A DNA stretch of 64,000 bases. Origin: Lachnospiraceae bacterium. GTDB taxonomy: Bacteria > Bacillota > Clostridia > Lachnospirales > Lachnospiraceae. The notes under the pieces are model-generated. The model was not told the origin of the DNA, searched no databases, and saw only the letters and a list, made by a program, of their open reading frames with translations. The DNA is taken from assembly GCA_045546775.1 (NCBI GenBank), contig JAZQDM010000063.1, positions 25,864 through 89,863 of the forward strand. The letters run 5' to 3'. The translations under genes were made by a program, and so were the position numbers. Below are positions 1 to 64,000 of the stretch, one piece after another. Each line of letters begins with the position of its first letter. The stretch's first letter is position 1.

Positions 1-109
1 GATAATATTAAAAAGAACATAACAAGAACAGAAGCATCAAATCAACTATAGTTATTAGACGGATGCTTTGAAATGTATATGTAAATAGAAAGAGAGTGGG
101 GAAATATTT

Positions 110-1297
110 ATGAAGAAAAAACTTGTTTTATTAATGTGTGCTTTTTGTCTTGTGTTTGGTGCGACAGGCTGCCAAAAGGCAGAGGAGTCAAGCGCCAGAA
201 CGGAAACGGAGGCTGACAAAGAGGACGAGAACAGAGAAAAATCCGCGAAAGATGCGGATGAAGAAGTGGACAACGAAAAAGAGGTGGCGGAAGGACTTGG
301 AGATCAGGAGCTTCTTATGAAAGGCGATATCTCTCCGGTTGCATTTGACATCACCGTGCCGGAAGATATGAAAGTGATGGTAACGGAGCTTGGTATCGTG
401 TTTGAAGATGCAGATGCGGATTATCAAATGATTGTATCAACTTTCGACAAAACATTTGAAGATATTATAGAAACTTCAGATGAATTTGAACTGGTGATTG
501 AAGAAAGCGGCTTTGAAATTACACAGGATGTGGAATTGACCGAGGTGGCGGAACGTGAATTTTTGTATTTCCACTATTACAACGGATCGGACATGGTACT
601 GGTTTATACGCCGGCGGATAAAAATACATCCTTTGTTGCCTTAGCTATGCGTATGGAAGACATCAGCGATGAAGAGTTGTTGTCCGACCTTGTAACATTT
701 TTTGATGGTGAAGAAGATAACGGATCCGGTAACAGAGAGGAACCGGAAAGGGACGAACCGGAAGGAAATGAACCGGATGTGGACGAATTTGATATAAATG
801 AATATCAAAAAGATGTAGACAGCGTGGATCTGATTTTTGATTCCTTGTATGATGAAGAAGAAAGAACGATTACTGTTTCTGTGCCGGAAGAGATGCTCTG
901 GCTTGATATGGGTGACGATTATTTGATTACGGACATCCAGTCATTTATTTCTAAGGATGAAGAGATAGACGTTACAATAGCCGTACAGGAAAATTACGGA
1001 TTTGACACAATGGAAGAATGGCTGGAAAGCGAAAGCGAATGGTCGATATTTGATGATGCGGAAAATATGGAAGTTTCCGATATAGAGACAACAAAAGTGG
1101 ATGGCAAAAAGGTTTATTATATGACCGTATCATACGATGTAGAGTCTTATAGGGGCGAGATATATCGTATGACACAGATATTTGCTATTGCAGAATTTGA
1201 CACAGACACCGTTCTTTGGGTGGAAGCGACAGAAAGAGAAGGTGACCGTGAACTTTCCTTTGATGTAATTGAAGAATTTTTTGAGATAACAGAATAA
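110..1297 (+). CDS. Very acidic secreted lipoprotein, unknown function
   Basis: 395-aa ORF. Signal peptide with lipobox (MKKKLVLLMCAFCLVFGATG-C). Mature part is D/E-rich with two similar halves. Confidence 0.6.
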   Translation: MKKKLVLLMCAFCLVFGATGCQKAEESSARTETEADKEDENREKSAKDADEEVDNEKEVAEGLGDQELLMKGDISPVAFDITVPEDMKVMVTELGIVFEDADADYQMIVSTFDKTFEDIIETSDEFELVIEESGFEITQDVELTEVAEREFLYFHYYNGSDMVLVYTPADKNTSFVALAMRMEDISDEELLSDLVTFFDGEEDNGSGNREEPERDEPEGNEPDVDEFDINEYQKDVDSVDLIFDSLYDEEERTITVSVPEEMLWLDMGDDYLITDIQSFISKDEEIDVTIAVQENYGFDTMEEWLESESEWSIFDDAENMEVSDIETTKVDGKKVYYMTVSYDVESYRGEIYRMTQIFAIAEFDTDTVLWVEATEREGDRELSFDVIEEFFEITE

Positions 1298-1400
1298 TGA
1301 TAAAAACCTCTATTTTCAAAGAGCGACAGTAAATGGCTTTTGGAAATAGGGGTTTTTTGAATTTGATGCAGATGAAAAAGGAAAAAACAGGAAAAGTATA

Positions 1401-1429
1401 TTGACAAAGCTGTGCATATAGCGTATATA
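1401..1429 (+). promoter_or_regulatory. Sigma-A type promoter of the ABC/GntR operon
   Basis: TTGACA (1401-1406), 17-nt spacer, TATATA (1424-1429), about 70 nt upstream of the first ABC gene. Confidence 0.5.
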
Positions 1430-1440
1430 TAAATATATAC
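1423..1440. promoter_or_regulatory. Candidate GntR-type operator palindrome overlapping the -10
   Basis: GTATATAT-AA-ATATATAC, perfect 8-bp arms. Starts with GT and ends with AC, as in the generic GntR operator pattern. Confidence 0.35.
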
Positions 1441-1499
1441 AGTTTATAAACAGAGATGAAAAGGTGCGAAAAACTTTTTTTTACGAGGGGAGGAGTGTT

Positions 1500-2351
1500 A
1501 TGTTGCTGGAAGTACAAAATGTAACAAGAACACTTGGAAAATTTAAGATAAACGATATTTCCTTTGCATTGCCAAAAGGATATATTATGGGGCTAATCGG
1601 GCCAAACGGAGCGGGAAAAACTTCCTTGATTCATTTGATTTTGGGGCTGTATAAGGCAGCAGAAGGAACGGTTTTGATAGATGGAATGGATTATGATACA
1701 GAAGAAGTACGCATTCGTAACATGATAGGAACCGTTTTGCTGGAAGAGCTATTTGTGAAGGGAGAGACACTTTTACAAAACGGAAGAGAATTCGGACGTT
1801 TTTTTGAGGAATACGATGAGGAAGTGCTGAAACAATATTTAGAGAGATTCCGGTTAAAGCCGGAGCAAAAGTATAAACGTTTATCGAAGGGGGAAAAAAT
1901 TAAGTTTCAGTTTGCATTTGCGCTGTCGCACAATGCGAAGCTGCTCATACTGGATGAGCCCACCGGCAATTTGGACGTCTCCTTCCGCAAAGAATTTTTT
2001 GCAGTACTAAAGGAATTTATTGCAGACGGAACGCGGAGCGTGATTCTTTCCACCCATCTGACGGAAGATTTGGACAAAATAGCGGATTATATTTTGTATT
2101 TGGAGAAAGGGGAAACCGTATTTTTTGGAGACATTGAAAGCCTCAGGGACAATTACAGACTGCTAATTGGGGAAGAATACAAGTTAAAACTGCTGCGTAA
2201 AGAACGCGTGATACACATGGAGAGCGGCGAGTTTGGGTGTAAGGCGCTTGTGCATCACAAAGCCAGATATCAATATGACAATAGTCTCACGGTAACGGTG
2301 CCCACGCTGGAGGAGCTGATGTATTTTGTGACAAAAAGGAAGGAGCGATGA
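1500..2351 (+). CDS. ABC transporter ATP-binding protein
   Basis: Walker A GPNGAGKTS, signature-like LSKGEK, Walker B LLILDEP. Start moved to ATG 1500 behind GGGGAGGAG. Confidence 0.85.
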   Translation: MLLEVQNVTRTLGKFKINDISFALPKGYIMGLIGPNGAGKTSLIHLILGLYKAAEGTVLIDGMDYDTEEVRIRNMIGTVLLEELFVKGETLLQNGREFGRFFEEYDEEVLKQYLERFRLKPEQKYKRLSKGEKIKFQFAFALSHNAKLLILDEPTGNLDVSFRKEFFAVLKEFIADGTRSVILSTHLTEDLDKIADYILYLEKGETVFFGDIESLRDNYRLLIGEEYKLKLLRKERVIHMESGEFGCKALVHHKARYQYDNSLTVTVPTLEELMYFVTKRKER

Positions 2352-3061
2352 CAATGGCAAAGTGGATTATTCGCGATTATTTCACTGCATGTCGCTGGGA
2401 GAATATCAAAGAAATCCTAAAAACCGGTGTGTGGGTTTGGCCTATCTATTGGCTCATTTTACTGGAAGATGATTTGGCTTCCGGAAATTGGATGGTCATT
2501 TTGAGTTTTTATATAGTCGTTCTTTTCGTGTTATTATCAGGAGCGTTGCACAAGATGGACTTGCCGAAACAATTGTTTTTGTGTCCCCTCAGCAAGCAAA
2601 TGCGTAGGGCGTATGTGAGTAAGGCCGCCATGTTTCGTATCGGACTTTCGTCGGTGATTTTTGTATTGACAACGGTCGTATTCGTGTTAAACGGTTATTT
2701 TGATGTAAGAATGGGTGTGGTGCTTTTGGGAAATGGCATTTTGCTTTCCATGCTCATGTGTGGCATGAGTTCAAAAGTACAGCCAACGGAAACCGGAGTT
2801 GCTCCGTTTACAAAAATGCGGGGAGCAAGAGGCACGGCGCTAGGTTTGATCCTCGTGACTTTATGGGTACTTGCTTCTTACTGTGTTACAAAATATGAAC
2901 CAAACGAGATTCGTTTGATGAGTTACATTCTGTTGGGAGTGATGGTTATTGTAGAACTGCCGTTGACTGTTTATTATATGAGTTTTTTTAAACAATGCGT
3001 AGAGAGGGCAATCGATTATGAAAATAGTAATTCAGCCGCAAGGAACGTTAGCAATCTATGA
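2348..3061 (+). CDS. Polytopic membrane protein, putative permease partner
   Basis: 237-aa hydrophobic ORF. ATGA overlap with the upstream ATPase stop suggests translational coupling. Confidence 0.6.
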   Translation: MTMAKWIIRDYFTACRWENIKEILKTGVWVWPIYWLILLEDDLASGNWMVILSFYIVVLFVLLSGALHKMDLPKQLFLCPLSKQMRRAYVSKAAMFRIGLSSVIFVLTTVVFVLNGYFDVRMGVVLLGNGILLSMLMCGMSSKVQPTETGVAPFTKMRGARGTALGLILVTLWVLASYCVTKYEPNEIRLMSYILLGVMVIVELPLTVYYMSFFKQCVERAIDYENSNSAARNVSNL

Positions 3062-3389
3062 GCAGATTGTCAATCAATTGAAAAATGCAATCGTGACAGG
3101 AGAATTGTCCGCCGGTGAAGCGCTGCCTTCCATCCGCGCGTTGGCAGGAAGTTTGAATGTCAGTGTCATCACGACAAAGAGAGCATATGAAGAACTGGAA
3201 AAAGAAGGCATGGTTCGTTCCGTTGCCGGAAAAGGTTTTTATGTGTGCGAATACAACACCGATTATCTTTTGGAAAAGCAATTGATGATGTTGGAAAAGC
3301 GCATGAGTGAAGTGATTGGTGAGGCAAAGCAGGTAGGACTTTCACTGGAGGAAGTAAAAGAAATGGTGGAAACACTGTACAATCTGTAG
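3018..3389 (+). CDS. Short GntR-family (YtrA-like) transcriptional regulator
   Basis: 123 aa. Winged-helix motif LPSIRALAGSLNVSVITTKRAYEELEKEGMV with only a short C-terminal tail. Confidence 0.8.
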   Translation: MKIVIQPQGTLAIYEQIVNQLKNAIVTGELSAGEALPSIRALAGSLNVSVITTKRAYEELEKEGMVRSVAGKGFYVCEYNTDYLLEKQLMMLEKRMSEVIGEAKQVGLSLEEVKEMVETLYNL

Positions 3390-3463
3390 TCTCGCCGGAA
3401 AATGCATGATAGAAGCAAAATTTGTAAAAAATGTAAAAGTAGGAATTGGAAAGGTAAGACGGT

Positions 3464-4162
3464 ATGGAAAAACAGCAAGTGAATCATCCGGTTTTGGAAT
3501 TTGAAAATGTCACCGGAAAACCAAAAAAATTTAGACTAACCGATGTGAATTTTTTGTTGCAGCCAGGCTATATTATGGGACTTATGGGTGTGAATGGTGC
3601 CGGAAAAACGACACTTATCGATTATATTATGAATGAAAAAGTACAATATAAAGGAACGATACGCATTGGTGGAGAAGATATCCGCAACAATCATGCGTAT
3701 ATGAAAAACAAAATCGGTTTTGTGTCCGAAGAAAACGTATTTTTACAAGATTGTACCGGAAAACAAAATGCGCAAAAACTTGGTATGTTTTATGAAAATT
3801 TTGACATGACTGTTTTTGAGGATGCCATGCGGGAAATGGGTGTGCCGTGTAATCGCGTGTATGACACAATGTCGCGTGGGGAAAAATTAAAATTTCAAAT
3901 GGCTTTTGCCATGGCGCATAAGCCGGCGCTCTATTTGCTTGACGAAGTGACGGTTGGGATGGATCCGGTCTTTCGCACCGATTTCCACAAAATATTGCAC
4001 AAAGTGATTGAGGATGAGTCGGCTTCTGTTTTGATGACAAGCCATATCGAGTCGGAGCTTACCGAAAAGACAGATTATGTAGGTATATTAGAAAACGGCA
4101 CATTGATTGATTTTGGCGAAAGCCCCGAAGTGATTGCAAAGTATAAAGGAGAATTGGTATGA
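3464..4162 (+). CDS. ABC transporter ATP-binding protein (second copy)
   Basis: Walker A GVNGAGKTT, MSRGEK signature, LYLLDEV Walker B. Confidence 0.85.
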   Translation: MEKQQVNHPVLEFENVTGKPKKFRLTDVNFLLQPGYIMGLMGVNGAGKTTLIDYIMNEKVQYKGTIRIGGEDIRNNHAYMKNKIGFVSEENVFLQDCTGKQNAQKLGMFYENFDMTVFEDAMREMGVPCNRVYDTMSRGEKLKFQMAFAMAHKPALYLLDEVTVGMDPVFRTDFHKILHKVIEDESASVLMTSHIESELTEKTDYVGILENGTLIDFGESPEVIAKYKGELV

Positions 4163-4686
4163 CAGGGAATACAAGGAATTTTGGAAAACATGAGTATTAC
4201 AAAAAGCAGGAACAAACCTTGCAGGCATTTCACAAAAATTATTTTGAAACAGAAGGTGCCGATGTGAAGGTGGGGACAAATTTAGCCATGGTATTGTTGC
4301 TAGGGATAGTAGGGATTATGTTTATGATACCGTATCAGGGAATGCAAGAGCTAAAGACAAGTTCCTTGTGGAGCTTCTCGTGCGTGTTGGGCTTTTTCCT
4401 TTATATGGCACCTTATACCCAATATCGCGAAAAAGGAATCGCAAAGTCTTTGTACGGGAAACTCAAATACGTGCCCATATCAAAGGAGATACTTTTAAAA
4501 TACCGATTTAAAAAGTTGCTTTGTTTTGCATCAAAAGTCGGTGGAGTTTTTCTCATTTTACAACTTGCTTCTGCAGCTATATTTGTGCGGGAAATTACAC
4601 TTGCCAACGTATGGTATCCGGTTGTTTTTGGTTTTTTGTTGCCGTTTGCAATAACCTGTGGCTATATTTTGGCGGTTGATAAATAG
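4159..4686 (+). CDS. Membrane protein, putative partner of the second ATPase
   Basis: 175 aa with several hydrophobic helices. 4-nt overlap with the ATPase stop. Confidence 0.6.
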   Translation: MTGNTRNFGKHEYYKKQEQTLQAFHKNYFETEGADVKVGTNLAMVLLLGIVGIMFMIPYQGMQELKTSSLWSFSCVLGFFLYMAPYTQYREKGIAKSLYGKLKYVPISKEILLKYRFKKLLCFASKVGGVFLILQLASAAIFVREITLANVWYPVVFGFLLPFAITCGYILAVDK

Positions 4687-4731
4687 ATTTAAAGTGTCAA
4701 AAATCTGCTTGTGACACCTTCATTCAAATAG

Positions 4732-4760
4732 GTATAAAATGCCTTCATTTACAAATACTA
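4732..4760 (+). promoter_or_regulatory. Possible forespore sigma (SigG/F-type) promoter of spoVT
   Basis: GTATA (4732-4736), 17 nt, AATACTA (4754-4760). Resembles GnATA-N17-CATnnTA. spoVT is SigG-dependent in Bacillus. Confidence 0.3.
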
Positions 4761-4821
4761 GGTCTAACCAAGTAAAATGTAAATGGAGGTTTTTAAGACT
4801 TCTGTTAGAATAGGAGGCTTT

Positions 4822-5367
4822 ATGAAAGCAACAGGTATTGTGAGACGCATCGATGATTTGGGGCGTATTGTTATTCCAAAAGAAATCCGCAGGACACTTC
4901 GCATCAGAGAAAGTGACCCGCTTGAAATTTTTACGGACCGGGAAGGCGAAATTATTTTAAAGAAATATTCACCCATTGGTGAAATCGGGACTTTTGCAAA
5001 ACAGTATGCAGAAAGTCTTGCACAGGTGTCCGGCCATGTGGCAATGATTACGGACAGAGATCAGATTATTGCAGTTTCCGGTGGTTATCGTCAGATGCTT
5101 GGCAAGGGACTTAGCAAGGAGCTGGAAGAAAAAATGAACAACCGTGAAACGATGGTTGCGTCCAAAGGTGACCGTAATTTTATTTCGCTTTTTCAGGAGG
5201 GCAATGAGGATTATGTGCATCAGGCAATCAGCCCGATTATTTGCGAGGGCGATGTCATCGGCTCAGTCGTTTTGTTGGAAAATGATAACAAATCCAAAAT
5301 GGGTGAAGTGGAACAGAAATTGATTTTGTCTGCGTCAGGTTTTTTGGGCAGACAGATGGAACAATAA
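4822..5367 (+). CDS. spoVT: Stage V sporulation protein T (AbrB-family regulator)
   Basis: N-terminus MKATGIVRRIDDLGRIVIPKEIRRTLRIRESDPLEIF is the SpoVT/AbrB swapped-hairpin motif, followed by a GAF-like C-terminal part. AGGAGG RBS before ATG 4822. Confidence 0.85.
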   Translation: MKATGIVRRIDDLGRIVIPKEIRRTLRIRESDPLEIFTDREGEIILKKYSPIGEIGTFAKQYAESLAQVSGHVAMITDRDQIIAVSGGYRQMLGKGLSKELEEKMNNRETMVASKGDRNFISLFQEGNEDYVHQAISPIICEGDVIGSVVLLENDNKSKMGEVEQKLILSASGFLGRQMEQ

Positions 5368-5402
5368 AAAAGCGCACCGGAATTTCCGGTGCGTTTTTGC
5401 GT

Positions 5403-6857
5403 CTATTTTTCGCCAAGCTGATTCAGTAGTTCGATTTTTGTAGAATACAGTTTTTCGGATAAGTCCACATATACTTCGTGAGGGTTTACAAGACGTCTGA
5501 TTTCTTCCCACAGCGTATCCAGCTCTTTCTGGCAGTAGTCGCGGATTTCCAAAGTTTTTGGGCAGTCATATACGCACTGGCCGTCTTTGAATACCGGAAC
5601 AAGAAGTTCGCGCAATGTATAGCTGTCGCCTTGCAGTTTTGTTTTTTTCCACGGCTCAATCGGGTCAAACAACAAAAGCGGTTTGGAAGAGTCGAATTGT
5701 TCGTCGGCAAGACAAATCAAGTCGGCTTTGATTTTTCCGGTTTCCTTGTCATAAACACGATAAATCGTTTTGTTGCCCGGGTTTGTGACTTTTTCGGAGT
5801 TCTCGGACAATTTGATTTTTGGGATGAAAGTGCCGTCTTTGTCGCGGATGGCGGCAAGTTTGTAAACACCGCCGAAGGCCGGACAGTCTTTTGATGTAAT
5901 CAAGTTGGTGCCTACACCCCAGGATGTGATTTTTGCACCCTGTGTTTTTAAGCTGTCAATCAAAAACTCATCCAAATCGTTGGACGCAGAAATTACGGCG
6001 TCAGTAAAACCGGCTTCGTCCAACATTTTGCGCGCTTTTTTGGAAAGGTATGCAAGGTCACCGCTGTCCAAACGAATTCCGTAATTGGCAAGTTGAATGC
6101 CGGCGTCACGCATTTCGCTAAATACGCGGATGGCATTTGGCACGCCCGATTTTAATGTGTCATACGTATCCACAAGCAAAATACAGGAAGACGGATACAG
6201 ATTCGCGTATGTCTTAAATGCGGTATATTCGTCCGGGAAACTCATAATCCAGCTGTGTGCATGTGTGCCGCGTACCGGAACATCAAAAAGTTTTCCGCAA
6301 AGCACGTTTGAAGTTGCGGTACAACCGCCGATAATAGCAGCGCGTGCACCGTATACACCGGCATCCGGTCCCTGTGCACGACGAAGGCCAAATTCAAGCA
6401 CCGTATCGCCTTTTGCCGAAAAGCACACTCTGGAAGCTTTTGTGGCAAGGAGGCTCTGGTGGTTGATAATATTTAAAAGCGCCGTCTCGATAAGCTGTGC
6501 TTCCATAATCGGTGCAATGACTTTTACCATCGGCTCCCGCGGAAACATCACCGTTCCTTCCGGGATGGCATAAATGTCACCGGAAAATTTGAAATCGTTC
6601 AAATAGTCAAGAAAGTCTTCGTCAAAAATCTTTAAGCTTCTTAAGTAGTCGATATCTTCGGTTTCAAATCGAAGATTTTGAATATATTCAATCAGCTGTT
6701 CTAATCCCGCCATAACTGCATAGCCGCCGTCGCACGGATTTTTGCGATAAAAGGCATCAAAAATAACAGTTTCGTTTTTGTCTTTGTTTTTGAAGTATCC
6801 CTGCATCATCGTCAACTGGTATAAGTCCGTGAGCAAGGTCAAATTTTGATTTCCCAT
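5403..6857 (-). CDS. pncB: Nicotinate phosphoribosyltransferase
   Basis: 484 aa. N-terminus LLTDLYQLTMMQGYF and overall length are typical of the Firmicute enzyme. Confidence 0.9.
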   Translation of the reverse strand: MGNQNLTLLTDLYQLTMMQGYFKNKDKNETVIFDAFYRKNPCDGGYAVMAGLEQLIEYIQNLRFETEDIDYLRSLKIFDEDFLDYLNDFKFSGDIYAIPEGTVMFPREPMVKVIAPIMEAQLIETALLNIINHQSLLATKASRVCFSAKGDTVLEFGLRRAQGPDAGVYGARAAIIGGCTATSNVLCGKLFDVPVRGTHAHSWIMSFPDEYTAFKTYANLYPSSCILLVDTYDTLKSGVPNAIRVFSEMRDAGIQLANYGIRLDSGDLAYLSKKARKMLDEAGFTDAVISASNDLDEFLIDSLKTQGAKITSWGVGTNLITSKDCPAFGGVYKLAAIRDKDGTFIPKIKLSENSEKVTNPGNKTIYRVYDKETGKIKADLICLADEQFDSSKPLLLFDPIEPWKKTKLQGDSYTLRELLVPVFKDGQCVYDCPKTLEIRDYCQKELDTLWEEIRRLVNPHEVYVDLSEKLYSTKIELLNQLGEK

Positions 6858-6943
6858 AAATAAATCCCTCCCTAATGATTAGGTTTTAATCCTACAAAAC
6901 TATTATACGTTAAATAATTGCAAAACTCAATAAAACTAAGTAA

Positions 6944-6973
6944 TTGACATTTCCCCATCCTGCGTTTTATAAT
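6944..6973 (+). promoter_or_regulatory. Sigma-A promoter of the ileS leader
   Basis: TTGACA (6944-6949), 18-nt spacer, TATAAT (6968-6973). Confidence 0.55.
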
Positions 6974-6974
6974 A

Positions 6975-7275
6975 ATACACAGACGCGCAAAGACGTTGAC
7001 GAAGACAGTAGGCAGCAGCCGAAGTTTCAGCGAGCCGGAGATGGTGAGAGTCCGGTACAAGTAAGCACTGTTGAATATCACTTCTGAGTTGCAGACCCGA
7101 ACCGATTGCATTTGCAAAGAAGTAGGGGCTGACGGTATTCCCCCGTTAAAGGAACACATATAAAACCGCATTTGCAGTTTGCGTAAGTGGCAGACAGTAG
7201 TATCCGGGGAGTATGATTGTAACAGGTGGTATAACGGGATTTTTAGACCTCGTCCTTTTACAGGACGGGGTTTTT
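6975..7275 (+). promoter_or_regulatory. T-box leader, Ile specifier, with intrinsic terminator
   Basis: Stem I elements (AGAGA-type loop GGTGAGAGTCCGG) and candidate specifier ATC followed by A (7077-7080). T-box sequence GGTGGTATAACGGG (7225-7238). Terminator CCTCGTCC/GGACGGGG plus T5 (7248-7275), directly upstream of ileS. Confidence 0.8.
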
Positions 7276-7372
7276 ATAATTTATAAGATTATTTGCGCGA
7301 GCATAATAGAAACTGCGAAGCATTTTCGCAAACCGTCGAGAGGGCGGTAAGAGGAAAGAAAGGAAGAAAAAG

Positions 7373-10300
7373 ATGTACGAAAAAGTATCTACAAATCTCA
7401 ATTTTGTTGAACGCGAAAAACAGACATTGGATTTTTGGAATGCCAATGACATTTTCAAAAAAAGTATGGACAGCAGAAAAGAAGGCCCTACTTATACTTT
7501 TTATGACGGACCGCCGACTGCAAACGGCAAGCCGCATATCGGTCACGTTTTGACACGTGTTATCAAGGATATGATTCCGAGATACCGCACCATGAAAGGC
7601 TACATGGTTCCGCGTAAAGCAGGCTGGGACACACACGGCCTTCCGGTAGAGTTGGAAGTTGAAAAGCTTCTTGGTCTGGACGGAAAAGAGCAGATTGAAG
7701 AATATGGTCTTGATCCGTTTATTACAAAATGTAAAGAAAGTGTTTGGAAATACAAAGGAATGTGGGAGGATTTCTCCGGCACCGTTGGTTTCTGGGCAGA
7801 CATGGACGACCCGTATGTTACATACCATGACGATTATATTGAGTCCGAGTGGTGGGCGTTGAAAGAAATCTGGAACAAAGGCCTTTTGTACAAAGGCTTC
7901 AAAATCGTTCCGTACTGCCCGCGTTGCGGAACTCCGCTTTCATCTCACGAAGTGGCACAGGGCTACAAAGATGTAAAAGAGCGTTCTGCAGTGGCAAGAT
8001 TCAAAGTAAAAGGCGAAGATGCGTATATTTTGGCATGGACAACAACACCTTGGACATTGCCGTCCAACGTGGCTCTCTGCGTGAATCCGGACGAAACTTA
8101 TGCAAAAGTAAAAGCAGCAGACGGTTACACATATTATATGGCAGAAGCTTTGCTTGATACTGTTCTTGGCAAGCTTGCAAAAGAAGAAAACAAAGAAACA
8201 GGCGAAGCAGCCGTAAAAGCTTACGAAGTATTAGAGACTTACAAAGGTAAGGATTTGGAATACAAAGAGTACGAGCCGTTGTTTAACTATGCGGTTGCAA
8301 CTTGCGAAAAACAGCACAAAAAGGCATTTTATGTAACATGCGACAATTACGTTACATTGACAGACGGTACCGGTGTTGTTCACATTGCACCGGCATTCGG
8401 TGAGGACGATGCGAACGTTGGACGCAAATACGATTTGCCGTTCGTGCAGCTTGTTGACGGAAAAGGTGAGATGACAAAAGAAACACCGTATGAAGGTGTA
8501 TTTTGTAAAAAAGCCGACCCGATGGTTTTGACAGATTTGGAGAAAAACGGTCTTCTCTACGATGCACCGAAGTTTGAGCACAGCTATCCGCATTGCTGGA
8601 GATGTGACACACCGCTTATTTACTACGCAAGAGAATCTTGGTTTATCAAGATGACAGCGGTAAAAGAAGACTTGATTAAAAACAACAACACCATCAACTG
8701 GATTCCGGAATCTATCGGAAAAGGTCGTTTTGGTGACTGGCTTGAAAATATTCAGGACTGGGGTATTTCCCGTAACCGTTACTGGGGTACACCGCTTAAC
8801 GTATGGGAGTGCGAATGCGGACATATGCATTCCATCGGAAGCCGTCAGGAATTAGCAGATTTGAGCGGAAATCCGGATGCAAAATCGGTAGAGCTTCACA
8901 GACCTTACATTGATGAAGTGACATTCCCGTGTGAAAAATGTGGTAAGACAATGCACCGTGTACCGGAAGTTATCGACTGCTGGTTTGACTCCGGAGCAAT
9001 GCCTTTTGCACAGCATCATTATCCGTTTGAAAACAAAGATTTGTTCGAGCAGCAGTTCCCGGCTCAGTTTATTTCTGAAGCGGTAGACCAGACAAGAGGA
9101 TGGTTCTATTCCTTACTTGCAGAATCTACGTTGTTGTTCAACAAAGCGCCTTACGAAAACGTAATCGTTTTGGGACACGTACAGGATGAAAACGGCCAGA
9201 AGATGAGTAAGTCCAAAGGAAATGCAGTAGACCCGTTTGATGCACTTGCAACTTACGGAGCAGACGCAATCCGCTGGTATTTCTATATCAACTCCGCACC
9301 GTGGTTGCCGAACCGTTTCCACGGAAAAGCAGTACAGGAAGGTCAGCGTAAGTTCATGGGTACTCTTTGGAATACCTATGCGTTCTTTGTACTTTATGCA
9401 AATATCGATAATTTCGATGCAAGCAAATACAGCTTAGAATACGACAAATTGACCGTTATGGATAAATGGCTTTTGTCCAAGTTAAATACATTGATTGAAG
9501 AAGTGGACAACGATTTGGGTAACTACCGCATTCCGGAGGCTGCAAGAGCTTTGGAAAGCTTCGTAGACGACATGAGTAACTGGTATGTAAGAAGAAGCCG
9601 TGAACGTTTCTGGGCAAAAGGAATGGAGCAGGATAAGATTAATGCTTACATGACACTTTACACAGCGCTTGTAACCGTAAGTAAAGTGGCCGCACCGATG
9701 ATTCCGTTCATGACAGAAGACATCTACCAGAACCTTGTAAGAAGCATTGACAAAGATGCTCCGGAAAGTATTCATTTGTGTGATTATCCGGTTGCCGACA
9801 AAGCATTCGTTGACAAAAAACTGGAAGAAGATATGGATGAAGTTTTGAAAGTTGTTGTTATGGGTCGTGCATGTAGAAATGCCGCAAACATCAAGAATCG
9901 TCAGCCTATCGGAAACATGTTTATCAAAGCGCCTCATGCATTGGATGAATTCTATCAGGCAATTATAGAGGAAGAGCTTAATGTAAAACAGGTGAACTTC
10001 ACAGACGATGTAAGAGACTTCACAAGTTACACATTTAAACCGCAGCTTCGTACTGTTGGACCGAAATACGGCAAACAGCTTGGCGGCATCCAGAAAACAT
10101 TGGCTTCCTTGGACGGCAATGCAGCAATGGATGAGTTGAAAGCAAACGGCGCTCTTAAGTTTGATGTAAATGGCGTGGAAGTGGCTCTTACTGAAGAAGA
10201 TTTGCTTATCGAAATGTCACAGAAGGAAGGCTACGTATCAGAAGCAGATAATACAGTGACTGTTGTACTTGATACAAACCTTACCGAAGAGTTGATTGAG

Positions 10301-10555
10301 GAAGGTTTTGTGCTGGAGCTTATCAGCAAAATCCAGACAATGCGTAAGGAATCTGATGAGAACCTTCAGGTAACAGACCACATCAAAGTTTCCGTAAGCG
10401 GAAATGATAAGATTGCAGCAATTTTGGAAAACAACAAAGATGCAATTGCAACAAAAGTACTTGCAGACGAAATGTCTAGTACAGCTACATTCAAAAATGC
10501 AAAAGAATGGAACGTAAACGGTGAAAACGTAACAATTTCCATTGAGAGAGTGTAA
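7373..10555 (+). CDS. ileS: Isoleucine--tRNA ligase (long, type-2-like 1060-aa form)
   Basis: HIGH motif PHIGHVLT, KMSKS motif QKMSKSKGN, class-I editing-type architecture. Confidence 0.97.
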   Translation: MYEKVSTNLNFVEREKQTLDFWNANDIFKKSMDSRKEGPTYTFYDGPPTANGKPHIGHVLTRVIKDMIPRYRTMKGYMVPRKAGWDTHGLPVELEVEKLLGLDGKEQIEEYGLDPFITKCKESVWKYKGMWEDFSGTVGFWADMDDPYVTYHDDYIESEWWALKEIWNKGLLYKGFKIVPYCPRCGTPLSSHEVAQGYKDVKERSAVARFKVKGEDAYILAWTTTPWTLPSNVALCVNPDETYAKVKAADGYTYYMAEALLDTVLGKLAKEENKETGEAAVKAYEVLETYKGKDLEYKEYEPLFNYAVATCEKQHKKAFYVTCDNYVTLTDGTGVVHIAPAFGEDDANVGRKYDLPFVQLVDGKGEMTKETPYEGVFCKKADPMVLTDLEKNGLLYDAPKFEHSYPHCWRCDTPLIYYARESWFIKMTAVKEDLIKNNNTINWIPESIGKGRFGDWLENIQDWGISRNRYWGTPLNVWECECGHMHSIGSRQELADLSGNPDAKSVELHRPYIDEVTFPCEKCGKTMHRVPEVIDCWFDSGAMPFAQHHYPFENKDLFEQQFPAQFISEAVDQTRGWFYSLLAESTLLFNKAPYENVIVLGHVQDENGQKMSKSKGNAVDPFDALATYGADAIRWYFYINSAPWLPNRFHGKAVQEGQRKFMGTLWNTYAFFVLYANIDNFDASKYSLEYDKLTVMDKWLLSKLNTLIEEVDNDLGNYRIPEAARALESFVDDMSNWYVRRSRERFWAKGMEQDKINAYMTLYTALVTVSKVAAPMIPFMTEDIYQNLVRSIDKDAPESIHLCDYPVADKAFVDKKLEEDMDEVLKVVVMGRACRNAANIKNRQPIGNMFIKAPHALDEFYQAIIEEELNVKQVNFTDDVRDFTSYTFKPQLRTVGPKYGKQLGGIQKTLASLDGNAAMDELKANGALKFDVNGVEVALTEEDLLIEMSQKEGYVSEADNTVTVVLDTNLTEELIEEGFVLELISKIQTMRKESDENLQVTDHIKVSVSGNDKIAAILENNKDAIATKVLADEMSSTATFKNAKEWNVNGENVTISIERV

Positions 10556-10585
10556 GATAGAAAAATAGTCTAAAACATTAAAAAA

Positions 10586-10615
10586 CCGTCTTGGGAAAGC
10601 CCCAAGGCGGTTTTT
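10586..10615. terminator. Bidirectional intrinsic terminator between convergent ileS and the amidase gene
   Basis: CCGTCTTGGG-aaagc-CCCAAGGCGG flanked by A5 and T5. Confidence 0.8.
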
Positions 10616-10638
10616 GCTTTATAGGAAACGCTTGCATC

Positions 10639-11727
10639 TTATTTTGTTTCAAAATAGGCGTCGACCCCATTGGCGATTCCCTCCGCAATGAGAGCCTGAT
10701 AGTTTTCATCAGCCATCTTTAAATCTTCATCCGGGTTTGTCATATAACCCATTTCCACGATAGTAACCGGAATCATACTCCAGTTGATACCGCTCATCGA
10801 GTCGGTTTCCCAGACACGCTCTTTTTTGCATCCTGTGCTTAAAACCATCTCGTCCAAAATGCAGTCCGAAAGGTTTCGGCTATCCGTGTACAAATGCGCT
10901 ACATACGGGTTGTTCGGTGTCGGACAGATTGTCATGGCACCGTTTACGGATGGATTTTCAGAGCCGTTTGCGTGAATGCGGATAAAAATATCAGCACCGG
11001 AATCGTAAGCCATTTGCGCGCGTTCTGCGTTGCTTATGTTGACATCGTTTGTTTCCCGGACCATATACACTTCATAGCCGCGCGCTTCTAATGTATCGCG
11101 CAACTTTAAGCTTACCTGCAAATTCAGTTCGTACTCGGCAAGTCCGCTCGTTGTACCGCGCGTGCCACCGGTTACTTTTGCCTTTGTTTCCGATGCACCG
11201 GGGCCTACCGGTTCGGGCTCGGAGTTTCCTCTTGCCTGATGCCCTGCATCAATAGCAACGACATAGCCGGTTCCGTCGCCGGGTGCTTTTTTCTCGCGCA
11301 AGTAATCGGAATGGACAAAATAAGTGTTGCCCTCGTATTGAATGGCGCTCCACTCTTCGCAGTCCCCAATCTTTTCAAAAACGGTTCCGCGTGCGGCTTG
11401 CATAAAAGCTTCACCGTCCGTGGATGGAGCAAAGCGGACATTTACTTTGTCAGTAGCATAAACAGAAAGCGGTTCCGGTAAAGGGACAATATTATATTGC
11501 TCGGTAACTTCCTGCGTTTCAGGCACGGTTTCTGTTGCCGGAGCAGTTTCCGTTTCCGGGACGTCAGCATCCGGACTTTCTGTGGATTCTACTATCGTTT
11601 CTGCAAAGGCGATAGCTGTTTCGTTTTCCTTTTCAGAAGTATTGCCCTGACAACCAGTCAGGGCAATGAGAATGAAAAGGTTTAAAATCATTAATTTTAA
11701 TATTTTCATTTTATTCATAGTGTACAA
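10639..11727 (-). CDS. N-acetylmuramoyl-L-alanine amidase lipoprotein with SH3b-like domain
   Basis: Lipobox LIALTG-C. SH3b-like segment [12 protein letters not shown]...YFVHSDYL. Amidase_3 motifs [28 protein letters not shown]. Confidence 0.85.
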
Positions 11728-11749
11728 AGTTCTCCATGCTTTGAGAAAA

Positions 11750-12544
11750 TTACCACATACTGTACATAAAAGAAGTAAGAATACTTTCTAACATTGCTTT
11801 GCCGATAAAATAAATAATAAAGATTCCAACAGCAGATGCAATTAAGTTAGCCCAAAGTGCCATAGGACTATTTTTTGTTACTACATTTGTAACCTGCTGG
11901 CTGAAGATAAGCCATGCAACAATACAAAGAGCAAGGAACCACAATGCAAAAGTACCGTTGATAAAGGCTGTAATAAAGTAGATAAGGAATAACATTGTTC
12001 CCGGAATTGTTGCTACGCAATAATCTGCTAAAACATCAAGGAATGCAAGGTTCGGTGTGTTTTTCTTGCCGAAAATAAGACCGAAGATAGAAGCACTTAC
12101 AATGCCGATGAGTGCAGCCAAAGCAAATAATAAACCTAATTTTGCAGTAGTTTCTGCTGATTTTACATCACTAAGTAATGTGAGTAAGAACAAAAGTACA
12201 ACATGCACGCCGCCAAGAATGAGAGCAGCCATTTTGTTCTGGTTTGCGTTTGCGTTCTGGATTGCTGTGCCGGGTGCTTTTAAAATACCAACAACCAAAT
12301 CTGCACATGCAGAGAAAATCTGTTTTGATTTTTCAGCAGTAGCACTCGGAACATATCCGCCCTGAGGAGCCTGTTGCTGATACTGAGGAGCCTGCTGATA
12401 TTGAGGAGCTGCCTGCTGAGGAGCTGCCTGATTGAAGTTCATAGCGCCCTGAGCGTTCGGATCCTGATGGATGCCCTGAGATGCAGCGCAAGTACATGCG
12501 CCATTTGTTAATGGTTGTCCGCAAAATTTACAAAAGTTTGCCAT
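11750..12544 (-). CDS. Zinc-ribbon / Q,P-rich linker / polytopic membrane protein
   Basis: N-terminus [19 protein letters not shown], low-complexity [17 protein letters not shown], then about 5 hydrophobic helices. GGGAGG RBS. Confidence 0.65.
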
Positions 12545-12592
12545 ATTTAATTTTCCTCCCTTAAGATAAGAATTTAAAATTTATAAATTAAT

Positions 12593-13813
12593 TTAATAAA
12601 AATTAATTTCGGTCACAACCCAGTCTTCGCCGATCAATACATAAGTAAAAGATGCATAGAATCTGTCGGTGAAAGCACAGGGAATATATTCGGTGGTATT
12701 GTTCCACCAGTCATGATACGTTTCGTATCCGGAAAGTTCGATGGAGCTTTCCAAATTGAGTTTCAAAAACGGTGCACCTTTGGCGGAATCAAATCCGTAA
12801 TTAGACAAGGTACACTCGATATCATCAATCATAATATCGTCGTATATGTAATATCCTTCGCCATTAAAATAGTTAAGCCAATTGTCATAGCTGTACGAAA
12901 AATTATTTGTATTTTGGAATATAGCATTGTTTTCCGTTATAAAATTTTCGTAAGATTTCTCGGCCATAAGTCCTGTGAAAATGGTTTCGATATTGTCGCG
13001 GGACTTTGTTGCTACAGTGTCAATGGCCTCCGAAGAAGGTGTCATGTCTGTAAAGTTATAATATGCATAGTTTGCAACAACAATTTCTTCACACCGTGTT
13101 TCTCGTCCCGGAGCAGAAACTTCCAACAAGTAGGTACCGCGGAATACGTCCGGAAGCAAATATACATTTGTTGTATCATGTTCTTCAATTTTTATCTTTT
13201 TCACAGCAGACAAATCAATTCCGTTTAACGTGATGGTTGCATCTGCCGGAACACTGATTTGGACTTCGGATGCAATCAAATGGTCTGTGTTGATTTTCCA
13301 GTCATCAAAAAAGAGCCATTTCTTGCCGGATTGTTTTCTGACCTCGATTACTTCGTTCATATCGTTGTAATCTGTTTCAAACGTGCATGAAAACTGGGAT
13401 TTGTTTTCGGTGGAACCGAAGGACATTTCCTCAATTTCGTAATCGTCAATTTCGTCGTAGTCAGCACTTAATTGCACGCTGACAAACAAGTCTTCGGAGA
13501 GCAGTTCGGAAGAAGATACATCCAATAAAGAATATACCGTTTCCCAGTCACCGGCAGCTTTTGCTTTTGCGTAAGTACGCGCCGTTGCGTTTGCACTGAA
13601 TTTGGAATTTGCAACAGCAAAAAATGCAAAAATCAAAGCAGCGAAAAGCAACAATTCAAAAAGAAATATTTTTGTAGACTTTGCGATTGGCGGACGGCGT
13701 AAAGCAGGTATCTGTTGTTGAACCGGAGGTGCTGCTGTTATAACTTTTGCCCCGCAATTATCACAGAACAAAGAGCCGTCATCAAGCTTTGTGCCACATT
13801 TTTCACAAAACAT
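12593..13813 (-). CDS. Zinc-ribbon single-pass membrane protein with large extracytoplasmic domain (paralog 1)
   Basis: MFCEKCGTKLDDGSLFCDNCGAKV, one TM (IFLFELLLFAALIFAFFAV), about 330-aa outer part. Clear paralog of 14422..15549. Confidence 0.7.
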   Translation of the reverse strand: MFCEKCGTKLDDGSLFCDNCGAKVITAAPPVQQQIPALRRPPIAKSTKIFLFELLLFAALIFAFFAVANSKFSANATARTYAKAKAAGDWETVYSLLDVSSSELLSEDLFVSVQLSADYDEIDDYEIEEMSFGSTENKSQFSCTFETDYNDMNEVIEVRKQSGKKWLFFDDWKINTDHLIASEVQISVPADATITLNGIDLSAVKKIKIEEHDTTNVYLLPDVFRGTYLLEVSAPGRETRCEEIVVANYAYYNFTDMTPSSEAIDTVATKSRDNIETIFTGLMAEKSYENFITENNAIFQNTNNFSYSYDNWLNYFNGEGYYIYDDIMIDDIECTLSNYGFDSAKGAPFLKLNLESSIELSGYETYHDWWNNTTEYIPCAFTDRFYASFTYVLIGEDWVVTEINFY

Positions 13814-13825
13814 AAGTATCCCTCC

Positions 13826-14386
13826 TTACCTGTAACCTAACGCAGTCTCAACTTGCGTAATCAAATCTAAGTTGTAAATTTCATAATCATTAAAAATGCT
13901 TTGCCCAAAAGCATCCATTTCGTCCGCTGTATAAATCGGCTCATACCAGGTTTGCGCTTCAAAATGCTCACGCAAAGCTTCATCCTCGAACATTCTTCCG
14001 TGTCTTGCATAAATTTCGTTACGCGCTACACGCAAATCCCAAGCGGACATATCATACAATTCGTATTCGGCCAGATAACGGGAGTCGCTGTCCTCGAAGA
14101 GATAACCGGAAGAATTGTCAACTGAAGAGTCTTCTGCCGAAACGCCTATGTTATCGATTGTTCTGGATAGGGAAATTTCTGCATCGATTGGCCGCGTGTT
14201 CCAAGGCGATGTTGTTTCCGTTACTGCAGCAGAAAAATCCGGAGTCAAATCGTTTGGTTTTGAAGCTTTATAGGACGGGGTTGTTTTTGCGAACAACAGC
14301 ACCAGCAAAGCAATCAAAGCGACAATGAACAAACCGAATATAAGATTCAACCATATCGGTACGCCTTTCTTTTTAGTAGATGACAT
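13826..14386 (-). CDS. Membrane-anchored YARHG-domain protein
   Basis: N-terminal TM (IWLNLIFGLFIVALIALLVLL). C-terminal ARNEIYARHGRMFEDEALREHF carries the literal YARHG motif. Confidence 0.75.
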   Translation of the reverse strand: MSSTKKKGVPIWLNLIFGLFIVALIALLVLLFAKTTPSYKASKPNDLTPDFSAAVTETTSPWNTRPIDAEISLSRTIDNIGVSAEDSSVDNSSGYLFEDSDSRYLAEYELYDMSAWDLRVARNEIYARHGRMFEDEALREHFEAQTWYEPIYTADEMDAFGQSIFNDYEIYNLDLITQVETALGYR

Positions 14387-14421
14387 GTTATCCCTCCTTT
14401 GTATGTAAATCAGTGTATGTA

Positions 14422-15549
14422 TTAACGAAAGCTAATGTTTGTCAAAGTCCAGATATCCTCAATACAGTGAAAGATAAGTGTTCCATTGATGGAAGAAGCT
14501 TCACCGCCCAAAGTAAGTGTCCCTTCAAAATTCATCTCAATGTAAGGCGCGTATAGAGTGTCGTCCTCATCCGAACCGAAAGAAGCCATGTTGCAGCGGA
14601 TATCGGAAATGGTCGCGTTTTGATACGCAGCTTGTGAGCTGCCTGCAAGCGAGGGAAGCCATTCGTTATACAGGGAACGGAAGTTTTCGGTGTTTTGAAA
14701 AAGTTCTTCGTTCCGTATTACAAGCACTTCGTAGGATTCGTCGTCTGCAAGACCGGTAAAAATAATTTCCATAATATCCCGGGACTGCTCTGCCAATGTA
14801 TCAATGGTAGCATTGGCAGGCTCAAGCTTTTTGTATTCCACAACGGTATCTTCTGTTATGAAAACCTGTTCTGTGTGAGTGCCGACACCGGGAGCTGCAA
14901 CTTCCACGGTATAGTTGCCGGTAAACATAGTAGGTAATATAAATATTTCGGTATCCGCAAATGGTGTAATTTCCACATCGGAAATGGTGGATAAATCTAT
15001 GCCGTTTAATTTTACAGTAGAACCGGTAGGAACAACAATTAGTGCATCATCTGCCAGTGCAATAAAATTGGGCGCAAGTCCCCAATTGCCATCGGAATGT
15101 TTGCATAACAGTAACGTTGCATAGGATGGCTGAGAGCCGTCCAAGGAGTAAAAGGTACATGTAGCCTCTATTTCGGTTGAATCGTATGAAACATGGGTAA
15201 GCTCATAACTGCCGTATTGTTTCCGGTAACTTTCCGGCAAGATTGCGAAAAAGAACTCTTTTGTCAGCAATCCGGAATCTGAAAGCTCCAGCAAATCATA
15301 AATATAATCCCAATCTTGATGAATTCTTGCTTCCGCATAATTGTGTAGCGCGGTCTCTTTGCGCAACTTTGTGCCAACTGTGAAAAAGGCAATGATAACA
15401 GCTGCAAAAATGATACATTCCAAAATAAAAAATAGAGTGGATTTTGGCATGCGCTCTTTGGAGTTACGCTCGCCGGGAAAAAAACTGTTACATTGCGGAC
15501 AACGAAATGCCGAATCTTTCAATTGTGCACCGCATACTTTACAAATCAT
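14422..15549 (-). CDS. Zinc-ribbon single-pass membrane protein (paralog 2)
   Basis: MICKVCGAQLKDSAFRCPQCNSFF plus a TM. Shares blocks with paralog 1 (LNGIDLS, PxxFxGxYxxEVxAPG, IFTGL, LFQNTxNF). Confidence 0.7.
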   Translation of the reverse strand: MICKVCGAQLKDSAFRCPQCNSFFPGERNSKERMPKSTLFFILECIIFAAVIIAFFTVGTKLRKETALHNYAEARIHQDWDYIYDLLELSDSGLLTKEFFFAILPESYRKQYGSYELTHVSYDSTEIEATCTFYSLDGSQPSYATLLLCKHSDGNWGLAPNFIALADDALIVVPTGSTVKLNGIDLSTISDVEITPFADTEIFILPTMFTGNYTVEVAAPGVGTHTEQVFITEDTVVEYKKLEPANATIDTLAEQSRDIMEIIFTGLADDESYEVLVIRNEELFQNTENFRSLYNEWLPSLAGSSQAAYQNATISDIRCNMASFGSDEDDTLYAPYIEMNFEGTLTLGGEASSINGTLIFHCIEDIWTLTNISFR

Positions 15550-15587
15550 AAAATGTGTCCCCCCTCAAATGGATTGAGAATGCATCG

Positions 15588-15821
15588 TTATTCTGCAGAC
15601 TCTGATAAAGAAATATCCTCACTTATCACGCGTGTATCCCACGGCGAAGTATAGGCGGATTCCTGCGGTTCCACGTAGGACGGGACAGAAGAAAAGTCTG
15701 TTGGATGAAACGTTGTTTCTTCCGGGACCACATAAAGTGCCAGTACAACTGCAACGACAACAATTACTATTCCAAACGCGATATCCAGCCAAATGGGTAT
15801 CGCTTTTTTCTTTGTATCCAT
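15588..15821 (-). CDS. Short membrane protein: N-terminal paralog of the YARHG protein, lacking the YARHG domain
   Basis: 77 aa. KKKxxPIWLxxxFG and TSPWxTRxIxxxISLS blocks match residues 1-75 of 13826..14386. Confidence 0.5.
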   Translation of the reverse strand: MDTKKKAIPIWLDIAFGIVIVVVAVVLALYVVPEETTFHPTDFSSVPSYVEPQESAYTSPWDTRVISEDISLSESAE

Positions 15822-15861
15822 ATCTATCTCCCCAAATATCGAAATCTCAAAATATAATCCA

Positions 15862-15890
15862 ATTATACGTCAAATAGTGACAAAAGTAAA
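15862..15890 (-). promoter_or_regulatory. Candidate promoter of the minus-strand zinc-ribbon/YARHG/amidase operon
   Basis: Minus strand reads TTTACT, 17 nt, TATAAT, about 40 nt upstream of the 15821 start. Confidence 0.4.
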
Positions 15891-15929
15891 CAATTCGAAG
15901 AAAAAGTCTAAATATTTGTCGTAAAATGT

Positions 15930-15958
15930 TTGACGTGCGTGTTTTAAGTATATATAAT
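15930..15958 (+). promoter_or_regulatory. Sigma-A promoter of the divergent zinc-ribbon gene
   Basis: TTGACG (15930-15935), 17 nt, TATAAT (15953-15958). Confidence 0.5.
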
Positions 15959-16009
15959 ATTTATTAAGTAGTTTTTACATAACAGAAAGACATGAGGAGG
16001 AATTTCAAG

Positions 16010-16993
16010 ATGAAGTTTTGTACAAATTGTGGTTCACAATTATCAGATGATGCATTGTTTTGCTCCGGATGCGGACAAAAACAAGAAGTTGTAGCACCTA
16101 CAGTAGAAACACCGGTAGCAACTCCGGTAGTAGAGACTCCTGTAGTGGAGACTCCTGTAGTAGAGACTCCGGTAGTGGAAACACCGGTAGCAACTCCGGT
16201 TGTAGAGACACCGGTAGCAGAGACAGCACCGTTCCAGCCGACACAGGATACACAGTTCCAGCCGTTCCAGCAGCAGGCACCGGTACAGGATGCACCGTTC
16301 CAGCCGTTCCATCCACAGGCACCGGCACAGGATGCACCGTTCCAGCCACAGGCACCGGCACAGGATACACAGTTCCAGCCGTTCCAGCAGCAAGCAACAC
16401 CGTTCCAGCAGCAGGCAGCACCGCAGTTTAACCAGAATGCATTCCAGCAGCAGGCACCGGTTTACAACAATGCGTATGACCCGCAGCCGAAGAAAAAATC
16501 CAAAGCACCGTTAATCATTGGATTATTGGTTGCAATTGTTGCAGCAGTAGCAGTTCTTTTCTTTGTATTTAAGAGCATCGGTATCGGCGGCAAACCTTAC
16601 GAATCCGCATTCAAAAACTTGTGTGGCGCTATCAACAATCAGGATGTAGACAAACTTTTCAAATTGTTCCCGCCTGAAATGGAAGAGTTGATGGAAACGT
16701 ACATGAAGATGGGCGACATGGATGAAGATGAAATCATGGATGAGATTTTCGGTTCCATGGGTGCAGAAGACATCAAAGTGTCTTACAAGATTGAAGGCGA
16801 CAAACGTCTTGATAAAGAAGACTTAGAAGAATACATCGATTACTATGGTGATGAAGTTACAGACGGCTATGAAGTAGAAGTTACGTTGATCGCAGAGATG
16901 GACGGCGAGAAAGAAGAAACAGAAGAAGAAATGGTTCTCATCAAAATTGATGGTCGTTGGTGCTTTGAAGAGTTACTTTGGAGCTTATACTAA
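16010..16993 (+). CDS. Zinc-ribbon, repeat-rich, single-pass membrane protein
   Basis: MKFCTNCGSQLSDDALFCSGCGQK, (PVVET)n and QFQPFQQQAP repeats, TM LIIGLLVAIVAAVAVLFFVF, acidic C-terminal domain. AGGAGG RBS favours ATG 16010. Confidence 0.7.
   Translation: MKFCTNCGSQLSDDALFCSGCGQKQEVVAPTVETPVATPVVETPVVETPVVETPVVETPVATPVVETPVAETAPFQPTQDTQFQPFQQQAPVQDAPFQPFHPQAPAQDAPFQPQAPAQDTQFQPFQQQATPFQQQAAPQFNQNAFQQQAPVYNNAYDPQPKKKSKAPLIIGLLVAIVAAVAVLFFVFKSIGIGGKPYESAFKNLCGAINNQDVDKLFKLFPPEMEELMETYMKMGDMDEDEIMDEIFGSMGAEDIKVSYKIEGDKRLDKEDLEEYIDYYGDEVTDGYEVEVTLIAEMDGEKEETEEEMVLIKIDGRWCFEELLWSLY
16103..16224 (+). repeat. In-frame tandem repeat, basic period 15 nt (V-E-T-P-V)
   Basis: gtagtagagactcct / gtagtggagactcct / gtagtagagactccg / gtagtggaaacaccg units read directly. 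Confidence 0.8.
16225..16425 (+). repeat. Imperfect in-frame repeats encoding a Q/P/F-rich tract
   Basis: Recurring caggatgcaccgttccagcc and cagttccagccgttccagcagca units. Confidence 0.7.
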
Positions 16994-17002
16994 AACACAA
17001 TG

Positions 17003-17037
17003 GAACCCGGAAGATTTTTCCGGGTTCTTTCTTTTTT
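17003..17037 (+). terminator. Intrinsic terminator
   Basis: GAACCCGG-loop-CCGGGTTC followed by a T-rich run. Confidence 0.8.
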
Positions 17038-17146
17038 CGATAATTGTCTGAAAAATGTAATATGATTCACATATATGCAAATAAAACACTTGGAAAAAAG
17101 ACAAGAATCCGCTATACTATAGTGTAATGAACGAAGGAGGTATACT

Positions 17147-19627
17147 ATGGCTACAAAAAAGAAAAAATTATCGTTCGACAGAGAGCTTTTTAAGAGAAGC
17201 GTTTTATATAATGTGAAAACTCTTTACCGCAAAACTTTGGAAGAGGCTACAGACCAGCAGATTTTTCAAGCAGTGTCTTATGCAATTAAAGATGCCATTA
17301 TTGATCACTGGTTAGCAAGCCAAAAAGCATACGAGGAAGAGGATCCGAAGACGGTTTATTACTTATCCATGGAATTTTTGATGGGACGTGCGCTTGGCAA
17401 TAACTTAATTAATTTGCAGGCATACGATGAAGTCAAAAAAGCGTTGAAAGAACTCGGATTAAATATCAATACAGTGGAAGACCAGGAGCCGGATGCAGCA
17501 CTTGGTAACGGCGGTCTTGGAAGACTTGCAGCATGTTTTCTTGATTCTTTGGCTACACTTGGTTATCCCGCATACGGATGCGGAATCCGTTACCGTTACG
17601 GTATGTTCAAACAGGAAATCCGTGACGGATATCAGGTAGAAGTACCGGATGTATGGCTTGCCGACGGCAACCCGTTCGAGCTTCGCAGACCGGAGTATGC
17701 AAAAGAAGTAAAATTTGGCGGCTATGTAAATGTTTACAAAGGCGAAGACGGCAGAGAAAATTTTGTACAGGAAGGATATCAGTCTGTTAGAGCTATCCCG
17801 TATGACATGCCAATCGTTGGTTATGGCAACGGTATTGTAAACACACTCCGTATTTGGGATGCACAGCCGGTAGAATGCTTCCAGCTATCTTCTTTTGACA
17901 AAGGCGATTACCAAAAAGCAGTTGAGCAGGAAAACCTTGCCAAAAATATTGTAGAAGTACTTTACCCCAATGACAACCATTACGCTGGTAAAGAATTGCG
18001 TTTGAAACAGCAGTATTTCTTTATTTCTGCATCTGTACAGGAAGCCGTTGAGAAATATATGCGTTCTCACGATGATATCCGCAAATTCCATGAAAAAGTG
18101 ACATTCCAGTTAAACGATACTCACCCCACTGTTGCAATTGCAGAATTGATGCGTATTTTAATGGACGAACATCACCTTACGTGGGATGAGGCGTGGGCAG
18201 TTACAACAAAAACTTGCGCTTATACAAACCATACCATCATGGCAGAAGCTTTGGAAAAATGGCCCATTGAACTTTTCTCCAGACTTCTTCCGCGTGTATA
18301 TCAGATTGTAGAAGAAATCAACCGTCGTTTTATTGCACAGATTCAGGAAAAATACGGACATGATCAGGGACTTTGCCAGGAAAAAATCCGCAAAATGGCA
18401 ATCGTGTATGATGGTCAGGTGAAAATGGCACATCTTGCCATTGTTGCAGGTTATTCCGTAAACGGCGTTGCAAGATTACATACCGAAATTTTGAAAAAGC
18501 AGGAACTTAGAGATTTCTATGAAATGATGCCGGATAAGTTTAACAACAAGACAAACGGTATTACACAGAGAAGATTCCTTCTTCACGGAAATCCGCTTCT
18601 TGCAAAATGGGTAACAGAGCATGTTGGCGATGATTGGATTACTGACTTGCCAAAAATTAATAAATTAAAAGTATATGCAGATGATGAAAAAGCACAGCAG
18701 GAATTCATGAACATCAAATACCGCAACAAAGTAAGACTTGCAGAGTACATTTTTGAGCACAACGGCATTGAAGTAGATCCTCGTTCTATTTTTGACGTGC
18801 AGGTAAAACGTTTGCATGAGTACAAACGTCAGTTGCTTAACATCCTTCATGTAATGTACTTATACAATGAGTTAAAAGAACATCCGGATATGGAATTCTA
18901 TCCGAGAACGTTCATCTTTGGTGCGAAAGCGGCAGCAGGTTATATGAATGCGAAGCTTACAATCAAATTGATTAACTCTGTGGCAGATGTAATCAACAAT
19001 GACGCTTCCATCAACGGAAAAATTAAAGTGGTATTTATTGAAAACTACCGTGTTTCCAATGCAGAGATGATTTTTGCGGCAGCAGACGTGTCAGAACAGA
19101 TTTCTACAGCAAGTAAAGAAGCTTCCGGTACAGGTAACATGAAGTTCATGTTAAACGGTGCTTTGACAATCGGTACGATGGATGGTGCAAACGTAGAAAT
19201 TGTGGAAGAAGTTGGAGAAGAAAATGCGTTCATTTTCGGTCTCAGTTCGGATGAAGTTATTCAGTTTGAAAACTATGGCGGATACAATCCGATGGATATT
19301 TTCAACAACGACCCGGACGTACGAAAAGTGTTGATGCAGCTTATCAACGGAACTTATGCGCCGGAAGATCCGGAACGTTTCCGTCCGCTTTACAACTCTT
19401 TGTTGAATACATTAAGTACTTCAAAAGCAGACACATACTTCATCTTAAAAGACTTTAAGTCCTATGCGGAAGCACAGAAAAAAGTGGAAGCAGCTTACCG
19501 GGATGAAGCAGGTTGGGCGAAGAGTGCAATTCTTAACGTGGCATGCTCAGGCAAGTTTACTTCCGACAGAACGATTCAGCAGTATGTAGATGAAATCTGG
19601 CATTTGGATAAAGTTGTATTGAAATAA
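17147..19627 (+). CDS. glgP: Glycogen/alpha-glucan phosphorylase
   Basis: 826 aa. PLP-lysine region EASGTGNMKFMLNGALTIGTMDGANVE. Confidence 0.95.
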   Translation: MATKKKKLSFDRELFKRSVLYNVKTLYRKTLEEATDQQIFQAVSYAIKDAIIDHWLASQKAYEEEDPKTVYYLSMEFLMGRALGNNLINLQAYDEVKKALKELGLNINTVEDQEPDAALGNGGLGRLAACFLDSLATLGYPAYGCGIRYRYGMFKQEIRDGYQVEVPDVWLADGNPFELRRPEYAKEVKFGGYVNVYKGEDGRENFVQEGYQSVRAIPYDMPIVGYGNGIVNTLRIWDAQPVECFQLSSFDKGDYQKAVEQENLAKNIVEVLYPNDNHYAGKELRLKQQYFFISASVQEAVEKYMRSHDDIRKFHEKVTFQLNDTHPTVAIAELMRILMDEHHLTWDEAWAVTTKTCAYTNHTIMAEALEKWPIELFSRLLPRVYQIVEEINRRFIAQIQEKYGHDQGLCQEKIRKMAIVYDGQVKMAHLAIVAGYSVNGVARLHTEILKKQELRDFYEMMPDKFNNKTNGITQRRFLLHGNPLLAKWVTEHVGDDWITDLPKINKLKVYADDEKAQQEFMNIKYRNKVRLAEYIFEHNGIEVDPRSIFDVQVKRLHEYKRQLLNILHVMYLYNELKEHPDMEFYPRTFIFGAKAAAGYMNAKLTIKLINSVADVINNDASINGKIKVVFIENYRVSNAEMIFAAADVSEQISTASKEASGTGNMKFMLNGALTIGTMDGANVEIVEEVGEENAFIFGLSSDEVIQFENYGGYNPMDIFNNDPDVRKVLMQLINGTYAPEDPERFRPLYNSLLNTLSTSKADTYFILKDFKSYAEAQKKVEAAYRDEAGWAKSAILNVACSGKFTSDRTIQQYVDEIWHLDKVVLK

Positions 19628-19740
19628 TTTTACAAAAGAGATACAAAGCAGGCAGCACGGTTTTATCGTGCTGTTTGCTTTCGTATGAGTTTAAGAAGCA
19701 CCGATACGGATGCGGTGTGAATATGCAGGAGAGACAGACC

Positions 19741-21180
19741 ATGCTTTTTTCAAGCACGACATTTTTATTTTTGTTTTTACCGATTGTATTTTTGCTTTAT
19801 TATTTTGCAAAAGAAAAATATAGAAATATCATTTTGCTCGTCGCAAGTATTTATTTTTATGCGTATGGCGAGCCTAAATTTGTCTATGTGATGCTGACAT
19901 CCATTGCACTGAATTATTTGTTTGCGATTGCAATGGAAAAAATGCAGGCAAAGCAAAAAGGATGCAAAGCAATATTGGCAATTGCAGTTATTTTGAATCT
20001 TTCGATTTTGTTTGTATGCAAATATTTGAATTTCACAATTTCTATTATTGACAGTTTGTTTGGTGATATTTTGGAAAAATTGCCGATTGTGTTGCCGATT
20101 GGTATTTCGTTCTACACATTCCAGGCAATCTCCTATTTGGTGGATGTTTACCGAAAAGAAGTGAAGGCACAGAAAAATCCGATTAATATGGCACTTTATA
20201 TTTCCTTCTTTCCGCAACTTATCGCCGGACCTATTGTGCGTTACAAAACGATGGCATACGCGCTGGAACATAGAAAAGAGACATGGGAAGATGCAGCATA
20301 TGGTGTGCGCAGATTCTTGATAGGCCTCGGGAAAAAGATTATATTGGCCAATCATATGAGCATTATGGCAGAGTATGCATTTGGATTTGAAAATTACGGA
20401 ACGCTTCCGGTAGCGATGGCATGGCTTGGAGCGATTAGCTTCTCGCTTCAAATCTATTTTGATTTTTCGGGATACTCCGATATGGCAATCGGCCTTGGCA
20501 GGATGTTTGGTTTTCATTTTGAAGAAAACTTCAACTATCCTTACGCTGCCACGAGCATTACGGATTTTTGGCGCAGATGGCACATTTCCTTGAGTGCCTG
20601 GTTTAGAGATTATGTGTACATTCCGCTGGGCGGTTCCAGAGTAAACGGAAAAAGACATATTTTTAACCTTTTTGTTGTTTGGTGTACAACCGGAATATGG
20701 CACGGAGCTGCATGGAATTTCCTGGTGTGGGGACTTGCATATTTCGTCCTCTTGATTTTTGAAAAGTATGTGGTGCGTCCGGAAAAAATGAAAAACAAAA
20801 TGGTGAAAATATTGTACCGGGTTGGGACACTTTTGTGTGTGAATTTTTTGTGGGTATTGTTTAATGCCACAGCGGCGTCCGGTATGAGCGCGTTGCGCCG
20901 CGGAGCGGGCTACTGTTTGTCCATGATCGGATGCAACGGAAATCCTATTTTTACAGCGGATGTCTTGTTTTACATAAGACAGTATGGAGTTTTCCTTCTT
21001 ATTGCGCTCTTCACTTCGGCACCGATTTTGCCTAAGTTAAAACAGTTTATGAGCAAAAAGAAAGCAGGAGCGCTTGTTTGGGAAATCACAGCGTGTCTGG
21101 GACTTGTAGTGATATTTTTGTATTGTGTTGCAAATCTTGTTATGGGTTCACACAATCCGTTTATTTATTTTAATTTTTAA
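19741..21180 (+). CDS. MBOAT-family membrane O-acyltransferase (AlgI/DltB/PatA-like), copy 1
   Basis: MLFSSTTFLFLFLPIV N-terminus, FWRRWHISLSAWFRDYVYIPLGGSR block with the conserved His. Confidence 0.85.
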   Translation: MLFSSTTFLFLFLPIVFLLYYFAKEKYRNIILLVASIYFYAYGEPKFVYVMLTSIALNYLFAIAMEKMQAKQKGCKAILAIAVILNLSILFVCKYLNFTISIIDSLFGDILEKLPIVLPIGISFYTFQAISYLVDVYRKEVKAQKNPINMALYISFFPQLIAGPIVRYKTMAYALEHRKETWEDAAYGVRRFLIGLGKKIILANHMSIMAEYAFGFENYGTLPVAMAWLGAISFSLQIYFDFSGYSDMAIGLGRMFGFHFEENFNYPYAATSITDFWRRWHISLSAWFRDYVYIPLGGSRVNGKRHIFNLFVVWCTTGIWHGAAWNFLVWGLAYFVLLIFEKYVVRPEKMKNKMVKILYRVGTLLCVNFLWVLFNATAASGMSALRRGAGYCLSMIGCNGNPIFTADVLFYIRQYGVFLLIALFTSAPILPKLKQFMSKKKAGALVWEITACLGLVVIFLYCVANLVMGSHNPFIYFNF

Positions 21181-21195
21181 GGACAGGTATTTTTT

Positions 21196-22350
21196 ATGAA
21201 ACGATTTGATAAGGAAAAAATCAATATTAAAAAATTGCCGGAATATAGTCTGGCGGTGGCGTTTTTCCTATTCATCATTTTTACGGGATATTTTAGCCTT
21301 AAAAATTATTGGGAAGTAAAAACATCCGGTGTGATGGCAACTCCGGATGGATATTCTGTAGAAAATGAATTTGAGGAAAATTTTAATATCTTGTTGTGGA
21401 ATGAAAATAAATACGTAGAGTATTACGGCTTGGTGGCAAAGCTGCTCGGACAGCCGATGTTGAATGAAACATACAAGATGGACAACGGTTATCTCACTGC
21501 GTTAGAGCCGCAGGTTTCCGAGGAAATGCTTCAGGCAAATGCGGATAATATGTTGGAATTGCAACAGTATTTGGAGCAAAGCGGAAGCAAGCTTTTGTAT
21601 GTGCAGACGCCATACAAAGTAAGCAAATATGACAATCAACTTCCGGCAGGTGTAACCGATTACAGCAACCAAAATATGGATATTTTTTTGGAGAAGCTTG
21701 CTGGTAACGGTGTGGATACCATTGACATGCGTGAAGAAATGTATCGGGACGGTATCAATCAGTACGATTATTTTTACCGGACAGATCATCACTGGACTAC
21801 CGAAGGCGGTTTTTATGCTTACGTCAAAATTGCCGACTTTTTGGAAAAAGAATATGGGATTGCAATAGATGCCCAAGTAAAAAATATCGATAATTACCGC
21901 ACAGACGTGTACGAGCAATGGCATCTTGGCACCAATGGGCAGCGTACCGGAATCAAATACGGCGGCATAGACGATTTCCATGTGCTTGTACCGGAGTTTG
22001 ATACGGCAGTGGTTAATGTGGGCACCGGACAGAGTGGTAATTTTTATGATGTTCTTATTGAGCAGTCTGTGTTGAAAGAAAAAACCCGTGCAGTGTATGA
22101 TTTGGCATACAGCAGAACGTTGGGCGGTATGTTCCAAAGTCCGAATGCGGCCAATGATGCCACTGTGCTTATTGTGACGGATTCCATGGGAAAAGTGGTC
22201 AATCCATACATGATATTATCTTACAAAAATGTGTACACAAACGGTTATAACATTACAAAAGAACTTCTTGATACATTGCAGCCGGACGTGGTGGTTTACA
22301 TCAGTTATGCAACAAATCTTGCAGAAAGCAATTTTGATGTCATCAAATAA
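21196..22350 (+). CDS. DHHW-motif protein (AlgX/AlgJ-like partner of MBOAT)
   Basis: N-terminal TM anchor. Literal motif FYRTDHHWTTEGGFYAY. 15 nt after the MBOAT gene. Confidence 0.8.
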   Translation: MKRFDKEKINIKKLPEYSLAVAFFLFIIFTGYFSLKNYWEVKTSGVMATPDGYSVENEFEENFNILLWNENKYVEYYGLVAKLLGQPMLNETYKMDNGYLTALEPQVSEEMLQANADNMLELQQYLEQSGSKLLYVQTPYKVSKYDNQLPAGVTDYSNQNMDIFLEKLAGNGVDTIDMREEMYRDGINQYDYFYRTDHHWTTEGGFYAYVKIADFLEKEYGIAIDAQVKNIDNYRTDVYEQWHLGTNGQRTGIKYGGIDDFHVLVPEFDTAVVNVGTGQSGNFYDVLIEQSVLKEKTRAVYDLAYSRTLGGMFQSPNAANDATVLIVTDSMGKVVNPYMILSYKNVYTNGYNITKELLDTLQPDVVVYISYATNLAESNFDVIK

Positions 22351-22411
22351 TTGTCGAAATGAAACGATTTTGCAAGTGCGGCAAGCAAAATGTAAGCTTC
22401 TACAATAAAAC

Positions 22412-22440
22412 TTGCACACCAACAAAGCTTGAATTATAAT
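22412..22440 (+). promoter_or_regulatory. Sigma-A promoter of the aconitase-family gene
   Basis: TTGCAC, 17 nt, TATAAT. Confidence 0.55.
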
Positions 22441-22528
22441 AAGGACTTGGCAGAGTAATATTTTGTAGAAATATAGGAAAATGCGTGAAAGCCGATTTTG
22501 CGCAAAAGAGAAAGGAAAGGTTATAGAT

Positions 22529-24817
22529 ATGATTCAGTTGTATGACGGCGGAGCTTATCTTGTAAACGGAACCGAATTGATTCCGGACAACAACGAAGCT
22601 GTAAGCGCCATTAAAAGTAAAACAGGAAAAGAAGTAACAAAAGAATCCGCAGCAAAGGAAACGATTGCATACGGAATTTTGAGTAATCATAATACATCAG
22701 GGAACATGGATAAGTTAAAAATCAAATTTGATAAGTTGACTTCCCATGATATTACATTCGTAGGAATTATCCAGACTGCACGTGCGTCAGGACTTCAGAA
22801 ATTCCCGATTCCTTATGTACTCACAAACTGCCACAACTCTCTTTGTGCAGTAGGTGGAACAATCAACGAAGATGACCACATGTTTGGTCTTACTTGTGCA
22901 AAAAAATACGGTGGTGTGTATGTACCGCCTCATCAGGCAGTTATTCATCAGTTTGCAAGAGAAATGCTTGCAGGCGGCGGCAAGATGATTTTAGGCTCTG
23001 ACTCTCATACACGTTACGGTGCCCTTGGTACAATGGCAATGGGTGAAGGTGGTCCGGAGCTTGTAAAACAGCTTTTGAATCAGACTTACGACATTAATAT
23101 GCCGGGTGTTGTTGCTGTTTATTTGAAAGGAGAACCGGTAAAAGGTGTAGGTCCGCAGGACGTTGCACTTGCGATTATCGGTGCTGTATTCGGCAATGGC
23201 TATGTAAAAAATAAAGTAATGGAATTCGTTGGACCGGGTGTTGCATCTTTGAGTGCAGATTTCCGTATCGGTATCGATGTCATGACAACAGAGACAACTT
23301 GTCTTTCTTCTATTTGGAAGACAGATGATACAATCAAAGAGTTTTATGATATTCACGCAAGAGGCGAAGAATACAAAGAACTTAATCCGGGCGAAGTTGC
23401 ATACTATGACGGCGTAATCGAAGTAGACTTAAGCAAAGTAAGACCGATGATTGCTATGCCGTTCCATCCGAGCAACACATACACAATCGAAGAGTTAAAT
23501 GCAAACCTCATGGATATTTTGGATGATGTAGAAAAACGCGCAGCAGTAAGCCTTGACAATGCAGTTGAGTACACATTAAAGAACAAAGTAAGAAACGGCA
23601 AATTTGTTGTAGACCAGGGTATTATCGCAGGTTGTGCAGGCGGTGGATTTGAAAACATCTGTGCGGCAGCAGATATTATGAAAGGCAGCTACATCGGTTG
23701 TGACGAATTTACATTGAGCGTATATCCGGCATCCACACCGATTTATATGGAACTTATGAAAAACGGTTGCGCTGCAACATTGTTGGAAACAGGTGCAATT
23801 TTAAAAACGGCATTCTGCGGTCCTTGCTTTGGTGCAGGCGATACACCGGCTAACAATGCATTCAGTATCCGTCACTCTACAAGAAACTTCCCGAACAGAG
23901 AAGGTTCTAAATTGCAGAGCGGACAGATTTCTTCCGTTGCCCTTATGGACGCACGTTCCATCGCAGCAACAGCAGCAAACAAAGGTGTACTTACACCGGC
24001 AACTGATTTTGACGGAGAAATCGGCAAATACAAATATCATTTTGATACAAATATTTACGCAAACCGCGTATTTGATTCCAAGGGCGTTGCAGACGAGTCT
24101 GTAGATATCCACTTTGGCCCGAACATCAAAGACTGGCCGGCAATGGGCGCACTTCCGGAAAACATGGTACTTCGTGTTGTTTCTGAAATTCATGATCCGG
24201 TTACAACAACAGACGAACTGATTCCGTCCGGAGAGACATCCTCTTACCGTTCTAACCCGTTAGGACTTGCAGAGTTTACACTTTCCAGAAAAGACCCGAA
24301 CTACGTTGGTCTTGCGAAAGATATGCAGAAAGCGCAGACTGCAGTGATGAACGGTACTTGTCCGGTAGAAGCAAAACCGGAATTGAAAGAAGTGATGGAA
24401 GCAATCAAGAAAGAATATCCGGAAGTAGGAAAAGGAAATGTAGGCTTCGGTTCTACCATCTTTGCTGTAAAACCGGGTGACGGTTCTGCGAGAGAACAGG
24501 CTGCTTCCTGCCAGAAAGTATTGGGCGGCTGGGCAAACATCGCAAACGAATATGCAACGAAGAGATACCGCTCCAACTTGATTAACTGGGGTATGCTTCC
24601 GTTCTTGATTGAAGAAGGTGAGCTTCCGTTTGCAAACAAAGATTATTTGTTCATTCCGAACATCAAAAAAGCAGTAGAAGAAAAAGCAGAAGAAATCAAA
24701 GCATACAAAGTAAGCGAAGACGGACTCAAAGAATTCACATTAAGACTTGGTGAATTGACAGACGAAGAACGTCAGATTATTTTGAAAGGCTGCTTAATCA
24801 ACTACAACCGCGTGTAA
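22529..24817 (+). CDS. Aconitase-family hydratase (aconitate hydratase-like)
   Basis: GSDSHTRYG, Fe-S ligand region CGPCFGAGD, swivel-domain motif [10 protein letters not shown]. Start set at MIQLYDGG. Confidence 0.85.
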
Positions 24818-24865
24818 AGTGCGGATTTGACGTGTCGTTTTTGGCATGGCGTGTCAAAATAAGTA

Positions 24866-24892
24866 TAAAGTTTAAGGCATATCATCCGATAT
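24866..24892 (+). promoter_or_regulatory. Sigma-28 (SigD/FliA)-like promoter
   Basis: TAAA (24866-24869), N15, tCCGATAT (24885-24892), against the consensus TAAA-N15-GCCGATAT. Confidence 0.4.
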
Positions 24893-24935
24893 AAGTAATA
24901 CAAGTAGCGTTACTTAAATAAAATGAGAGAGCCAA

Positions 24936-24987
24936 GGACGGTAAAGAAAGGAAAAAGGAGTTTTCCCCGATTTACCGTCCTTTTTGT
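24936..24987 (+). terminator. Long hairpin with T-tract (aconitase terminator and/or leader attenuator)
   Basis: GGACGGTAAA...TTTACCGTCC with inner GGAAAA/TTTTCC pairing, then TTTTTGTTTG. Confidence 0.6.
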
Positions 24988-25034
24988 TTGGCACACGGAT
25001 GTGAAAACGAAGGGGCACCAAAGGAGGCAGAAGT

Positions 25035-26093
25035 GTGCGAATAAGTTCATCCAATCTGGATATGTACGCAGACAGGACGTACTCGGTTGAAAATTACGAA
25101 AATACGGTTGTAAACGGCGTTGTTTTGGCGGACAGTGCAGACCGGGAACAGACGATTTCCTACAAAACAGAAACCACTACCGTATATGTCAAAAAAATCT
25201 CTACAGCACGAGAAAAGCAGGATGCACGGACCATCAAACAATACTGTATTCAATATTTGCTGGAAGCACTTTTTGCAAACAGAGAGCGCATAAGAACCGG
25301 CAAAAATGTGCAAAGTTTTACGTATGAGGAATGGATTGCAAGAAAGGAAACACGCTCCATCACACAATATGCAAAAGAGGCAAATATTTTGAAGATGGCA
25401 GCGCAAGGCACGGCAAAAATCCAGACTGCGCTTGAAAGCAGCCGGACGTGTTATTTTAGCGAAAAGGAGCGTACTGCATATCAGACGAGCGGAAAAGTCG
25501 TTACAGCGGACGGAAGAGAAATTGAATTCAATTTGCAGTTTGCCATGAGCCGCAGTTTTGAAAAATATTACAACGAGCGCTATGAGACGAGTGTAGTATC
25601 GTTTTGTGACCCTCTTGTCATCAATCTTGACTCAACCATGCCGGAAGTATCGGATCAAAAATTTTTGTTTGATATAGATGCGGATGGTGTGCTCGATACA
25701 ATCTCTAAGCTTTCCGGAAAGAGCGGTTACCTTGCCATTGACAAAAATAACGATGGAACCGTGAACGACGGAAGTGAATTGTTTGGCACGAAAAGCGGCG
25801 ATGGGTTTGCTGATTTGGCGCAGTATGACAGCGATAAAAACGGCTGGATTGACGAAGCGGACGATATCTGGAAAAAGCTTATGATTTGGACGGAAGATGA
25901 AACCGGAAAAGCGGCGTTGTATCATATTTCCGAAAAAGGAATCGGGGCAATTTGTCTCGCCAATACGGCTACCGATTTTTCCTTAAATTCCTTAAAGACA
26001 AATCAGACCAATGCGATGGTACGTAGCACCGGGATTTTTCTTTATGAAAATGGAGGAGTAGGTACGGTGCAACACATGGACTTGGCAGTCTGA
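25035..26093 (+). CDS. Hypothetical protein with three DxDxDG-type calcium-binding-like motifs
   Basis: GTG start 7 nt after AGGAGG. Motifs DIDADGVLD, DKNNDGTVNDGSELFG and DSDKNGWIDEADD. No signal peptide or TM visible. Confidence 0.65.
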   Translation: MRISSSNLDMYADRTYSVENYENTVVNGVVLADSADREQTISYKTETTTVYVKKISTAREKQDARTIKQYCIQYLLEALFANRERIRTGKNVQSFTYEEWIARKETRSITQYAKEANILKMAAQGTAKIQTALESSRTCYFSEKERTAYQTSGKVVTADGREIEFNLQFAMSRSFEKYYNERYETSVVSFCDPLVINLDSTMPEVSDQKFLFDIDADGVLDTISKLSGKSGYLAIDKNNDGTVNDGSELFGTKSGDGFADLAQYDSDKNGWIDEADDIWKKLMIWTEDETGKAALYHISEKGIGAICLANTATDFSLNSLKTNQTNAMVRSTGIFLYENGGVGTVQHMDLAV

Positions 26094-26111
26094 GGAATAG
26101 TGAAAGCAAAA

Positions 26112-26140
26112 GAATATCATGTGGGACATGCGCATACAAT
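26112..26140 (+). promoter_or_regulatory. SigE-like mother-cell promoter of spoIID
   Basis: GAATATC (26112-26118), 14 nt, CATACAAT (26133-26140). Compare kmATAtt-N14-CATACAnT. Confidence 0.4.
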
Positions 26141-26155
26141 GAAGTAAAGAATTGT

Positions 26156-27067
26156 ATGGAATGTCGCATGAAAAAGCAAACAAAAAACGCAACCATGCAA
26201 AGTTCGGGGTGGACCACGATTTGCATGGTTTTTTGTATTTTGGTATTTCTTCCGTTTAATATTGCGTTGGTTGTTATAAACGGAGAGAAAAACGAACCGC
26301 GAGAGGAGTCGGTCTTTTCCTCGGAACTGGAATGGCAGGTGTTGCATCTGTTGGCATATAGTATGCCTATCTCGTATGAGCAGGAGGCACTGAAAGCGCA
26401 GGCTGTCATAGTGCGCACCAATTTGTTGACCGGTGAGCTGGAAGAAGACAACGCTCCGTTGTTGCATTTTTACAAGTCCGTCTGGGGTGATGCATACGAG
26501 GAAAATTGTGAAAAATTGATGAATGCCGTAAAAAGTACGGAAGGCATGTATTTGGAAAGTGACGGAAAACCGGTATACGTGCCGTTTTTTCGGTTGAGCA
26601 ACGGCAGCACAAGAGATGCCGTCGAATGTAAAATGGATTCGTACAGCTATTTAGCCAAAGTTACTTGTAAAGAGGACTTGCCATCCAAACAATATTTAGC
26701 AAAAAAACTACAGGATAAAACCGCATTTTGTGCAAAGATAAACGGATTGTTGCAAACACAATTTACCTATGAACAGCTACAGGCGTTGGAAGTAACTTAT
26801 ACACAAGACAGTGCGGGCTATGTTTTATACGTAAATTTTGGAAATTACCGGATTGGCGGAGAGGTGTTTCGACAAGCTTTTTCGCTACCTTCCTCCGATT
26901 TTTCGATTACTTATTTGGGCGAAAATGTTGAGCTGGAAACGAGAGGAATCGGAAGCGGATTTGGTTTTTCCCAATATTGTGCAAACGAAATGGCAAAACA
27001 GGGCAAAGATTTTTTTGATTTGCTAAATTACTTTTTTACAAATATTGCAATATCAAAAACTGAATAA
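26156..27067 (+). CDS. spoIID: Stage II sporulation protein D-like (SpoIID/LytB domain)
   Basis: EALKAQAVIVRTN and GSGFGFSQYCANEMAKQGKDFFDLLNYFF match SpoIID signature blocks. N-terminal TM. Start could be ATG 26168. Confidence 0.8.
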   Translation: MECRMKKQTKNATMQSSGWTTICMVFCILVFLPFNIALVVINGEKNEPREESVFSSELEWQVLHLLAYSMPISYEQEALKAQAVIVRTNLLTGELEEDNAPLLHFYKSVWGDAYEENCEKLMNAVKSTEGMYLESDGKPVYVPFFRLSNGSTRDAVECKMDSYSYLAKVTCKEDLPSKQYLAKKLQDKTAFCAKINGLLQTQFTYEQLQALEVTYTQDSAGYVLYVNFGNYRIGGEVFRQAFSLPSSDFSITYLGENVELETRGIGSGFGFSQYCANEMAKQGKDFFDLLNYFFTNIAISKTE

Positions 27068-27135
27068 GCGAATCAATTTCGGCAAGACTATTTCTATAAC
27101 TTAAAGATGACAAAGAAAGGAGAAGTTATAGAAAT

Positions 27136-28017
27136 ATGAAAAGAAGAAATAGAAGATATGGCAAAGCCGGAAAAGAACGTGTTGTAATGTTTGCAGCTTC
27201 TGTATTCGTTTTGGGTGCGTTGACGTTGACCGGTGTGTATGTAAAAGAGAGTAATACAAAACAAAATGACGATGGATATTCCATTGATTTAAGTTCCTTA
27301 GAAAAAAAGAATGATACAACAAAAAATCAGGCGGATGTGGCACTGGAGGAAACGGACAAGCCGATCAGTGTACAAAATCCGGACGCTTCTTATGAGTTGG
27401 ATTTTGAAGTTGTATTGGAAGAAGGCGAATTGGACAAAGATGATTTGGCAGCCAGAGTAGAAGGAGAAAGCAATGAAAAAGAAACTGCGCAAGATGCGAC
27501 GAATGATACAGCGAAAGAAGATGCACAAAAAATTGATGAAAATGAAAAAGAAGATGATGGGGAAAGTACATCGGCTTCTACAACAACGTGGCAAGCGTTG
27601 CAGTTTCAAGAAGAAGATGGCCTTGTTTGGCCTACGGTAGGCGATATTTTGATCAATTACAGTATGGATCAGACCGTATATTTCCCAACGTTAGCACAGT
27701 ACAAATATAACCCTGCCATTATCATTTCTGCAGCAGAGGGCAAGACAATAGTTGCGGCAGCAGATGCACAAGTATTGGAAATCTTTGAAGATGATGAAAT
27801 CGGAACAGCAGTGAAAATGGATTTGGGCAGCGGATATGAACTCGTTTACGGACAACTTTCCGACGTGCAGGTAAGCAAAGGAAGCTATGTAAAAGCAGGC
27901 GATGTTGTGGGCACGGTTGGAGCACCTACAAAATATTACAGCGTGGAAGGAAGCAATCTTTATGTGAAAGTGACAAAAGACGGAACCCCGATTAACCCGC
28001 TTTCCTTGTTGCAATAG
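27136..28017 (+). CDS. SpoIIQ-like membrane protein with degenerate LytM (M23) domain
   Basis: TM anchor, acidic linker, then an M23 fold in which the metal ligands appear replaced (NPAIIIS for HxxxD, LVYGQL for xxYxHL, NLYVKV for HLHFE). Confidence 0.65.
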   Translation: MKRRNRRYGKAGKERVVMFAASVFVLGALTLTGVYVKESNTKQNDDGYSIDLSSLEKKNDTTKNQADVALEETDKPISVQNPDASYELDFEVVLEEGELDKDDLAARVEGESNEKETAQDATNDTAKEDAQKIDENEKEDDGESTSASTTTWQALQFQEEDGLVWPTVGDILINYSMDQTVYFPTLAQYKYNPAIIISAAEGKTIVAAADAQVLEIFEDDEIGTAVKMDLGSGYELVYGQLSDVQVSKGSYVKAGDVVGTVGAPTKYYSVEGSNLYVKVTKDGTPINPLSLLQ

Positions 28018-28027
28018 AAGGTGCTTT

Positions 28028-29194
28028 ATGAGTCGTATATTGATTAAAAATGGTAAAATAATGACGATGGCAGGATACATCCATGAAAATGGATGTATTT
28101 TGCTGGAAGAAGGAAAAATTCAAGCAGTCGGAAATATTCAAATAGATGAAACAGCCAAAGAGACAACGGTGCTGGATGTCGCCGGTGCATGGGTTATGCC
28201 CGGATTGATAGAAGCCCATTGTCATTTGGGAATTACCGAAGAAAAGAAAGGTATGGAAGGCGACGACTGCAATGAAAATGTGGAGCCCATTACCCCGTAT
28301 TTGCGGGCCATCGATGGAATCAATCCGATGGATGCCGCTTTTGATGATGCAGTCCGGGCAGGCATCACAGCCGCTATGATTGGTCCGGGCAGTTCCAACG
28401 TTGTGGGAGGCCAGTTTGCACTGGTCAAAACAAAAGGACGCTGCATTGATGATTTGGTGGTAAAGGCGCCGGCTGCAATGAAAGTTGCGTTTGGAGAAAA
28501 TCCAAAAGTCAATTTCAGCGGACAAGGGAAAATGCCGGTTACGAGAATGGCAATTGCCGGTATGCTGCGCAAAGAACTTTTTGCGGCAAAACAATACGCA
28601 AAGCAAAAAGAACAGGGCGGTGCCGATTTTGAAGAAGATTTTCAGTATGAAAGCTGGCTGCCGGTACTGCGCGGAGAAATTCCGTTAAAAGCGCATGCAC
28701 ATCGGGTGGATGACATTTTTACCGCAATACGCATTGCAAAAGAGTTTGGTGTAAACATGACATTGGATCATTGCAGCGAAGGGCATCTGGTGGCAGAGTA
28801 CGTTTTGGAAAGCGGTTTCCCGGCAATTGTAGGTCCGGATTTTGCCAGCCGTAACAAAATTGAAGTACAAAATATGGCATTCAAAACAGCCGGTATTTTG
28901 GCAAAAGAGGGTGTGACAGTTGCCATTACAACCGACCACCCGGTTACGATTATAGGCAGTCTGCCGTTGTGCGCCGGTATGGCAGTAAAAGCCGGATTGC
29001 CCATGATGGAAGGACTAAAAGCCATCACGATAAATGCGGCTGTCATCTGCGGAGTGGAAGACCGGATGGGAAGCATAGAGGCCGGAAAAGATGCGGACAT
29101 TGCCATCTTTTCGGGGAATCCGATGGAAGTTTTTACACAGACGCTTTGCACCATTATTGACGGCGAGATTGTGTATCGGAAAGAGGGCTTTTAG
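28028..29194 (+). CDS. Metal-dependent amidohydrolase
   Basis: PGLIEAHCHLG HxH motif, C-terminal GSIEAGKDADI motif. Confidence 0.85.
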   Translation: MSRILIKNGKIMTMAGYIHENGCILLEEGKIQAVGNIQIDETAKETTVLDVAGAWVMPGLIEAHCHLGITEEKKGMEGDDCNENVEPITPYLRAIDGINPMDAAFDDAVRAGITAAMIGPGSSNVVGGQFALVKTKGRCIDDLVVKAPAAMKVAFGENPKVNFSGQGKMPVTRMAIAGMLRKELFAAKQYAKQKEQGGADFEEDFQYESWLPVLRGEIPLKAHAHRVDDIFTAIRIAKEFGVNMTLDHCSEGHLVAEYVLESGFPAIVGPDFASRNKIEVQNMAFKTAGILAKEGVTVAITTDHPVTIIGSLPLCAGMAVKAGLPMMEGLKAITINAAVICGVEDRMGSIEAGKDADIAIFSGNPMEVFTQTLCTIIDGEIVYRKEGF

Positions 29195-29250
29195 TTTTTA
29201 TAAAAAAGAGTTATAATACAAAAGATTAAAGTTTAGCGAGACAAGTCTCT

Positions 29251-30639
29251 ATGGACTTAAGGAAGGTAATATACGTGAAGCAGAAAATCATACTATGCAT
29301 GCTCTGCCTTGTGCTGTTTCTGACAGGGTGTTCCGGGACAAAAGCAAAACCGGCGCAATCCATGTCAGGAATAACAGAAGGTATGGAGAGTGAACCGATA
29401 ATAGAATACACAGTTCCGGAGAGTGTTCCCGGCATTTTAATCAATCAGGCCGGATACGGACCGGACAGCACAAAAGTGGCAATTTTCCGAGGAGAAAATT
29501 TACCGGGTGTTTTTCGTGTCTATGATGCGGAAACGGATGCTGTTGTTTTTCAAGGCAATGTGGAGCCAAGAGGAACGGATACGGTAACAAATGAGCAAAT
29601 TGGATACGGCGATTTCTCCGAATTAACCGTGGAAGGCAATTATTATATACGGGCAGAAATCGTAGGTTATTCCTATACTTTTTATATTAGCGCGACCGGT
29701 TATCGGGATTTGCTTGCCGCAAATTTGCAGCATTTGTATACGCAGATGAAAGGCAATACCGATTTAAACGAAAAAGAAATGATAAATGCCTGCGAGGCAG
29801 TCATGAATCTTTTGCTTGCCTGTGAGATGCATCCGGGCGCTTTTGATGACGATATGGGCATCAGTGAGAGCGGGAACAAAATACCGGACTCCGTAGATGT
29901 ACTCTTTTTGTATATCACACAATTGATGAATGAAAAAGAAACCGTGCTGGCATCAGACAATTGGGAAATGGTAGCCTATTACGCGGCAGCTATGGCGAAA
30001 TTTAGTTATACATACAAAGAATACGACAATGCCTTTGCTACGTCCTGTCTGCAGCTTGCGGATATGGCGTGGAAACATATGACGCAAAACAGTGAAGCGG
30101 TGGATGAGGATATGCTGTTTATGGCTTCCGCAGAACTGTATCGTGCCTCAGGCGGATATGTATATCACAATTCCATTATACTGTATGGCACCTCCCAGCC
30201 GCGGGCTTTGGATACGCGGGAAGCCCTGTACGGAGCCGTTACTTACATCGACACAAAACAGCGGGTAAATGTAGAATTGTGTGCCCAGTTTATGGAAACC
30301 ATTTCCGAGCAGGCGGAGCAAATATCCAAAAAGTCAAAGGCGTCGTACTATCAGGTAGACCTTACCGAAGAGCAAAATCAAAATGACGAGATTTTGCATG
30401 ATATGGTTGTGCTTACGATTTTGAATCACGTCATATCGAATCATGAATATGCAACGGTTATCGAAAATCATATTCATTATTTGCTGGGGCGTAATCCGAT
30501 GGCAATCAGCTATGTGGATGACATGGGCGAGCGCAGTTATGAAGAAAAAGAAGGACAAAAGTCCGTTATGGAAGGTGGCTTTTTGCAGACAGCATACTTG
30601 TTTATGTTGAGCGAAATGGCGGACGATGACATATTGTAA
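29251..30639 (+). CDS. Lipoprotein with CelD-N Ig-like domain and GH9-like alpha-barrel, possibly non-catalytic
   Basis: Lipobox LFLTG-C. INQAGYGPDSTKVAIF...FRVYDAETDAVVFQG resembles a cellulase N-terminal Ig domain. HYLLGRNPMAISYV is a GH9-like block. No GGWYDAGD-type motif seen. Confidence 0.5.
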   Translation: MDLRKVIYVKQKIILCMLCLVLFLTGCSGTKAKPAQSMSGITEGMESEPIIEYTVPESVPGILINQAGYGPDSTKVAIFRGENLPGVFRVYDAETDAVVFQGNVEPRGTDTVTNEQIGYGDFSELTVEGNYYIRAEIVGYSYTFYISATGYRDLLAANLQHLYTQMKGNTDLNEKEMINACEAVMNLLLACEMHPGAFDDDMGISESGNKIPDSVDVLFLYITQLMNEKETVLASDNWEMVAYYAAAMAKFSYTYKEYDNAFATSCLQLADMAWKHMTQNSEAVDEDMLFMASAELYRASGGYVYHNSIILYGTSQPRALDTREALYGAVTYIDTKQRVNVELCAQFMETISEQAEQISKKSKASYYQVDLTEEQNQNDEILHDMVVLTILNHVISNHEYATVIENHIHYLLGRNPMAISYVDDMGERSYEEKEGQKSVMEGGFLQTAYLFMLSEMADDDIL

Positions 30640-30677
30640 TAATAGCAGTGCATTTGGTATGCAGGATGGAGGAGAAT

Positions 30678-31703
30678 ATGAAAATTGCAGTTTTGGCAGG
30701 CGGTATCAGTACAGAAAGAGACGTTTCCCTTATTTCGGGAACCGGAGTTTATAGAGCGTTAAAAGAAAGAGGACATCAGGTTGTCCTGTTGGATGTGTTT
30801 TTAGGTTATAACGGAAATCCGGATGAAGTGTTTGACTTGGACGAAGACTGGGCAAAAGAAATCAAGGGCATTTCGGAGCAGGATCCGGATATTGAAAAAA
30901 TCAAAGCAATGCGTCCGGACGGGGACAAAGTTTTCTTTGGTCCGAACGTCATCAAGATTTGCCAGAAAGCGGATATTGCCTTTTTGGCATTGCACGGCGA
31001 AAGCGGCGAAAACGGAAAAGTACAGGCATGCTTTGACCTGATGGGCATCCGTTATACGGGAACGGACTATGTGAGCTCTGCGCTCTGTATGGACAAAGGC
31101 CTTTCCAAAGAATTGTTTGCTCTTCACGGCGTGCCCACACCGAAAGGAATCAGCTTGAAAAAAGGGCAGGAAGACAAACGCGAAGTGCCCTTCCCTTGCG
31201 TGGTAAAGGCTTGTTGCGGCGGCTCCAGCGTGGGCGTTTATATTGCCAACAACGAAGAAGAGTACGAGAAAGCAAAAGAAGATGCCTTTGTGTACGATGA
31301 GGAAGTAATCATTGAGCAGTATATCAAAGGACGTGAATTTTCGGTAGGTCTGCTGGACGGCAAGGCACTTCCGATTATTGAAATTGCGCCCATTAGCGGA
31401 TTTTATGATTACAAAAACAAATACCAGGCGGGCAGTGCGGTAGAGACTTGTCCGGCTGAAATTAGTGAGGAAAAAACAAAAGAAATGCAAATGCATGCAG
31501 AAAAAGCATATCAGGTGCTTCGCTTAAAAAGCTATGCACGCATTGATTTTATGATGGATGAGGCAGGCAAAATGTATTGTCTGGAGGCCAATACCCTTCC
31601 GGGCATGACACCTACGTCACTTCTTCCTCAGGAGGCTGCGCAGATCGGCCTTTCCTATGGAGAGTTGTGTGAAAAAATCATTGAAATTTCATTAGCAAAA
31701 TAA
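30678..31703 (+). CDS. ddl: D-alanine--D-alanine ligase
   Basis: MKIAVLAGGISTERDVSL N-terminus, ATP-grasp blocks, LEANTLPGMT. Confidence 0.93.
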   Translation: MKIAVLAGGISTERDVSLISGTGVYRALKERGHQVVLLDVFLGYNGNPDEVFDLDEDWAKEIKGISEQDPDIEKIKAMRPDGDKVFFGPNVIKICQKADIAFLALHGESGENGKVQACFDLMGIRYTGTDYVSSALCMDKGLSKELFALHGVPTPKGISLKKGQEDKREVPFPCVVKACCGGSSVGVYIANNEEEYEKAKEDAFVYDEEVIIEQYIKGREFSVGLLDGKALPIIEIAPISGFYDYKNKYQAGSAVETCPAEISEEKTKEMQMHAEKAYQVLRLKSYARIDFMMDEAGKMYCLEANTLPGMTPTSLLPQEAAQIGLSYGELCEKIIEISLAK

Positions 31704-31721
31704 AAGACGGGAGCCGGTAAA

Positions 31722-33128
31722 TTGAAAAATATGACGTTGGAAGCGCTTGCACAGTGTTGTGACGGTGTGTTACACAGTGCGGGTGCGGATTTGAATAAAT
31801 GCGCCCAGGGCGTAGTTTTGGATTCCAGAAAAGTAGAAAAAGATTACATTTTTGTTGCCACAAGAGGCGAGCGCGTAGATGGCCACGATTTTATTCCGCA
31901 AGTCATGGAAAAAGGTGCCTTTGCCGTTGTTTGTGAGCAACCGCCAAAGGAACAATCGACACCTTATATTTTGGTAAAAGATTCCTTTCAGGCATTAAAA
32001 GATATTGCCGAATATTATCGGATGCAGCTTTCCGTAAAGGTAGTCGGTATTACAGGCAGTGTGGGAAAAACAAGCACAAAAGAATTTATAGCAGGCGTTT
32101 TGGCGCAAAAATATAATGTATTGAAAACGGAAGGCAACTTTAATAACGAGGTGGGGCTTCCCCTGACCGTGCTTCGCATCCGCGATGAACATGAAATTGC
32201 CGTGCTGGAAATGGGCATCAGCGAGTTTGGTGAAATGCACCGCTTGAGCAAAGTGGCAAGACCGGATGTGTGTGTGCTGACGAACATCGGCCAGTGCCAT
32301 TTGGAGACCCTTGGAACACGCGAGGGGATTTTAAAGGCAAAAACCGAGATTTTTGATTTTGCAAAGGAAGATGCAACCGTGTTTGTAAACGGTGCAGACG
32401 ATATGCTGGAAAGAGTGAAAGAGCGCAATGGGAAGTTGCCCGTGCGCTTTGGCATGGCAGAACAAAACCAGGTGTATGCGACGGACGTTGTGAACAATGG
32501 CTTGTTTGGCAGTGAGGCGACGATTCATATTGCGGACGGCTTGTTTGGTGGTGAGGAGATGTGCTTTTCTGTTTCGGTCCCGCTTCCCGGCGAACATATG
32601 GTGTACAATGCTTTGGCGGCAGCAGGCGTTGCACATTATTTTGGTTTGAGCACTGAGCAGATTCAGGAAGGCATCAAGTCGGTGCGTCCCGTAGGCGGAA
32701 GAAGCAATATTATCCGTGCTGAAAAATATACACTTATCGATGATTGCTACAATGCAAATCCGGTGTCCATGGAAGCGGCAATCGACCTTCTTGGCACCGC
32801 CCTTACAAGAAAAGTGGCTGTGCTTGGGGATATGTTTGAGCTTGGTGAAAACTCCGATGCACTTCACGAGCGAGTTGGCAAATATGCAGTAGAGCATGAC
32901 GTAGATATGTTGCTTTGTACCGGAGAAAATTCGAAATTTATGTACGATGCAGCGATGGAAAAGAATGCGGTTTGGCAAAAGGATATACAGATTCATTATT
33001 TTGCAACGAAGGATGCGCTGGAAGAAGCACTTCCCACCTTGTTGCAGGCAAAAGATACTGTATTGATTAAGGCATCCCACGGAATGGGATTTGAAAGTGT
33101 AGTGAAAAAGCTTACGGAAGCGGAATAA
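31722..33128 (+). CDS. murF: UDP-N-acetylmuramoyl-tripeptide--D-alanyl-D-alanine ligase
   Basis: GITGSVGKTSTKE P-loop, DDCYNANP block. Follows ddl. Confidence 0.9.
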   Translation: MKNMTLEALAQCCDGVLHSAGADLNKCAQGVVLDSRKVEKDYIFVATRGERVDGHDFIPQVMEKGAFAVVCEQPPKEQSTPYILVKDSFQALKDIAEYYRMQLSVKVVGITGSVGKTSTKEFIAGVLAQKYNVLKTEGNFNNEVGLPLTVLRIRDEHEIAVLEMGISEFGEMHRLSKVARPDVCVLTNIGQCHLETLGTREGILKAKTEIFDFAKEDATVFVNGADDMLERVKERNGKLPVRFGMAEQNQVYATDVVNNGLFGSEATIHIADGLFGGEEMCFSVSVPLPGEHMVYNALAAAGVAHYFGLSTEQIQEGIKSVRPVGGRSNIIRAEKYTLIDDCYNANPVSMEAAIDLLGTALTRKVAVLGDMFELGENSDALHERVGKYAVEHDVDMLLCTGENSKFMYDAAMEKNAVWQKDIQIHYFATKDALEEALPTLLQAKDTVLIKASHGMGFESVVKKLTEAE

Positions 33129-33236
33129 TAAAATGAGGGTATAAGGGGACAAAAGGATGAAGAGAAGTACAGATACGCTCCCATATATCGAGGAACTATA
33201 TAGAGTAAAAAATCAGTGTTTAGGAGAGTGTTAAAT

Positions 33237-34721
33237 ATGAAAAATTCTTCAGAAAATAAATCTTTTGCAATTTTCATAATATTAAGTTTTTTAGTTTATA
33301 TAATGTCCAACGGAGAATGGTGTATTCCGATTTTTGCGTGGATTTATCCGATTTTGTTTTTATGTATGATTTATCTTAATCGTACTCGAAAAGTCTACCT
33401 TATAATTAGTTCAATATATGCCATTGGTTTTATTGTCCAGTTTTGGAGAGCCATTGGAATGGACATAAAGATATGTATAATAGTAGCAGTCCTGCTATCT
33501 TTTCTGAAGGTTTTACCATATATCTACTGGTCAAAATCAAAAATGAGATTTCAAGATACCATTATTTTTGCAAGTATAATGGTATCGATAGAGTATATCA
33601 TTTATCTGGTATACCCTATTTTGGGTGGATTGTCTGACGCTTATACACAATACCAAAATCTATATTTGCTACAAATTGTAACGGTAACAGGGATTTACGG
33701 AATTATTTTTTTAATATATTGGACAGCGGCAATGGTTATATGGATTTGGAACAATAAAAGCAAAAAAGAATCCATTAGAAAATACATAATTGTATATGGT
33801 TCTGTAATTGGCTTGGTATTTGTCTATGGAGTTGTTATGTTTCATTTTGCAGGAAATTCAGATAAAAGTGTTAGGATCGCTGGAGTAACTGTTCCGATTT
33901 CAGAGCTGTTAAATAATGATGAAGATGTATATTCTACATTTTATACCAATACATTTACTGATGAAAATATTACAAATGCAAGGAGTAAACTATTATCAGT
34001 AGCGGATGAACTTTTTCTAAAAACCGAGTTGGAAGCACAAGCAGGTGCAAAGATTGTTTTTTGGTCGGAACTGAATGGAGCGGTTTTAAAACAAGATGAA
34101 GATATGCTGCTACAACGAGCGTCGGATATGGCAAAACAGGAAGAAATCTATTTGATTGTTTCGTTACTGGTGAAGACCCCTTATGTGGACTTAAAGGAAA
34201 ATAAAACGGTAGCATTTAATCCACAAGGAGAACTTATATCAGAGTATTTTAAACATGGACGTTCCATCGGAGAGTTGTGCCAAAAAGGAGATGGAATACT
34301 AAGAAGTTTTGATACAGAATATGGTAGAATTGCGCCGTTTATATGTTCGGATATGGCATTTGTGTCTAAAATACAACAGGCAGGTAGAGATAACGTAGAT
34401 ATAATAATTGTTCCGGCTTCGGATTGGAAAGAAATGACATTGTTAGCTACAAAGACGGCAATTATGCGCGGGGTTGAAAATGGAAGTAATATAATCAGAC
34501 ATACAAATAACGGAATGTCGATTGTTTCAGATTTTAGAGGTAGTGTGCTGGCACAGACCGATTACTTTCAGTCTGATACAAAGACATTATCTGCACAGGT
34601 TATCACGAAGGGGCGATTTACTCTTTATTCGTATATTGGAAATCTATTTGTATATCTGTGTGTTTTATATTTGTTATGGAGTTTCATACTTCCCCAAATT
34701 AGACGTCTAATTAAGAAGTAG
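33237..34721 (+). CDS. Apolipoprotein N-acyltransferase-like protein (polytopic N-terminus plus CN-hydrolase domain)
   Basis: About 6 N-terminal TMs. CN-hydrolase triad candidates FWSE (Glu), K in LKENKTVAFNP, PFICSDMAF (Cys). C-terminal TM. Markedly AT-rich by eye. Confidence 0.6.
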   Translation: MKNSSENKSFAIFIILSFLVYIMSNGEWCIPIFAWIYPILFLCMIYLNRTRKVYLIISSIYAIGFIVQFWRAIGMDIKICIIVAVLLSFLKVLPYIYWSKSKMRFQDTIIFASIMVSIEYIIYLVYPILGGLSDAYTQYQNLYLLQIVTVTGIYGIIFLIYWTAAMVIWIWNNKSKKESIRKYIIVYGSVIGLVFVYGVVMFHFAGNSDKSVRIAGVTVPISELLNNDEDVYSTFYTNTFTDENITNARSKLLSVADELFLKTELEAQAGAKIVFWSELNGAVLKQDEDMLLQRASDMAKQEEIYLIVSLLVKTPYVDLKENKTVAFNPQGELISEYFKHGRSIGELCQKGDGILRSFDTEYGRIAPFICSDMAFVSKIQQAGRDNVDIIIVPASDWKEMTLLATKTAIMRGVENGSNIIRHTNNGMSIVSDFRGSVLAQTDYFQSDTKTLSAQVITKGRFTLYSYIGNLFVYLCVLYLLWSFILPQIRRLIKK

Positions 34722-34772
34722 TTGGGGAATCGCTTCAAAGGGTATAATGCAACAATAGGAGCCGGACAAACG

Positions 34773-34815
34773 CTGATTCTTACTTTTGAAGCATGTGCTT
34801 CAAGTGAGAATTCAG
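34773..34815. other. Long imperfect hairpin with an 18-bp perfect palindromic core
   Basis: Core TTGAAGCA-TG-TGCTTCAA (34786-34803), flanked by partly complementary ctgattcttactt / aagtgagaattcag. Confidence 0.5.
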
Positions 34816-34880
34816 GTGTTGAGCCGATAAATTATAATCTTTTACAGTGATAAATATGTATTAGAGTAAGACAAAACAAA

Positions 34881-34918
34881 AGCGAAAGAAATTCATATGA
34901 TTTTTCTTTCGCTTTTTT
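34881..34918 (+). terminator. Intrinsic terminator
   Basis: AGCGAAAGAAA-loop-TTTCTTTCGCT followed by T5. Confidence 0.75.
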
Positions 34919-35057
34919 GTGCGCGCTTTTTATAAAGCTGAAAACTGTTTGTATGCCGAACAAAGACCACATATTGCGTAAAAACAACCGCTTATGTAAA
35001 ATCAGTGGAAGGATTTTTTGATTCGGATATACTGAATATAAAGAAGGGAGGAACGTT

Positions 35058-35498
35058 ATGCAAATTGAAATTAAATTGGAACCGGAATGCAAGGAAACTA
35101 CCGTTGTCATTACGGCAGCGCAGATGACGGATGAGGTCCAAAGTATTGTGCGGAAATTGTCCGAAGAAGCGCCGAAAGTGCTTACCGGTTTCAAGGAGGA
35201 TAAGGCAAAAATTATTGAGCCGGATGAGGTGCTGCGGATTTATGCAAGCGGCGGCAAAGTATACGTTGTAACAAGCGAAGGGGAATACAGTGTGAGAAAC
35301 CGACTGTACGAAATAGAAGAAAGACTGGGTGGCGGGGATTTTGTCCGCATATCCAACTCGGAGATGATTAACCTAAAAAAAGTAAAAAATTTTGATTTGA
35401 GTTTCTCCGGAACGATTTGCGTAGTTTTGTGTGACAAAACGGTGACCTATGTGTCCCGAAGATATGTGAAAAAAATCAAACAGATATTGGGGATTTAA
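35058..35498 (+). CDS. LytTR-domain DNA-binding protein (no receiver domain)
   Basis: LRIYASGGKVYVVTSEGEYSVRNRLYEIEERLGGGDFVRISNSEMINL is a LytTR fold signature. 146 aa. Confidence 0.8.
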   Translation: MQIEIKLEPECKETTVVITAAQMTDEVQSIVRKLSEEAPKVLTGFKEDKAKIIEPDEVLRIYASGGKVYVVTSEGEYSVRNRLYEIEERLGGGDFVRISNSEMINLKKVKNFDLSFSGTICVVLCDKTVTYVSRRYVKKIKQILGI

Positions 35499-35519
35499 CG
35501 TGAAAGGTATGGTGATTTT

Positions 35520-35972
35520 ATGAAAAAAGAATTGATAAGAAGATGTGTTGTAGGGGCACTCGCAGGTGTCACTATTTGTCAAATTATAAGTATTTGGATA
35601 TCGCTTGCGATAAATGACGGAACTTATTATGCGGTAGTGCCGGAATTGCGGAAGCTATGCAGCACGGAGACAACTGCCGTTCTTGTACAAACGATATGTG
35701 CGTTTGCGTATGGGGCAGTTTGGGGCGGTGTTTCCCTCGTATGGGAATTGGAGAATTGGAGTCTTTTGAAACAGACAATCGTGCATTTTTTAATTAGTTC
35801 TATAGCGACTTTTCCAATCGCATACAGCATGTATTGGATGCAACATTCCGTTGGCGGCGTATTGTCCTTTTTTGGAATTTTTGCCGGAATTTATGTAGGA
35901 ATTTGGTTGTCAAAATATTTTTCTTTGAGAAATCATGTAGACAAGTGGAATGAAAAATTGAAAAGCATGTAA
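35520..35972 (+). CDS. DUF3021-like four-helix membrane protein (putative LytTR partner/inhibitor)
   Basis: 150 aa with 4 hydrophobic helices and WSLLKQTIVHF block. 21 nt after the LytTR gene. Confidence 0.6.
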   Translation: MKKELIRRCVVGALAGVTICQIISIWISLAINDGTYYAVVPELRKLCSTETTAVLVQTICAFAYGAVWGGVSLVWELENWSLLKQTIVHFLISSIATFPIAYSMYWMQHSVGGVLSFFGIFAGIYVGIWLSKYFSLRNHVDKWNEKLKSM

Positions 35973-36012
35973 AAATGTGCGCCTGACGGCGCACGTTTCT
36001 GCATGCTCTGAA

Positions 36013-36762
36013 TTAGTTCTTTTCACCAAAATACAACTCTTTATTTTTAAAATAAGTATCCATAATGATTTGTCGTACATAGGCGCCAACGGTTCTGCGC
36101 TGTTCTTTGTCCATTTCCTCGATGTTTACAGGTTTGCAGTATTCGATGACAACGTGCGCTTTTTTGATTTTCGGGAAGTGGTCTTCCAGCACGGCGTTGC
36201 TGTTTACAATACTCATCGGGATAACCGGACATTTGGCTTTTTCGGCAATTTTAAAACTGCCCTCGTGGAACGGCAAAAATGCATCCGGTTCTTTGCTTCG
36301 GCTTCCTTCCGGGAAAATGCAGATGGAAATGCCGGATTTTACTTTGTCGATTGCTGCCCAGATTGTCTTTAAGCCCGCTTTCATATTTTCGCGGTCAAGG
36401 AAAAGGCAGTGCAAATTTTTCATCCACTGGCTCAGCAGCGGCACTTTTTTTATTTCAATTTTGGAAACATAACCGGTCGGTCTCGGAACGCGCACATAAG
36501 TCAATATAATGTCAAAGAAGCTGCGGTGGTTTGCTACATACAAAACAGCCCGGTCCTTCGGCACGTTTTCTTCCCCGATAACGGTAACTTTTGTGCCGGA
36601 TATAAATGCCACAACACGGAATGCCCAGTTGACGATGGCAAGGGAACTGCGGTTTTTGATATCCATATTGAATTTTCCGATCAGCCATTCGATAAAGAAA
36701 ATCGGAATGGAGCAAATCAAAAATAGTACGACGAACGTGATTGCCAAAATAAAACGAATCAT
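36013..36762 (-). CDS. plsC: 1-acyl-sn-glycerol-3-phosphate acyltransferase
   Basis: HxxxxD motif NHRSFFD, FPEGSRS block, N-terminal TM. Confidence 0.85.
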   Translation of the reverse strand: MIRFILAITFVVLFLICSIPIFFIEWLIGKFNMDIKNRSSLAIVNWAFRVVAFISGTKVTVIGEENVPKDRAVLYVANHRSFFDIILTYVRVPRPTGYVSKIEIKKVPLLSQWMKNLHCLFLDRENMKAGLKTIWAAIDKVKSGISICIFPEGSRSKEPDAFLPFHEGSFKIAEKAKCPVIPMSIVNSNAVLEDHFPKIKKAHVVIEYCKPVNIEEMDKEQRRTVGAYVRQIIMDTYFKNKELYFGEKN

Positions 36763-36921
36763 AACATTTACCTTCTACTTTCCTAATCAAACTTAAGGCA
36801 GGAAATGATTTCCTGTCACCACAACATTATAGCCGACAAGCAAAAAGAACGCAATGCCATATTTTAGTTGAGAATCGCCGTATTTTAACGTATACTTAGA
36901 AAGGATAGAGAGGGAAAAAAC

Positions 36922-38394
36922 ATGCTTTTTAATTCATATATTTTTATTTTCTTGTTTTTGCCGGCTGTACTGCTTGGCTGGTGGATGTTTAATAAGTTTG
37001 AAAAATTTAGGGCTGCGCAAGCATTTCTTGTGGGTATGTCGCTTGTGTTTTACGGATATGCCAATATAAAGTGCGTGCCGGTTCTTGTGGGAAGTTGTTT
37101 GGTAAATTATGTGCTGAGCTACGTACTTTCAAAGATGAGACAACAGTCTGCAAAGAAAGCGGTGCTTGTTGCCGGCTGTGTGTTGAACATTGGTGCACTG
37201 GGGTATTTTAAATATTGCAATTTCTTTTTGGACACATTAAATACGGTGTTCCGAACAGATTTTATGATGCAACATATATGGTTGCCCCTTGGCATCAGTT
37301 TCTTTACGTTTAAGCAGTTGTCCTTTTTGGTGGACCGTTACAAAGAGAAAGCACCACATTACAGCGTGCTTGATTATGCGGCGTATGTGACCTTTTTCCC
37401 ACAGTTGATTTCCGGGCCGATTGGACTGCATGATGAGTTGATTCCGCAGTTTCAGGACAAAGGCAGACGGAAGTTTGCTACGGACAGCTTTGCGCAGGGA
37501 ATCGTATATTTTGTCATCGGTATCAGTAAAAAAGTGCTTCTTGCGGACACCCTTGCAAAGGCAGTCAATTACGGTTTTTCCAATATTGCAACGCTGGATA
37601 GTGTGGCGGCTTTTGTGGTGGCCCTGGCGTATACGTTTGAACTGTATTTTGATTTCAGCGGCTATAGTGACATGGCTGTCGGTATTGGAAAGATGCTTCG
37701 CATCGAAATACCGGACAACTTTAACGCGCCTTACAAGTCTGCGTCGGTCAAAGAATTTTGGCGTCGCTGGCACATAACGCTTGGACGGTTTTTCACTACA
37801 TACGTGTACATTCCGCTTGGCGGAAGCCGCAAAGGAAAGGTGCGTACCGTGGTTAACACGATGGTAGTCTTTTTGCTCAGCGGACTTTGGCACGGGGCAA
37901 ACTGGACGTTTGTATTCTGGGGCTTTTTGCATGGAATCGGTGTGTCGTTTTCGACTTTGTTTGGCAAAAAAAATGAGCCCAAAACGGGCAAAAAACGGGT
38001 GGCGCAGCTTATCACATTTTTGTATGTGTGCTTTGCTTTTGTATTTTTCAGAAGCGATTCCATGGCGGACGGACTGTTGTTCTTTCAGAGAATGTTTTCG
38101 TTTGAATATAACGGCTCACTGTTTGCGGTAGCGGAGGCAATGAGCGTTTCGGAAATTTATATTGTGACAAAAGTGCTTTCCATGAAGGCGCCGCAGTTGC
38201 TCGGTATCGTGAATGTAGCGATGCTTTTGTTTGTGAATGCAGTTGCAATATTTGCGCTGACAAGAAAGCGGACAAGGGACATCGTGGAAAACTGCAAGTG
38301 GAGCGGTAAATTTACGTATACCATGTCGGTGCTTTTTGTGTGGGCAGTGCTTTCGCTGTCCGGCGTCAGTACGTTTTTGTATTTCAGTTTTTAA
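36922..38394 (+). CDS. MBOAT-family membrane O-acyltransferase, copy 2
   Basis: MLFNSYIFIFLFLPAV N-terminus, FWRRWHITLGRFFTTYVYIPLGGSR block. Paralog of 19741..21180. Confidence 0.85.
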   Translation: MLFNSYIFIFLFLPAVLLGWWMFNKFEKFRAAQAFLVGMSLVFYGYANIKCVPVLVGSCLVNYVLSYVLSKMRQQSAKKAVLVAGCVLNIGALGYFKYCNFFLDTLNTVFRTDFMMQHIWLPLGISFFTFKQLSFLVDRYKEKAPHYSVLDYAAYVTFFPQLISGPIGLHDELIPQFQDKGRRKFATDSFAQGIVYFVIGISKKVLLADTLAKAVNYGFSNIATLDSVAAFVVALAYTFELYFDFSGYSDMAVGIGKMLRIEIPDNFNAPYKSASVKEFWRRWHITLGRFFTTYVYIPLGGSRKGKVRTVVNTMVVFLLSGLWHGANWTFVFWGFLHGIGVSFSTLFGKKNEPKTGKKRVAQLITFLYVCFAFVFFRSDSMADGLLFFQRMFSFEYNGSLFAVAEAMSVSEIYIVTKVLSMKAPQLLGIVNVAMLLFVNAVAIFALTRKRTRDIVENCKWSGKFTYTMSVLFVWAVLSLSGVSTFLYFSF

Positions 38395-38409
38395 GGATAG
38401 GAAAACAGG

Positions 38410-39462
38410 ATGGAACAGAAAAAATTTATTAAAAATTTCATCATACAGTCGGCGGTATTTCTTGCCCTTGTGGCGGCAGTTGTCATTGTAGTTGACCCGT
38501 TTTTTCATTATCACGAGCCGGTAGGAAGTTTAAAGGCGGTTGTGACAAAAGCGGAGTACCAGTGCATCGGTACGGTGCACAATTTTGACTATGACGCCAT
38601 CGTGCTTGGCTCGTCGGTTGCGGAAAATTACAACAACCGCTGGTTTGACGAGGCGTTTGGCGGCACAACAATAAAAGGCATCAAAAGTTCCGCGGCAACC
38701 GTGGATTTGGTCTATTATTTGGAGGAGGCACTTGCTTCCACCGACTTAAAAAATGTGTATTACAGCATGGATTTGTTTGCCCTTACGGCAGATGCGGACA
38801 AGGTATTTCCGGACGATTCCCTGCCGCTGTATTTGTACAACGACAATCCCTTTGACGATGTGCAATACATTTGGAACAAGGATGTGGTGTTTGAACACAT
38901 TCCGTACATGTTTGCCATGACGTATTTGGACGATTATGACGAGGGAACGTCTTACAACTGGGCGCAGTACAAGACATTTTCCGAGGAAGATACGTTGCGT
39001 CATTATACCCGCCCGGAAGAAGTAAAAGAGATGCTGCCGGAAGCGGATTACAAAGAAAATATTGATGCAAATATTGCGCTGATTGAAGCGGTGGTGGCTG
39101 AAAATCCGGACACCATGTTTCGCTTTATTTATCCGCCTTACTCCATGCTTTGGTGGGACAATGCGTACCGCAACGGCGAGACGGAGCGAAATCTCTATGC
39201 AGCAACGGCGGCAGCGGAGCGGTTGCTTGCCTACGACAACGTAGAAATTTATTATTTTCAAAATAGGGAAGAGCTCATTACTGATTTGGATAATTACATG
39301 GACACCGTGCATTTTTCGGATGCCATCAATTATGCCATTGTGGATTGGATGAGCCGTGGCGAATACAAGCTTACGCCGGATAATTACGAGGCGGAGATTG
39401 CAAAAATGCGTGCCCTTTCAGATAAGATTCAGGAAGAGTATGTGGGATTGTATTTTGAGTAA
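38410..39462 (+). CDS. Membrane-anchored DltD/SGNH-like partner of MBOAT copy 2
   Basis: N-terminal TM. Candidate nucleophile motif VLGSSVAENY and C-terminal DTVH (DxxH). 15 nt after the MBOAT gene. Confidence 0.5.
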   Translation: MEQKKFIKNFIIQSAVFLALVAAVVIVVDPFFHYHEPVGSLKAVVTKAEYQCIGTVHNFDYDAIVLGSSVAENYNNRWFDEAFGGTTIKGIKSSAATVDLVYYLEEALASTDLKNVYYSMDLFALTADADKVFPDDSLPLYLYNDNPFDDVQYIWNKDVVFEHIPYMFAMTYLDDYDEGTSYNWAQYKTFSEEDTLRHYTRPEEVKEMLPEADYKENIDANIALIEAVVAENPDTMFRFIYPPYSMLWWDNAYRNGETERNLYAATAAAERLLAYDNVEIYYFQNREELITDLDNYMDTVHFSDAINYAIVDWMSRGEYKLTPDNYEAEIAKMRALSDKIQEEYVGLYFE

Positions 39463-39547
39463 AGAGTGGGAAAGGTTTGGGAATTAAAGTATAGTGCCCT
39501 GTTTTGCGCAATATAATTACACTACTGCGTTGTTTGTGAAAATATTG

Positions 39548-39576
39548 TTGCATTTTACAGAATATCGCGATAAAAT
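39548..39576 (+). promoter_or_regulatory. Sigma-A promoter of the riboswitch transcript
   Basis: TTGCAT (39548-39553), 17 nt, TAAAAT (39571-39576). Confidence 0.5.
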
Positions 39577-39589
39577 AAACTTGTGTGTA

Positions 39590-39686
39590 AGAGAGATGGC
39601 AAACTTATGGAAACGTAAGGACGCAAAGCAGGAAGTCTAAGTAATGGGGAATGTGTGGGACTCTATTATATTGATGGTTCGGTTGC
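39590..39686 (+). promoter_or_regulatory. c-di-GMP class I (GEMM-I) riboswitch aptamer
   Basis: GGCAAA (39598-39603). Stem CUUAUG/CGUAAG capped by a GAAA tetraloop (39604-39619). GACGCAAAGC (39620-39629). UCUAAG receptor-like element (39636-39641). Same layout as the Vc2 core GGCAAA-CCAUUC-GAAA-GAGUGG-GACGCAAAGC. Confidence 0.8.
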
Positions 39687-39712
39687 AGTGAGACTCATTG
39701 CAGCCTTTTTTT
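39681..39712 (+). terminator. Riboswitch expression-platform terminator
   Basis: GGTTGCAGTGA-gac-TCATTGCAGCC followed by T7. Confidence 0.75.
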
Positions 39713-39731
39713 GTGCAAAAAGGTGGTTGGT

Positions 39732-39866
39732 ATGAAAGAAACTGGTGTGAACAAAATTATTTGGGCTATTTGGGTAAAGATAGAGAGTGGGCTATGGACG
39801 ATGATTTCTTTTTATATAAAACTCCGGACAGCCAAAAGAAAGCAGAGGATAATGTCAATCAGTTAG
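39732..39866 (+). CDS. Possible 44-aa leader/small protein (not in ORF track)
   Basis: AAAGGTGG RBS 6 nt before ATG. MKETGVNKIIWAIWVKIESGLWTMISFYIKLRTAKRKQRIMSIS. Its stop overlaps the RBS of the next gene. Competes with a 63-aa ORF in another frame. Confidence 0.25.
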   Translation: MKETGVNKIIWAIWVKIESGLWTMISFYIKLRTAKRKQRIMSIS

Positions 39867-39875
39867 GAGTATTAT

Positions 39876-40427
39876 ATGGAACATACTAAAAAGGAAGTAA
39901 AATACAAGACGAAAAGGGAAGAGGAGATATATTTAAAAACACTTTTGTTTTTAGGTGTAAGTCTTGGAGGGATTGTTATTTTATTAGACTTGTATTGTGT
40001 GATATTTAAGGGGGAAAATGTTAGTGAAGACTTTTTTTCCAAATGTTGTCTGTTTTTTGCAATGACCATAGGGCTTTTATACTATTTCATACCAAAATAC
40101 AAGCGAAAAATATATGCCCAAAAGGGAGAGCTATTTGCAGGAAATGTTATTGGTGCCGATTGTATGATTCAAGGAAGGGGTGAGCATGCCTACTACCTCA
40201 TCATCGCATTTTACGAGAATGGCGAGAGAAAATTGCGCTATTCCGAGCCTTATGCGGGGAGCCCCAGATGCAAGTTGCGGGATACAAGCTGCGAGGTGTA
40301 CAAGTGGAAAGGAAAGTACATAGAAGGCGGATTACATGGCTTGTACAAAGGGGAGGAGTCGAAGAATCTGCCGATTCCAATATCAGAGTATCATAGTCGC
40401 GATAGGAAAAAATACGACTATGTGTAA
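39876..40427 (+). CDS. Uncharacterised two-TM membrane protein with about 100-aa C-terminal soluble domain
   Basis: TAGGAG RBS. Helices LLFLGVSLGGIVILLDLYCVIF and CCLFFAMTIGLLYYFI. AT-rich. Confidence 0.6.
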   Translation: MEHTKKEVKYKTKREEEIYLKTLLFLGVSLGGIVILLDLYCVIFKGENVSEDFFSKCCLFFAMTIGLLYYFIPKYKRKIYAQKGELFAGNVIGADCMIQGRGEHAYYLIIAFYENGERKLRYSEPYAGSPRCKLRDTSCEVYKWKGKYIEGGLHGLYKGEESKNLPIPISEYHSRDRKKYDYV

Positions 40428-40577
40428 ACGTTTAAAACAGTAATAGAAGCAGTATATGGAAAAGATTTGCACTAAGTTGTAAAATGTAGTTCATTTAAGG
40501 AGGCTGTCGTAGAAAAGGGCAGTCTCCCTAAAAACCGCATACTACAATGCATAACACAATTATGAGAGTACATAGAA

Positions 40578-41231
40578 ATGAAAAAGAAAATAACAATTGC
40601 AGTAGCAACTATTGTTTTTCTGATTGCTGGTATTTTTGTTGCAATTATGGGACTTGGCATAGGAAAAGCAAGAAGACAAGGAATGAATATTGTATATGAT
40701 AATCAAGTATATGTGGAAGCCGATAGTCCATACCAATACATAAAAGATGAAATGATTGCGATAACCTCGGAAGGCATTCGCTTATATAGTGTAAAAGGCG
40801 ACAAGGCATGTAACTATTTAATAGATTCACATTCAGGCTGTCTATACATAAAAGAGGGATATGAACCACCGAAAACAGAAGTGACAGGAATCATTGTATA
40901 TGATGGTGTCTTAAAGGCTGATAATGATGAACAATTATTAGAATTGGTAAGCGAGTTAAGCAATATGCAACAAGAACCGGATACAATAAGTCGGGAGAGT
41001 TATTTTTATACGACGGACAGAGCCGGTACCGGAGGAATGGATATTAATATTTGTTATGATAATTGTTGGGTTTCCTTTGATTATTTTGGCGAGATTGTGA
41101 AAGGCAAAAATGGTTATCTGTTTATTGCTTCGGAGCAGTTAATAAATAATAATTATGAACTTGTGGAATATATGGGAATCAGGATTGATAGTAAATATGA
41201 TGCTTTGTTAGATACGTATCGTACGAAATAA
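40578..41231 (+). CDS. Uncharacterised N-terminally anchored extracytoplasmic protein
   Basis: MKKKITIAVATIVFLIAGIFVAIMGLGIG anchor. I recognise no motif in the remaining 185 aa. Confidence 0.6.
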   Translation: MKKKITIAVATIVFLIAGIFVAIMGLGIGKARRQGMNIVYDNQVYVEADSPYQYIKDEMIAITSEGIRLYSVKGDKACNYLIDSHSGCLYIKEGYEPPKTEVTGIIVYDGVLKADNDEQLLELVSELSNMQQEPDTISRESYFYTTDRAGTGGMDINICYDNCWVSFDYFGEIVKGKNGYLFIASEQLINNNYELVEYMGIRIDSKYDALLDTYRTK

Positions 41232-41360
41232 TTGTGGTATGTAACACAGTTGACATGAGTGTTTTCGCGTAGCAGACAAGCAGTAACAGCAAAAACAGGT
41301 AGCGCGGAACAGGGAGATGAAGTTGCAAGTAGTGTTGCGGAAACGTAGAGGGACAATCGA

Positions 41361-41879
41361 ATGAAAAGAAAAAGCAAAAAAGTAATTATTATAATCCTAT
41401 TTTTGATTGCAGTAATCACGATAGCATTTCTAATTTATATAAATCGGCCTTTGCCGGCTCCGGAAAGAATAGTGACACTTTTTGAAACATACGAAGAGGA
41501 TTATACAAAAATCGCTCAAATATATTACAACGATTATTTGACACGAGAAGAAGACAAAGTTGCTTATTCGACAGCAGAAAGTGGAGAAATTACTTGTCGT
41601 TTGCAAGATACGGATTTGAAAAAAATTGCTCTGACAGAGGACGAAACCGCAAGTGCAAGGCGGATAGACGACACTTTTTCTTTGGATGGATATTATTGGG
41701 ACAGAGTATATGTATATGAGGGATTTGTCTCTTTTTCAACTGTGACAGGGCACGTATCACTAGTTTATTCTGTAGATGGTTCAAAGCCGACGAGGATTAA
41801 TTTCCCGGATGATGGTTTTGAGTACATCGTGTCAGATGCAAAAATCACAGAGCACTGGTATTACATGTCCGGACAATAA
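41361..41879 (+). CDS. Uncharacterised N-terminally anchored extracytoplasmic protein
   Basis: MKRKSKKVIIIILFLIAVITIAFLIYI anchor. No recognisable motif. Confidence 0.6.
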   Translation: MKRKSKKVIIIILFLIAVITIAFLIYINRPLPAPERIVTLFETYEEDYTKIAQIYYNDYLTREEDKVAYSTAESGEITCRLQDTDLKKIALTEDETASARRIDDTFSLDGYYWDRVYVYEGFVSFSTVTGHVSLVYSVDGSKPTRINFPDDGFEYIVSDAKITEHWYYMSGQ

Positions 41880-41917
41880 TCTGATATGCAAATGAAGATG
41901 CGACTTAGTTAGTAGAA

Positions 41918-41951
41918 GGGACGATATGTTTCGTGTGACGCATATCGTCCC
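41918..41951 (+). terminator. Hairpin ending the AT-rich block (weak T-tract)
   Basis: GGGACGATATG-loop-CATATCGTCCC, followed by TTAAATT. Confidence 0.4.
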
Positions 41952-42109
41952 TTAAATTATGATGCAAAATTAGGGACGGTGACAACAAATTTTATGATTC
42001 CACTGCCACAAAGGAAGGATAGATGTTATAATAAAAACACATCTGCCAAACACTATATTTTAAAAGCATGTATCTTTCAGGCAGATAGGCACAATTTCAG
42101 GAGGCAAAT

Positions 42110-43384
42110 ATGTTACTCATAAAAAACGGATATGTCATTGACCCGAAAAGCAAAACAGAAGGGAAAAAAGATATACGAATCGAGGATGGAAAGATTGCAA
42201 AAATCGCAGACACCATTCCGGTAGAAGGAGCCCCGCAAATTCTCGACGCTGCAGGCTTGATCGTTGCACCGGGACTGGTGGACGTGCATGTGCATTTCAG
42301 AGACCCGGGATTTACCTACAAAGAAGACATCGAAACCGGTGCGAAGGCGGCGGCAAAGGGCGGTTTTACAACGGTGGTGCTCATGGCCAATACGAAGCCG
42401 GCAGTGGACAGTGTGGACACGTTACAATACATTTTGGAAAAAGGCAAAACAACCGGCATTCATGTGGAAACTTGCGCCACAGTGACGGAAGGGATGCAGG
42501 GCAAAAAACTGACAGATATGTCAAAATTGTATGCAAAAGGAGCAGTAGGCTTTACGGATGACGGGGTACCGATTTTGGACGAAGCACTTGTACGCGAAGC
42601 AATGCTTAAAGTGAAAGAGACCAATACGCCAATCAGCTTCCACGAGGAAGACCCGGCATTCATCGAAAACAACGGTGTGAACTGCGGTAAGGCATCTGAC
42701 CATTTTGGTATCGGCGGTTCCAAGAGACAGGCAGAAATCAGCCTCGTGCAGAGAGATTTGGAGCTGGCATTGGAGACCGGGGCAGAAATTAACGTACAGC
42801 ACATCAGCTCCAAGGAAGCGGTAGAGCTTGTGCGTCAGGCAAAAAAACGCGGCAACAACATTCATGCGGAAGCAACACCGCATCATTTTACGCTGACAGA
42901 AGAAGCCGTGATAGAGCATGGCACGATGGCAAAAATGAACCCGCCGCTTCGCGAGGAGGAAGACCGTCTTGCGGTTATTGCAGGCTTGCAGGATGGCACC
43001 ATTGATTTGATTGCAACCGACCATGCGCCCCACAGTGTAGAAGAAAAAGCAAAACCGATTACCGAGGCACCCAGTGGCATTATCGGTTTGGAGACGGCGC
43101 TCAGCTTAGGCATCGAACAACTGGTGGACAAAGGCTACCTCTCCATGATGGAATTATTGGAAAAAATGACATGCAATCCGGCAGACCTTTATCATTTGCC
43201 GTGCGGCAGCATCAAGGAAGGTGCACCGGCAGATTTGGTGTTGTTTGACAAAGATAAAACGTGGGTGGCAGACACCTTTTTATCAAAATCTGCAAACACA
43301 CCGTTTAAAGGTAAGACAATGAAGGGCAAAGTATGTTATACTATCTGTGACGGAAACATCGTATATCAGGATGAAAATAAATAA
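42110..43384 (+). CDS. pyrC: Dihydroorotase
   Basis: PGLVDVHVHFRDPG metal-binding motif, TDHAPH block. Confidence 0.93.
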   Translation: MLLIKNGYVIDPKSKTEGKKDIRIEDGKIAKIADTIPVEGAPQILDAAGLIVAPGLVDVHVHFRDPGFTYKEDIETGAKAAAKGGFTTVVLMANTKPAVDSVDTLQYILEKGKTTGIHVETCATVTEGMQGKKLTDMSKLYAKGAVGFTDDGVPILDEALVREAMLKVKETNTPISFHEEDPAFIENNGVNCGKASDHFGIGGSKRQAEISLVQRDLELALETGAEINVQHISSKEAVELVRQAKKRGNNIHAEATPHHFTLTEEAVIEHGTMAKMNPPLREEEDRLAVIAGLQDGTIDLIATDHAPHSVEEKAKPITEAPSGIIGLETALSLGIEQLVDKGYLSMMELLEKMTCNPADLYHLPCGSIKEGAPADLVLFDKDKTWVADTFLSKSANTPFKGKTMKGKVCYTICDGNIVYQDENK

Positions 43385-43440
43385 CAGTGTCTTTAAAGGC
43401 GCGCGCTGCGCGTTTTAGACATAGAATTTTGGAGGTTTAT

Positions 43441-44232
43441 ATGGCGCAAAAGAAAAAAGAAACAGCAATTGTGACAGCGCAAAAAGAAATTGCACCGGAT
43501 ATTTTTGATATGTGGATTGAGACGTCTTTGGCACAGGATGCAGTGCCGGGACAGTTTATTGCAGTGTATCCAAAAAATGAAAGTACACTTCTTCCGCGTC
43601 CGATCAGTATTTGTGAAGTGGACAAAGAAGCAGGGGCACTCCGCATTGTATACCGCATTGCAGGCAAAGGAACGAAAGAATTTTCTGCTTATGAAGCAGG
43701 CGAAAAAGTAAAGATTTTGGGTGTGCTCGGAAACGGCTTCCCGGCAGAAAAAGCGGATGGAAAAGACGTCTTTTTGATGGGCGGCGGAATCGGTATTCCA
43801 CCTATGCTGGAGCTGGCAAAGGAGCTGAAACAATCCGGCAAAGCAAACAAAATCCAAATTATTGTGGGCTACCGTGATAGCAAACTTTTCCTGAAAGAAG
43901 ATTTGGAAAAATACGGGGATGTTTATATTGCTACGGAAGACGGAAGTGTTGGCACAAAAGGAAACGTGATGGACGCCATCCGCGAAAACGGCTTGCGTGC
44001 CGATGTGATTTTTTCCTGTGGCCCCATGCCGATGCTTCGTGCCATCAAAAAATATGCCGAGGAGCAGGAAATTGACGCATACATTTCTTTGGAAGAGCGC
44101 ATGGCTTGCGGCGTAGGCGCGTGCCTTGGCTGTGTGTGCAAAACAAAAGAAGTGGACCATCATTCGCATGTAAATAACACAAGAATTTGTACGGACGGTC
44201 CGGTTTTTGAAGCACGGGAGGTAGATATTTGA
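43441..44232 (+). CDS. pyrK: Dihydroorotate dehydrogenase electron-transfer subunit
   Basis: FAD/NAD-binding fold, C-terminal 2Fe-2S motif CGVGACLGCVC. GGAGG RBS before ATG 43441. Confidence 0.9.
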   Translation: MAQKKKETAIVTAQKEIAPDIFDMWIETSLAQDAVPGQFIAVYPKNESTLLPRPISICEVDKEAGALRIVYRIAGKGTKEFSAYEAGEKVKILGVLGNGFPAEKADGKDVFLMGGGIGIPPMLELAKELKQSGKANKIQIIVGYRDSKLFLKEDLEKYGDVYIATEDGSVGTKGNVMDAIRENGLRADVIFSCGPMPMLRAIKKYAEEQEIDAYISLEERMACGVGACLGCVCKTKEVDHHSHVNNTRICTDGPVFEAREVDI

Positions 44233-45134
44233 TGAATACAAAAGTAACCATTGCAGGTGTAGAATTTAAAAATCCGGTTATGACCGGTTCCGGGACATTT
44301 GGTTCCGGTATGGAATACAGTGAATTTGTAGATTTGGGAAGACTTGGCGCCGTTGTGACAAAAGGCGTTGCAAATGTGCCTTGGCCGGGCAACCCGACAC
44401 CCCGTGTGGCAGAGACTTACGGCGGTATGTTAAATGCCATTGGCTTGCAAAACCCGGGCATTGATGTGTTTATGGAGAGAGACATTCCTTTCCTCAAAAA
44501 GTTTGACACAAAGATTATCGTAAACGTTTGTGGAAAAACGGTGGAAGATTACTTGGAAGTTGTGGAAAAACTTTCTGATACGGACGTGGATATGTTAGAA
44601 ATCAACGTATCCTGCCCGAACGTAAAAGAAGGCGCGATTGCGTTTGGACAAAAAGCAGACTGCCTCTATGACATTACTTCTGAGATTAAGAAAAAAGCAA
44701 AACAGCCGGTGATTATGAAGCTTAGCCCGAATGTAACAGACATTACGGAAATGGCAAAAGCGGCAGAGGCAGCAGGCAGTGATGCGATTTCTTTGATTAA
44801 TACACTTACCGGTATGAAAATAGATATTAACAGACGCAGTTTTGCCCTTGCAAACAAAACGGGAGGTCTTTCCGGCCCGGCAATCAAACCGGTGGCTGTC
44901 CGCATGGTTTACCAGTGTGCGCAGGCAGTCAACATTCCGATTATCGGTATGGGCGGTATTGCCAATGCAGAGGATGCGTTAGAGTTTATTATGGCAGGTG
45001 CAACCGCAGTTTCCGTAGGTGCCATGAACTTTGTAAATCCGTACACCACAGTGGAAGTTGCAGACGGTATTGAGCAGTTTATGCGTGATAAAAATGTTGC
45101 GGATATTAACGAATTAATCGGTTGCGTGAAATAA
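44229..45134 (+). CDS. pyrD: Dihydroorotate dehydrogenase B catalytic subunit
   Basis: GVEFKNPVMTGSGTFG, NVSCPNVK, GLSGPAIKP blocks. ATGA overlap with pyrK. Confidence 0.95.
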   Translation: MMNTKVTIAGVEFKNPVMTGSGTFGSGMEYSEFVDLGRLGAVVTKGVANVPWPGNPTPRVAETYGGMLNAIGLQNPGIDVFMERDIPFLKKFDTKIIVNVCGKTVEDYLEVVEKLSDTDVDMLEINVSCPNVKEGAIAFGQKADCLYDITSEIKKKAKQPVIMKLSPNVTDITEMAKAAEAAGSDAISLINTLTGMKIDINRRSFALANKTGGLSGPAIKPVAVRMVYQCAQAVNIPIIGMGGIANAEDALEFIMAGATAVSVGAMNFVNPYTTVEVADGIEQFMRDKNVADINELIGCVK

Positions 45135-45240
45135 GCGGGAAAGCTGTTTTGCTTCCGCGCGGACAAATATTTACTTTTAGTTATAAATCACCTTCACACG
45201 TAATATATTTAGGTAGAATACGTGTGGAGGTGTTTTTCGT

Positions 45241-46857
45241 TTGGAATTAGTGAAGCAGAACATACATATGGACAGGATGAAGTGTCTTGCAGGGACACAG
45301 ATTACATTGGAGAATGACGTGAACATACCGGATAGCAGGCCGGATGCACAGAGCATTGTGCTGAGCAAAGGAAATGTAGCAGTGGAGGAATGCAAAGCAT
45401 CAGACAACCATGTAATGCTGCGCGGAAAATTGCATTACAGGTTGCTTGTGCAGGCGATGCAAGGAGAAATGTATACCATTCACGGAGAAATTCCGTTTGA
45501 AGAGCAAGTGTACATGGAAGGTGCTACTGCTGCAGATACGCCGGATGTCATGAGCACATTGGAAGATTTGAATGTGGAATTGATTAATTCCAGAAAGTTG
45601 AGTGTGCAGGCAGTGGCGGCATTTAAACTTCATGTATGCCAATTGTGGGATGAAGAAATTGCCACCGGAATGCTGGTAAACAGTGAGTCGGATGGAGCTG
45701 TGGAATGCCACAAAAGCAAAAAGAACGTGACCCAGGTTGCCATTATGAAAAAGGACATTTTCCGCATCAAAGAAGAGATTGAGCTTCCGCAAAATTATCC
45801 GAATATTATGGAACTTGTGTGGAGTGATGTGCAACTGACTAATGTGGAATTCCGCCTGTTGGAAGAAAAGATTGCCGTGCAGGGTTCGGCACAGATTTTT
45901 TTACTGTATGAAAGCGAAGGGGAGGAGGGCAAAATCCGCGCTTATGAAACTTCCGTTCCGTTTGGGGGAACGATAGAATGTTACGGTTGTAAAGAAACGT
46001 TTGTGCCAGCAATCCGCTTTGAAAAAGGAATGCCAACGTTGGAAACCCGTACCGATTTTGACGGGGAAGAGCGTGTGGTAGGATTGGAAGTCATTCTCAA
46101 TATGGATATCTGTCTTTACGAAGAAGGAAACGTGGAGTATGTGGATGACTTTTTTGGAATTGACAAAGAGGTGGAGCCGGTAAAAAAAGACGCCTATTAC
46201 AAAAAATTAGTTCTTTGCAGCAATGACAAAATGAAAGTGACAGGACAGCTGGAAACACCCCATGTGACGGATGGTATTTTGCAAATTATGCATACGTGTG
46301 CCGGCGTGCAGATGGACGATGTGCGTCTGGAAAATAAAACGATTGTGGCAGACGGAGCCGTGCATTTGCAAGTGCTGCTTGCTACCGGTGAAAGTGAAAA
46401 GCCGTACGTTGGTGTGCAGGGATTTTTGCCTTTTACCCATGAGATTCCTTTGGGGGATAACGTTAGCTTGAATGATAATAATATGTGGGAAAATATGCTG
46501 CTTACAAAATATCAGTTTGACGTGCAACCGATGCTTTCGGCAGTGATGACAACGCTTGGCGGAAACGGGGAACTGGAGGCAAAGGCGGTAGTGCATTTTA
46601 CTACGCTTGTGTTTGAAAATGAGACGCAGCAGCAAATTTGCGATGTGCAGATGCGTGAAGTAGATGCAGAAAAAAGAGCGAATATTCCGGGTATCGTAGG
46701 TTACATAGTAGGCGAAGGCGACAAACTTTGGGATATTGCAAAACGATATTATGTGCCGGTTTCCCAAATTGTGGAATTCAACAATTTGTCGGGAGAGATT
46801 GTGCGTACAGGAGATAAACTGCTCCTTGTAAAACAGGGACATGGTGCAATGTCTTAA
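45241..46857 (+). CDS. DUF3794-type sporulation protein with C-terminal LysM (SipL-like)
   Basis: C-terminal LysM YIVGEGDKLWDIAKRYYVPVSQIVEFNNL. Length and architecture match Clostridial SipL. TTG start 8 nt after GGAGGTG. Confidence 0.65.
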   Translation: MELVKQNIHMDRMKCLAGTQITLENDVNIPDSRPDAQSIVLSKGNVAVEECKASDNHVMLRGKLHYRLLVQAMQGEMYTIHGEIPFEEQVYMEGATAADTPDVMSTLEDLNVELINSRKLSVQAVAAFKLHVCQLWDEEIATGMLVNSESDGAVECHKSKKNVTQVAIMKKDIFRIKEEIELPQNYPNIMELVWSDVQLTNVEFRLLEEKIAVQGSAQIFLLYESEGEEGKIRAYETSVPFGGTIECYGCKETFVPAIRFEKGMPTLETRTDFDGEERVVGLEVILNMDICLYEEGNVEYVDDFFGIDKEVEPVKKDAYYKKLVLCSNDKMKVTGQLETPHVTDGILQIMHTCAGVQMDDVRLENKTIVADGAVHLQVLLATGESEKPYVGVQGFLPFTHEIPLGDNVSLNDNNMWENMLLTKYQFDVQPMLSAVMTTLGGNGELEAKAVVHFTTLVFENETQQQICDVQMREVDAEKRANIPGIVGYIVGEGDKLWDIAKRYYVPVSQIVEFNNLSGEIVRTGDKLLLVKQGHGAMS

Positions 46858-46880
46858 GAAGGTTGTGGGAAAATGAAACA

Positions 46881-46912
46881 CGCTCCGCGGGATACGCGGA
46901 GCGAAATTTTTT
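46881..46912. terminator. Bidirectional terminator between convergent genes
   Basis: CGCTCCGCG-ggata-CGCGGAGCG followed by AAATTTTTT. Confidence 0.8.
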
Positions 46913-47531
46913 AGTTAGAATCTGTTGTTACTGTGCCGTTTGCAGCTGCAGCCAAGTCGTCAAATTTTTTCATAACAGCATCGAAAGTCTGTTTACTGAT
47001 TTCAGGAAGCTCACCGCCCCATGTCTCTTCAGCTTGTTTGTAACCTTTCTCGAATGCTGCGCGCATTTCTTCAATCTTGTCCGGGTCACCGCCTGTGAGA
47101 GCTGTAGCGAATTCTACGATTCGGTCAGAAGTCTTTTCAACGCCCCAGTAGCCGTCTTCCGCGATGTCAGCCTGTGCTTGCGCTTTTGTAGCCGGGTCAA
47201 CGGTAAAGTTGCCTTCGCGAAGGAAAGACCAAATGTCGGTTGCTTCTCCGTTCTTTGTAGCCTGTTTGCTGATTAACTGCTCAACCAATGCTCTAAACTG
47301 TGCAGTTCTCGCGTCAGCTTCCGCTTTCAATTTGTTAATCAAATTTGTGTCCGGTGTGTAAGTTTTCTTTGTTGTGTCTGTTTCTTTGGAAGAAGGTTCA
47401 TAAATAACACCTTTGTCTTCCGGTTTTGTTGCAGTAGCCTCAGCAGCTTCCGTTGCCTTTGCTGTTGATGTATATGCAGAATAAGCACTTGCAGCATCGG
47501 TTCCTGTAACTCCGTTTACATTCATACCCAT
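46911..47531 (-). CDS. Hypothetical soluble protein (A/T/E-rich N-terminus, helical C-terminus)
   Basis: Start set at MGMNVNG behind AAAGGAG. No signal peptide or TM. Conserved-looking block YWGVEKTSDRIVEFATALTGGDPDKIEEMR. Confidence 0.65.
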   Translation of the reverse strand: MGMNVNGVTGTDAASAYSAYTSTAKATEAAEATATKPEDKGVIYEPSSKETDTTKKTYTPDTNLINKLKAEADARTAQFRALVEQLISKQATKNGEATDIWSFLREGNFTVDPATKAQAQADIAEDGYWGVEKTSDRIVEFATALTGGDPDKIEEMRAAFEKGYKQAEETWGGELPEISKQTFDAVMKKFDDLAAAANGTVTTDSN

Positions 47532-47611
47532 ATCGATACTCCTTTCTACCATCCTTGGTAAGTACATAAAAATACGACTGTGCAGGGACAATCATCCCTT
47601 TCTTAATAGAC

Positions 47612-47639
47612 TTATCGGCATGTTTAGTCCAAAGGATTA
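47612..47639 (-). promoter_or_regulatory. Sigma-28 (SigD)-like promoter
   Basis: Minus strand reads TAAT, N16, GCCGATAA. The -10 is near-perfect and the -35 is weak. About 80 nt upstream of the 47531 start. Confidence 0.35.
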
Positions 47640-47782
47640 GCGATATTTTGTCTTTTTTAAAAAATTTTTTTGTTTTATAGAGCTTGATTTTGGGGAAACC
47701 GGATGCACGATTATTGACGAAAGTCCGGGCTTTGTATATAATAAACTACAATATTGTATACAAGATTGATAGGGGGTACTCT

Positions 47783-48676
47783 ATGGAACAACTTACCTTG
47801 CAGGCTTTTGCAAAAGTAAATCTTTCTTTGGATGTTGTGCGACGCAGACCGGATGGTTACCATGACGTAAAAATGATTATGCAGACAATCGGTTTGCATG
47901 ATGAGCTTGTGATGAAAAAAGTGCAGTCGGGAATCCGCGTGACAGTGGATATGGGAGAAGGATTTTCGGAAGTGTTGGAAGGCGATGAAAACAATCTTGT
48001 TTACAAGGCTGCTAAAGCAGTGATGGATGCGCGACAAATGACAGAGGGCGTGCAGATTCATTTGAAAAAGAATATTCCGATGGCAGCAGGGATGGCAGGC
48101 GGCAGCACCGATGCAGCAGCCGTTTTTCGTGGTATGAATGAACTGTTTGGTCTTGGAATGACGATAGATGAGATGAAGGAAATGGCAGTAAAAATCGGCG
48201 CAGACGTACCGTATTGTATTGAGGGCGGTACGCAGCTTTCGGAAGGCATCGGCGAAATATTGACACCGATAGAGGGCATTCCGCATTTTTATTTGCTTGT
48301 TGCAAAGCCGGATATCAGTGTTTCCACAAAATATGTGTACGAAAATTTGCGTTTGCAAGAATTGGAGCGTCATCCGGATGTGGACGGTATGGCGCAGGCG
48401 ATTCAAAACGGAGATTTGAGTGGTATCGTATCCCGCATGGAAAATGTGTTGGAAAGTGTGACGGTAAAAAAATACCCGATTATAGGGGAGATTACTGATT
48501 TTATGAAACAAAACGGTGCCGAAAATGCAATGATGAGCGGAAGCGGACCGACGGTATTTGGTATTTATAAGGACGAAAAGATGGCGCAAAAAGCCGCAGA
48601 TATTTTGAAAAAAACAGATCTGGCAAAGCAGATTTTTGTGACGGAAATACAGGGAAAAATAGGGGAGGCAAAGTAA
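47783..48676 (+). CDS. ispE: 4-diphosphocytidyl-2-C-methyl-D-erythritol kinase
   Basis: FAKVNLSLDV N-terminus, GHMP motif PMAAGMAGGSTDAAA. Confidence 0.92.
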   Translation: MEQLTLQAFAKVNLSLDVVRRRPDGYHDVKMIMQTIGLHDELVMKKVQSGIRVTVDMGEGFSEVLEGDENNLVYKAAKAVMDARQMTEGVQIHLKKNIPMAAGMAGGSTDAAAVFRGMNELFGLGMTIDEMKEMAVKIGADVPYCIEGGTQLSEGIGEILTPIEGIPHFYLLVAKPDISVSTKYVYENLRLQELERHPDVDGMAQAIQNGDLSGIVSRMENVLESVTVKKYPIIGEITDFMKQNGAENAMMSGSGPTVFGIYKDEKMAQKAADILKKTDLAKQIFVTEIQGKIGEAK

Positions 48677-48679
48677 TAT

Positions 48680-49381
48680 ATGACAGATAACCTTCAGATG
48701 AAAAGTGATGAATTTTTACCACTTCGTGATGTCGTGTTTAACACACTCAGACAGGCGATTTTGACCGGAGAATTAAAACCGGGCGAGCGTTTGATGGAAA
48801 TTCATCTTGCAAATAAACTCGGCGTAAGCCGTACGCCGATCCGCGAGGCAATCCGCAAATTGGAACTGGAAGGTCTTGTGACGATGATTCCGCGCAGGGG
48901 AGCGGTTGTTGCGGAGATTACGGAGAAGAGTCTGAAAGATGTGTTGGAAGTGCGTAGAACGTTGGATGCGTTGTCGGTGGAACTTGCCAGCGACCGTATC
49001 AGCGAGGAGGAGTTAAACGAACTTCGCATGGCATGTCTGAAATTTGAGGAAGCAGTAAAGACAAAAGACGCACGGATTATTGCAAAGGCAGATGTGGCGT
49101 TGCACGATATTATTGTGAAAGCGACCGGAAACCAGCGTTTGATTCAGCTACTAAACAACCTTTCCGAGCAAATGTACCGGTATCGTTTTGAGTATATCAA
49201 AGACGAAAGCGGTCATGCGACACTGATAGAAGAACATAGAATTATATACGAAAGTATTTTGAAAAAAGATAAAGATACTGCAGCTGCGACAGCCAAACTG
49301 CATATCGACAACCAGGAAAAATCCATTATGAAGCAGATTCATTTGGAAAAGCAGGAAAAAGCAAAAAAGACAAAAAAATAA
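48680..49381 (+). CDS. GntR-family regulator with FCD (FadR-type) C-terminal domain
   Basis: LANKLGVSRTPIREAIRKLELEGLV helix-turn-helix plus a helical C-terminal domain. Confidence 0.85.
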   Translation: MTDNLQMKSDEFLPLRDVVFNTLRQAILTGELKPGERLMEIHLANKLGVSRTPIREAIRKLELEGLVTMIPRRGAVVAEITEKSLKDVLEVRRTLDALSVELASDRISEEELNELRMACLKFEEAVKTKDARIIAKADVALHDIIVKATGNQRLIQLLNNLSEQMYRYRFEYIKDESGHATLIEEHRIIYESILKKDKDTAAATAKLHIDNQEKSIMKQIHLEKQEKAKKTKK

Positions 49382-49454
49382 ATTGCCCTGCTGTTGAATA
49401 AAATTCCTTTTTTTTCCAATACTCCTTAAAAAGACACAGTGAAGGAGTAGGTAA

Positions 49455-49733
49455 ATGAAAAGAAATATTAGTTCAATTGGGTTGCTTATATTTGTAGGAT
49501 ATATGTGGTGGGGCTTTGTGTATCCGGAATTTTCTCTCATGGAAGGAACGTTTGAAATGGTAGACGTGACAGAGGAGGATGAGGTGGATGCAGAGGATGA
49601 TGCAGATGCAAAAGACGGTAAAGAAGAAAAAGTGAGTCCTGTCAAGTCGCAACAAGGTTGGTGCAGTCTTCTTGAGACAGAGCCGGAAAACATCGTGTTT
49701 AGAAGTAAAATAGTAAGGAAATGGATGCAATGA
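49455..49733 (+). CDS. Small membrane protein with acidic tail
   Basis: GAAGGAG RBS. One TM (IGLLIFVGYMWWGFVY). D/E-rich segment. Confidence 0.45.
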   Translation: MKRNISSIGLLIFVGYMWWGFVYPEFSLMEGTFEMVDVTEEDEVDAEDDADAKDGKEEKVSPVKSQQGWCSLLETEPENIVFRSKIVRKWMQ

Positions 49734-50566
49734 CAATGGAAAGACAAAATCTGAATGACGCGCCCATCGGTGTGTTTGATTCAGGCGTAGGTGGTCTTAC
49801 GGTAGTGCGGGAAATTATTCGACAGATTCCCAATGAAAAAATTGTATATTTTGGAGATACTGCGAGAGTGCCTTACGGCAGCAAATCCAAAGATATTGTA
49901 ACGAAATATTCCAAGCAGATTGTCCGTTTTTTGCAGACGCAGCAGGTGAAAGCAATTGTTGTTGCCTGCAATACGGCAAGTGCGTATGCGCTTGATGAAA
50001 TAGAAAAGGAAATCGATATTCCGATTATTGGGGTAGTAAAACCCGGCGCGAAAGTGGCGGCAGAAGCGACGCGCAACGGAAAAATCGGTGTGATTGGTAC
50101 GGAAGGAACGGTAAACAGCCGTATTTATTCCACTTACATAAAAGATATCCGAAGCGACGTGGATGTGGTCGGAAAAGCATGCCCGCTTTTTGTTCCCCTT
50201 GTGGAAGAAGGGCTGTTGATTGATCCGGTAACGGATGAAATAGCGATGCGTTATTTGAGCGAATTGATTGATATCGATATTGATACGCTTATTTTGGGGT
50301 GCACCCATTATCCGCTGATTCGTTCTACAGTAGGAAGAATCATGGGAGAAAATGTGACGCTTGTAAACCCGGCCTATGAAACGGCACGGGAATTAAAAGA
50401 GCTTTTGGCGGCAGAAGGTTTGCTAAACGAGAAAGAGGCAGGCCTGGGCGAGAATAAGTACCGTTTTTTTGTGAGCGATGGTGCGGAGAAGTTTAAAAGA
50501 TTTGCCAATTCTATTTTGAAGTATGGCATTCTTTCTGCCAAAACAATCAACATTGAAGAATATTAA
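49721..50566 (+). CDS. murI: Glutamate racemase
   Basis: IGVFDSGVGGLTV, VVACNTAS, LGCTHYP catalytic-Cys blocks. Confidence 0.93.
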   Translation: MDAMTMERQNLNDAPIGVFDSGVGGLTVVREIIRQIPNEKIVYFGDTARVPYGSKSKDIVTKYSKQIVRFLQTQQVKAIVVACNTASAYALDEIEKEIDIPIIGVVKPGAKVAAEATRNGKIGVIGTEGTVNSRIYSTYIKDIRSDVDVVGKACPLFVPLVEEGLLIDPVTDEIAMRYLSELIDIDIDTLILGCTHYPLIRSTVGRIMGENVTLVNPAYETARELKELLAAEGLLNEKEAGLGENKYRFFVSDGAEKFKRFANSILKYGILSAKTINIEEY

Positions 50567-50593
50567 TTGCACATTGCGGAGGTTTTAGGGGAA

Positions 50594-51037
50594 ATGACAA
50601 AGGATGTTTTGTTGGCGATTCGAGGACTCCAGTTTGAAGAGGGTCAGGATGAAAACAAAGTGGAGACAATCAATTTTGCCCAGTATTACAATAAAAACAA
50701 TAGTCATTATGTGATTTATGATGAAGTGACGGAAGGCTTTTCGGAAAACACAAAAAATATTATTAAATTCAAAGAACATTCCCTTGATTTGACAAAGAGA
50801 GGGCTCGTGAATGTACATATGGTGTTTGAAGAAAACAAAAAAAGTATGACAAATTACTCTACACCTTACGGGAATCTTTTGATTGGTATCGATGCCAAAA
50901 AGGTGACTTGTAAAGAAGAGGATGAGCAGATACACGTTGACGTGGAATATGCACTGGAAGTGAATTACGAACACCTTGCAGACTGCAGAATCCAGATGAA
51001 TATCCGCTCGGCGGAAAACGGAGTAGAACTTTCTTAA
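50594..51037 (+). CDS. DUF1934 (YwiB-like) beta-barrel protein
   Basis: About 147 aa. Pattern resembles YwiB (AQYYNKNNSHYVIYDE..., STPYGNLLIG). Confidence 0.55.
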   Translation: MTKDVLLAIRGLQFEEGQDENKVETINFAQYYNKNNSHYVIYDEVTEGFSENTKNIIKFKEHSLDLTKRGLVNVHMVFEENKKSMTNYSTPYGNLLIGIDAKKVTCKEEDEQIHVDVEYALEVNYEHLADCRIQMNIRSAENGVELS

Positions 51038-51053
51038 ACTCCTCTTACACAAA

Positions 51054-51082
51054 ATAAAAAAACTGCCCAAGGCAGTTTTTTT
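51054..51082. terminator. Bidirectional intrinsic terminator
   Basis: A-run, CTGCC-caa-GGCAG, T-run. Confidence 0.8.
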
Positions 51083-51557
51083 ATTTTAGCGGTTTTGCAC
51101 CGGCTTTTTCTTGAAGTTTTTCCAAGTTGCGTTTGAAAAATCCTTTTTTCTTTTCCGGAACCGGAGTGGATTTTCCGTGAAGTCCTTTGACACCGATAAT
51201 GTAAATGCCGCTTACAACAGCTTTTACTTCTTTTTTTACCGGAACGGAATCAAAAATTTTCTGGTCACATACCAAAGACATAATCTGCGGTCCGACTTTT
51301 GCCTTTACAATAGGGAGTTTGGAGTTACGCATAATCTTTGGTGTTTGGTCAAGAACCATCTGCGGAAGTCCGGCATCTTTTAACTTCATACGCTTTTTGT
51401 CAATAATAAGCATGGAAACAGTCTGTTTGTTTGCCTCCATCTGTTGTTCCTGCTCAGCCTGTCTTTTCTGGGCTTTTTTTCCGACAAAATATAAAACTAC
51501 AATACCGATAATTAAAATAGCTAATACAACTATTAATATAATTGCTCCTGTGCTCAA
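51081..51557 (-). CDS. N-terminally anchored hypothetical protein
   Basis: TTG start 9 nt after AGGAGG. TM GAIILIVVLAILIIGIVVLYFV. Confidence 0.55.
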   Translation of the reverse strand: MSTGAIILIVVLAILIIGIVVLYFVGKKAQKRQAEQEQQMEANKQTVSMLIIDKKRMKLKDAGLPQMVLDQTPKIMRNSKLPIVKAKVGPQIMSLVCDQKIFDSVPVKKEVKAVVSGIYIIGVKGLHGKSTPVPEKKKGFFKRNLEKLQEKAGAKPLK

Positions 51558-51702
51558 TTGAGACTTCCTCCTAACAAATTAATGTAAAATTTATTGTATC
51601 ATTCTTTTTTTTATTAAGCAAGTAGGATATAATAAATGAAATGTCAGCAATTTTGTGAGGATGCAAATTTTACTTAGTAAATCAAAGGAAGAAGGTTTTT
51701 TG

Positions 51703-53175
51703 ATGGAACAAATTTTTGATTTTCTGGGGGCGGTTTGGGAGGCGGTGTCACCGCATATTATGACGATTAACATGCTGTTGGCCATTACGATTGTATTTTT
51801 TCAGAGAAAAAATCCGCAAGCCGTGTGGACATGGCTGTTGCTTTTGTATTTCATACCGATTATAGGCTTTGTTTTTTATTTGTTAATCGGTGGCGATATG
51901 CATAAGCGGAAAATGTTTAAATTAAAAGGAATCGAGGATAAATTAAACGATATTATCCGCTTGCAGGAAGATAGTCTGCTGAACGAGGAACTGGAAGCGG
52001 AAGCACCGGAAATCACGGAATATTCAGACCTTGTACTGTACAATTTGGAAGCAGGCGGGGCGGTGCTTACCAATGATAATGAACTGGATATTTTTGTGGA
52101 CGGAAATGAGAAGTTTGAGGCACTTTTGGAAGATATCCGTAAGGCAGAGAAGTTTATTCATATCCAATATTATATTATTAAAAATGATATATTGTTTCAC
52201 CGCATAAAAGATGCACTTCTTGAAAAAGTAAAAGAAGGCGTTGAGGTGCGTATTTTGTTCGACAGTATGGGGTGTCGTTCGGTTGCTCCAAAATATTGGA
52301 AAGAATTGAAAGAACAGGGCATTCTGCTGGCAGAATTTTTCCCGGCTATTTTGCGCCATTTTCAATTGCGTGTCAATTACCGCAATCACCGAAAAATTGT
52401 TGTTATAGACAACAAGGTGGCGTATGTGGGCGGTTTTAATATTGGCAAAGAGTACATTGGTTTGGATAAAAAATTCGGCTATTGGCGGGATACCCATCTT
52501 CGTTTGGAAGGGACAAGTGTTGTGTCTTTAGGAATCCGCTTTTTGCTGGATTGGAATTATGCTGCAAAAGAAAATTTGTTTGCCGCGGGCAAATATTTGA
52601 ATGTGGAAGCGCGCAGCATTCAGCCCGGGTGCGATGTCCAGATTATTTCCAGCGGCCCGGACTCGCAGATGAAAGTAATCCGTGATAATTATGTGCGTCT
52701 TATCGGCAAGGCAAAAAAGAGTATTTATATTCAATCGCCGTATTTTATTCCGGATGATGCGATGCTTACTGCATTAAATATTGCCATCCGTTCCGGTGTG
52801 GATGTAAATATTATGATTCCGTGCAAGCCGGACCATCCGTTTGTGTATTGGGCCACGTATTCGTACATTGGCGATATGGTAATGGCCGGTGCAAAATGTT
52901 ACACCTACGAAAATGGTTTTCTGCACGCAAAAGGAATCGTTGTAGATGATAAAGTATTTTGTTACGGAACAGCCAATATGGATATTCGCAGTTTTGGCTT
53001 AAACTTTGAAGTCAATGCAGTCGTATACAACGAAGACAAAGCGCGTCTTATGCGGGAGTATTTTGAAAAAGATTTGAAAAATTGCCGTCAAGTGACGAAA
53101 GACAGGTATGCAAGCCGCTCACTCATTATCCGAATCAAAGAGCAAGTAAGCCGATTGTTGTCGCCTGTTTTGTAA
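51703..53175 (+). CDS. cls: Cardiolipin synthase
   Basis: Two HKD motifs (NHRKIVVIDNKVAYVGGFN and LHAKGIVVDDKVFCYGTAN) plus N-terminal TMs. Confidence 0.9.
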   Translation: MEQIFDFLGAVWEAVSPHIMTINMLLAITIVFFQRKNPQAVWTWLLLLYFIPIIGFVFYLLIGGDMHKRKMFKLKGIEDKLNDIIRLQEDSLLNEELEAEAPEITEYSDLVLYNLEAGGAVLTNDNELDIFVDGNEKFEALLEDIRKAEKFIHIQYYIIKNDILFHRIKDALLEKVKEGVEVRILFDSMGCRSVAPKYWKELKEQGILLAEFFPAILRHFQLRVNYRNHRKIVVIDNKVAYVGGFNIGKEYIGLDKKFGYWRDTHLRLEGTSVVSLGIRFLLDWNYAAKENLFAAGKYLNVEARSIQPGCDVQIISSGPDSQMKVIRDNYVRLIGKAKKSIYIQSPYFIPDDAMLTALNIAIRSGVDVNIMIPCKPDHPFVYWATYSYIGDMVMAGAKCYTYENGFLHAKGIVVDDKVFCYGTANMDIRSFGLNFEVNAVVYNEDKARLMREYFEKDLKNCRQVTKDRYASRSLIIRIKEQVSRLLSPVL

Positions 53176-53245
53176 TGACAGATTTTTCTTTTTGTGATAT
53201 AGTAATGAGTGGTTATGTTTGAAATGGTCGAATGGAGGTTAAATT

Positions 53246-54406
53246 ATGAAAAAAAGAGCATTATCCTTGCTGATTGCGACACTTTGCATGTGTGCTCTCA
53301 CTGCATGCGGTAAAGAGAAAGAAACGACAGAGACAACGCAGTCTGCGGAGACGGTGCAGTCAACAGAAAGTACCACAGAAACAGAAACAACAGATATGGT
53401 ACTGCTTTCGGATTATAATGCATCAGATATTGTGACTTTGAACGAATACAAGGGGATGGAAGTAACACTTACAGGACCCAAAATTACAGATGAAGATGTA
53501 GATGGTTATATCAACAGTATTTTGTCGGGTTATGGCGGCACAGAGGGGCTTGCTGTGACAGACAGAGCCATTGTGGAAGGCGATACGGTGAATATCAATT
53601 ATGTGGGTAAATTGGATGGTGTAGCTTTTGCAGGCGGTACGGATGATTCCGAAGCAGGTACGCATTTAACCATTGGCTCCAATACATTTATTCCGGGATT
53701 TGAGGAAGGCTTGATTGGTGTTACACCGGGAGAAACGGTAGACTTGACTTTGACCTTCCCGGACCCGTATCAGAACAATCCGGATTTGGCAGGAAAAGAA
53801 ACGGTTTTTACCGTTACGGTAAATGGAATCGCTCCTACGGTTGCTGATTTGACAGATGAAAATGTAAGTCTTTTGGATGAGACAGCAACTACGGTTGCCC
53901 AGTATAAGACGGATACAAAAACGATGCTTGAGGACGAAGCACGATTAGAATTTGAGACATATTACAATGCTTATTTGGAAGAAGCGGTTATTGTCAAAAT
54001 CATGGACGAGTGCGTTTATAAAGATATTCCGACAGAACTGGTGGAACGTTATAACAACAATATTATTATCAATTATACAAACGAAGCTGCACAGTATGGA
54101 TTGGATTTGGAAAGCTATGCCACATTGGTATACGGCATTACGGCCGATGAATTCAAGGCAGAGATGCGCGTTATGGCAGAACAGGCAGCGAAGCAGGCAA
54201 TTGCATTTCAGGCAATTGCAGACAAAGAAAACTTGCATCTTACCGAGGAACAATTTGCAGAAGAGTTGCAGTTGTATGTAGAGTCCTGTGGCTATACAAG
54301 CGCGGATGAGTTACCGGCCGGAGTGGCAGAAGAATACAGAGAATATTTGACTTTTAAAATTGTTTCGGACTATTTGATGGACAATGCAGTTGTCACGATA
54401 GAATAA
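53246..54406 (+). CDS. Lipoprotein with trigger-factor-type FKBP PPIase and C-terminal chaperone domain
   Basis: Lipobox ALTA-C. VEGDTVNINYVGKLDGVAFAGGT...FIPGFEEGLIGVTPGE matches the trigger factor PPIase block. No ribosome-binding N-domain. Confidence 0.75.
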   Translation: MKKRALSLLIATLCMCALTACGKEKETTETTQSAETVQSTESTTETETTDMVLLSDYNASDIVTLNEYKGMEVTLTGPKITDEDVDGYINSILSGYGGTEGLAVTDRAIVEGDTVNINYVGKLDGVAFAGGTDDSEAGTHLTIGSNTFIPGFEEGLIGVTPGETVDLTLTFPDPYQNNPDLAGKETVFTVTVNGIAPTVADLTDENVSLLDETATTVAQYKTDTKTMLEDEARLEFETYYNAYLEEAVIVKIMDECVYKDIPTELVERYNNNIIINYTNEAAQYGLDLESYATLVYGITADEFKAEMRVMAEQAAKQAIAFQAIADKENLHLTEEQFAEELQLYVESCGYTSADELPAGVAEEYREYLTFKIVSDYLMDNAVVTIE

Positions 54407-54471
54407 AAACATTTGTGATAAAATAAAGAATAAAATGTGACGGAAAGAAAGAGCACAGAAAGGGATTAAAA

Positions 54472-55863
54472 ATGGAATTAACAGATATCAGAGACTTATA
54501 TCGTGAGACAGAAAAATATATTGATAAAGAAGTAACGGTAGGCGGTTGGGTAAGAAATAACCGTGATTCAAAAACATTTGGTTTTATCGTTGTCAACGAC
54601 GGAACATTTTTTGAAACATTGCAGATTGTGTACAGTGACACATTAGATAATTTTGATATGGTGTCCAAGTTGAACGTAGGCAGCGCTATTGTTGTTCGCG
54701 GTAAAATCGTAGCTACACCGCAGGCAAAACAGCCGTTTGAAATGCAGGCAGAAGAAGTGATTTTGGAAGGTGCATCTTCTGCAGATTATCCGCTTCAGAA
54801 AAAACGTCACAGTTTTGAATATTTGAGAACAATTTCACATTTGCGTCCGAGAACAAATACATTCCAGGCAGTATTCCGTGTGCGTTCTCTTTGTGCGTAT
54901 GCAATCCATACGTTCTTTATGGAGAGAGGATTTGTGTATGTTCATACACCGCTTATTACAGGAAGTGACTGCGAAGGTGCCGGCGAAATGTTCCGTGAAA
55001 CGACTTTGGATATGAAAAATCCGCCGCTTACAGAGGATGGTGAAGTGGATTACAGCCAGGATTTCTTCGGCAAAGAGACAAACCTTACCGTAAGTGGCCA
55101 GTTGAACGTAGAGACATATGCATTTGCATTTAAAAATGTATACACATTCGGACCGACTTTCCGTGCAGAAAACTCAAATACGACAAGACATGCGGCAGAG
55201 TTTTGGATGATTGAGCCGGAAATTGCGTTTGCGGATTTGAAAGACGACATGATTTTGGCAGAGTCCATGTTAAAATATGTAATCCGTTACGTGCTTGAAA
55301 ATGCGCCGGAAGAAATGAATTTCTTCAATCAGTTTGTGGACAAAGGATTAATCGAAAGATTGAATCATGTACTCAATTCTGATTTCGGACATGTGACTTA
55401 CACAGAAGCAATCGAAATTTTGGAAAAACACAATGACGAATTCGAATACAAAGTATTCTGGGGCTGCGATTTGCAGACAGAGCACGAAAGATTCCTCACA
55501 GAACAGGAATTCAAACGTCCGGTATTCGTAACAGATTATCCGAAGGAAATCAAGGCATTTTATATGAAGCTGAATGAAGACGGCAAGACAGTTGCAGCTA
55601 TGGACTGTCTCGTTCCGGGAATCGGTGAGATTATCGGCGGTAGCCAGAGAGAAGATAATCTTGAAATTCTTGAACGGAGAATGGAAGAGATGGGTCTTAA
55701 CAAAGAAGATTATGATTTCTATTTGGATTTGAGAAGATATGGTTCCGTGCGTCATGCAGGATTCGGACTTGGATTTGAAAGATGCGTTATGTACCTGACA
55801 GGTATGTCAAACATCAGAGACGTTGTTCCGTTCCCGAGAACTGTAAAAAATTGCGATTTATAA
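54472..55863 (+). CDS. asnS: Asparagine--tRNA ligase
   Basis: 463 aa. OB-fold N-terminus [22 protein letters not shown] and class II motifs. Confidence 0.95.
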
Positions 55864-55875
55864 TTAGGAGTTTTC

Positions 55876-57174
55876 ATGAAAAGAAAAATAAGCCGCCTTT
55901 TTCAGATTATGATAGCGGTTGTTTTGATGTGTGCGGTGGTGGTACCGGTAAGTGCCGCCACCATTTCTGAATTGGAAGACCAGCAAAAAGAGCATCAGGA
56001 CAAGCTGGATGAAGTGAATAGCCAGATTGTGGAGTTGGAAGATGAGCAGCAGATTTTGGAAGAAGAAATCAGTGATTTGGACTCAGAAATTGTAAATATG
56101 TTTACAAGTATTGAACTGTTGGAGGAACAAATCGAAGAGAAAAATGCTTCCATCGAAACGCTCACGGCAGAAATCGCGGTAGTGCAGGCGGATTATGAGC
56201 TCGCCAAGGCGGAGGAAGAGACGCAGTATGAAGCGATGAAAGTGCGTATCAAATATATGTATGAGCAGGGTGATACTGCCTATGTACAGATGCTTATGGA
56301 AGCTGGCAGTTTCAGTGATATGCTCAACAAAGCGGATTACATAGAACAGCTCCAAGCGTATGACCGGAAGAAGTTGGAAGAGTATCAGTTGATCCGGGAA
56401 GAAGCGGAGATGTTGAAAGTTCAGTTGGAAACTGAGAAAGCTGCTTTGGAAGCGGAGATTGCCGGACTGGAAACAGACAAGGCAGATTTGGAAGAGCAAA
56501 AGGAATATATGGACACGCTCTTGGCGGAAAAGAAAGAGCAATCGGATAATTATGAAGCGCAGATTGCGCAGGCCAAACAACAGGCAGCCATTTACAAGAC
56601 ACAAATTAAAGAAGAACAGGAAAAGATTGATAAATTAAAAGAAGAAGAAAAAAAGAAGGAAGAAGAGCAGGCGAAAGCCGAAGAGAACGGAAGTTCCGGC
56701 GACGAGAATAACGGTACATCCGGAGGCAATAGTTCGTCCGGGGGCAGTTCATCCGGTGGTAGCAGTTCATCTGCGGGAACAAATAGTGGAAGCACAGGTG
56801 GCTCAACATCAACTCCTTCCGGCGGCGGAAGTGTTTCCGGTACTCAGATTGCGAATTATGCATGTCAGTACATCGGAAATCCGTATGTGAGCGGTGGCAC
56901 AAGCCTGACAAACGGCGCAGATTGTTCCGGTTTTGTCTATCGTGTTTACAGCGACTTTGGCTATCAACTTCCACGTACGTCTTATGCACAGCGCAGTGCG
57001 GGCTATGAAGTGTCTTATGCCAATGCACAGCCGGGAGATATTATTTGTTATTCCGGTCATGTAGGAATTTATATCGGAAATGGCAAGATTGTACACGCAA
57101 GCACACCGGCAACCGGGATTAAAATAGGAAATGCGACATACCGCGAAATTCTTACGGTACGACGCATTTTGTAA
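55876..57174 (+). CDS. Secreted coiled-coil NlpC/P60 (C40) peptidoglycan hydrolase (CwlO/PcsB-like)
   Basis: Signal peptide, long E/K/Q coiled coil, S/G linker. C40 catalytic block GADCSGFVYRVY...GHVGIYIGNGKIVHAS. Confidence 0.85.
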   Translation: MKRKISRLFQIMIAVVLMCAVVVPVSAATISELEDQQKEHQDKLDEVNSQIVELEDEQQILEEEISDLDSEIVNMFTSIELLEEQIEEKNASIETLTAEIAVVQADYELAKAEEETQYEAMKVRIKYMYEQGDTAYVQMLMEAGSFSDMLNKADYIEQLQAYDRKKLEEYQLIREEAEMLKVQLETEKAALEAEIAGLETDKADLEEQKEYMDTLLAEKKEQSDNYEAQIAQAKQQAAIYKTQIKEEQEKIDKLKEEEKKKEEEQAKAEENGSSGDENNGTSGGNSSSGGSSSGGSSSSAGTNSGSTGGSTSTPSGGGSVSGTQIANYACQYIGNPYVSGGTSLTNGADCSGFVYRVYSDFGYQLPRTSYAQRSAGYEVSYANAQPGDIICYSGHVGIYIGNGKIVHASTPATGIKIGNATYREILTVRRIL

Positions 57175-57796
57175 ACTCACATATTTCTTTGATTTTATAA
57201 TATTCAAAATACCGGTTTTCCATCGGAATCCACCGGGTTTCAAATGCAATTAGGGCTTCTTTCCCGACGCGGGAAAGGAGTCTTTCTTTTTGGCAAGCGC
57301 TGTCGATGTCTAAAAAAAGAGAAGTATCGTACAAAGCGCGCAACTCCGGTCGCATGGAGTAGGAACCTTCTACAATAACGAGTGATTTTGGACGAATTGC
57401 AACTGTTTCGGAATAGTCCATTGTATGACAGTCAAAAATACGATATTGCAAAGTAGTTGGCGTGCCGTCAGTTTTTGCCTGCATAAGGGGCGTTGCTACT
57501 TCTGTGAGAAAGCGTTCGTAATGTACGTTACCGCCCGGTGTTTCCAATCGTGCTTTTGTCCGCAGACTGCGAGGAAGATAAAAATCATCCATATGTAGGA
57601 CGGTTGCATCATATTTTTGCGCCAGTGCTTGTGCAAGGGTGGATTTTCCGGAACCGCATTTTCCGTCAATGGCAACAACAGTTAGTTGCTGTTTGGAAAG
57701 CAGCTGCTCTAATTTTTGTAAAAAGCCATCCGGCAGACCAATAGAAGAGGTTACGCCGTCAAATAAACTATCCATGAGTTCGTCCTTTCGTTTCAC
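57152..57796 (-). CDS. Uridine-kinase-family P-loop kinase
   Basis: AIDGKCGSGKSTLAQALAQKY Walker A. 23-bp convergent overlap with the C40 gene end. Confidence 0.7.
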   Translation of the reverse strand: MKRKDELMDSLFDGVTSSIGLPDGFLQKLEQLLSKQQLTVVAIDGKCGSGKSTLAQALAQKYDATVLHMDDFYLPRSLRTKARLETPGGNVHYERFLTEVATPLMQAKTDGTPTTLQYRIFDCHTMDYSETVAIRPKSLVIVEGSYSMRPELRALYDTSLFLDIDSACQKERLLSRVGKEALIAFETRWIPMENRYFEYYKIKEICEFTKCVVP

Positions 57797-58307
57797 TATT
57801 TTTTAGTCCCAGTACGATAGCCGGAATGAGCAAAATGTGGCAGACAATACCCGGTAGCGCATTGGTGAATGCGGCTGCAACAAAAACAGAAAATGTAAAA
57901 TCCATATGGATAAGTGGGTAAATGAAAAACGCACAAATGCCCCACACAAACCGCCCTAAAAGCATAGATATAAACAAGGACAAATAAAGGTTAGCGGTTG
58001 TTTTTTTGAGTGTTTTGTACAGCAATCCGGCAAAAAATCCGTAAGCAGCAAGTTCAAAAGCCATACAGATACCGTTTGGAATAACCGGTGGTGCACCAAA
58101 AAGAATATAGCGTAACAGAGGGGCAAAAAAACCTACCACCGCCCCATATTGCCAACCGCACAAAAAACCGCAAAGCAAAACCGGGATATGCATCAGACAA
58201 AGTTTGTTTCCGACAGCCGGAATCTGCCCGGACAAAAACGGAAGCAGAAAGCAAAGTGCGAGACAAACGCCGGAAAATACTAAATTTTTTGTGGTTACTT
58301 TTTTCAT
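57768..58307 (-). CDS. ECF-transporter S component (substrate unknown)
   Basis: 179 aa, about 6 TMs. Pattern LCLMHIPVLLCGFLCGWQYGAVVGFFAPLLRYILFG resembles ThiW/QueT-type S components. Overlaps the kinase start. Confidence 0.6.
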   Translation of the reverse strand: MKKVTTKNLVFSGVCLALCFLLPFLSGQIPAVGNKLCLMHIPVLLCGFLCGWQYGAVVGFFAPLLRYILFGAPPVIPNGICMAFELAAYGFFAGLLYKTLKKTTANLYLSLFISMLLGRFVWGICAFFIYPLIHMDFTFSVFVAAAFTNALPGIVCHILLIPAIVLGLKNSETKGRTHG

Positions 58308-58491
58308 AAGACCCTCCGTGGGCGGATATATCGTAAATAACTATCCTCTATTTTATTGCATAATGATACAAACATTTTATAGGAAAAGTGTGTGTATGAC
58401 AATAAATGTGTGAAGAAAAATGAAATGGAATGAATAGGGATGGAAAATTTTACGCATACTAGTTATGAAAAAAAGTTAAGGAGGGACACAT

Positions 58492-58677
58492 ATGTCTAAT
58501 ATTTCTGAATTAGAATTACAAAACCTTCGTCATCTCATTGGTGGCTATGACACATCTATGGCAAAAATGGAAGAGTACGCGAACTGTGCAACAGACCCGC
58601 AGATCAAACAGTTTTTCCAGAAAGGTGCGCAGACTGCACGCGAGAACAAACAGACATTGATGAAATTTTTGCAGTAA
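58492..58677 (+). CDS. Small helical protein paired with the CotF-like gene
   Basis: AAGGAGGG RBS. 61 aa. Confidence 0.5.
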   Translation: MSNISELELQNLRHLIGGYDTSMAKMEEYANCATDPQIKQFFQKGAQTARENKQTLMKFLQ

Positions 58678-58720
58678 TTTTTGAAAGAATAAAAGTGAAG
58701 AGAGGAGCATAACGATTATT

Positions 58721-58975
58721 ATGCAGGAAAAAGTAATTGTGAATGATACACTTGCAAGTATCAACGGAGAATTGGTTCGTTTCAGTGAAATGATTCCACA
58801 GACAGAAAATAAAGAATTGAAACAGACATTAAAACAGTTCAGAAATGCATGTGAAATGTCTCAGGAAGAGCTTTATCAGATGGCACGAGAAAAATCTTAT
58901 TATGTGCCGGCGGCAAAAGCAACTGAGGATGAAATTAAACATGTAAAAAGTCTTTTTACACAGAGCCTTTTGTAA
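58721..58975 (+). CDS. Spore coat protein F-like
   Basis: 84 aa. VNDTLASINGE...ENKELKQTLKQFRNACEMSQEELYQMAREKSYY resembles the Coat_F pattern. Confidence 0.55.
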   Translation: MQEKVIVNDTLASINGELVRFSEMIPQTENKELKQTLKQFRNACEMSQEELYQMAREKSYYVPAAKATEDEIKHVKSLFTQSLL

Positions 58976-58994
58976 TAGTTAGTTTTTAGGTAGA

Positions 58995-59038
58995 TTCCGA
59001 AATGTGTACAAATTCGAACATATTTCGGAATTTTTTTT
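58995..59038 (+). terminator. Intrinsic terminator
   Basis: TTCCGAAATGTG-loop-CACATATTTCGGAA-type stem followed by T8. Confidence 0.8.
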
Positions 59039-59164
59039 ACTTTTTGCCAAAATATTTGTATTTTTCTGCGCTTTTTTGTGGAAAATGTTGATTTTATGCA
59101 TAAAAAAGGGTAAAATTATATTGCGTGACCTATGATGTGAATACGGAAAATGCGGAGGTGTCGC

Positions 59165-62137
59165 ATGGGAAGAGTTGAGAGCTTAGAGGAAAAGAGAACG
59201 GTAGAGGTGTGTCCAATCACCGGTCTTCCCTTCAGACGTGATTTCTTAAACAGAGTAGGAGAACAGTTGGATGAGGTTGCTCAGGACAGCTATTGTATGA
59301 TTGCGATAGATTTGGAGCATTTTAGGCTGTTTAATAAAATATATGGGCGGGACGAAGGAGATATATTGTTAGGAAATATAGGTTCCTTACTGGAAACGCT
59401 CGCACAGGAACGAAATGGACAGGCCGGATATGTTGGTGGTGACAATTTTGGGCTGTTTATTCCGTATGATATGAAAGTGATTTCCAAATTAAAACGGGAT
59501 ATTATCAAAAACATCAATAAGTGGAGTATGACCGGATATCTTCCGGCAATTGGTGTTTATTGTGTGGATGATACAAGTGTTTTGCCGGCAACGATGTATG
59601 ACAGGGCAAGCATGGTGTTGCCAAAAGCAATTGGCAACTATGCAAAGCGGATTCATGTGTATGACCCGTCTGTGGAACAAAAAGTGGAAGAAGAATTGAA
59701 GATGCTTGCAGAAATTCAGCAAGGTCTTGAAAAAGAAGAGTTTACTTTTTTTGCACAGCCACAGTGTGATATTGCAACCGGAAAGATTGTTGGTGCAGAA
59801 TCGCTTGTAAGATGGCAACACGGAACAAAAGGACTCATTCCGCCCGGTGTTTTTATTCCTGTCTTGGAAAAAAACGGATTTATTGCAAATTTGGACAGAT
59901 ATGTGTGGCGAAAAGTATGTGAATGGCTTAGAAGCTGGATAGACAGAGGATATCATCCGGTGCCCATTTCCATTAATGTTTCGCGCATTGATATTTATTC
60001 TATGGATGTGCCGACTTATTTGTTGGAGTTGACACGTACTTACAATTTACCAACCAAATTGTTGAAGGTTGAGATTACAGAAAGTGCTTATGCAGAGAGC
60101 AACGAGAGAATCGTCGAGGCGGTTATGCGCCTTAGGAATGATGGTTTTCTTGTTATGATGGACGATTTCGGAAGCGGATATTCGTCTTTGAATATGCTCA
60201 AAAGCGTGGCGGTGGACGTGATTAAGCTTGATATGCGTTTCCTTGATATCAATGAGGCAGAGGAACAAAAAGGTATTGATATTTTGGAATCAGTAGTTAG
60301 TATGGCGCGCAATATGGGACTTCCTATTATTGTGGAAGGTGTGGAAACGCAGAAACAGGAAAAGTTTTTGATGGGTCTTGGATGTCGCTATACACAAGGA
60401 TTTTATTATTACAGACCGCTTCCAATCAATCAGTTTGAAGAGCTGCTTTCGGATGAGCGCAACTTGGATTTTGATGGAATTTGGTGCCGTCAGGTGGAAG
60501 ACATTCACGTTCGTGAATTGATGGATACGAATCAGTTTAGTGATGTATTGCTCAATAATATTCTCGGTGCGGTTGCTTTTTATGATTTGTATGAAAATAG
60601 CATTCAGATTACAAGAGTAAACGAAAAGTATTTTATGCTTGCAGGCATAAATCCCACAGAAGAAGGTGTGGAAAACCGCAAAGTATGGAGTCATGTGCGT
60701 GATGATGACAGAATGCTTTTGTTCTCTATTTTTGAAAAAGCGTATGAAAATCCGATAAATGGCGCGGATGGTTACATCCATTTTATGCGCGAAGACGGTA
60801 AGGTACTTTGGGTTTATATGAGAGCCTTTTTCCTGCGGGAGCAAAATGGGCACAAAATATATTACAGTTCCCTGATTGACATGACCGGTAAGTCGAAAAA
60901 GACGAAAGTTTTGACCGGAGTGGATGCAAAACCGATGCTTGACTTGCCGGAAAAACAAAAGGATATCATGGAGTACTATTACAGTGATATGCCGTTTGGA
61001 TATTGCCTTGTCAAAGTTTTGGCAGATGAGAATGAGAATGCCACGGATTATGAAATTGTATATGCAAACCGCGAGTTGGAAATGATTTCCGGTGAAGGAG
61101 AAAATCGTATTCGAAAAATGATTTCCCAGATTTTTTCAGAAAGCCGAAATGCGATGTTAGATAAGGCATATTGTGTTGCTTATCTTGGCGAGCGCATTAA
61201 CCAAAAGGTCTACAATCCGGTGTCGGGACATTATTTGCAGTTGTCCCTTTATCAGTTCCAGACAGGTTATCTGGCTTGTATGGTGCGTGATGTAACGCAC
61301 AGAGAGATTTATGAGGGTGCTTTAAACAGCATTATGCATTCCTATCGTGAAGTGTATTATGTGCATCTGGAGGACAATTATTGCCGTATGCTTTATCCGG
61401 ATGAGGAACATTTGTTAGAGCGCGGTAATTACGAAGAGATTATCAATCGTCATTATGGTACGGGCAAAATTGTAAAGTATGATGTAGATAATGTACGACG
61501 CTTTTTGTCTTTGGAAAATTTGCGAGAAGTTTTGCGCTATCAGGATGGAGCGGAGTATTCTTATAAACGCACAAGAAAAGACGGCAGCGCAGAGTGGTGT
61601 CTAAGCAGTTTTACGGTTAGTGAGAGAGATCAGTATGGCATGCCACGTGCAGCGATTTTGATGATTCGAAGCATTGATGATATCATCAAGCAAAATCAGG
61701 ACAAAAAGAGACAGCGTGTGGCAGAATCACTTGCCAGCATGTCGGATGGATTCTTTGTATATTCTGCCGGCGAAGAACAAGAGATTTTGTATGCCAATCC
61801 AAAAGTAGTGCAAATATTCGGATGTGACACGACAGAAGAGTTTATGGAACTTGTACATGGTTCTTTTAAAGGAATGGTACATCCCGATGACTATAACCGC
61901 ATTGAGTGGGAAATTCAGGACCAGATAGAGCATTCCGAAAAGAAGATGGATTATATCCAATATCGCATTACGCGCAAGGATGGAGAAATCCGTTGGCTGG
62001 ATGACTACGGACACTTGGAACCGGCATGTATTGGCGGTGAAGAAGGTGTGTTTTATGTATTTATTTCCGATATTACTGACAAAATATCGCAAATCCAGCA
62101 GGATAAGCTGATTCAGCAAAATAAGCATTACAATTAA
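59165..62137 (+). CDS. Degenerate-GGDEF / EAL phosphodiesterase with C-terminal PAS-like domains
   Basis: GGDNF in place of GGDEF. EAL-domain blocks ESLVRW, EITES, DDFGSGYSSL, KLD, EGVETQKQ. C-terminal about 550 aa with PAS-like repeats. GGAGG RBS favours ATG 59165. Confidence 0.85.
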   Translation: MGRVESLEEKRTVEVCPITGLPFRRDFLNRVGEQLDEVAQDSYCMIAIDLEHFRLFNKIYGRDEGDILLGNIGSLLETLAQERNGQAGYVGGDNFGLFIPYDMKVISKLKRDIIKNINKWSMTGYLPAIGVYCVDDTSVLPATMYDRASMVLPKAIGNYAKRIHVYDPSVEQKVEEELKMLAEIQQGLEKEEFTFFAQPQCDIATGKIVGAESLVRWQHGTKGLIPPGVFIPVLEKNGFIANLDRYVWRKVCEWLRSWIDRGYHPVPISINVSRIDIYSMDVPTYLLELTRTYNLPTKLLKVEITESAYAESNERIVEAVMRLRNDGFLVMMDDFGSGYSSLNMLKSVAVDVIKLDMRFLDINEAEEQKGIDILESVVSMARNMGLPIIVEGVETQKQEKFLMGLGCRYTQGFYYYRPLPINQFEELLSDERNLDFDGIWCRQVEDIHVRELMDTNQFSDVLLNNILGAVAFYDLYENSIQITRVNEKYFMLAGINPTEEGVENRKVWSHVRDDDRMLLFSIFEKAYENPINGADGYIHFMREDGKVLWVYMRAFFLREQNGHKIYYSSLIDMTGKSKKTKVLTGVDAKPMLDLPEKQKDIMEYYYSDMPFGYCLVKVLADENENATDYEIVYANRELEMISGEGENRIRKMISQIFSESRNAMLDKAYCVAYLGERINQKVYNPVSGHYLQLSLYQFQTGYLACMVRDVTHREIYEGALNSIMHSYREVYYVHLEDNYCRMLYPDEEHLLERGNYEEIINRHYGTGKIVKYDVDNVRRFLSLENLREVLRYQDGAEYSYKRTRKDGSAEWCLSSFTVSERDQYGMPRAAILMIRSIDDIIKQNQDKKRQRVAESLASMSDGFFVYSAGEEQEILYANPKVVQIFGCDTTEEFMELVHGSFKGMVHPDDYNRIEWEIQDQIEHSEKKMDYIQYRITRKDGEIRWLDDYGHLEPACIGGEEGVFYVFISDITDKISQIQQDKLIQQNKHYN

Positions 62138-62172
62138 AAACAATAACGGATGACAGGAGAAGGAGGAATTCG

Positions 62173-62469
62173 ATGGAAAGAATCAAATGCAAAAGAGCGA
62201 GCTTTGAGGTAGAGGCAATCAAATATGAAATCGGCAAAGATTTGGAAGACGGTTTTGAAGCGTGGTCTAAAGTAGTTACCCATGGCTGGGTTGTGACCGA
62301 AGGGCTTGTAAAAATTACAAGAGAGGACGGCATGATTGTTTGTCCCTTTATCCAGAACCGAAGAGGTGTTGTTTTCATTAGAGAAGGCGACTATATTATC
62401 TATGAAGATGGTGGCGAACGCCATTGTTGCGGCGAGGACAAGTTCCACAATCGTTTTCAGGTACTGTAG
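62173..62469 (+). CDS. Hypothetical 98-aa protein
   Basis: Strong GAAGGAGG RBS. No recognisable motif. Confidence 0.5.
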   Translation: MERIKCKRASFEVEAIKYEIGKDLEDGFEAWSKVVTHGWVVTEGLVKITREDGMIVCPFIQNRRGVVFIREGDYIIYEDGGERHCCGEDKFHNRFQVL

Positions 62470-62532
62470 ACATTTGAGCGAAAACAAGTTATAATAGCTA
62501 GGTAGATGTATGACAAGAAAGGTGGTAACGCT

Positions 62533-62643
62533 ATGTTTATAGTATTGGCAGGCGGTTTGTTAGTAATCATCGTTGCAGTGATTGTTGCGGTAGTGTCTTC
62601 CGTAGTTTCTGCTGTGGCCGCCAATGAAGATATAGAGGATTAA
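62533..62643 (+). CDS. 36-aa hydrophobic peptide with acidic tail (not in ORF track)
   Basis: AAAGGTGG RBS 7 nt before ATG. MFIVLAGGLLVIIVAVIVAVVSSVVSAVAANEDIED. Its own terminator follows. Confidence 0.4.
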   Translation: MFIVLAGGLLVIIVAVIVAVVSSVVSAVAANEDIED

Positions 62644-62678
62644 AATACGCTGTTGCGCGTTGAAAACAAGAGAAAGAG

Positions 62679-62713
62679 GGAGTCTGTTGCCGGGAGGCAG
62701 TCAGGCTCCTTTT
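62679..62713 (+). terminator. Intrinsic terminator
   Basis: GGAGTCTGTTGCC-ggga-GGCAGTCAGGCTCC followed by TTTT. Confidence 0.7.
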
Positions 62714-62723
62714 GAGGTGTAAT

Positions 62724-63545
62724 ATGTTACGGGTTAATCGGGAAAAAGTGCAGAAAGTGTTTGCGGATTATGTGGAACACTATAACAGCAAAGATGAAAA
62801 AGTAAAGTTAAAAATTGTGCATACATACCGCGTGGCGGATTTAAGTGAACAGATTGCACAGAGCATCGGTTTAAATAGTGCGGAGAAAGATTTGGCGTGG
62901 CTTATCGGTATGCTTCATGATATCGGCAGATTTGAACAATTAAAAAATTACGGCACATTTATTGATGCACAGTCCATTGACCATGCAGCGTACGGTACGG
63001 ACATTTTGTTTGAACAAGGTGTAATCCGCGATTACGTGGACAGTACGGAAGAGGATGAGCTGATAGAAACGGCAATCCGCTGTCACAATGTTTATCGTAT
63101 TCCGGAGGAGTTGGATGCACGCGCGGAAATGTTTTGTCAGATTTTGCGGGATGCGGATAAAATAGATATTTTGAAAGTGAATGTGGATTTTCGGTTGGAA
63201 GACATTTACAATGTGACGTCAGAGGAACTTCGCAACGCCCAGGTGTCAGAAGCGGTGCTGGAGAGCTTGAAGGAACATCAGGCGACACTTCGAAGCTTGA
63301 AACAGACAAGCGTAGATCATGTAGTAGGACATATATCTCTGGTGTTTGAGCTGGTGTACCAAAAAAGTCTTGAGATTGTCTTGGAGCAGGGGTATCTGGA
63401 TAAGCTTCTGAATTTCCGGTCGGACAACCCAAAAACCATGGATCAGTTTAAAAAAATCCGCAGCGAAATGGAACGATATATTGCAAAAAACAGATATGAA
63501 ACAAATGAAATAATAAAAAGGAAAAGGAGAGAAGCTTATGAGTAG
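62724..63545 (+). CDS. HD/HDIG-domain metal-dependent phosphohydrolase
   Basis: GMLHDIGRFEQ (HDIG) and LRDADKIDIL blocks. GAGGTG RBS before ATG 62724. Confidence 0.8.
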   Translation: MLRVNREKVQKVFADYVEHYNSKDEKVKLKIVHTYRVADLSEQIAQSIGLNSAEKDLAWLIGMLHDIGRFEQLKNYGTFIDAQSIDHAAYGTDILFEQGVIRDYVDSTEEDELIETAIRCHNVYRIPEELDARAEMFCQILRDADKIDILKVNVDFRLEDIYNVTSEELRNAQVSEAVLESLKEHQATLRSLKQTSVDHVVGHISLVFELVYQKSLEIVLEQGYLDKLLNFRSDNPKTMDQFKKIRSEMERYIAKNRYETNEIIKRKRREAYE

Positions 63546-64000
63546 TTTTGAAAATCTTCGTGTGGTAGATAATTTCTATCAAACCTCGCTGTTTTTCCCG
63601 ATGCCTACTGTTATTATTAGTACGCTTTGTGAGGACGGTACAACAAACTTGGGACCGTATTCTTTGGTGCAGCCTTATTACGTTGCCGGTAAGGACTATT
63701 ATGCCATGTTACTTTGTTGCCGTAATTCCTCCAATACGGCCCAAAATATTCTCCGCACCGGAAAGTGTGCAATTAACTTTATCGATGATAAACCAAAGAC
63801 GTTTAAAGAGGCTGTGAAATTATCCTGGCCGGGTGATAAGCCAAGTGAGAAAATGCCAAAATGTAATTTTAAATTGGAAACAAGTATGATAGAAGAAGAA
63901 ACCGGCGAAAAAAGGCCCATGGTTTTGACCGATGCAATTGAGGCAATTGAATGTACTTGGATGCGTCAGTTGGACGGGGCAGATAAGGATATGCCGGGCG
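63538..64000 (+). CDS. Flavin-reductase-like (FMN-binding split-barrel) protein, 3'-truncated by the window end
   Basis: Frame stays open from ATG 63538 to the window end. MPTVIISTLCEDGTTNLGPYS pattern. 8-nt overlap with the HD gene stop. Confidence 0.55.
   Translation, partial: MSSFENLRVVDNFYQTSLFFPMPTVIISTLCEDGTTNLGPYSLVQPYYVAGKDYYAMLLCCRNSSNTAQNILRTGKCAINFIDDKPKTFKEAVKLSWPGDKPSEKMPKCNFKLETSMIEEETGEKRPMVLTDAIEAIECTWMRQLDGADKDMPG

Follow-up and report, generated by a model that had tools for sequence, protein, structure and literature searches.

The locus described here was best read as one class I c-di-GMP riboswitch that acts as an ON switch at the level of transcription, and we gave this reading a probability of roughly three in four. 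It lay in a 64-kb stretch of DNA from a Lachnospiraceae bacterium, the whole of which is called the window below. Conceptually this copy adds nothing, since the class of riboswitch, the ligand and an ON design built on a terminator are all established already. The points that were mildly new concerned the sequence behind the switch, namely a corrected small open reading frame (ORF) that abuts the terminator and a tie between c-di-GMP and an orphan gene cassette. The coordinates of the features are collected in Table 1.

Table 1. Features of the riboswitch locus and its neighbourhood (positions in the window)
Feature	Position	Strand	Basis
MBOAT acyltransferase gene	36922-38394	+	family match
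350-aa gene, no family assignment	38410-39462	+	ORF list
Putative sigma-70-type promoter, TTGCAT-17-TAAAAT	39548-39576	+	consensus match
c-di-GMP-I (GEMM-I) aptamer	39588-39690	+	RF01051 match
Intrinsic terminator/expression platform	39681-39712	+	independent terminator scan
Conserved small ORF, ~60 aa	39698 or 39713 to 39889	+	homology to relatives' ORFs
First sizeable regulated gene (candidate), 183 aa	39876-40427	+	ORF list
217-aa gene, N-terminal membrane anchor	40578-41231	+	ORF list
172-aa gene, N-terminal membrane anchor	41361-41879	+	ORF list

An earlier note on this DNA had proposed a GEMM-I riboswitch and had named a match to RF01051 above the gathering cutoff as the way to check it. 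Such a match was obtained when the whole window was compared with 4227 Rfam families by cmsearch. The aptamer segment scored 54.1 bits against RF01051 (c-di-GMP-I/GEMM-I; E 8.7e-8), the gathering score of this family being 35, and it covered model positions 1-87 of 87, so that the match was not truncated. It was the sole Rfam match at gathering thresholds in the 64-kb window, and RF01051 was the top-scoring family among three overlapping matches from clan CL00126 at the same place. No tandem or second aptamer was detected in a local Rfam scan at permissive E-values. The composite core pattern GGCAAA-N6-GAAA-N6-GACGCAAAGC was found once in the 64 kb with up to two mismatches allowed, and 100 dinucleotide-preserving shuffles yielded no match to it. 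On all the sequence-level criteria that could be tested, the segment was a member of RF01051.

The individual elements that had been read from the letters alone were all in place. These were GGCAAA at 39598-39603, the stem CUUAUG/CGUAAG (39604-09/39614-19, with U-G as one of its six pairs) capped by a GAAA loop, GACGCAAAGC at 39620-39629 and the UCUAAG receptor-like element at 39636-41. GGCAAA-stem-GAAA-stem-GACGCAAAGC, which the earlier note had named as the signature core of GEMM-I aptamers, occurred exactly over 39598-39629. According to the RF01051 alignment, a clamp of the pairs G39599-C39624 and C39600-G39623 encloses the GAAA hairpin (39604-39619, loop 39610-13). The receptor helix, P3, spans 39627-39684, and within it UCUAAG faces UAUUGA (39669-74). 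In this class a GNRA loop on one hairpin docks into a receptor of the other helix, and the GAAA loop together with UCUAAG, the 5' half of a putative receptor, would be the candidates for it here. The distal part of P3 contains 19 nt beyond the model, which form a 9-bp extension (39641-49/39661-69).

The structural reference for RF01051 is Vc2 from Vibrio cholerae. In this riboswitch the ligand contacts are G20, A47 and C92, and C44-G83 (Vc2 numbering) is a universally conserved interhelical pair (PMC6140456; PMC4744006). We mapped these positions by the Vc2 spacings, in which A47 follows G20 by 27 nt and C92 follows G83 by 9 nt. By alignment and spacing, rather than by structure, the contact equivalents were all present (G39598 for G20, A39625 for A47 and C39686 for C92), and so was the equivalent of the interhelical pair (C39622-G39677). 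Variants of the GEMM-Ib type that sense cGAMP carry A at position 20 (PMC6140456). Since G39598 occupied this position, c-di-GMP would be expected as the ligand rather than cGAMP, and cGAMP specificity was rejected.

The window copy deviated from the family model at the base of P3 by an A/G mismatch (39630/39681), within the 3' half of the receptor by an extra U (UAuUGA), where the posterior probability was lower, and behind the helix by an A in place of the second conserved C. In Vc2 the three-way junction has a closing helix, P1, that lies outside the Rfam model. No closing P1 helix was present in any predicted fold of the leader of the window copy. The 5' flank (39588-39597) was purine-rich, and in the minimum free energy (MFE) fold its partner was the U tract alone. 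Specifically, in this MFE fold, computed for the full leader, UAAGAGAG (39588-39595) paired with the terminator tail CUUUUUUU (39705-39712), enclosing both the aptamer and the terminator. This pairing was probably an artefact of A/G-U composition, and in read-through transcripts the same predicted pairing could serve as a substitute for the missing P1.

The second part of the riboswitch was the expression platform. A hairpin GGTTGCAGTGA/TCATTGCAGCC (39681-39705) followed by T7 up to 39712 had been noticed earlier, and an independent terminator scan agreed with it. Its stem consisted of 11 bp (39681-91/39695-705), among them five G-C and two G-U pairs, with a loop of 3 nt (GAC) and a U7 tract at 39706-12, and in isolation the hairpin was worth -14.6 kcal/mol. 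The overlap between the 3' strand of the aptamer and the left arm of the terminator (39681-39691), also proposed earlier, turned out to be exact: 39681-39684, the outermost 3' nucleotides of P3, pair in that helix, and C39686 is the equivalent of C92. Nucleotides 39681-39686 were thus common to the aptamer (the 3' strand of P3 together with the C92 equivalent) and to the basal four to six pairs of the terminator. Because these nucleotides are shared, the folded aptamer and the full-length terminator hairpin exclude each other.

Folding of growing transcripts showed where the two structures compete. In a transcript ending at 39702, the MFE fold comprised the whole aptamer, paired in the Rfam register, and an upper hairpin of 7 bp; in one ending at 39705, the four basal terminator pairs had displaced the base of P3. 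The competition was confined to the basal pairs, and when 39681-39686 were held by the aptamer the leftover hairpin was worth -0.2 kcal/mol. It follows from this overlap that the ligand would have to defend only the 4-6 pairs, of the 11 in the terminator stem, that bring the hairpin against the U tract. Intrinsic termination depends on just such pairs. When the full leader was folded, the MFE structure comprised the entire terminator and the GAAA hairpin, but only the inner portion of the receptor helix. By nearest-neighbour energies the terminator ensemble was favoured over the strict aptamer state by about 10.5 kcal/mol. In an equilibrium two-state estimate with ligand, in a model that omits tertiary contacts, the terminator always won thermodynamically. 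With the terminator favoured to this extent, the switch must be kinetic and rely on ligand and tertiary energy outside the model; we infer such kinetic control from the calculated energies, and do not read them as an argument against function. Taken together, the constrained folding, which the earlier note had suggested as a check, and the length-stepped folding fitted the ON logic and offered no alternative antiterminator for an OFF switch.

The mechanism that we propose would run as follows. Transcription would begin a few tens of bases before the aptamer, perhaps from the TAAAAT -10 element, or would arrive from the MBOAT operon upstream, and the aptamer would fold first. Without c-di-GMP, the weak base of P3 (A-U, G-U and C-G, then the A/G mismatch) would be displaced by the emerging right arm of the terminator. 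The 11-bp hairpin would then close onto the U7 tract, and RNA polymerase would stop near 39709-39712. Once bound between G39598, A39625 and C39686, c-di-GMP would lock the junction together with the base of P3. In this ligand-bound state the upper hairpin would reach 5-7 bp at most and end 4-6 nt short of the U tract. The polymerase would then read through into the ~60-aa ORF and the overlapping 183-aa gene, and possibly into two further genes for membrane-anchored proteins. Family membership, the terminator and its overlap with the aptamer were shown directly, whereas c-di-GMP binding, the ON direction, kinetic control, the promoter and the reach of the operon are predictions. Accepting them, the first ORF pair downstream of the terminator would probably be switched on by c-di-GMP.

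The promoter was the one weak element. The riboswitch had been described as having its own promoter, and the hexamers were present (TTGCAT at 39548-53 and TAAAAT at 39571-76, with a 17-nt spacer), as a plausible match to the consensus that statistics did not support. The putative -35 element agreed with TTGACA at three of six positions, with only TTG shared. A promoter scan listed the overlapping TTTACA-16-TAAACT (39554-81) and left TTGCAT-17-TAAAAT unlisted, and promoter-like sites in the region occurred at the chance level (8 observed, 6.8 expected). If used, TTGCAT-17-TAAAAT would start transcription at roughly 39583-39585, some 13 nt ahead of G39598. The terminator scan found no terminator-like site in 39463-39587, that is, between the stop codon of the upstream gene at 39462 and the aptamer, and read-through from the upstream operon of the MBOAT and 350-aa genes was therefore possible. 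The riboswitch terminator may thus double as the end of this operon, with upstream transcription feeding the switch. A crude motif search of the window revealed no GGDEF-type gene.

Behind the terminator, the frame that was conserved in relatives was a small, hydrophilic ORF with a W-x-E-x-x-Y motif. It would encode 63 aa when started from a TTG at 39698, in the right arm of the terminator, or 58 aa from a GTG at 39713, which abuts the U7 tract. The closest counterpart was a 68-aa ORF that lies directly before the homologous gene at a related metagenomic locus, L008 (50% identity over 52 aa, E 5e-13). Weaker matches were found at L007, to a 59-aa ORF, and at L003 and L006, where the C-termini of longer ORFs upstream were matched. 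The W, E, Y and D residues were invariant in the alignment of these sequences. The frame was closed upstream by a TGA at 39689, and this stop codon together with the conserved motif means that the start must be either the TTG or the GTG. A clear Shine-Dalgarno sequence was absent before both codons. A protein of 63 aa identical to the product of this frame, P0072, is recorded for the same NCBI contig of 192,865 nt. The small ORF had no tblastn matches in phages. We also considered a 44-aa ORF with an ATG at 39732 as the first regulated gene and rejected it, the homology to relatives being in the other frame, over 39698-39889. Similarly, AAAGGTGG before 39732 was rejected as a ribosome-binding site, since it corresponds to the codons for K-G-G-W.

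The 183-aa gene overlapped the small ORF by 14 nt and had an AGGAG ribosome-binding site 6 nt before its ATG. In its product, a basic N-terminus was followed by two transmembrane helices and, at the C-terminal end, by an OB-like beta-barrel. No family of Pfam, NCBIfam, PHROG or PADLOC matched this protein. In the AlphaFold2 model (pLDDT 87.5), helices at residues 18-45 and 51-83 were followed by a five-stranded barrel. A comparison of this model with the PDB gave no match at E<=0.001, and the best of the weak matches were OB folds. From the distribution of basic residues, we infer that the protein would have both termini inside (N-in/C-in) and a cytoplasmic barrel. An exhaustive HMMER search gave 61 representatives of the family at 50% clustering, nearly all of them 105-205 aa long. 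Their conserved C-terminal domain contained the invariant residues F112, Y126, P130, L134, C139 and Y142. The relatives (P0002-P0070) were uncharacterised proteins of ~170 aa with an MKYKTxRE N-terminus; among them, P0002 was a homologue with 65% identity. No tblastn matches to the 183-aa protein were found in plasmids, and with the negative phage search for the small ORF this led us to reject an origin from phages or plasmids. The small ORF and the 183-aa protein both belong to small uncharacterised families of Clostridia.

The proteins encoded by the next two genes, of 217 and 172 aa, likewise had no family matches (Pfam, NCBIfam, PHROG, PADLOC). No terminator-like site was present on the plus strand in 40427-42200, and none separated the 183-aa gene, these two genes and pyrC (40427-42110). 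The two genes may be co-transcribed with the 183-aa gene. Farther downstream, pyrC was identified as a dihydroorotase gene by Pfam, and the pyrK- and pyrD-like genes were named from sequence alone. The Rfam PyrR element was not found upstream of these genes at the gathering threshold.

We found no known link of the downstream genes to c-di-GMP biology. Moreover, RF01051 had no match at any of the 11 loci (L001-L011) that code for relatives of the 183-aa protein, so the pairing of riboswitch and gene was specific to the lineage of the window. At two of these loci, L003 (3180-7991; a Lachnospiraceae metagenome-assembled genome, MAG) and L006 (1-2977), the cassette followed giant proteins in which CBM_2 and TSP3 domains were recognised, with VWA also present in L006. 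There, the small-ORF domain matched the C-terminus of a longer ORF upstream, one of 301 aa in L003 and a protein of at least 1296 aa in L006, which lay beside CBM_2 domains or carried them itself. The arrangement at L003 and L006 suggests a functional tie of the cassette to large carbohydrate-binding or adhesin-like proteins. On three other metagenomic contigs, an S10-Clostridia ribosomal protein leader (RF03136, 66.6 bits) was located just 3' of the homologous gene (L009 3616-3690, L010 1474-1548 and L011 1150-1224). We took these leaders as a taxonomic hint only, namely that the family lives in Clostridia.

The same aptamer might instead work with OFF logic, where the ligand stabilises the aptamer and thereby lets the terminator form. 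A review describes all the characterised class I riboswitches that Clostridioides difficile possesses as switching transcription OFF (PMC11477304), and the thermodynamic dominance of the terminator would also suit such a design. However, OFF control would require an antiterminator, one that could capture an arm of the terminator as long as the aptamer is not folded. With the right arm kept single-stranded, no such competing element was found, only a diffuse fold of -19.8 kcal/mol. The OFF design therefore had no structural basis here. In addition, the left arm of the terminator itself consists of aptamer nucleotides (39681-39686), so that the two folds exclude each other, and we regarded OFF control as distinctly improbable. 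An even slighter chance was given to a decayed, non-functional aptamer whose hairpin would simply terminate the upstream MBOAT/350-aa operon constitutively. Several observations would agree with decay: the lack of a terminator between the upstream stop and the riboswitch, the promoter without statistical support, the mismatch in P3 and the insertion in the receptor, and the absence of the riboswitch from the loci of the downstream gene's relatives. On the other hand, the aptamer scored 19 bits above the curated threshold, and the invariant core and the contact nucleotides, which decay would be expected to hit first, were all intact. Furthermore, the register in which the aptamer overlaps the terminator was typical of a working expression platform.

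One more possibility would be an addition to the transcriptional ON switch and does not exclude it. In transcripts that have been read through, the hairpin might form again and hide the initiation region of the small ORF, so that c-di-GMP would gate translation too. This idea is suggested by the position of the only two starts, 39698 and 39713, that leave the invariant W-x-E-x-x-Y motif inside the conserved frame, by the public gene call (P0072) being the 63-aa form, and by the pairing of the TTG (39698-39700) with 39686-39688 in the terminator hairpin. Against it, neither putative start is preceded by a recognisable Shine-Dalgarno sequence, and an internal ATG at 39794, after a purine-rich stretch, offers an alternative start. 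The 183-aa gene, moreover, has its own strong AGGAG site. We therefore considered this second layer of control unlikely.

For annotation, the modest value of this riboswitch was that the frame 3' of the terminator could be corrected from the 44-aa ATG ORF to the conserved small ORF. It was also suggested that in the organism of the window an orphan pair, a small ORF and a membrane-protein gene, responds to c-di-GMP, and this link would be a cheap entry point for studying the 183-aa protein family. The cassette consisted of a hydrophilic ~60-aa W-x-E-x-x-Y protein followed by a protein with two transmembrane helices and the OB-like barrel, and the small part was stand-alone in some relatives. 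A broader view, in which the riboswitch is the first functional handle on an uncharacterised two-gene cassette of Clostridia that in this genome would be turned on at high c-di-GMP, with one hairpin gating both transcription and translation, was tentative and on balance doubtful.

Among the closest known systems, Vc2 resembled the aptamer of the window in its anatomy. The two shared the GGCAAA...GACGCAAAGC core, the GAAA tetraloop and the 5' half of the receptor, as well as the mapped contact nucleotides and the interhelical pair, all at the same spacings. The window copy differed from Vc2 in its longer distal P3, the insertion in the 3' half of the receptor, the A/G mismatch at the base of P3 and the lack of a predicted P1. 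Its expression platform was a transcription terminator, unlike that of Vc2. The cGAMP riboswitches of the GEMM-Ib type (Geobacter Gs1761 and relatives) had the same fold and belonged to the same Rfam family, and they carry an A at the equivalent of G20 (PMC6140456), where the window has G39598.

Within Clostridia, class I riboswitches Cdi1_6 and Cdi1_8 to Cdi1_11 of C. difficile are found upstream of genes for small proteins of 58 aa (bioRxiv 10.64898/2026.06.10.731418; PMC11477304). The parallel is loose. In both cases a class I aptamer with control by premature termination, predicted in the window, lies immediately 5' of a gene of ~58 aa, but the C. difficile riboswitches are OFF switches, whereas the design proposed for the window is ON. 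The C. difficile proteins are hydrophobic and membrane-associated and were reported to have no homologues outside this species (bioRxiv 10.64898/2026.06.10.731418). In contrast, the small ORF of the window was hydrophilic, belonged to another family and was overlapped by the 183-aa gene. Since the C. difficile proteins are hydrophobic and no outside homologues of them were reported, it was unlikely that the small ORF is homologous to them.

A functional parallel was Bc2, a class I riboswitch upstream of the cap gene in Bacillus thuringiensis BMB171, for which it has been demonstrated that c-di-GMP binding leads to read-through (PMC4933901). Bc2 was verified both in vitro and in vivo, whereas the window copy was predicted, and the hosts differ, a Bacillus in one case and a member of the Lachnospiraceae (Clostridia) in the other. 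Their targets also differ: Bc2 controls a surface adhesin (collagen adhesion protein), and the window copy lies before a small ORF and a protein with two transmembrane helices and an OB-like barrel. In both cases a class I aptamer is located directly before an intrinsic terminator, and termination as the default, with the ligand turning expression on, is established for Bc2 (PMC4933901) and predicted for the window copy. Bc2 has been described by a model of repression and de-repression (PMC4933901), and by analogy the riboswitch of the window would fit the same way of working.

Follow-up and report, generated by a model that had tools for sequence, protein, structure and literature searches.

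To our knowledge, the c-di-GMP riboswitch regulons of gut Clostridia beyond C. difficile are almost unexplored. In C. difficile nearly all class I c-di-GMP riboswitches are OFF switches, and class I elements repress flagella, ZmpI, and an adhesin via premature termination (PMC6200980). Small proteins of 58 amino acids are likewise repressed through premature termination in this organism; those of the CD1980.2 family are membrane-associated, species-restricted, and encoded behind class I c-di-GMP riboswitches, and proteins of this type can have real developmental roles in sporulation (bioRxiv 10.64898/2026.06.10.731418). The sole class I-linked gene that is induced by c-di-GMP is CD630_19900 (CD1990) (PMC6200980, PMC11477304), which is also under promoter control (PMC6200980). 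Its product is a 161-amino acid "SH3 domain protein" encoded downstream of Cdi-1-1. A further set of related systems is formed by the orphan toxin-CT/immunity modules known from the polymorphic toxins CDI, Rhs, and LXG, in which a 3′ fragment of the gene for a large secreted protein is followed by an intact gene for a small membrane protein, and in which homologs occur as scattered solo or tandem genes and on mobile DNA. The transmembrane (TM) protein DUF3592 occurs in LXG toxin loci (PMC12482557).

The locus described here lies in a 64,000-nucleotide stretch of Lachnospiraceae DNA (contig JAZQDM010000063.1), the whole of which is called the window. The aptamer class and the control by transcription termination are the same as for the Cdi-1-2/CD2797-type riboswitches of C. 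difficile. The apparent ancestral cargo, a large Ca-binding/VWA/CBM surface protein, resembles that of the adhesin and surface-protein c-di-GMP-I regulons of Clostridia and Bacilli. The window differs from the class I elements of C. difficile, which are mostly OFF (PMC6200980), in that an ON switch is predicted from the overlap of aptamer and terminator. It differs from adhesin regulation of the Cdi-1-2/CD2797 type in that the adhesin gene has been deleted and the small downstream partner alone has been kept.

Insertion between the 350-aa Gene and pyrC

The coding features of the block and the hairpins associated with them are as follows.

39463–42109, + strand: lineage-specific insertion from the stop codon of a gene for a 350-aa DHHW-like protein to the start of pyrC (synteny)
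39876–40427, + strand: ORF1, 183 aa, predicted to form two TM helices and a cytoplasmic β-barrel
40495–40531, + strand: hairpin after ORF1, −17.5 kcal/mol, followed by no U-tract on this strand (hairpin scan)
40578–41231, + strand: ORF2, 217 aa, orphan with an N-terminal signal anchor
41361–41879, + strand: ORF3, 172 aa, orphan with an N-terminal signal anchor
41916–41953, + strand: closing hairpin, perfect 13-bp stem (41916–41928/41941–41953), −24.1 kcal/mol

In the five closest species (L003–L007) the gene order MBOAT/350-aa/pyrC/pyrK/pyrD is the same as in the window, and the 350-aa protein is 74–82% identical. The gap between the two flanking genes is 27–300 nt in these relatives and 2647 nt here, and the block is therefore a lineage-specific insertion. 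It is absent from the same site in L003–L007, as expected of a genomic island, and the earlier proposal of an acquired block is supported to the extent that it is an insertion relative to these species, whose gene order is otherwise conserved. Mobile-element ends were looked for around the block and none were found. There are no flanking direct or inverted terminal repeats around 39463–42109 and no integrase, transposase, or relaxase inside it, so that the combination of mobility gene and terminal repeats that marks a mobile element is lacking in the block. The intact cassette in locus L083 adjoins MobA_MobL and an integrase fragment.

The initial annotation described three ORFs on the + strand behind the riboswitch, separated by 150 and 129 nt, and these are present. 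A hydropathy scan gives two TM segments for ORF1 and one N-terminal segment each for ORF2 and ORF3, also as described. Good ribosome binding sites precede ORF1 (AGGAG) and ORF3 (GAGGGA); that of ORF2, which had been credited with one as well, is weak (GAGAG, 10 nt upstream). The hairpin at the end of the block has a stem of 13 rather than 11 bp, and its U-tract is poor or absent. The block had been said to start at 39732; this position is an ATG, and it opens a separate ORF of 44 aa and not ORF1. The GC contents of ORF1, ORF2, and ORF3 are 0.391, 0.341, and 0.368, respectively; the flanking genes have 0.44–0.48, and the genes of the window average 0.428 (sd 0.028). ORF2 and ORF3 are the second and third most AT-rich of the 52 ORFs in the window, and ORF1 is only 1.3 sd low.

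The ORFs have the statistics of coding sequence. When the block was shuffled 2000 times, an ORF of at least 172 aa appeared in 0.05% of the shuffles and three such ORFs in none. On a codon model of the window, ORF1–3 score +0.12 to +0.37 bits per codon in their own frames and negative in the other two frames, and the real genes on either side show the same pattern. The three ORFs share one reading frame, and it was considered whether they are pieces of one broken gene. This was rejected because between the members of each pair there are one to three stop codons, and every ORF begins with a signal anchor of its own.

The hairpin at 40495–40531 is scored as terminator-like on the − strand alone. 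Weak promoter-like sites are found at 40457–40485, in the gap between ORF1 and ORF2, and at 41205–41232, where the site overlaps the 3′ end of ORF2. Past the terminator of the riboswitch, the terminator scan gave no convincing + strand terminator ahead of 41916–41953, and read-through from the riboswitch into ORF2 and ORF3 is therefore probable. ORF1–3 would then be co-transcribed.

Riboswitch and Overlapping Terminator

The regulatory elements upstream of ORF1 are the following.

39554–39581, + strand: putative promoter, TTTACA-16-TAAACT, matching 9 of 12 consensus positions (consensus scan), just 5′ of the aptamer
39588–39690, + strand: c-di-GMP-I (GEMM-I) riboswitch aptamer (Rfam RF01051, 54.1 bits, E 8.7e-8)
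39681–39712, + strand: intrinsic terminator, 11-bp stem (39681–39705) followed by T7 (terminator scan)

The aptamer is the sole Rfam match in the window. In the Rfam covariance search the model was covered from 1 to 87 of its 87 positions, and the score lies 19 bits over the gathering score of 35. The core motifs GGCAAAC and GACGCAAAGC agree with the c-di-GMP-I consensus; GEMM-Ib variants bind 3′3′-cGAMP in place of c-di-GMP. The terminator serves as the expression platform of the aptamer in the 5′ leader on the same strand as ORF1, which begins 186 nt downstream. With this match and an intact terminator platform, the earlier assignment of the genes to a genuine c-di-GMP-I riboswitch stands.

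The final 10 nt of the aptamer (39681–39690) are also the 5′ arm of the terminator. The minimum-energy fold includes the terminator at −37.8 kcal/mol, and blocking the 3′ arm raises the energy to −22.0 kcal/mol; by folding, the terminator and the aptamer base are mutually exclusive. The same overlap is found in L083 and L104, with 6–10 nt shared across the loci including the window, and TTGACA-17 sites are located at the equivalent relative position in both. At low c-di-GMP the terminator at 39681–39712 would fold and transcription would halt. At high c-di-GMP the ligand-bound aptamer would capture 39681–39690, and polymerase would then read on into ORF1. The structural logic of this arrangement predicts an ON switch. 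Direct overlap of aptamer and terminator is also how the pbuE adenine riboswitch and similar ON switches are built.

The opposite direction, in which motile or planktonic cells with little c-di-GMP would express the genes, has the C. difficile precedent in its favor, where almost every class I element acts as an OFF switch (PMC6200980). Against it, the terminator 5′ arm coincides with the aptamer 3′ end at all three loci, a separate anti-terminator is not evident, and the minimum-energy fold without ligand already has the terminator. An OFF switch is thus considered distinctly unlikely. This principle of regulation is already known; what the locus offers is a compact, testable class I riboswitch design of the predicted ON type that is common to three unrelated loci.

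Linkage of the Riboswitch to the ORF1 Family

An ORF1-family gene lies behind a c-di-GMP-I riboswitch at three of the eight evaluable loci (the window, L083, and L104). Each of the three c-di-GMP-I matches in about 424 kb scanned precedes an ORF1-family gene on the strand of that gene, and 278 kb of related Lachnospiraceae DNA contained no such riboswitch. L083 and L104 are both independent loci, and the possibility raised beforehand that the homologs might never be linked to c-di-GMP riboswitches does not hold for ORF1. Since the other five loci (L001, L087, L089, L092, and L100) have no riboswitch, the linkage, which appears strongly enriched, holds for a sub-lineage and not for the entire family. 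The downstream neighbors of the ORF1 homologs differ at every locus. Some family members are scattered solo genes; others form a tandem pair (L100), adjoin a transposase (L092), lie on a mobilizable element (L083), or occur close to AgrB and an RHS-repeat protein (L085).

Properties of ORF1 and Its Homologs

A profile search with ORF1 returned 79 cluster representatives at E ≤ 1e-3, of which 13 remained at E ≤ 1e-30. The members are about 150–200 aa long, are matched end to end, and follow the pattern MKYKTxRE, two TM segments, and a β-barrel; one homolog, P0002, is 65% identical. ORF1 keeps C139, which is the sole invariant column of the family alignment, together with G84, I91, Y126, P130, L134, Y142, and I167, each of which is conserved in at least 90% of the sequences. 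The AF2 model of ORF1 has a pLDDT of 95.7. The soluble domain is predicted to be cytoplasmic rather than surface-located, which does not support the surface reading of the initial annotation.

The family is absent from Pfam, NCBIfam, and PADLOC. Searches of Pfam, NCBIfam, PHROGs, and PADLOC with 61 family members and ORF1–3 yielded sub-threshold noise that was mostly TM-driven, and the description of ORF1–3 as membrane proteins outside known families is upheld by the lack of any match in Pfam, NCBIfam, or PADLOC. No match to the ORF1 alignment was obtained in genome contigs; in metagenomes a first scan gave no match and a second gave three short loci. Viral contigs, a phage collection, and a plasmid collection contained no relatives. 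By these sequence comparisons, ORF1 represents an undescribed membrane-protein family.

A role for ORF1 as a PilZ protein or another c-di-GMP receptor was considered and rejected. There is no PilZ match in Pfam, the family consensus reads KRxxxK..G and, of the PilZ motifs RxxxR and (D/N)xSxxG, lacks the second, and no PilZ structure is found among the top 50 PDB matches with Foldseek. DUF3592 (PF12158) shares with ORF1 the succession of TM helices and a small β-barrel. In DUF3592 the barrel typically lies between two TM helices. A Foldseek search of BFVD with the ORF1 model returned two DUF3592 proteins with probabilities of 0.90 and 0.69 (E 0.024 and 0.15, respectively), and the resemblance of the folds is weak, with TM-scores of about 0.3. 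DUF3592 is absent from the Pfam scan of the ORF1 alignment at E ≤ 10, and the list of the 25 Pfam families matched most often by the 61 members (E ≤ 0.1) does not include it. As described, CD630_19900 is similar to ORF1 in size and in having a small β-barrel. No SH3 family appears in that list of the 25 most frequent matches.

Remnant of a Large CBM_2/VWA Gene

The spacer between the riboswitch and ORF1 contains a feature that is missing from the initial annotation, the 3′ end of a large gene, and a short ORF that overlaps it.

39737–39889, + strand: remnant, the last ~50 codons of a large CBM_2/VWA surface-protein gene (tblastn)
39732–39866, + strand: 44-aa ORF with a strong ribosome binding site, AAGGTGG, and its ATG at 39732 (ORF list)

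The remnant was detected by tblastn with the 525-aa protein of L085, at 42.7 bits; the E value was 5e-8 when the block alone was searched and 1.3e-6 for the whole window, and none of 300 shuffles scored above 26.2 bits. The match is colinear with the L085 protein through its last residue and stop codon, and the aligned C-terminus is 43% identical. It lies in the frame of an ORF at 39698–39889 and ends 14 nt within ORF1. The 44-aa ORF shares the frame of ORF1, from which it is separated by a TAG at 39864–39866. Its frame scores −0.16 bits per codon, compared with +0.43 for the overlapping remnant frame, and no homologs were found by family-database search or by comparison with the ORF1-homolog loci. 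It is probably a by-product of the deletion of the large gene.

The large gene precedes an ORF1 homolog in two lineages, at 2060–5986 and 6001–6522 in L083 and at 419–1996 and 2010–2513 in L085. The L083 protein has 1308 aa with CBM_2 and VWA domains, and its gene lies between the riboswitch and the ORF1-family gene. The L083 and L085 proteins are 53% identical across about 490 aa. In L085 the large gene is broken, with the CBM_2 part in another frame and residues ~249–790 missing, and the ORF1 homolog is intact. It was considered whether a short ORF in the spacer of L104 is what remains of the signal-peptide region of the large gene; this was rejected, as the ORF has no detectable homology to the large protein. 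From the L083 arrangement and the remnant, the CBM_2/VWA gene appears to be the ancestral surface cargo of the riboswitch in the window.

ORF1 would be either a partner of this adhesin or an immunity-like protein. In the immunity reading, the ORF1 family consists of immunity-like membrane proteins that protect from the large protein, whose C-terminal domain would act on membranes; the window then holds an orphan 3′ toxin fragment with its protective immunity gene, and ORF2 and ORF3 are unrelated passengers. Several observations agree with this. The small gene begins 14–15 nt past the large gene in both L083 and L085, and the small gene is always intact when the large gene is intact (L083), broken (L085), or reduced to ~50 codons (window). 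A small gene directly downstream and an orphan CT fragment followed by it are features of the CDI, Rhs, and LXG modules, as are solo or tandem homologs and a location on mobile DNA. The solo, tandem (L100), transposase-associated (L092), mobilizable (L083), and RHS/AgrB-associated (L085) contexts of the family agree with the reading as well. The conserved C-terminal region of the L083 protein includes a hydrophobic segment (residues 1182–1211), and the ORF1 fold has weak similarity to DUF3592, which is found in LXG loci.

Other evidence sets the locus apart from these modules. The large protein has no recognizable toxin domain: its C-terminal 428–525 aa gave no significant sequence match in Pfam or the PDB. 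CBM_2, VWA, and Ca-binding repeats are typical of adhesins, and induction by c-di-GMP is a classic adhesin trait. The C-terminal region of 500 aa is evenly conserved (53%) between two lineages and has no sharp polymorphic boundary. No consistent PADLOC match and no recurring Pfam immunity family were obtained for the ORF1 family; one of the 61 members has a weak match to Imm72 (E 0.0074). The immunity reading is regarded as unlikely. Most likely, ORF1 works at the membrane and pairs there with the large surface protein, through the cytoplasmic tail or the membrane segment of the latter.

Orphan Genes ORF2 and ORF3

Among 5.8e9 proteins, ORF2 and ORF3 each match only themselves, and neither has a match in family databases, the PDB, plasmids, or viral contigs. 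Matches of ORF2 to designer PPR proteins with phmmer were rejected as repeat-summed noise in which no single stretch passes. The two proteins were also compared as possible paralogs, and their likeness is confined to the signal anchors. A sub-threshold match of ORF2 to Gram_pos_anchor (15.3 bits vs 20) falls on the N-terminal TM segment, and the AF2 single-sequence model of ORF2 is unusable (pLDDT 41.6). None of ORF1–3 has a C-terminal anchor or LPXTG sorting signal, in contrast to the sortase-anchored adhesins of the C. difficile c-di-GMP regulon. ORF2 and ORF3 are probably extracytoplasmic, and a role at the surface may be guessed from their topology.

The initial annotation proposed that ORF1, ORF2, and ORF3 are one conserved, undescribed surface module controlled by c-di-GMP. 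The genes lie on one strand behind a single riboswitch, all three products are membrane proteins, and no strong terminator interrupts the series. The co-occurrence that such a module predicts is missing: ORF2 and ORF3 have no homolog in the searched collections, not even in the genome that holds P0002; no gene like ORF2 or ORF3 adjoins an ORF1 homolog; and the genes downstream of the ORF1 homologs vary. ORF2 and ORF3 are also more AT-rich than ORF1. The conserved three-gene module is thus largely refuted, and we regard it as very improbable.

It was also asked whether the block is a functionless, decaying leftover in which a recent deletion happened to spare the riboswitch and ORF1, with ORF2 and ORF3 being spurious or recently arisen ORFs in AT-rich junk. 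The loss of the main cargo gene, the singleton status of ORF2 and ORF3, the weak ribosome binding site of ORF2, the low GC content, and the want of a strong closing terminator would fit such decay. The state of the remaining parts argues otherwise, as the aptamer scores well above its gathering threshold and the terminator is perfect, ORF1 retains every invariant residue of its family and is modeled with high confidence, the shuffled blocks never gave three ORFs of this length, the codon bias is frame-specific as in real genes, and the N-termini of ORF2 and ORF3 are canonical, positively charged signal anchors. Decay without function is judged quite improbable. There is also a described parallel for such cargo, since the CD1980.2 family consists of taxonomically restricted membrane proteins without recognizable domains behind class I riboswitches. 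By description the two sets are distinct: the CD1980.2 proteins are 58-aa four-helix bundles, multicopy, and repressed by c-di-GMP, whereas ORF1–3 are single-copy proteins of 172–217 aa with other architectures and a predicted induction.

Origin of the Locus and Implications

The explanation that we favor, with moderate confidence, is that the block is an insertion specific to this lineage and that it carries a reduced form of a surface-protein operon induced by c-di-GMP. The ancestral unit would have resembled L083, with a promoter followed by the c-di-GMP-I aptamer and its overlapping terminator, the large gene, and the ORF1-family gene. Its large product would have been a secreted CBM_2/TSP3-like/VWA protein of ~1300 aa with a C-terminal membrane segment. 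The small gene, 15 nt further on, would have encoded two TM helices and a cytoplasmic β-barrel. A deletion would then have removed most of the large gene, sparing its final ~50 codons, and the riboswitch now stands 186 nt ahead of an intact ORF1, which may have been retained because it has a function of its own or because it acts like an immunity protein. Two AT-rich orphan genes whose products are predicted to be N-terminally anchored now follow it. The outcome would be a remodeling of the cytoplasmic membrane and envelope in the sessile, high-c-di-GMP state.

The ORF1 family, with about 79 clusters outside Pfam and NCBIfam, constitutes a new family of small membrane proteins with a high-confidence model, and it is statistically associated with c-di-GMP-I riboswitches and a giant CBM/VWA surface protein on mobilizable DNA. 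More tentatively, and with limited confidence, the family may be a new c-di-GMP-controlled surface component of gut Clostridia. The barrel would engage the membrane-embedded or cytoplasmic tail of the giant protein, either as an anchoring or signaling adaptor or as immunity to an unrecognized membrane-acting C-terminal domain. The small gene would repeatedly have stayed under riboswitch control after loss of the giant gene, and ORF2 and ORF3 would be newly recruited, lineage-specific surface cargo of this switch. The locus provides a clear example of operon reduction, in which the adhesin was lost and its partner kept, and this bears on whether such small partners act as adaptors or as immunity proteins.

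Results

Riboswitch and Control of the Downstream Genes

The c-di-GMP-I aptamer is the sole Rfam family detected in the 64-kb window (54.1 bits against a gathering score of 35), and it is an ordinary member of RF01051. The features of the locus, obtained by consensus, terminator and hydropathy scans and ORF calling, are as follows.

39554–39581, weak promoter-like site TTTACA-16-TAAACT, directly upstream of the aptamer
39588–39690, + strand, c-di-GMP-I aptamer
39681–39712, + strand, terminator with an 11-bp stem and T7
39876–40427, + strand, ORF1, 183 aa, two TM segments
40578–41231, + strand, ORF2, 217 aa, one N-terminal TM segment
41361–41879, + strand, ORF3, 172 aa, one N-terminal TM segment
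41916–41953, perfect 13-bp hairpin at the end of the block, −24.1 kcal/mol, without a U-tract

The 5′ arm of the terminator is formed by the final 10 nt of the aptamer. The terminator is present in the ligand-free minimum-energy fold (−37.8 kcal/mol), and the aptamer base re-forms when the terminator 3′ arm is blocked (−22.0 kcal/mol). No separate anti-terminator is evident. This layout points to an ON switch: the c-di-GMP-bound aptamer would withhold the 5′ arm from the terminator, and so c-di-GMP is expected to permit read-through. An OFF switch is unlikely here, and is retained because nearly all class I c-di-GMP riboswitches of Clostridioides difficile are OFF switches (PMC6200980).

Coding Capacity of the Block

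Codon bias in ORF1, ORF2 and ORF3 is specific to their own frames under the window codon model, as in genuine neighboring genes, and none of 2000 shuffles of the block contained three ORFs of at least 172 aa. The three ORFs are not chance products. The GC contents are 0.391, 0.341 and 0.368, respectively, against a mean of 0.428 (sd 0.028) for genes of the window and 0.44–0.48 for the flanking genes. With a GC content of 0.335, an Lnt-like gene (CN_hydrolase and LNT_N; 33216–34721) is more AT-rich than ORF2 and every other gene of the window.

The riboswitch, three ORFs, TM pattern, gaps (150 nt between ORF1 and ORF2, 129 nt between ORF2 and ORF3), AT-richness and closing hairpin described in the initial annotation were all recovered, with corrections. 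The block start at 39732 is a real ATG but belongs to a separate 44-aa ORF, which stops at a TAG 10 nt upstream of ORF1; the ribosome-binding site of ORF2 is weak, not good as reported for all three; and the hairpin stem measures 13 bp rather than 11 bp. One reading frame is common to the 44-aa ORF and ORF1–3 (39732–41879), with 1, 3 and 3 stop codons between them. This was judged a coincidence because every ORF has its own signal-anchor start.

ORF1 Family

A word-indexed search returned two relatives of ORF1, with 65% and 37% identity. An ORF1 profile searched against 1.84 billion representatives matched 79 clusters at E ≤ 1e-3, all of ~150–200 aa and matched end to end. The shared pattern consists of MKYKTxRE, two TM helices and KRxxxKxxG, followed by a beta domain in which the motifs YxGNPN, CxVYK and KYxExDF are found; IPI...YV lies at the C-terminus. 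The family is not covered by any Pfam, NCBIfam or PADLOC family. The AF2 model from a 61-sequence alignment (pLDDT 95.7) contains a long TM hairpin (helices 18–45 and 53–83) and a small beta-barrel (strands 85–151). By the positive-inside rule, the barrel and both termini would be cytoplasmic. Foldseek matches were weak throughout, OB-like in the PDB and including DUF3592 proteins in BFVD. A PilZ assignment was excluded by the family motifs, Pfam and the top 50 PDB Foldseek hits.

Conservation between ORF1 and its 65%-identical relative P0002 is mosaic, with ~92% identity in the C-terminal beta domain against only about half in the N-terminal/TM half, which suggests recombination or very uneven constraint.

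Insertion Upstream of pyrC

The adjacent 350-aa protein was used to scan species-representative genomes, and 80 Lachnospiraceae loci were obtained. The order MBOAT/350-aa gene/pyrC/pyrK/pyrD is kept in the five closest loci (L003–L007, 74–82% identity). The distance from the 350-aa gene to pyrC is 2647 nt in the window versus 27–300 nt in these five loci, in which the Rfam scan found no riboswitch. Relative to them, the block is an insertion. No mobility genes or terminal repeats were found within it.

The corresponding site in L004, from a related goat-gut MAG, is occupied by a ~300-nt insert (11055–11330) whose sequence includes a long inverted repeat (AGAAGCAGCTAATACTTCTCA ... TGAGAAGTATTAGCTGCTTCT); this position may be a hot spot for insertions. 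In front of pyrC, at 42003–42032 of the window, lies a promoter-like site of the extended −10 type with TG (CTGCCA-18-TATAAT). Since pyrC of the closest relatives follows the preceding gene after just 27–94 nt, the insertion may have separated the pyr genes from that operon, or may expose them to transcripts that read through from the riboswitch unit.

Riboswitch Linkage of ORF1 Homologs

The contexts of family members were fetched and scanned with Rfam. The recurrence of homologs behind c-di-GMP-I riboswitches, raised as a check in the initial annotation, was found in two other loci.

L083, 1880–1975, c-di-GMP-I aptamer, 64.1 bits, upstream of the 1308-aa protein gene
L083, 2060–5986, gene for a 1308-aa protein (signal peptide, CBM_2, Ca-binding repeats, VWA domain)
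L083, 6001–6522, ORF1 homolog P0009, 15 nt past the 1308-aa protein gene
L104, 2833–2939, aptamer, 45.7 bits, 197 nt upstream of ORF1 homolog P0012

In both loci aptamer and terminator overlap as they do in the window, here by 6 nt, and a TTGACA-17 promoter occupies the equivalent position. The L083 cassette is flanked by a MobA_MobL relaxase and an integrase fragment. Across the ~424 kb scanned, c-di-GMP-I was matched three times, each time just upstream of an ORF1-family operon; by our own estimate, in which 8 upstream windows of 4.2 kb each are set against 848 kb of strand space and the fraction is cubed, the random-placement chance is ~6e-5. No riboswitch was found in the five other evaluable family loci (L001, L087, L089, L092 and L100), and 278 kb of DNA from related Lachnospiraceae gave no c-di-GMP-I match.

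Other features were recorded at these loci. Just past the L083 homolog (6724–6852) lies a sub-threshold match resembling Clostridiales-1 RNA (36.9 bits; gathering score, 48). In L104, the interval from the terminator to the homolog contains a 44-aa ORF (3033–3167) that has a strong ribosome-binding site, resembles a signal peptide in sequence and overlaps the start of the homolog by 32 nt; no homology between this ORF and the large surface protein was detectable. Tandem paralogs (7049–7549 and 7860–8378) occur in L100, flanked by an unknown protein of 561 aa and by whiA, without a riboswitch. In L092 (3610–5464), family member P0027 adjoins a DDE_Tnp_1 transposase upstream of secG, rnr, smpB and tmRNA; P0027 was read on 24 contigs, with the same context in 8 of the 8 places shown (L092–L099).

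Remnant of a Large Surface-Protein Gene

L085 encodes a homolog of the 1308-aa L083 protein (53% identity over ~490 C-terminal residues), and the gene of this homolog is followed after 14 nt by the ORF1 homolog P0010. With the L085 protein as a tblastn query, the best match window-wide was 39668–39886 (42.7 bits, E 1.3e-6; best of 300 shuffles, 26.2 bits). The match is colinear through the final residue and stop codon, with 43% identity (W.E..YLGYL.KD...D.F.YKT..S...A..N...LG....Y-stop). The spacer between riboswitch and ORF1 is therefore what is left of a deleted gene for a large surface protein, namely its last ~50 codons. Overlapping this remnant out of frame, the 44-aa ORF at 39732 has a poor coding score and is probably a by-product of the deletion. 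No trace of the large gene is detectable in L104.

The large gene of L085 (121–1996) is itself internally deleted and frameshifted: residues ~249–790 are missing, and the CBM_2 part, in another frame, is joined directly to the C-terminal 500 aa. P0010 is intact. The large gene is intact in L083, broken in L085 and a remnant in the window, and the small gene is intact throughout; across these lineages, then, the large gene decays and its partner is kept. The L085 locus also encodes AgrB, an RHS-repeat protein and small lipoprotein or 2-TM ORFs.

That the locus is simply decaying and has no function is distinctly unlikely, since the aptamer, terminator and ORFs are all intact. Retention of ORF1 after loss of the large protein fits an independent or immunity-like role. 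The immunity-like role is possible but rather unlikely: the anatomy of an orphan CT fragment plus a small gene and the scattered, tandem and mobile distribution of the family favor it, but the large protein has no recognizable toxin domain and no polymorphic boundary.

ORF2 and ORF3

ORF2 and ORF3 each matched only themselves among 5.8 billion proteins, and neither had a match in Pfam, NCBIfam, PHROGs, PADLOC, PDB sequences, viral contigs or plasmids. Their mutual resemblance is confined to the signal anchors. The single-sequence AF2 model of ORF2 (pLDDT 41.6) is unusable. At ORF2 residues 96–141 (40863–41000), a single PPR-like 35-aa helix-pair motif produces phmmer matches to designer pentatricopeptide proteins; these are repeat-summed, with no single stretch passing, and the resemblance is probably spurious.

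The initial annotation had proposed one undescribed c-di-GMP-controlled module of three genes. ORF1 does belong to an undescribed, riboswitch-linked family, but no relative of ORF2 or ORF3 was found beside any ORF1 homolog in the contexts examined, and this lack of co-occurrence makes a single three-gene module very improbable.

Discussion

The locus is probably a horizontally acquired, cut-down c-di-GMP-induced surface-protein operon. At high c-di-GMP, transcription would not terminate at 39712, and read-through would yield ORF1 and probably also ORF2 and ORF3. ORF1, a membrane protein, would be the ancestral partner of the large CBM/VWA surface protein.

Two C. difficile systems were compared with the locus. 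The CD1980.2 family (58 aa, c-di-GMP-repressed, promoting sporulation) is a precedent for species-restricted membrane proteins as class I cargo (bioRxiv 10.64898/2026.06.10.731418). Among class I-linked genes, only CD1990, which encodes an SH3-domain protein of 161 aa, is induced by c-di-GMP (PMC6200980, PMC11477304). Neither the ORF1 family nor its association with a riboswitch-controlled CBM/VWA protein appears to have been described in the literature searched. The window holds a c-di-GMP riboswitch regulon locus with a new protein family and two orphans.
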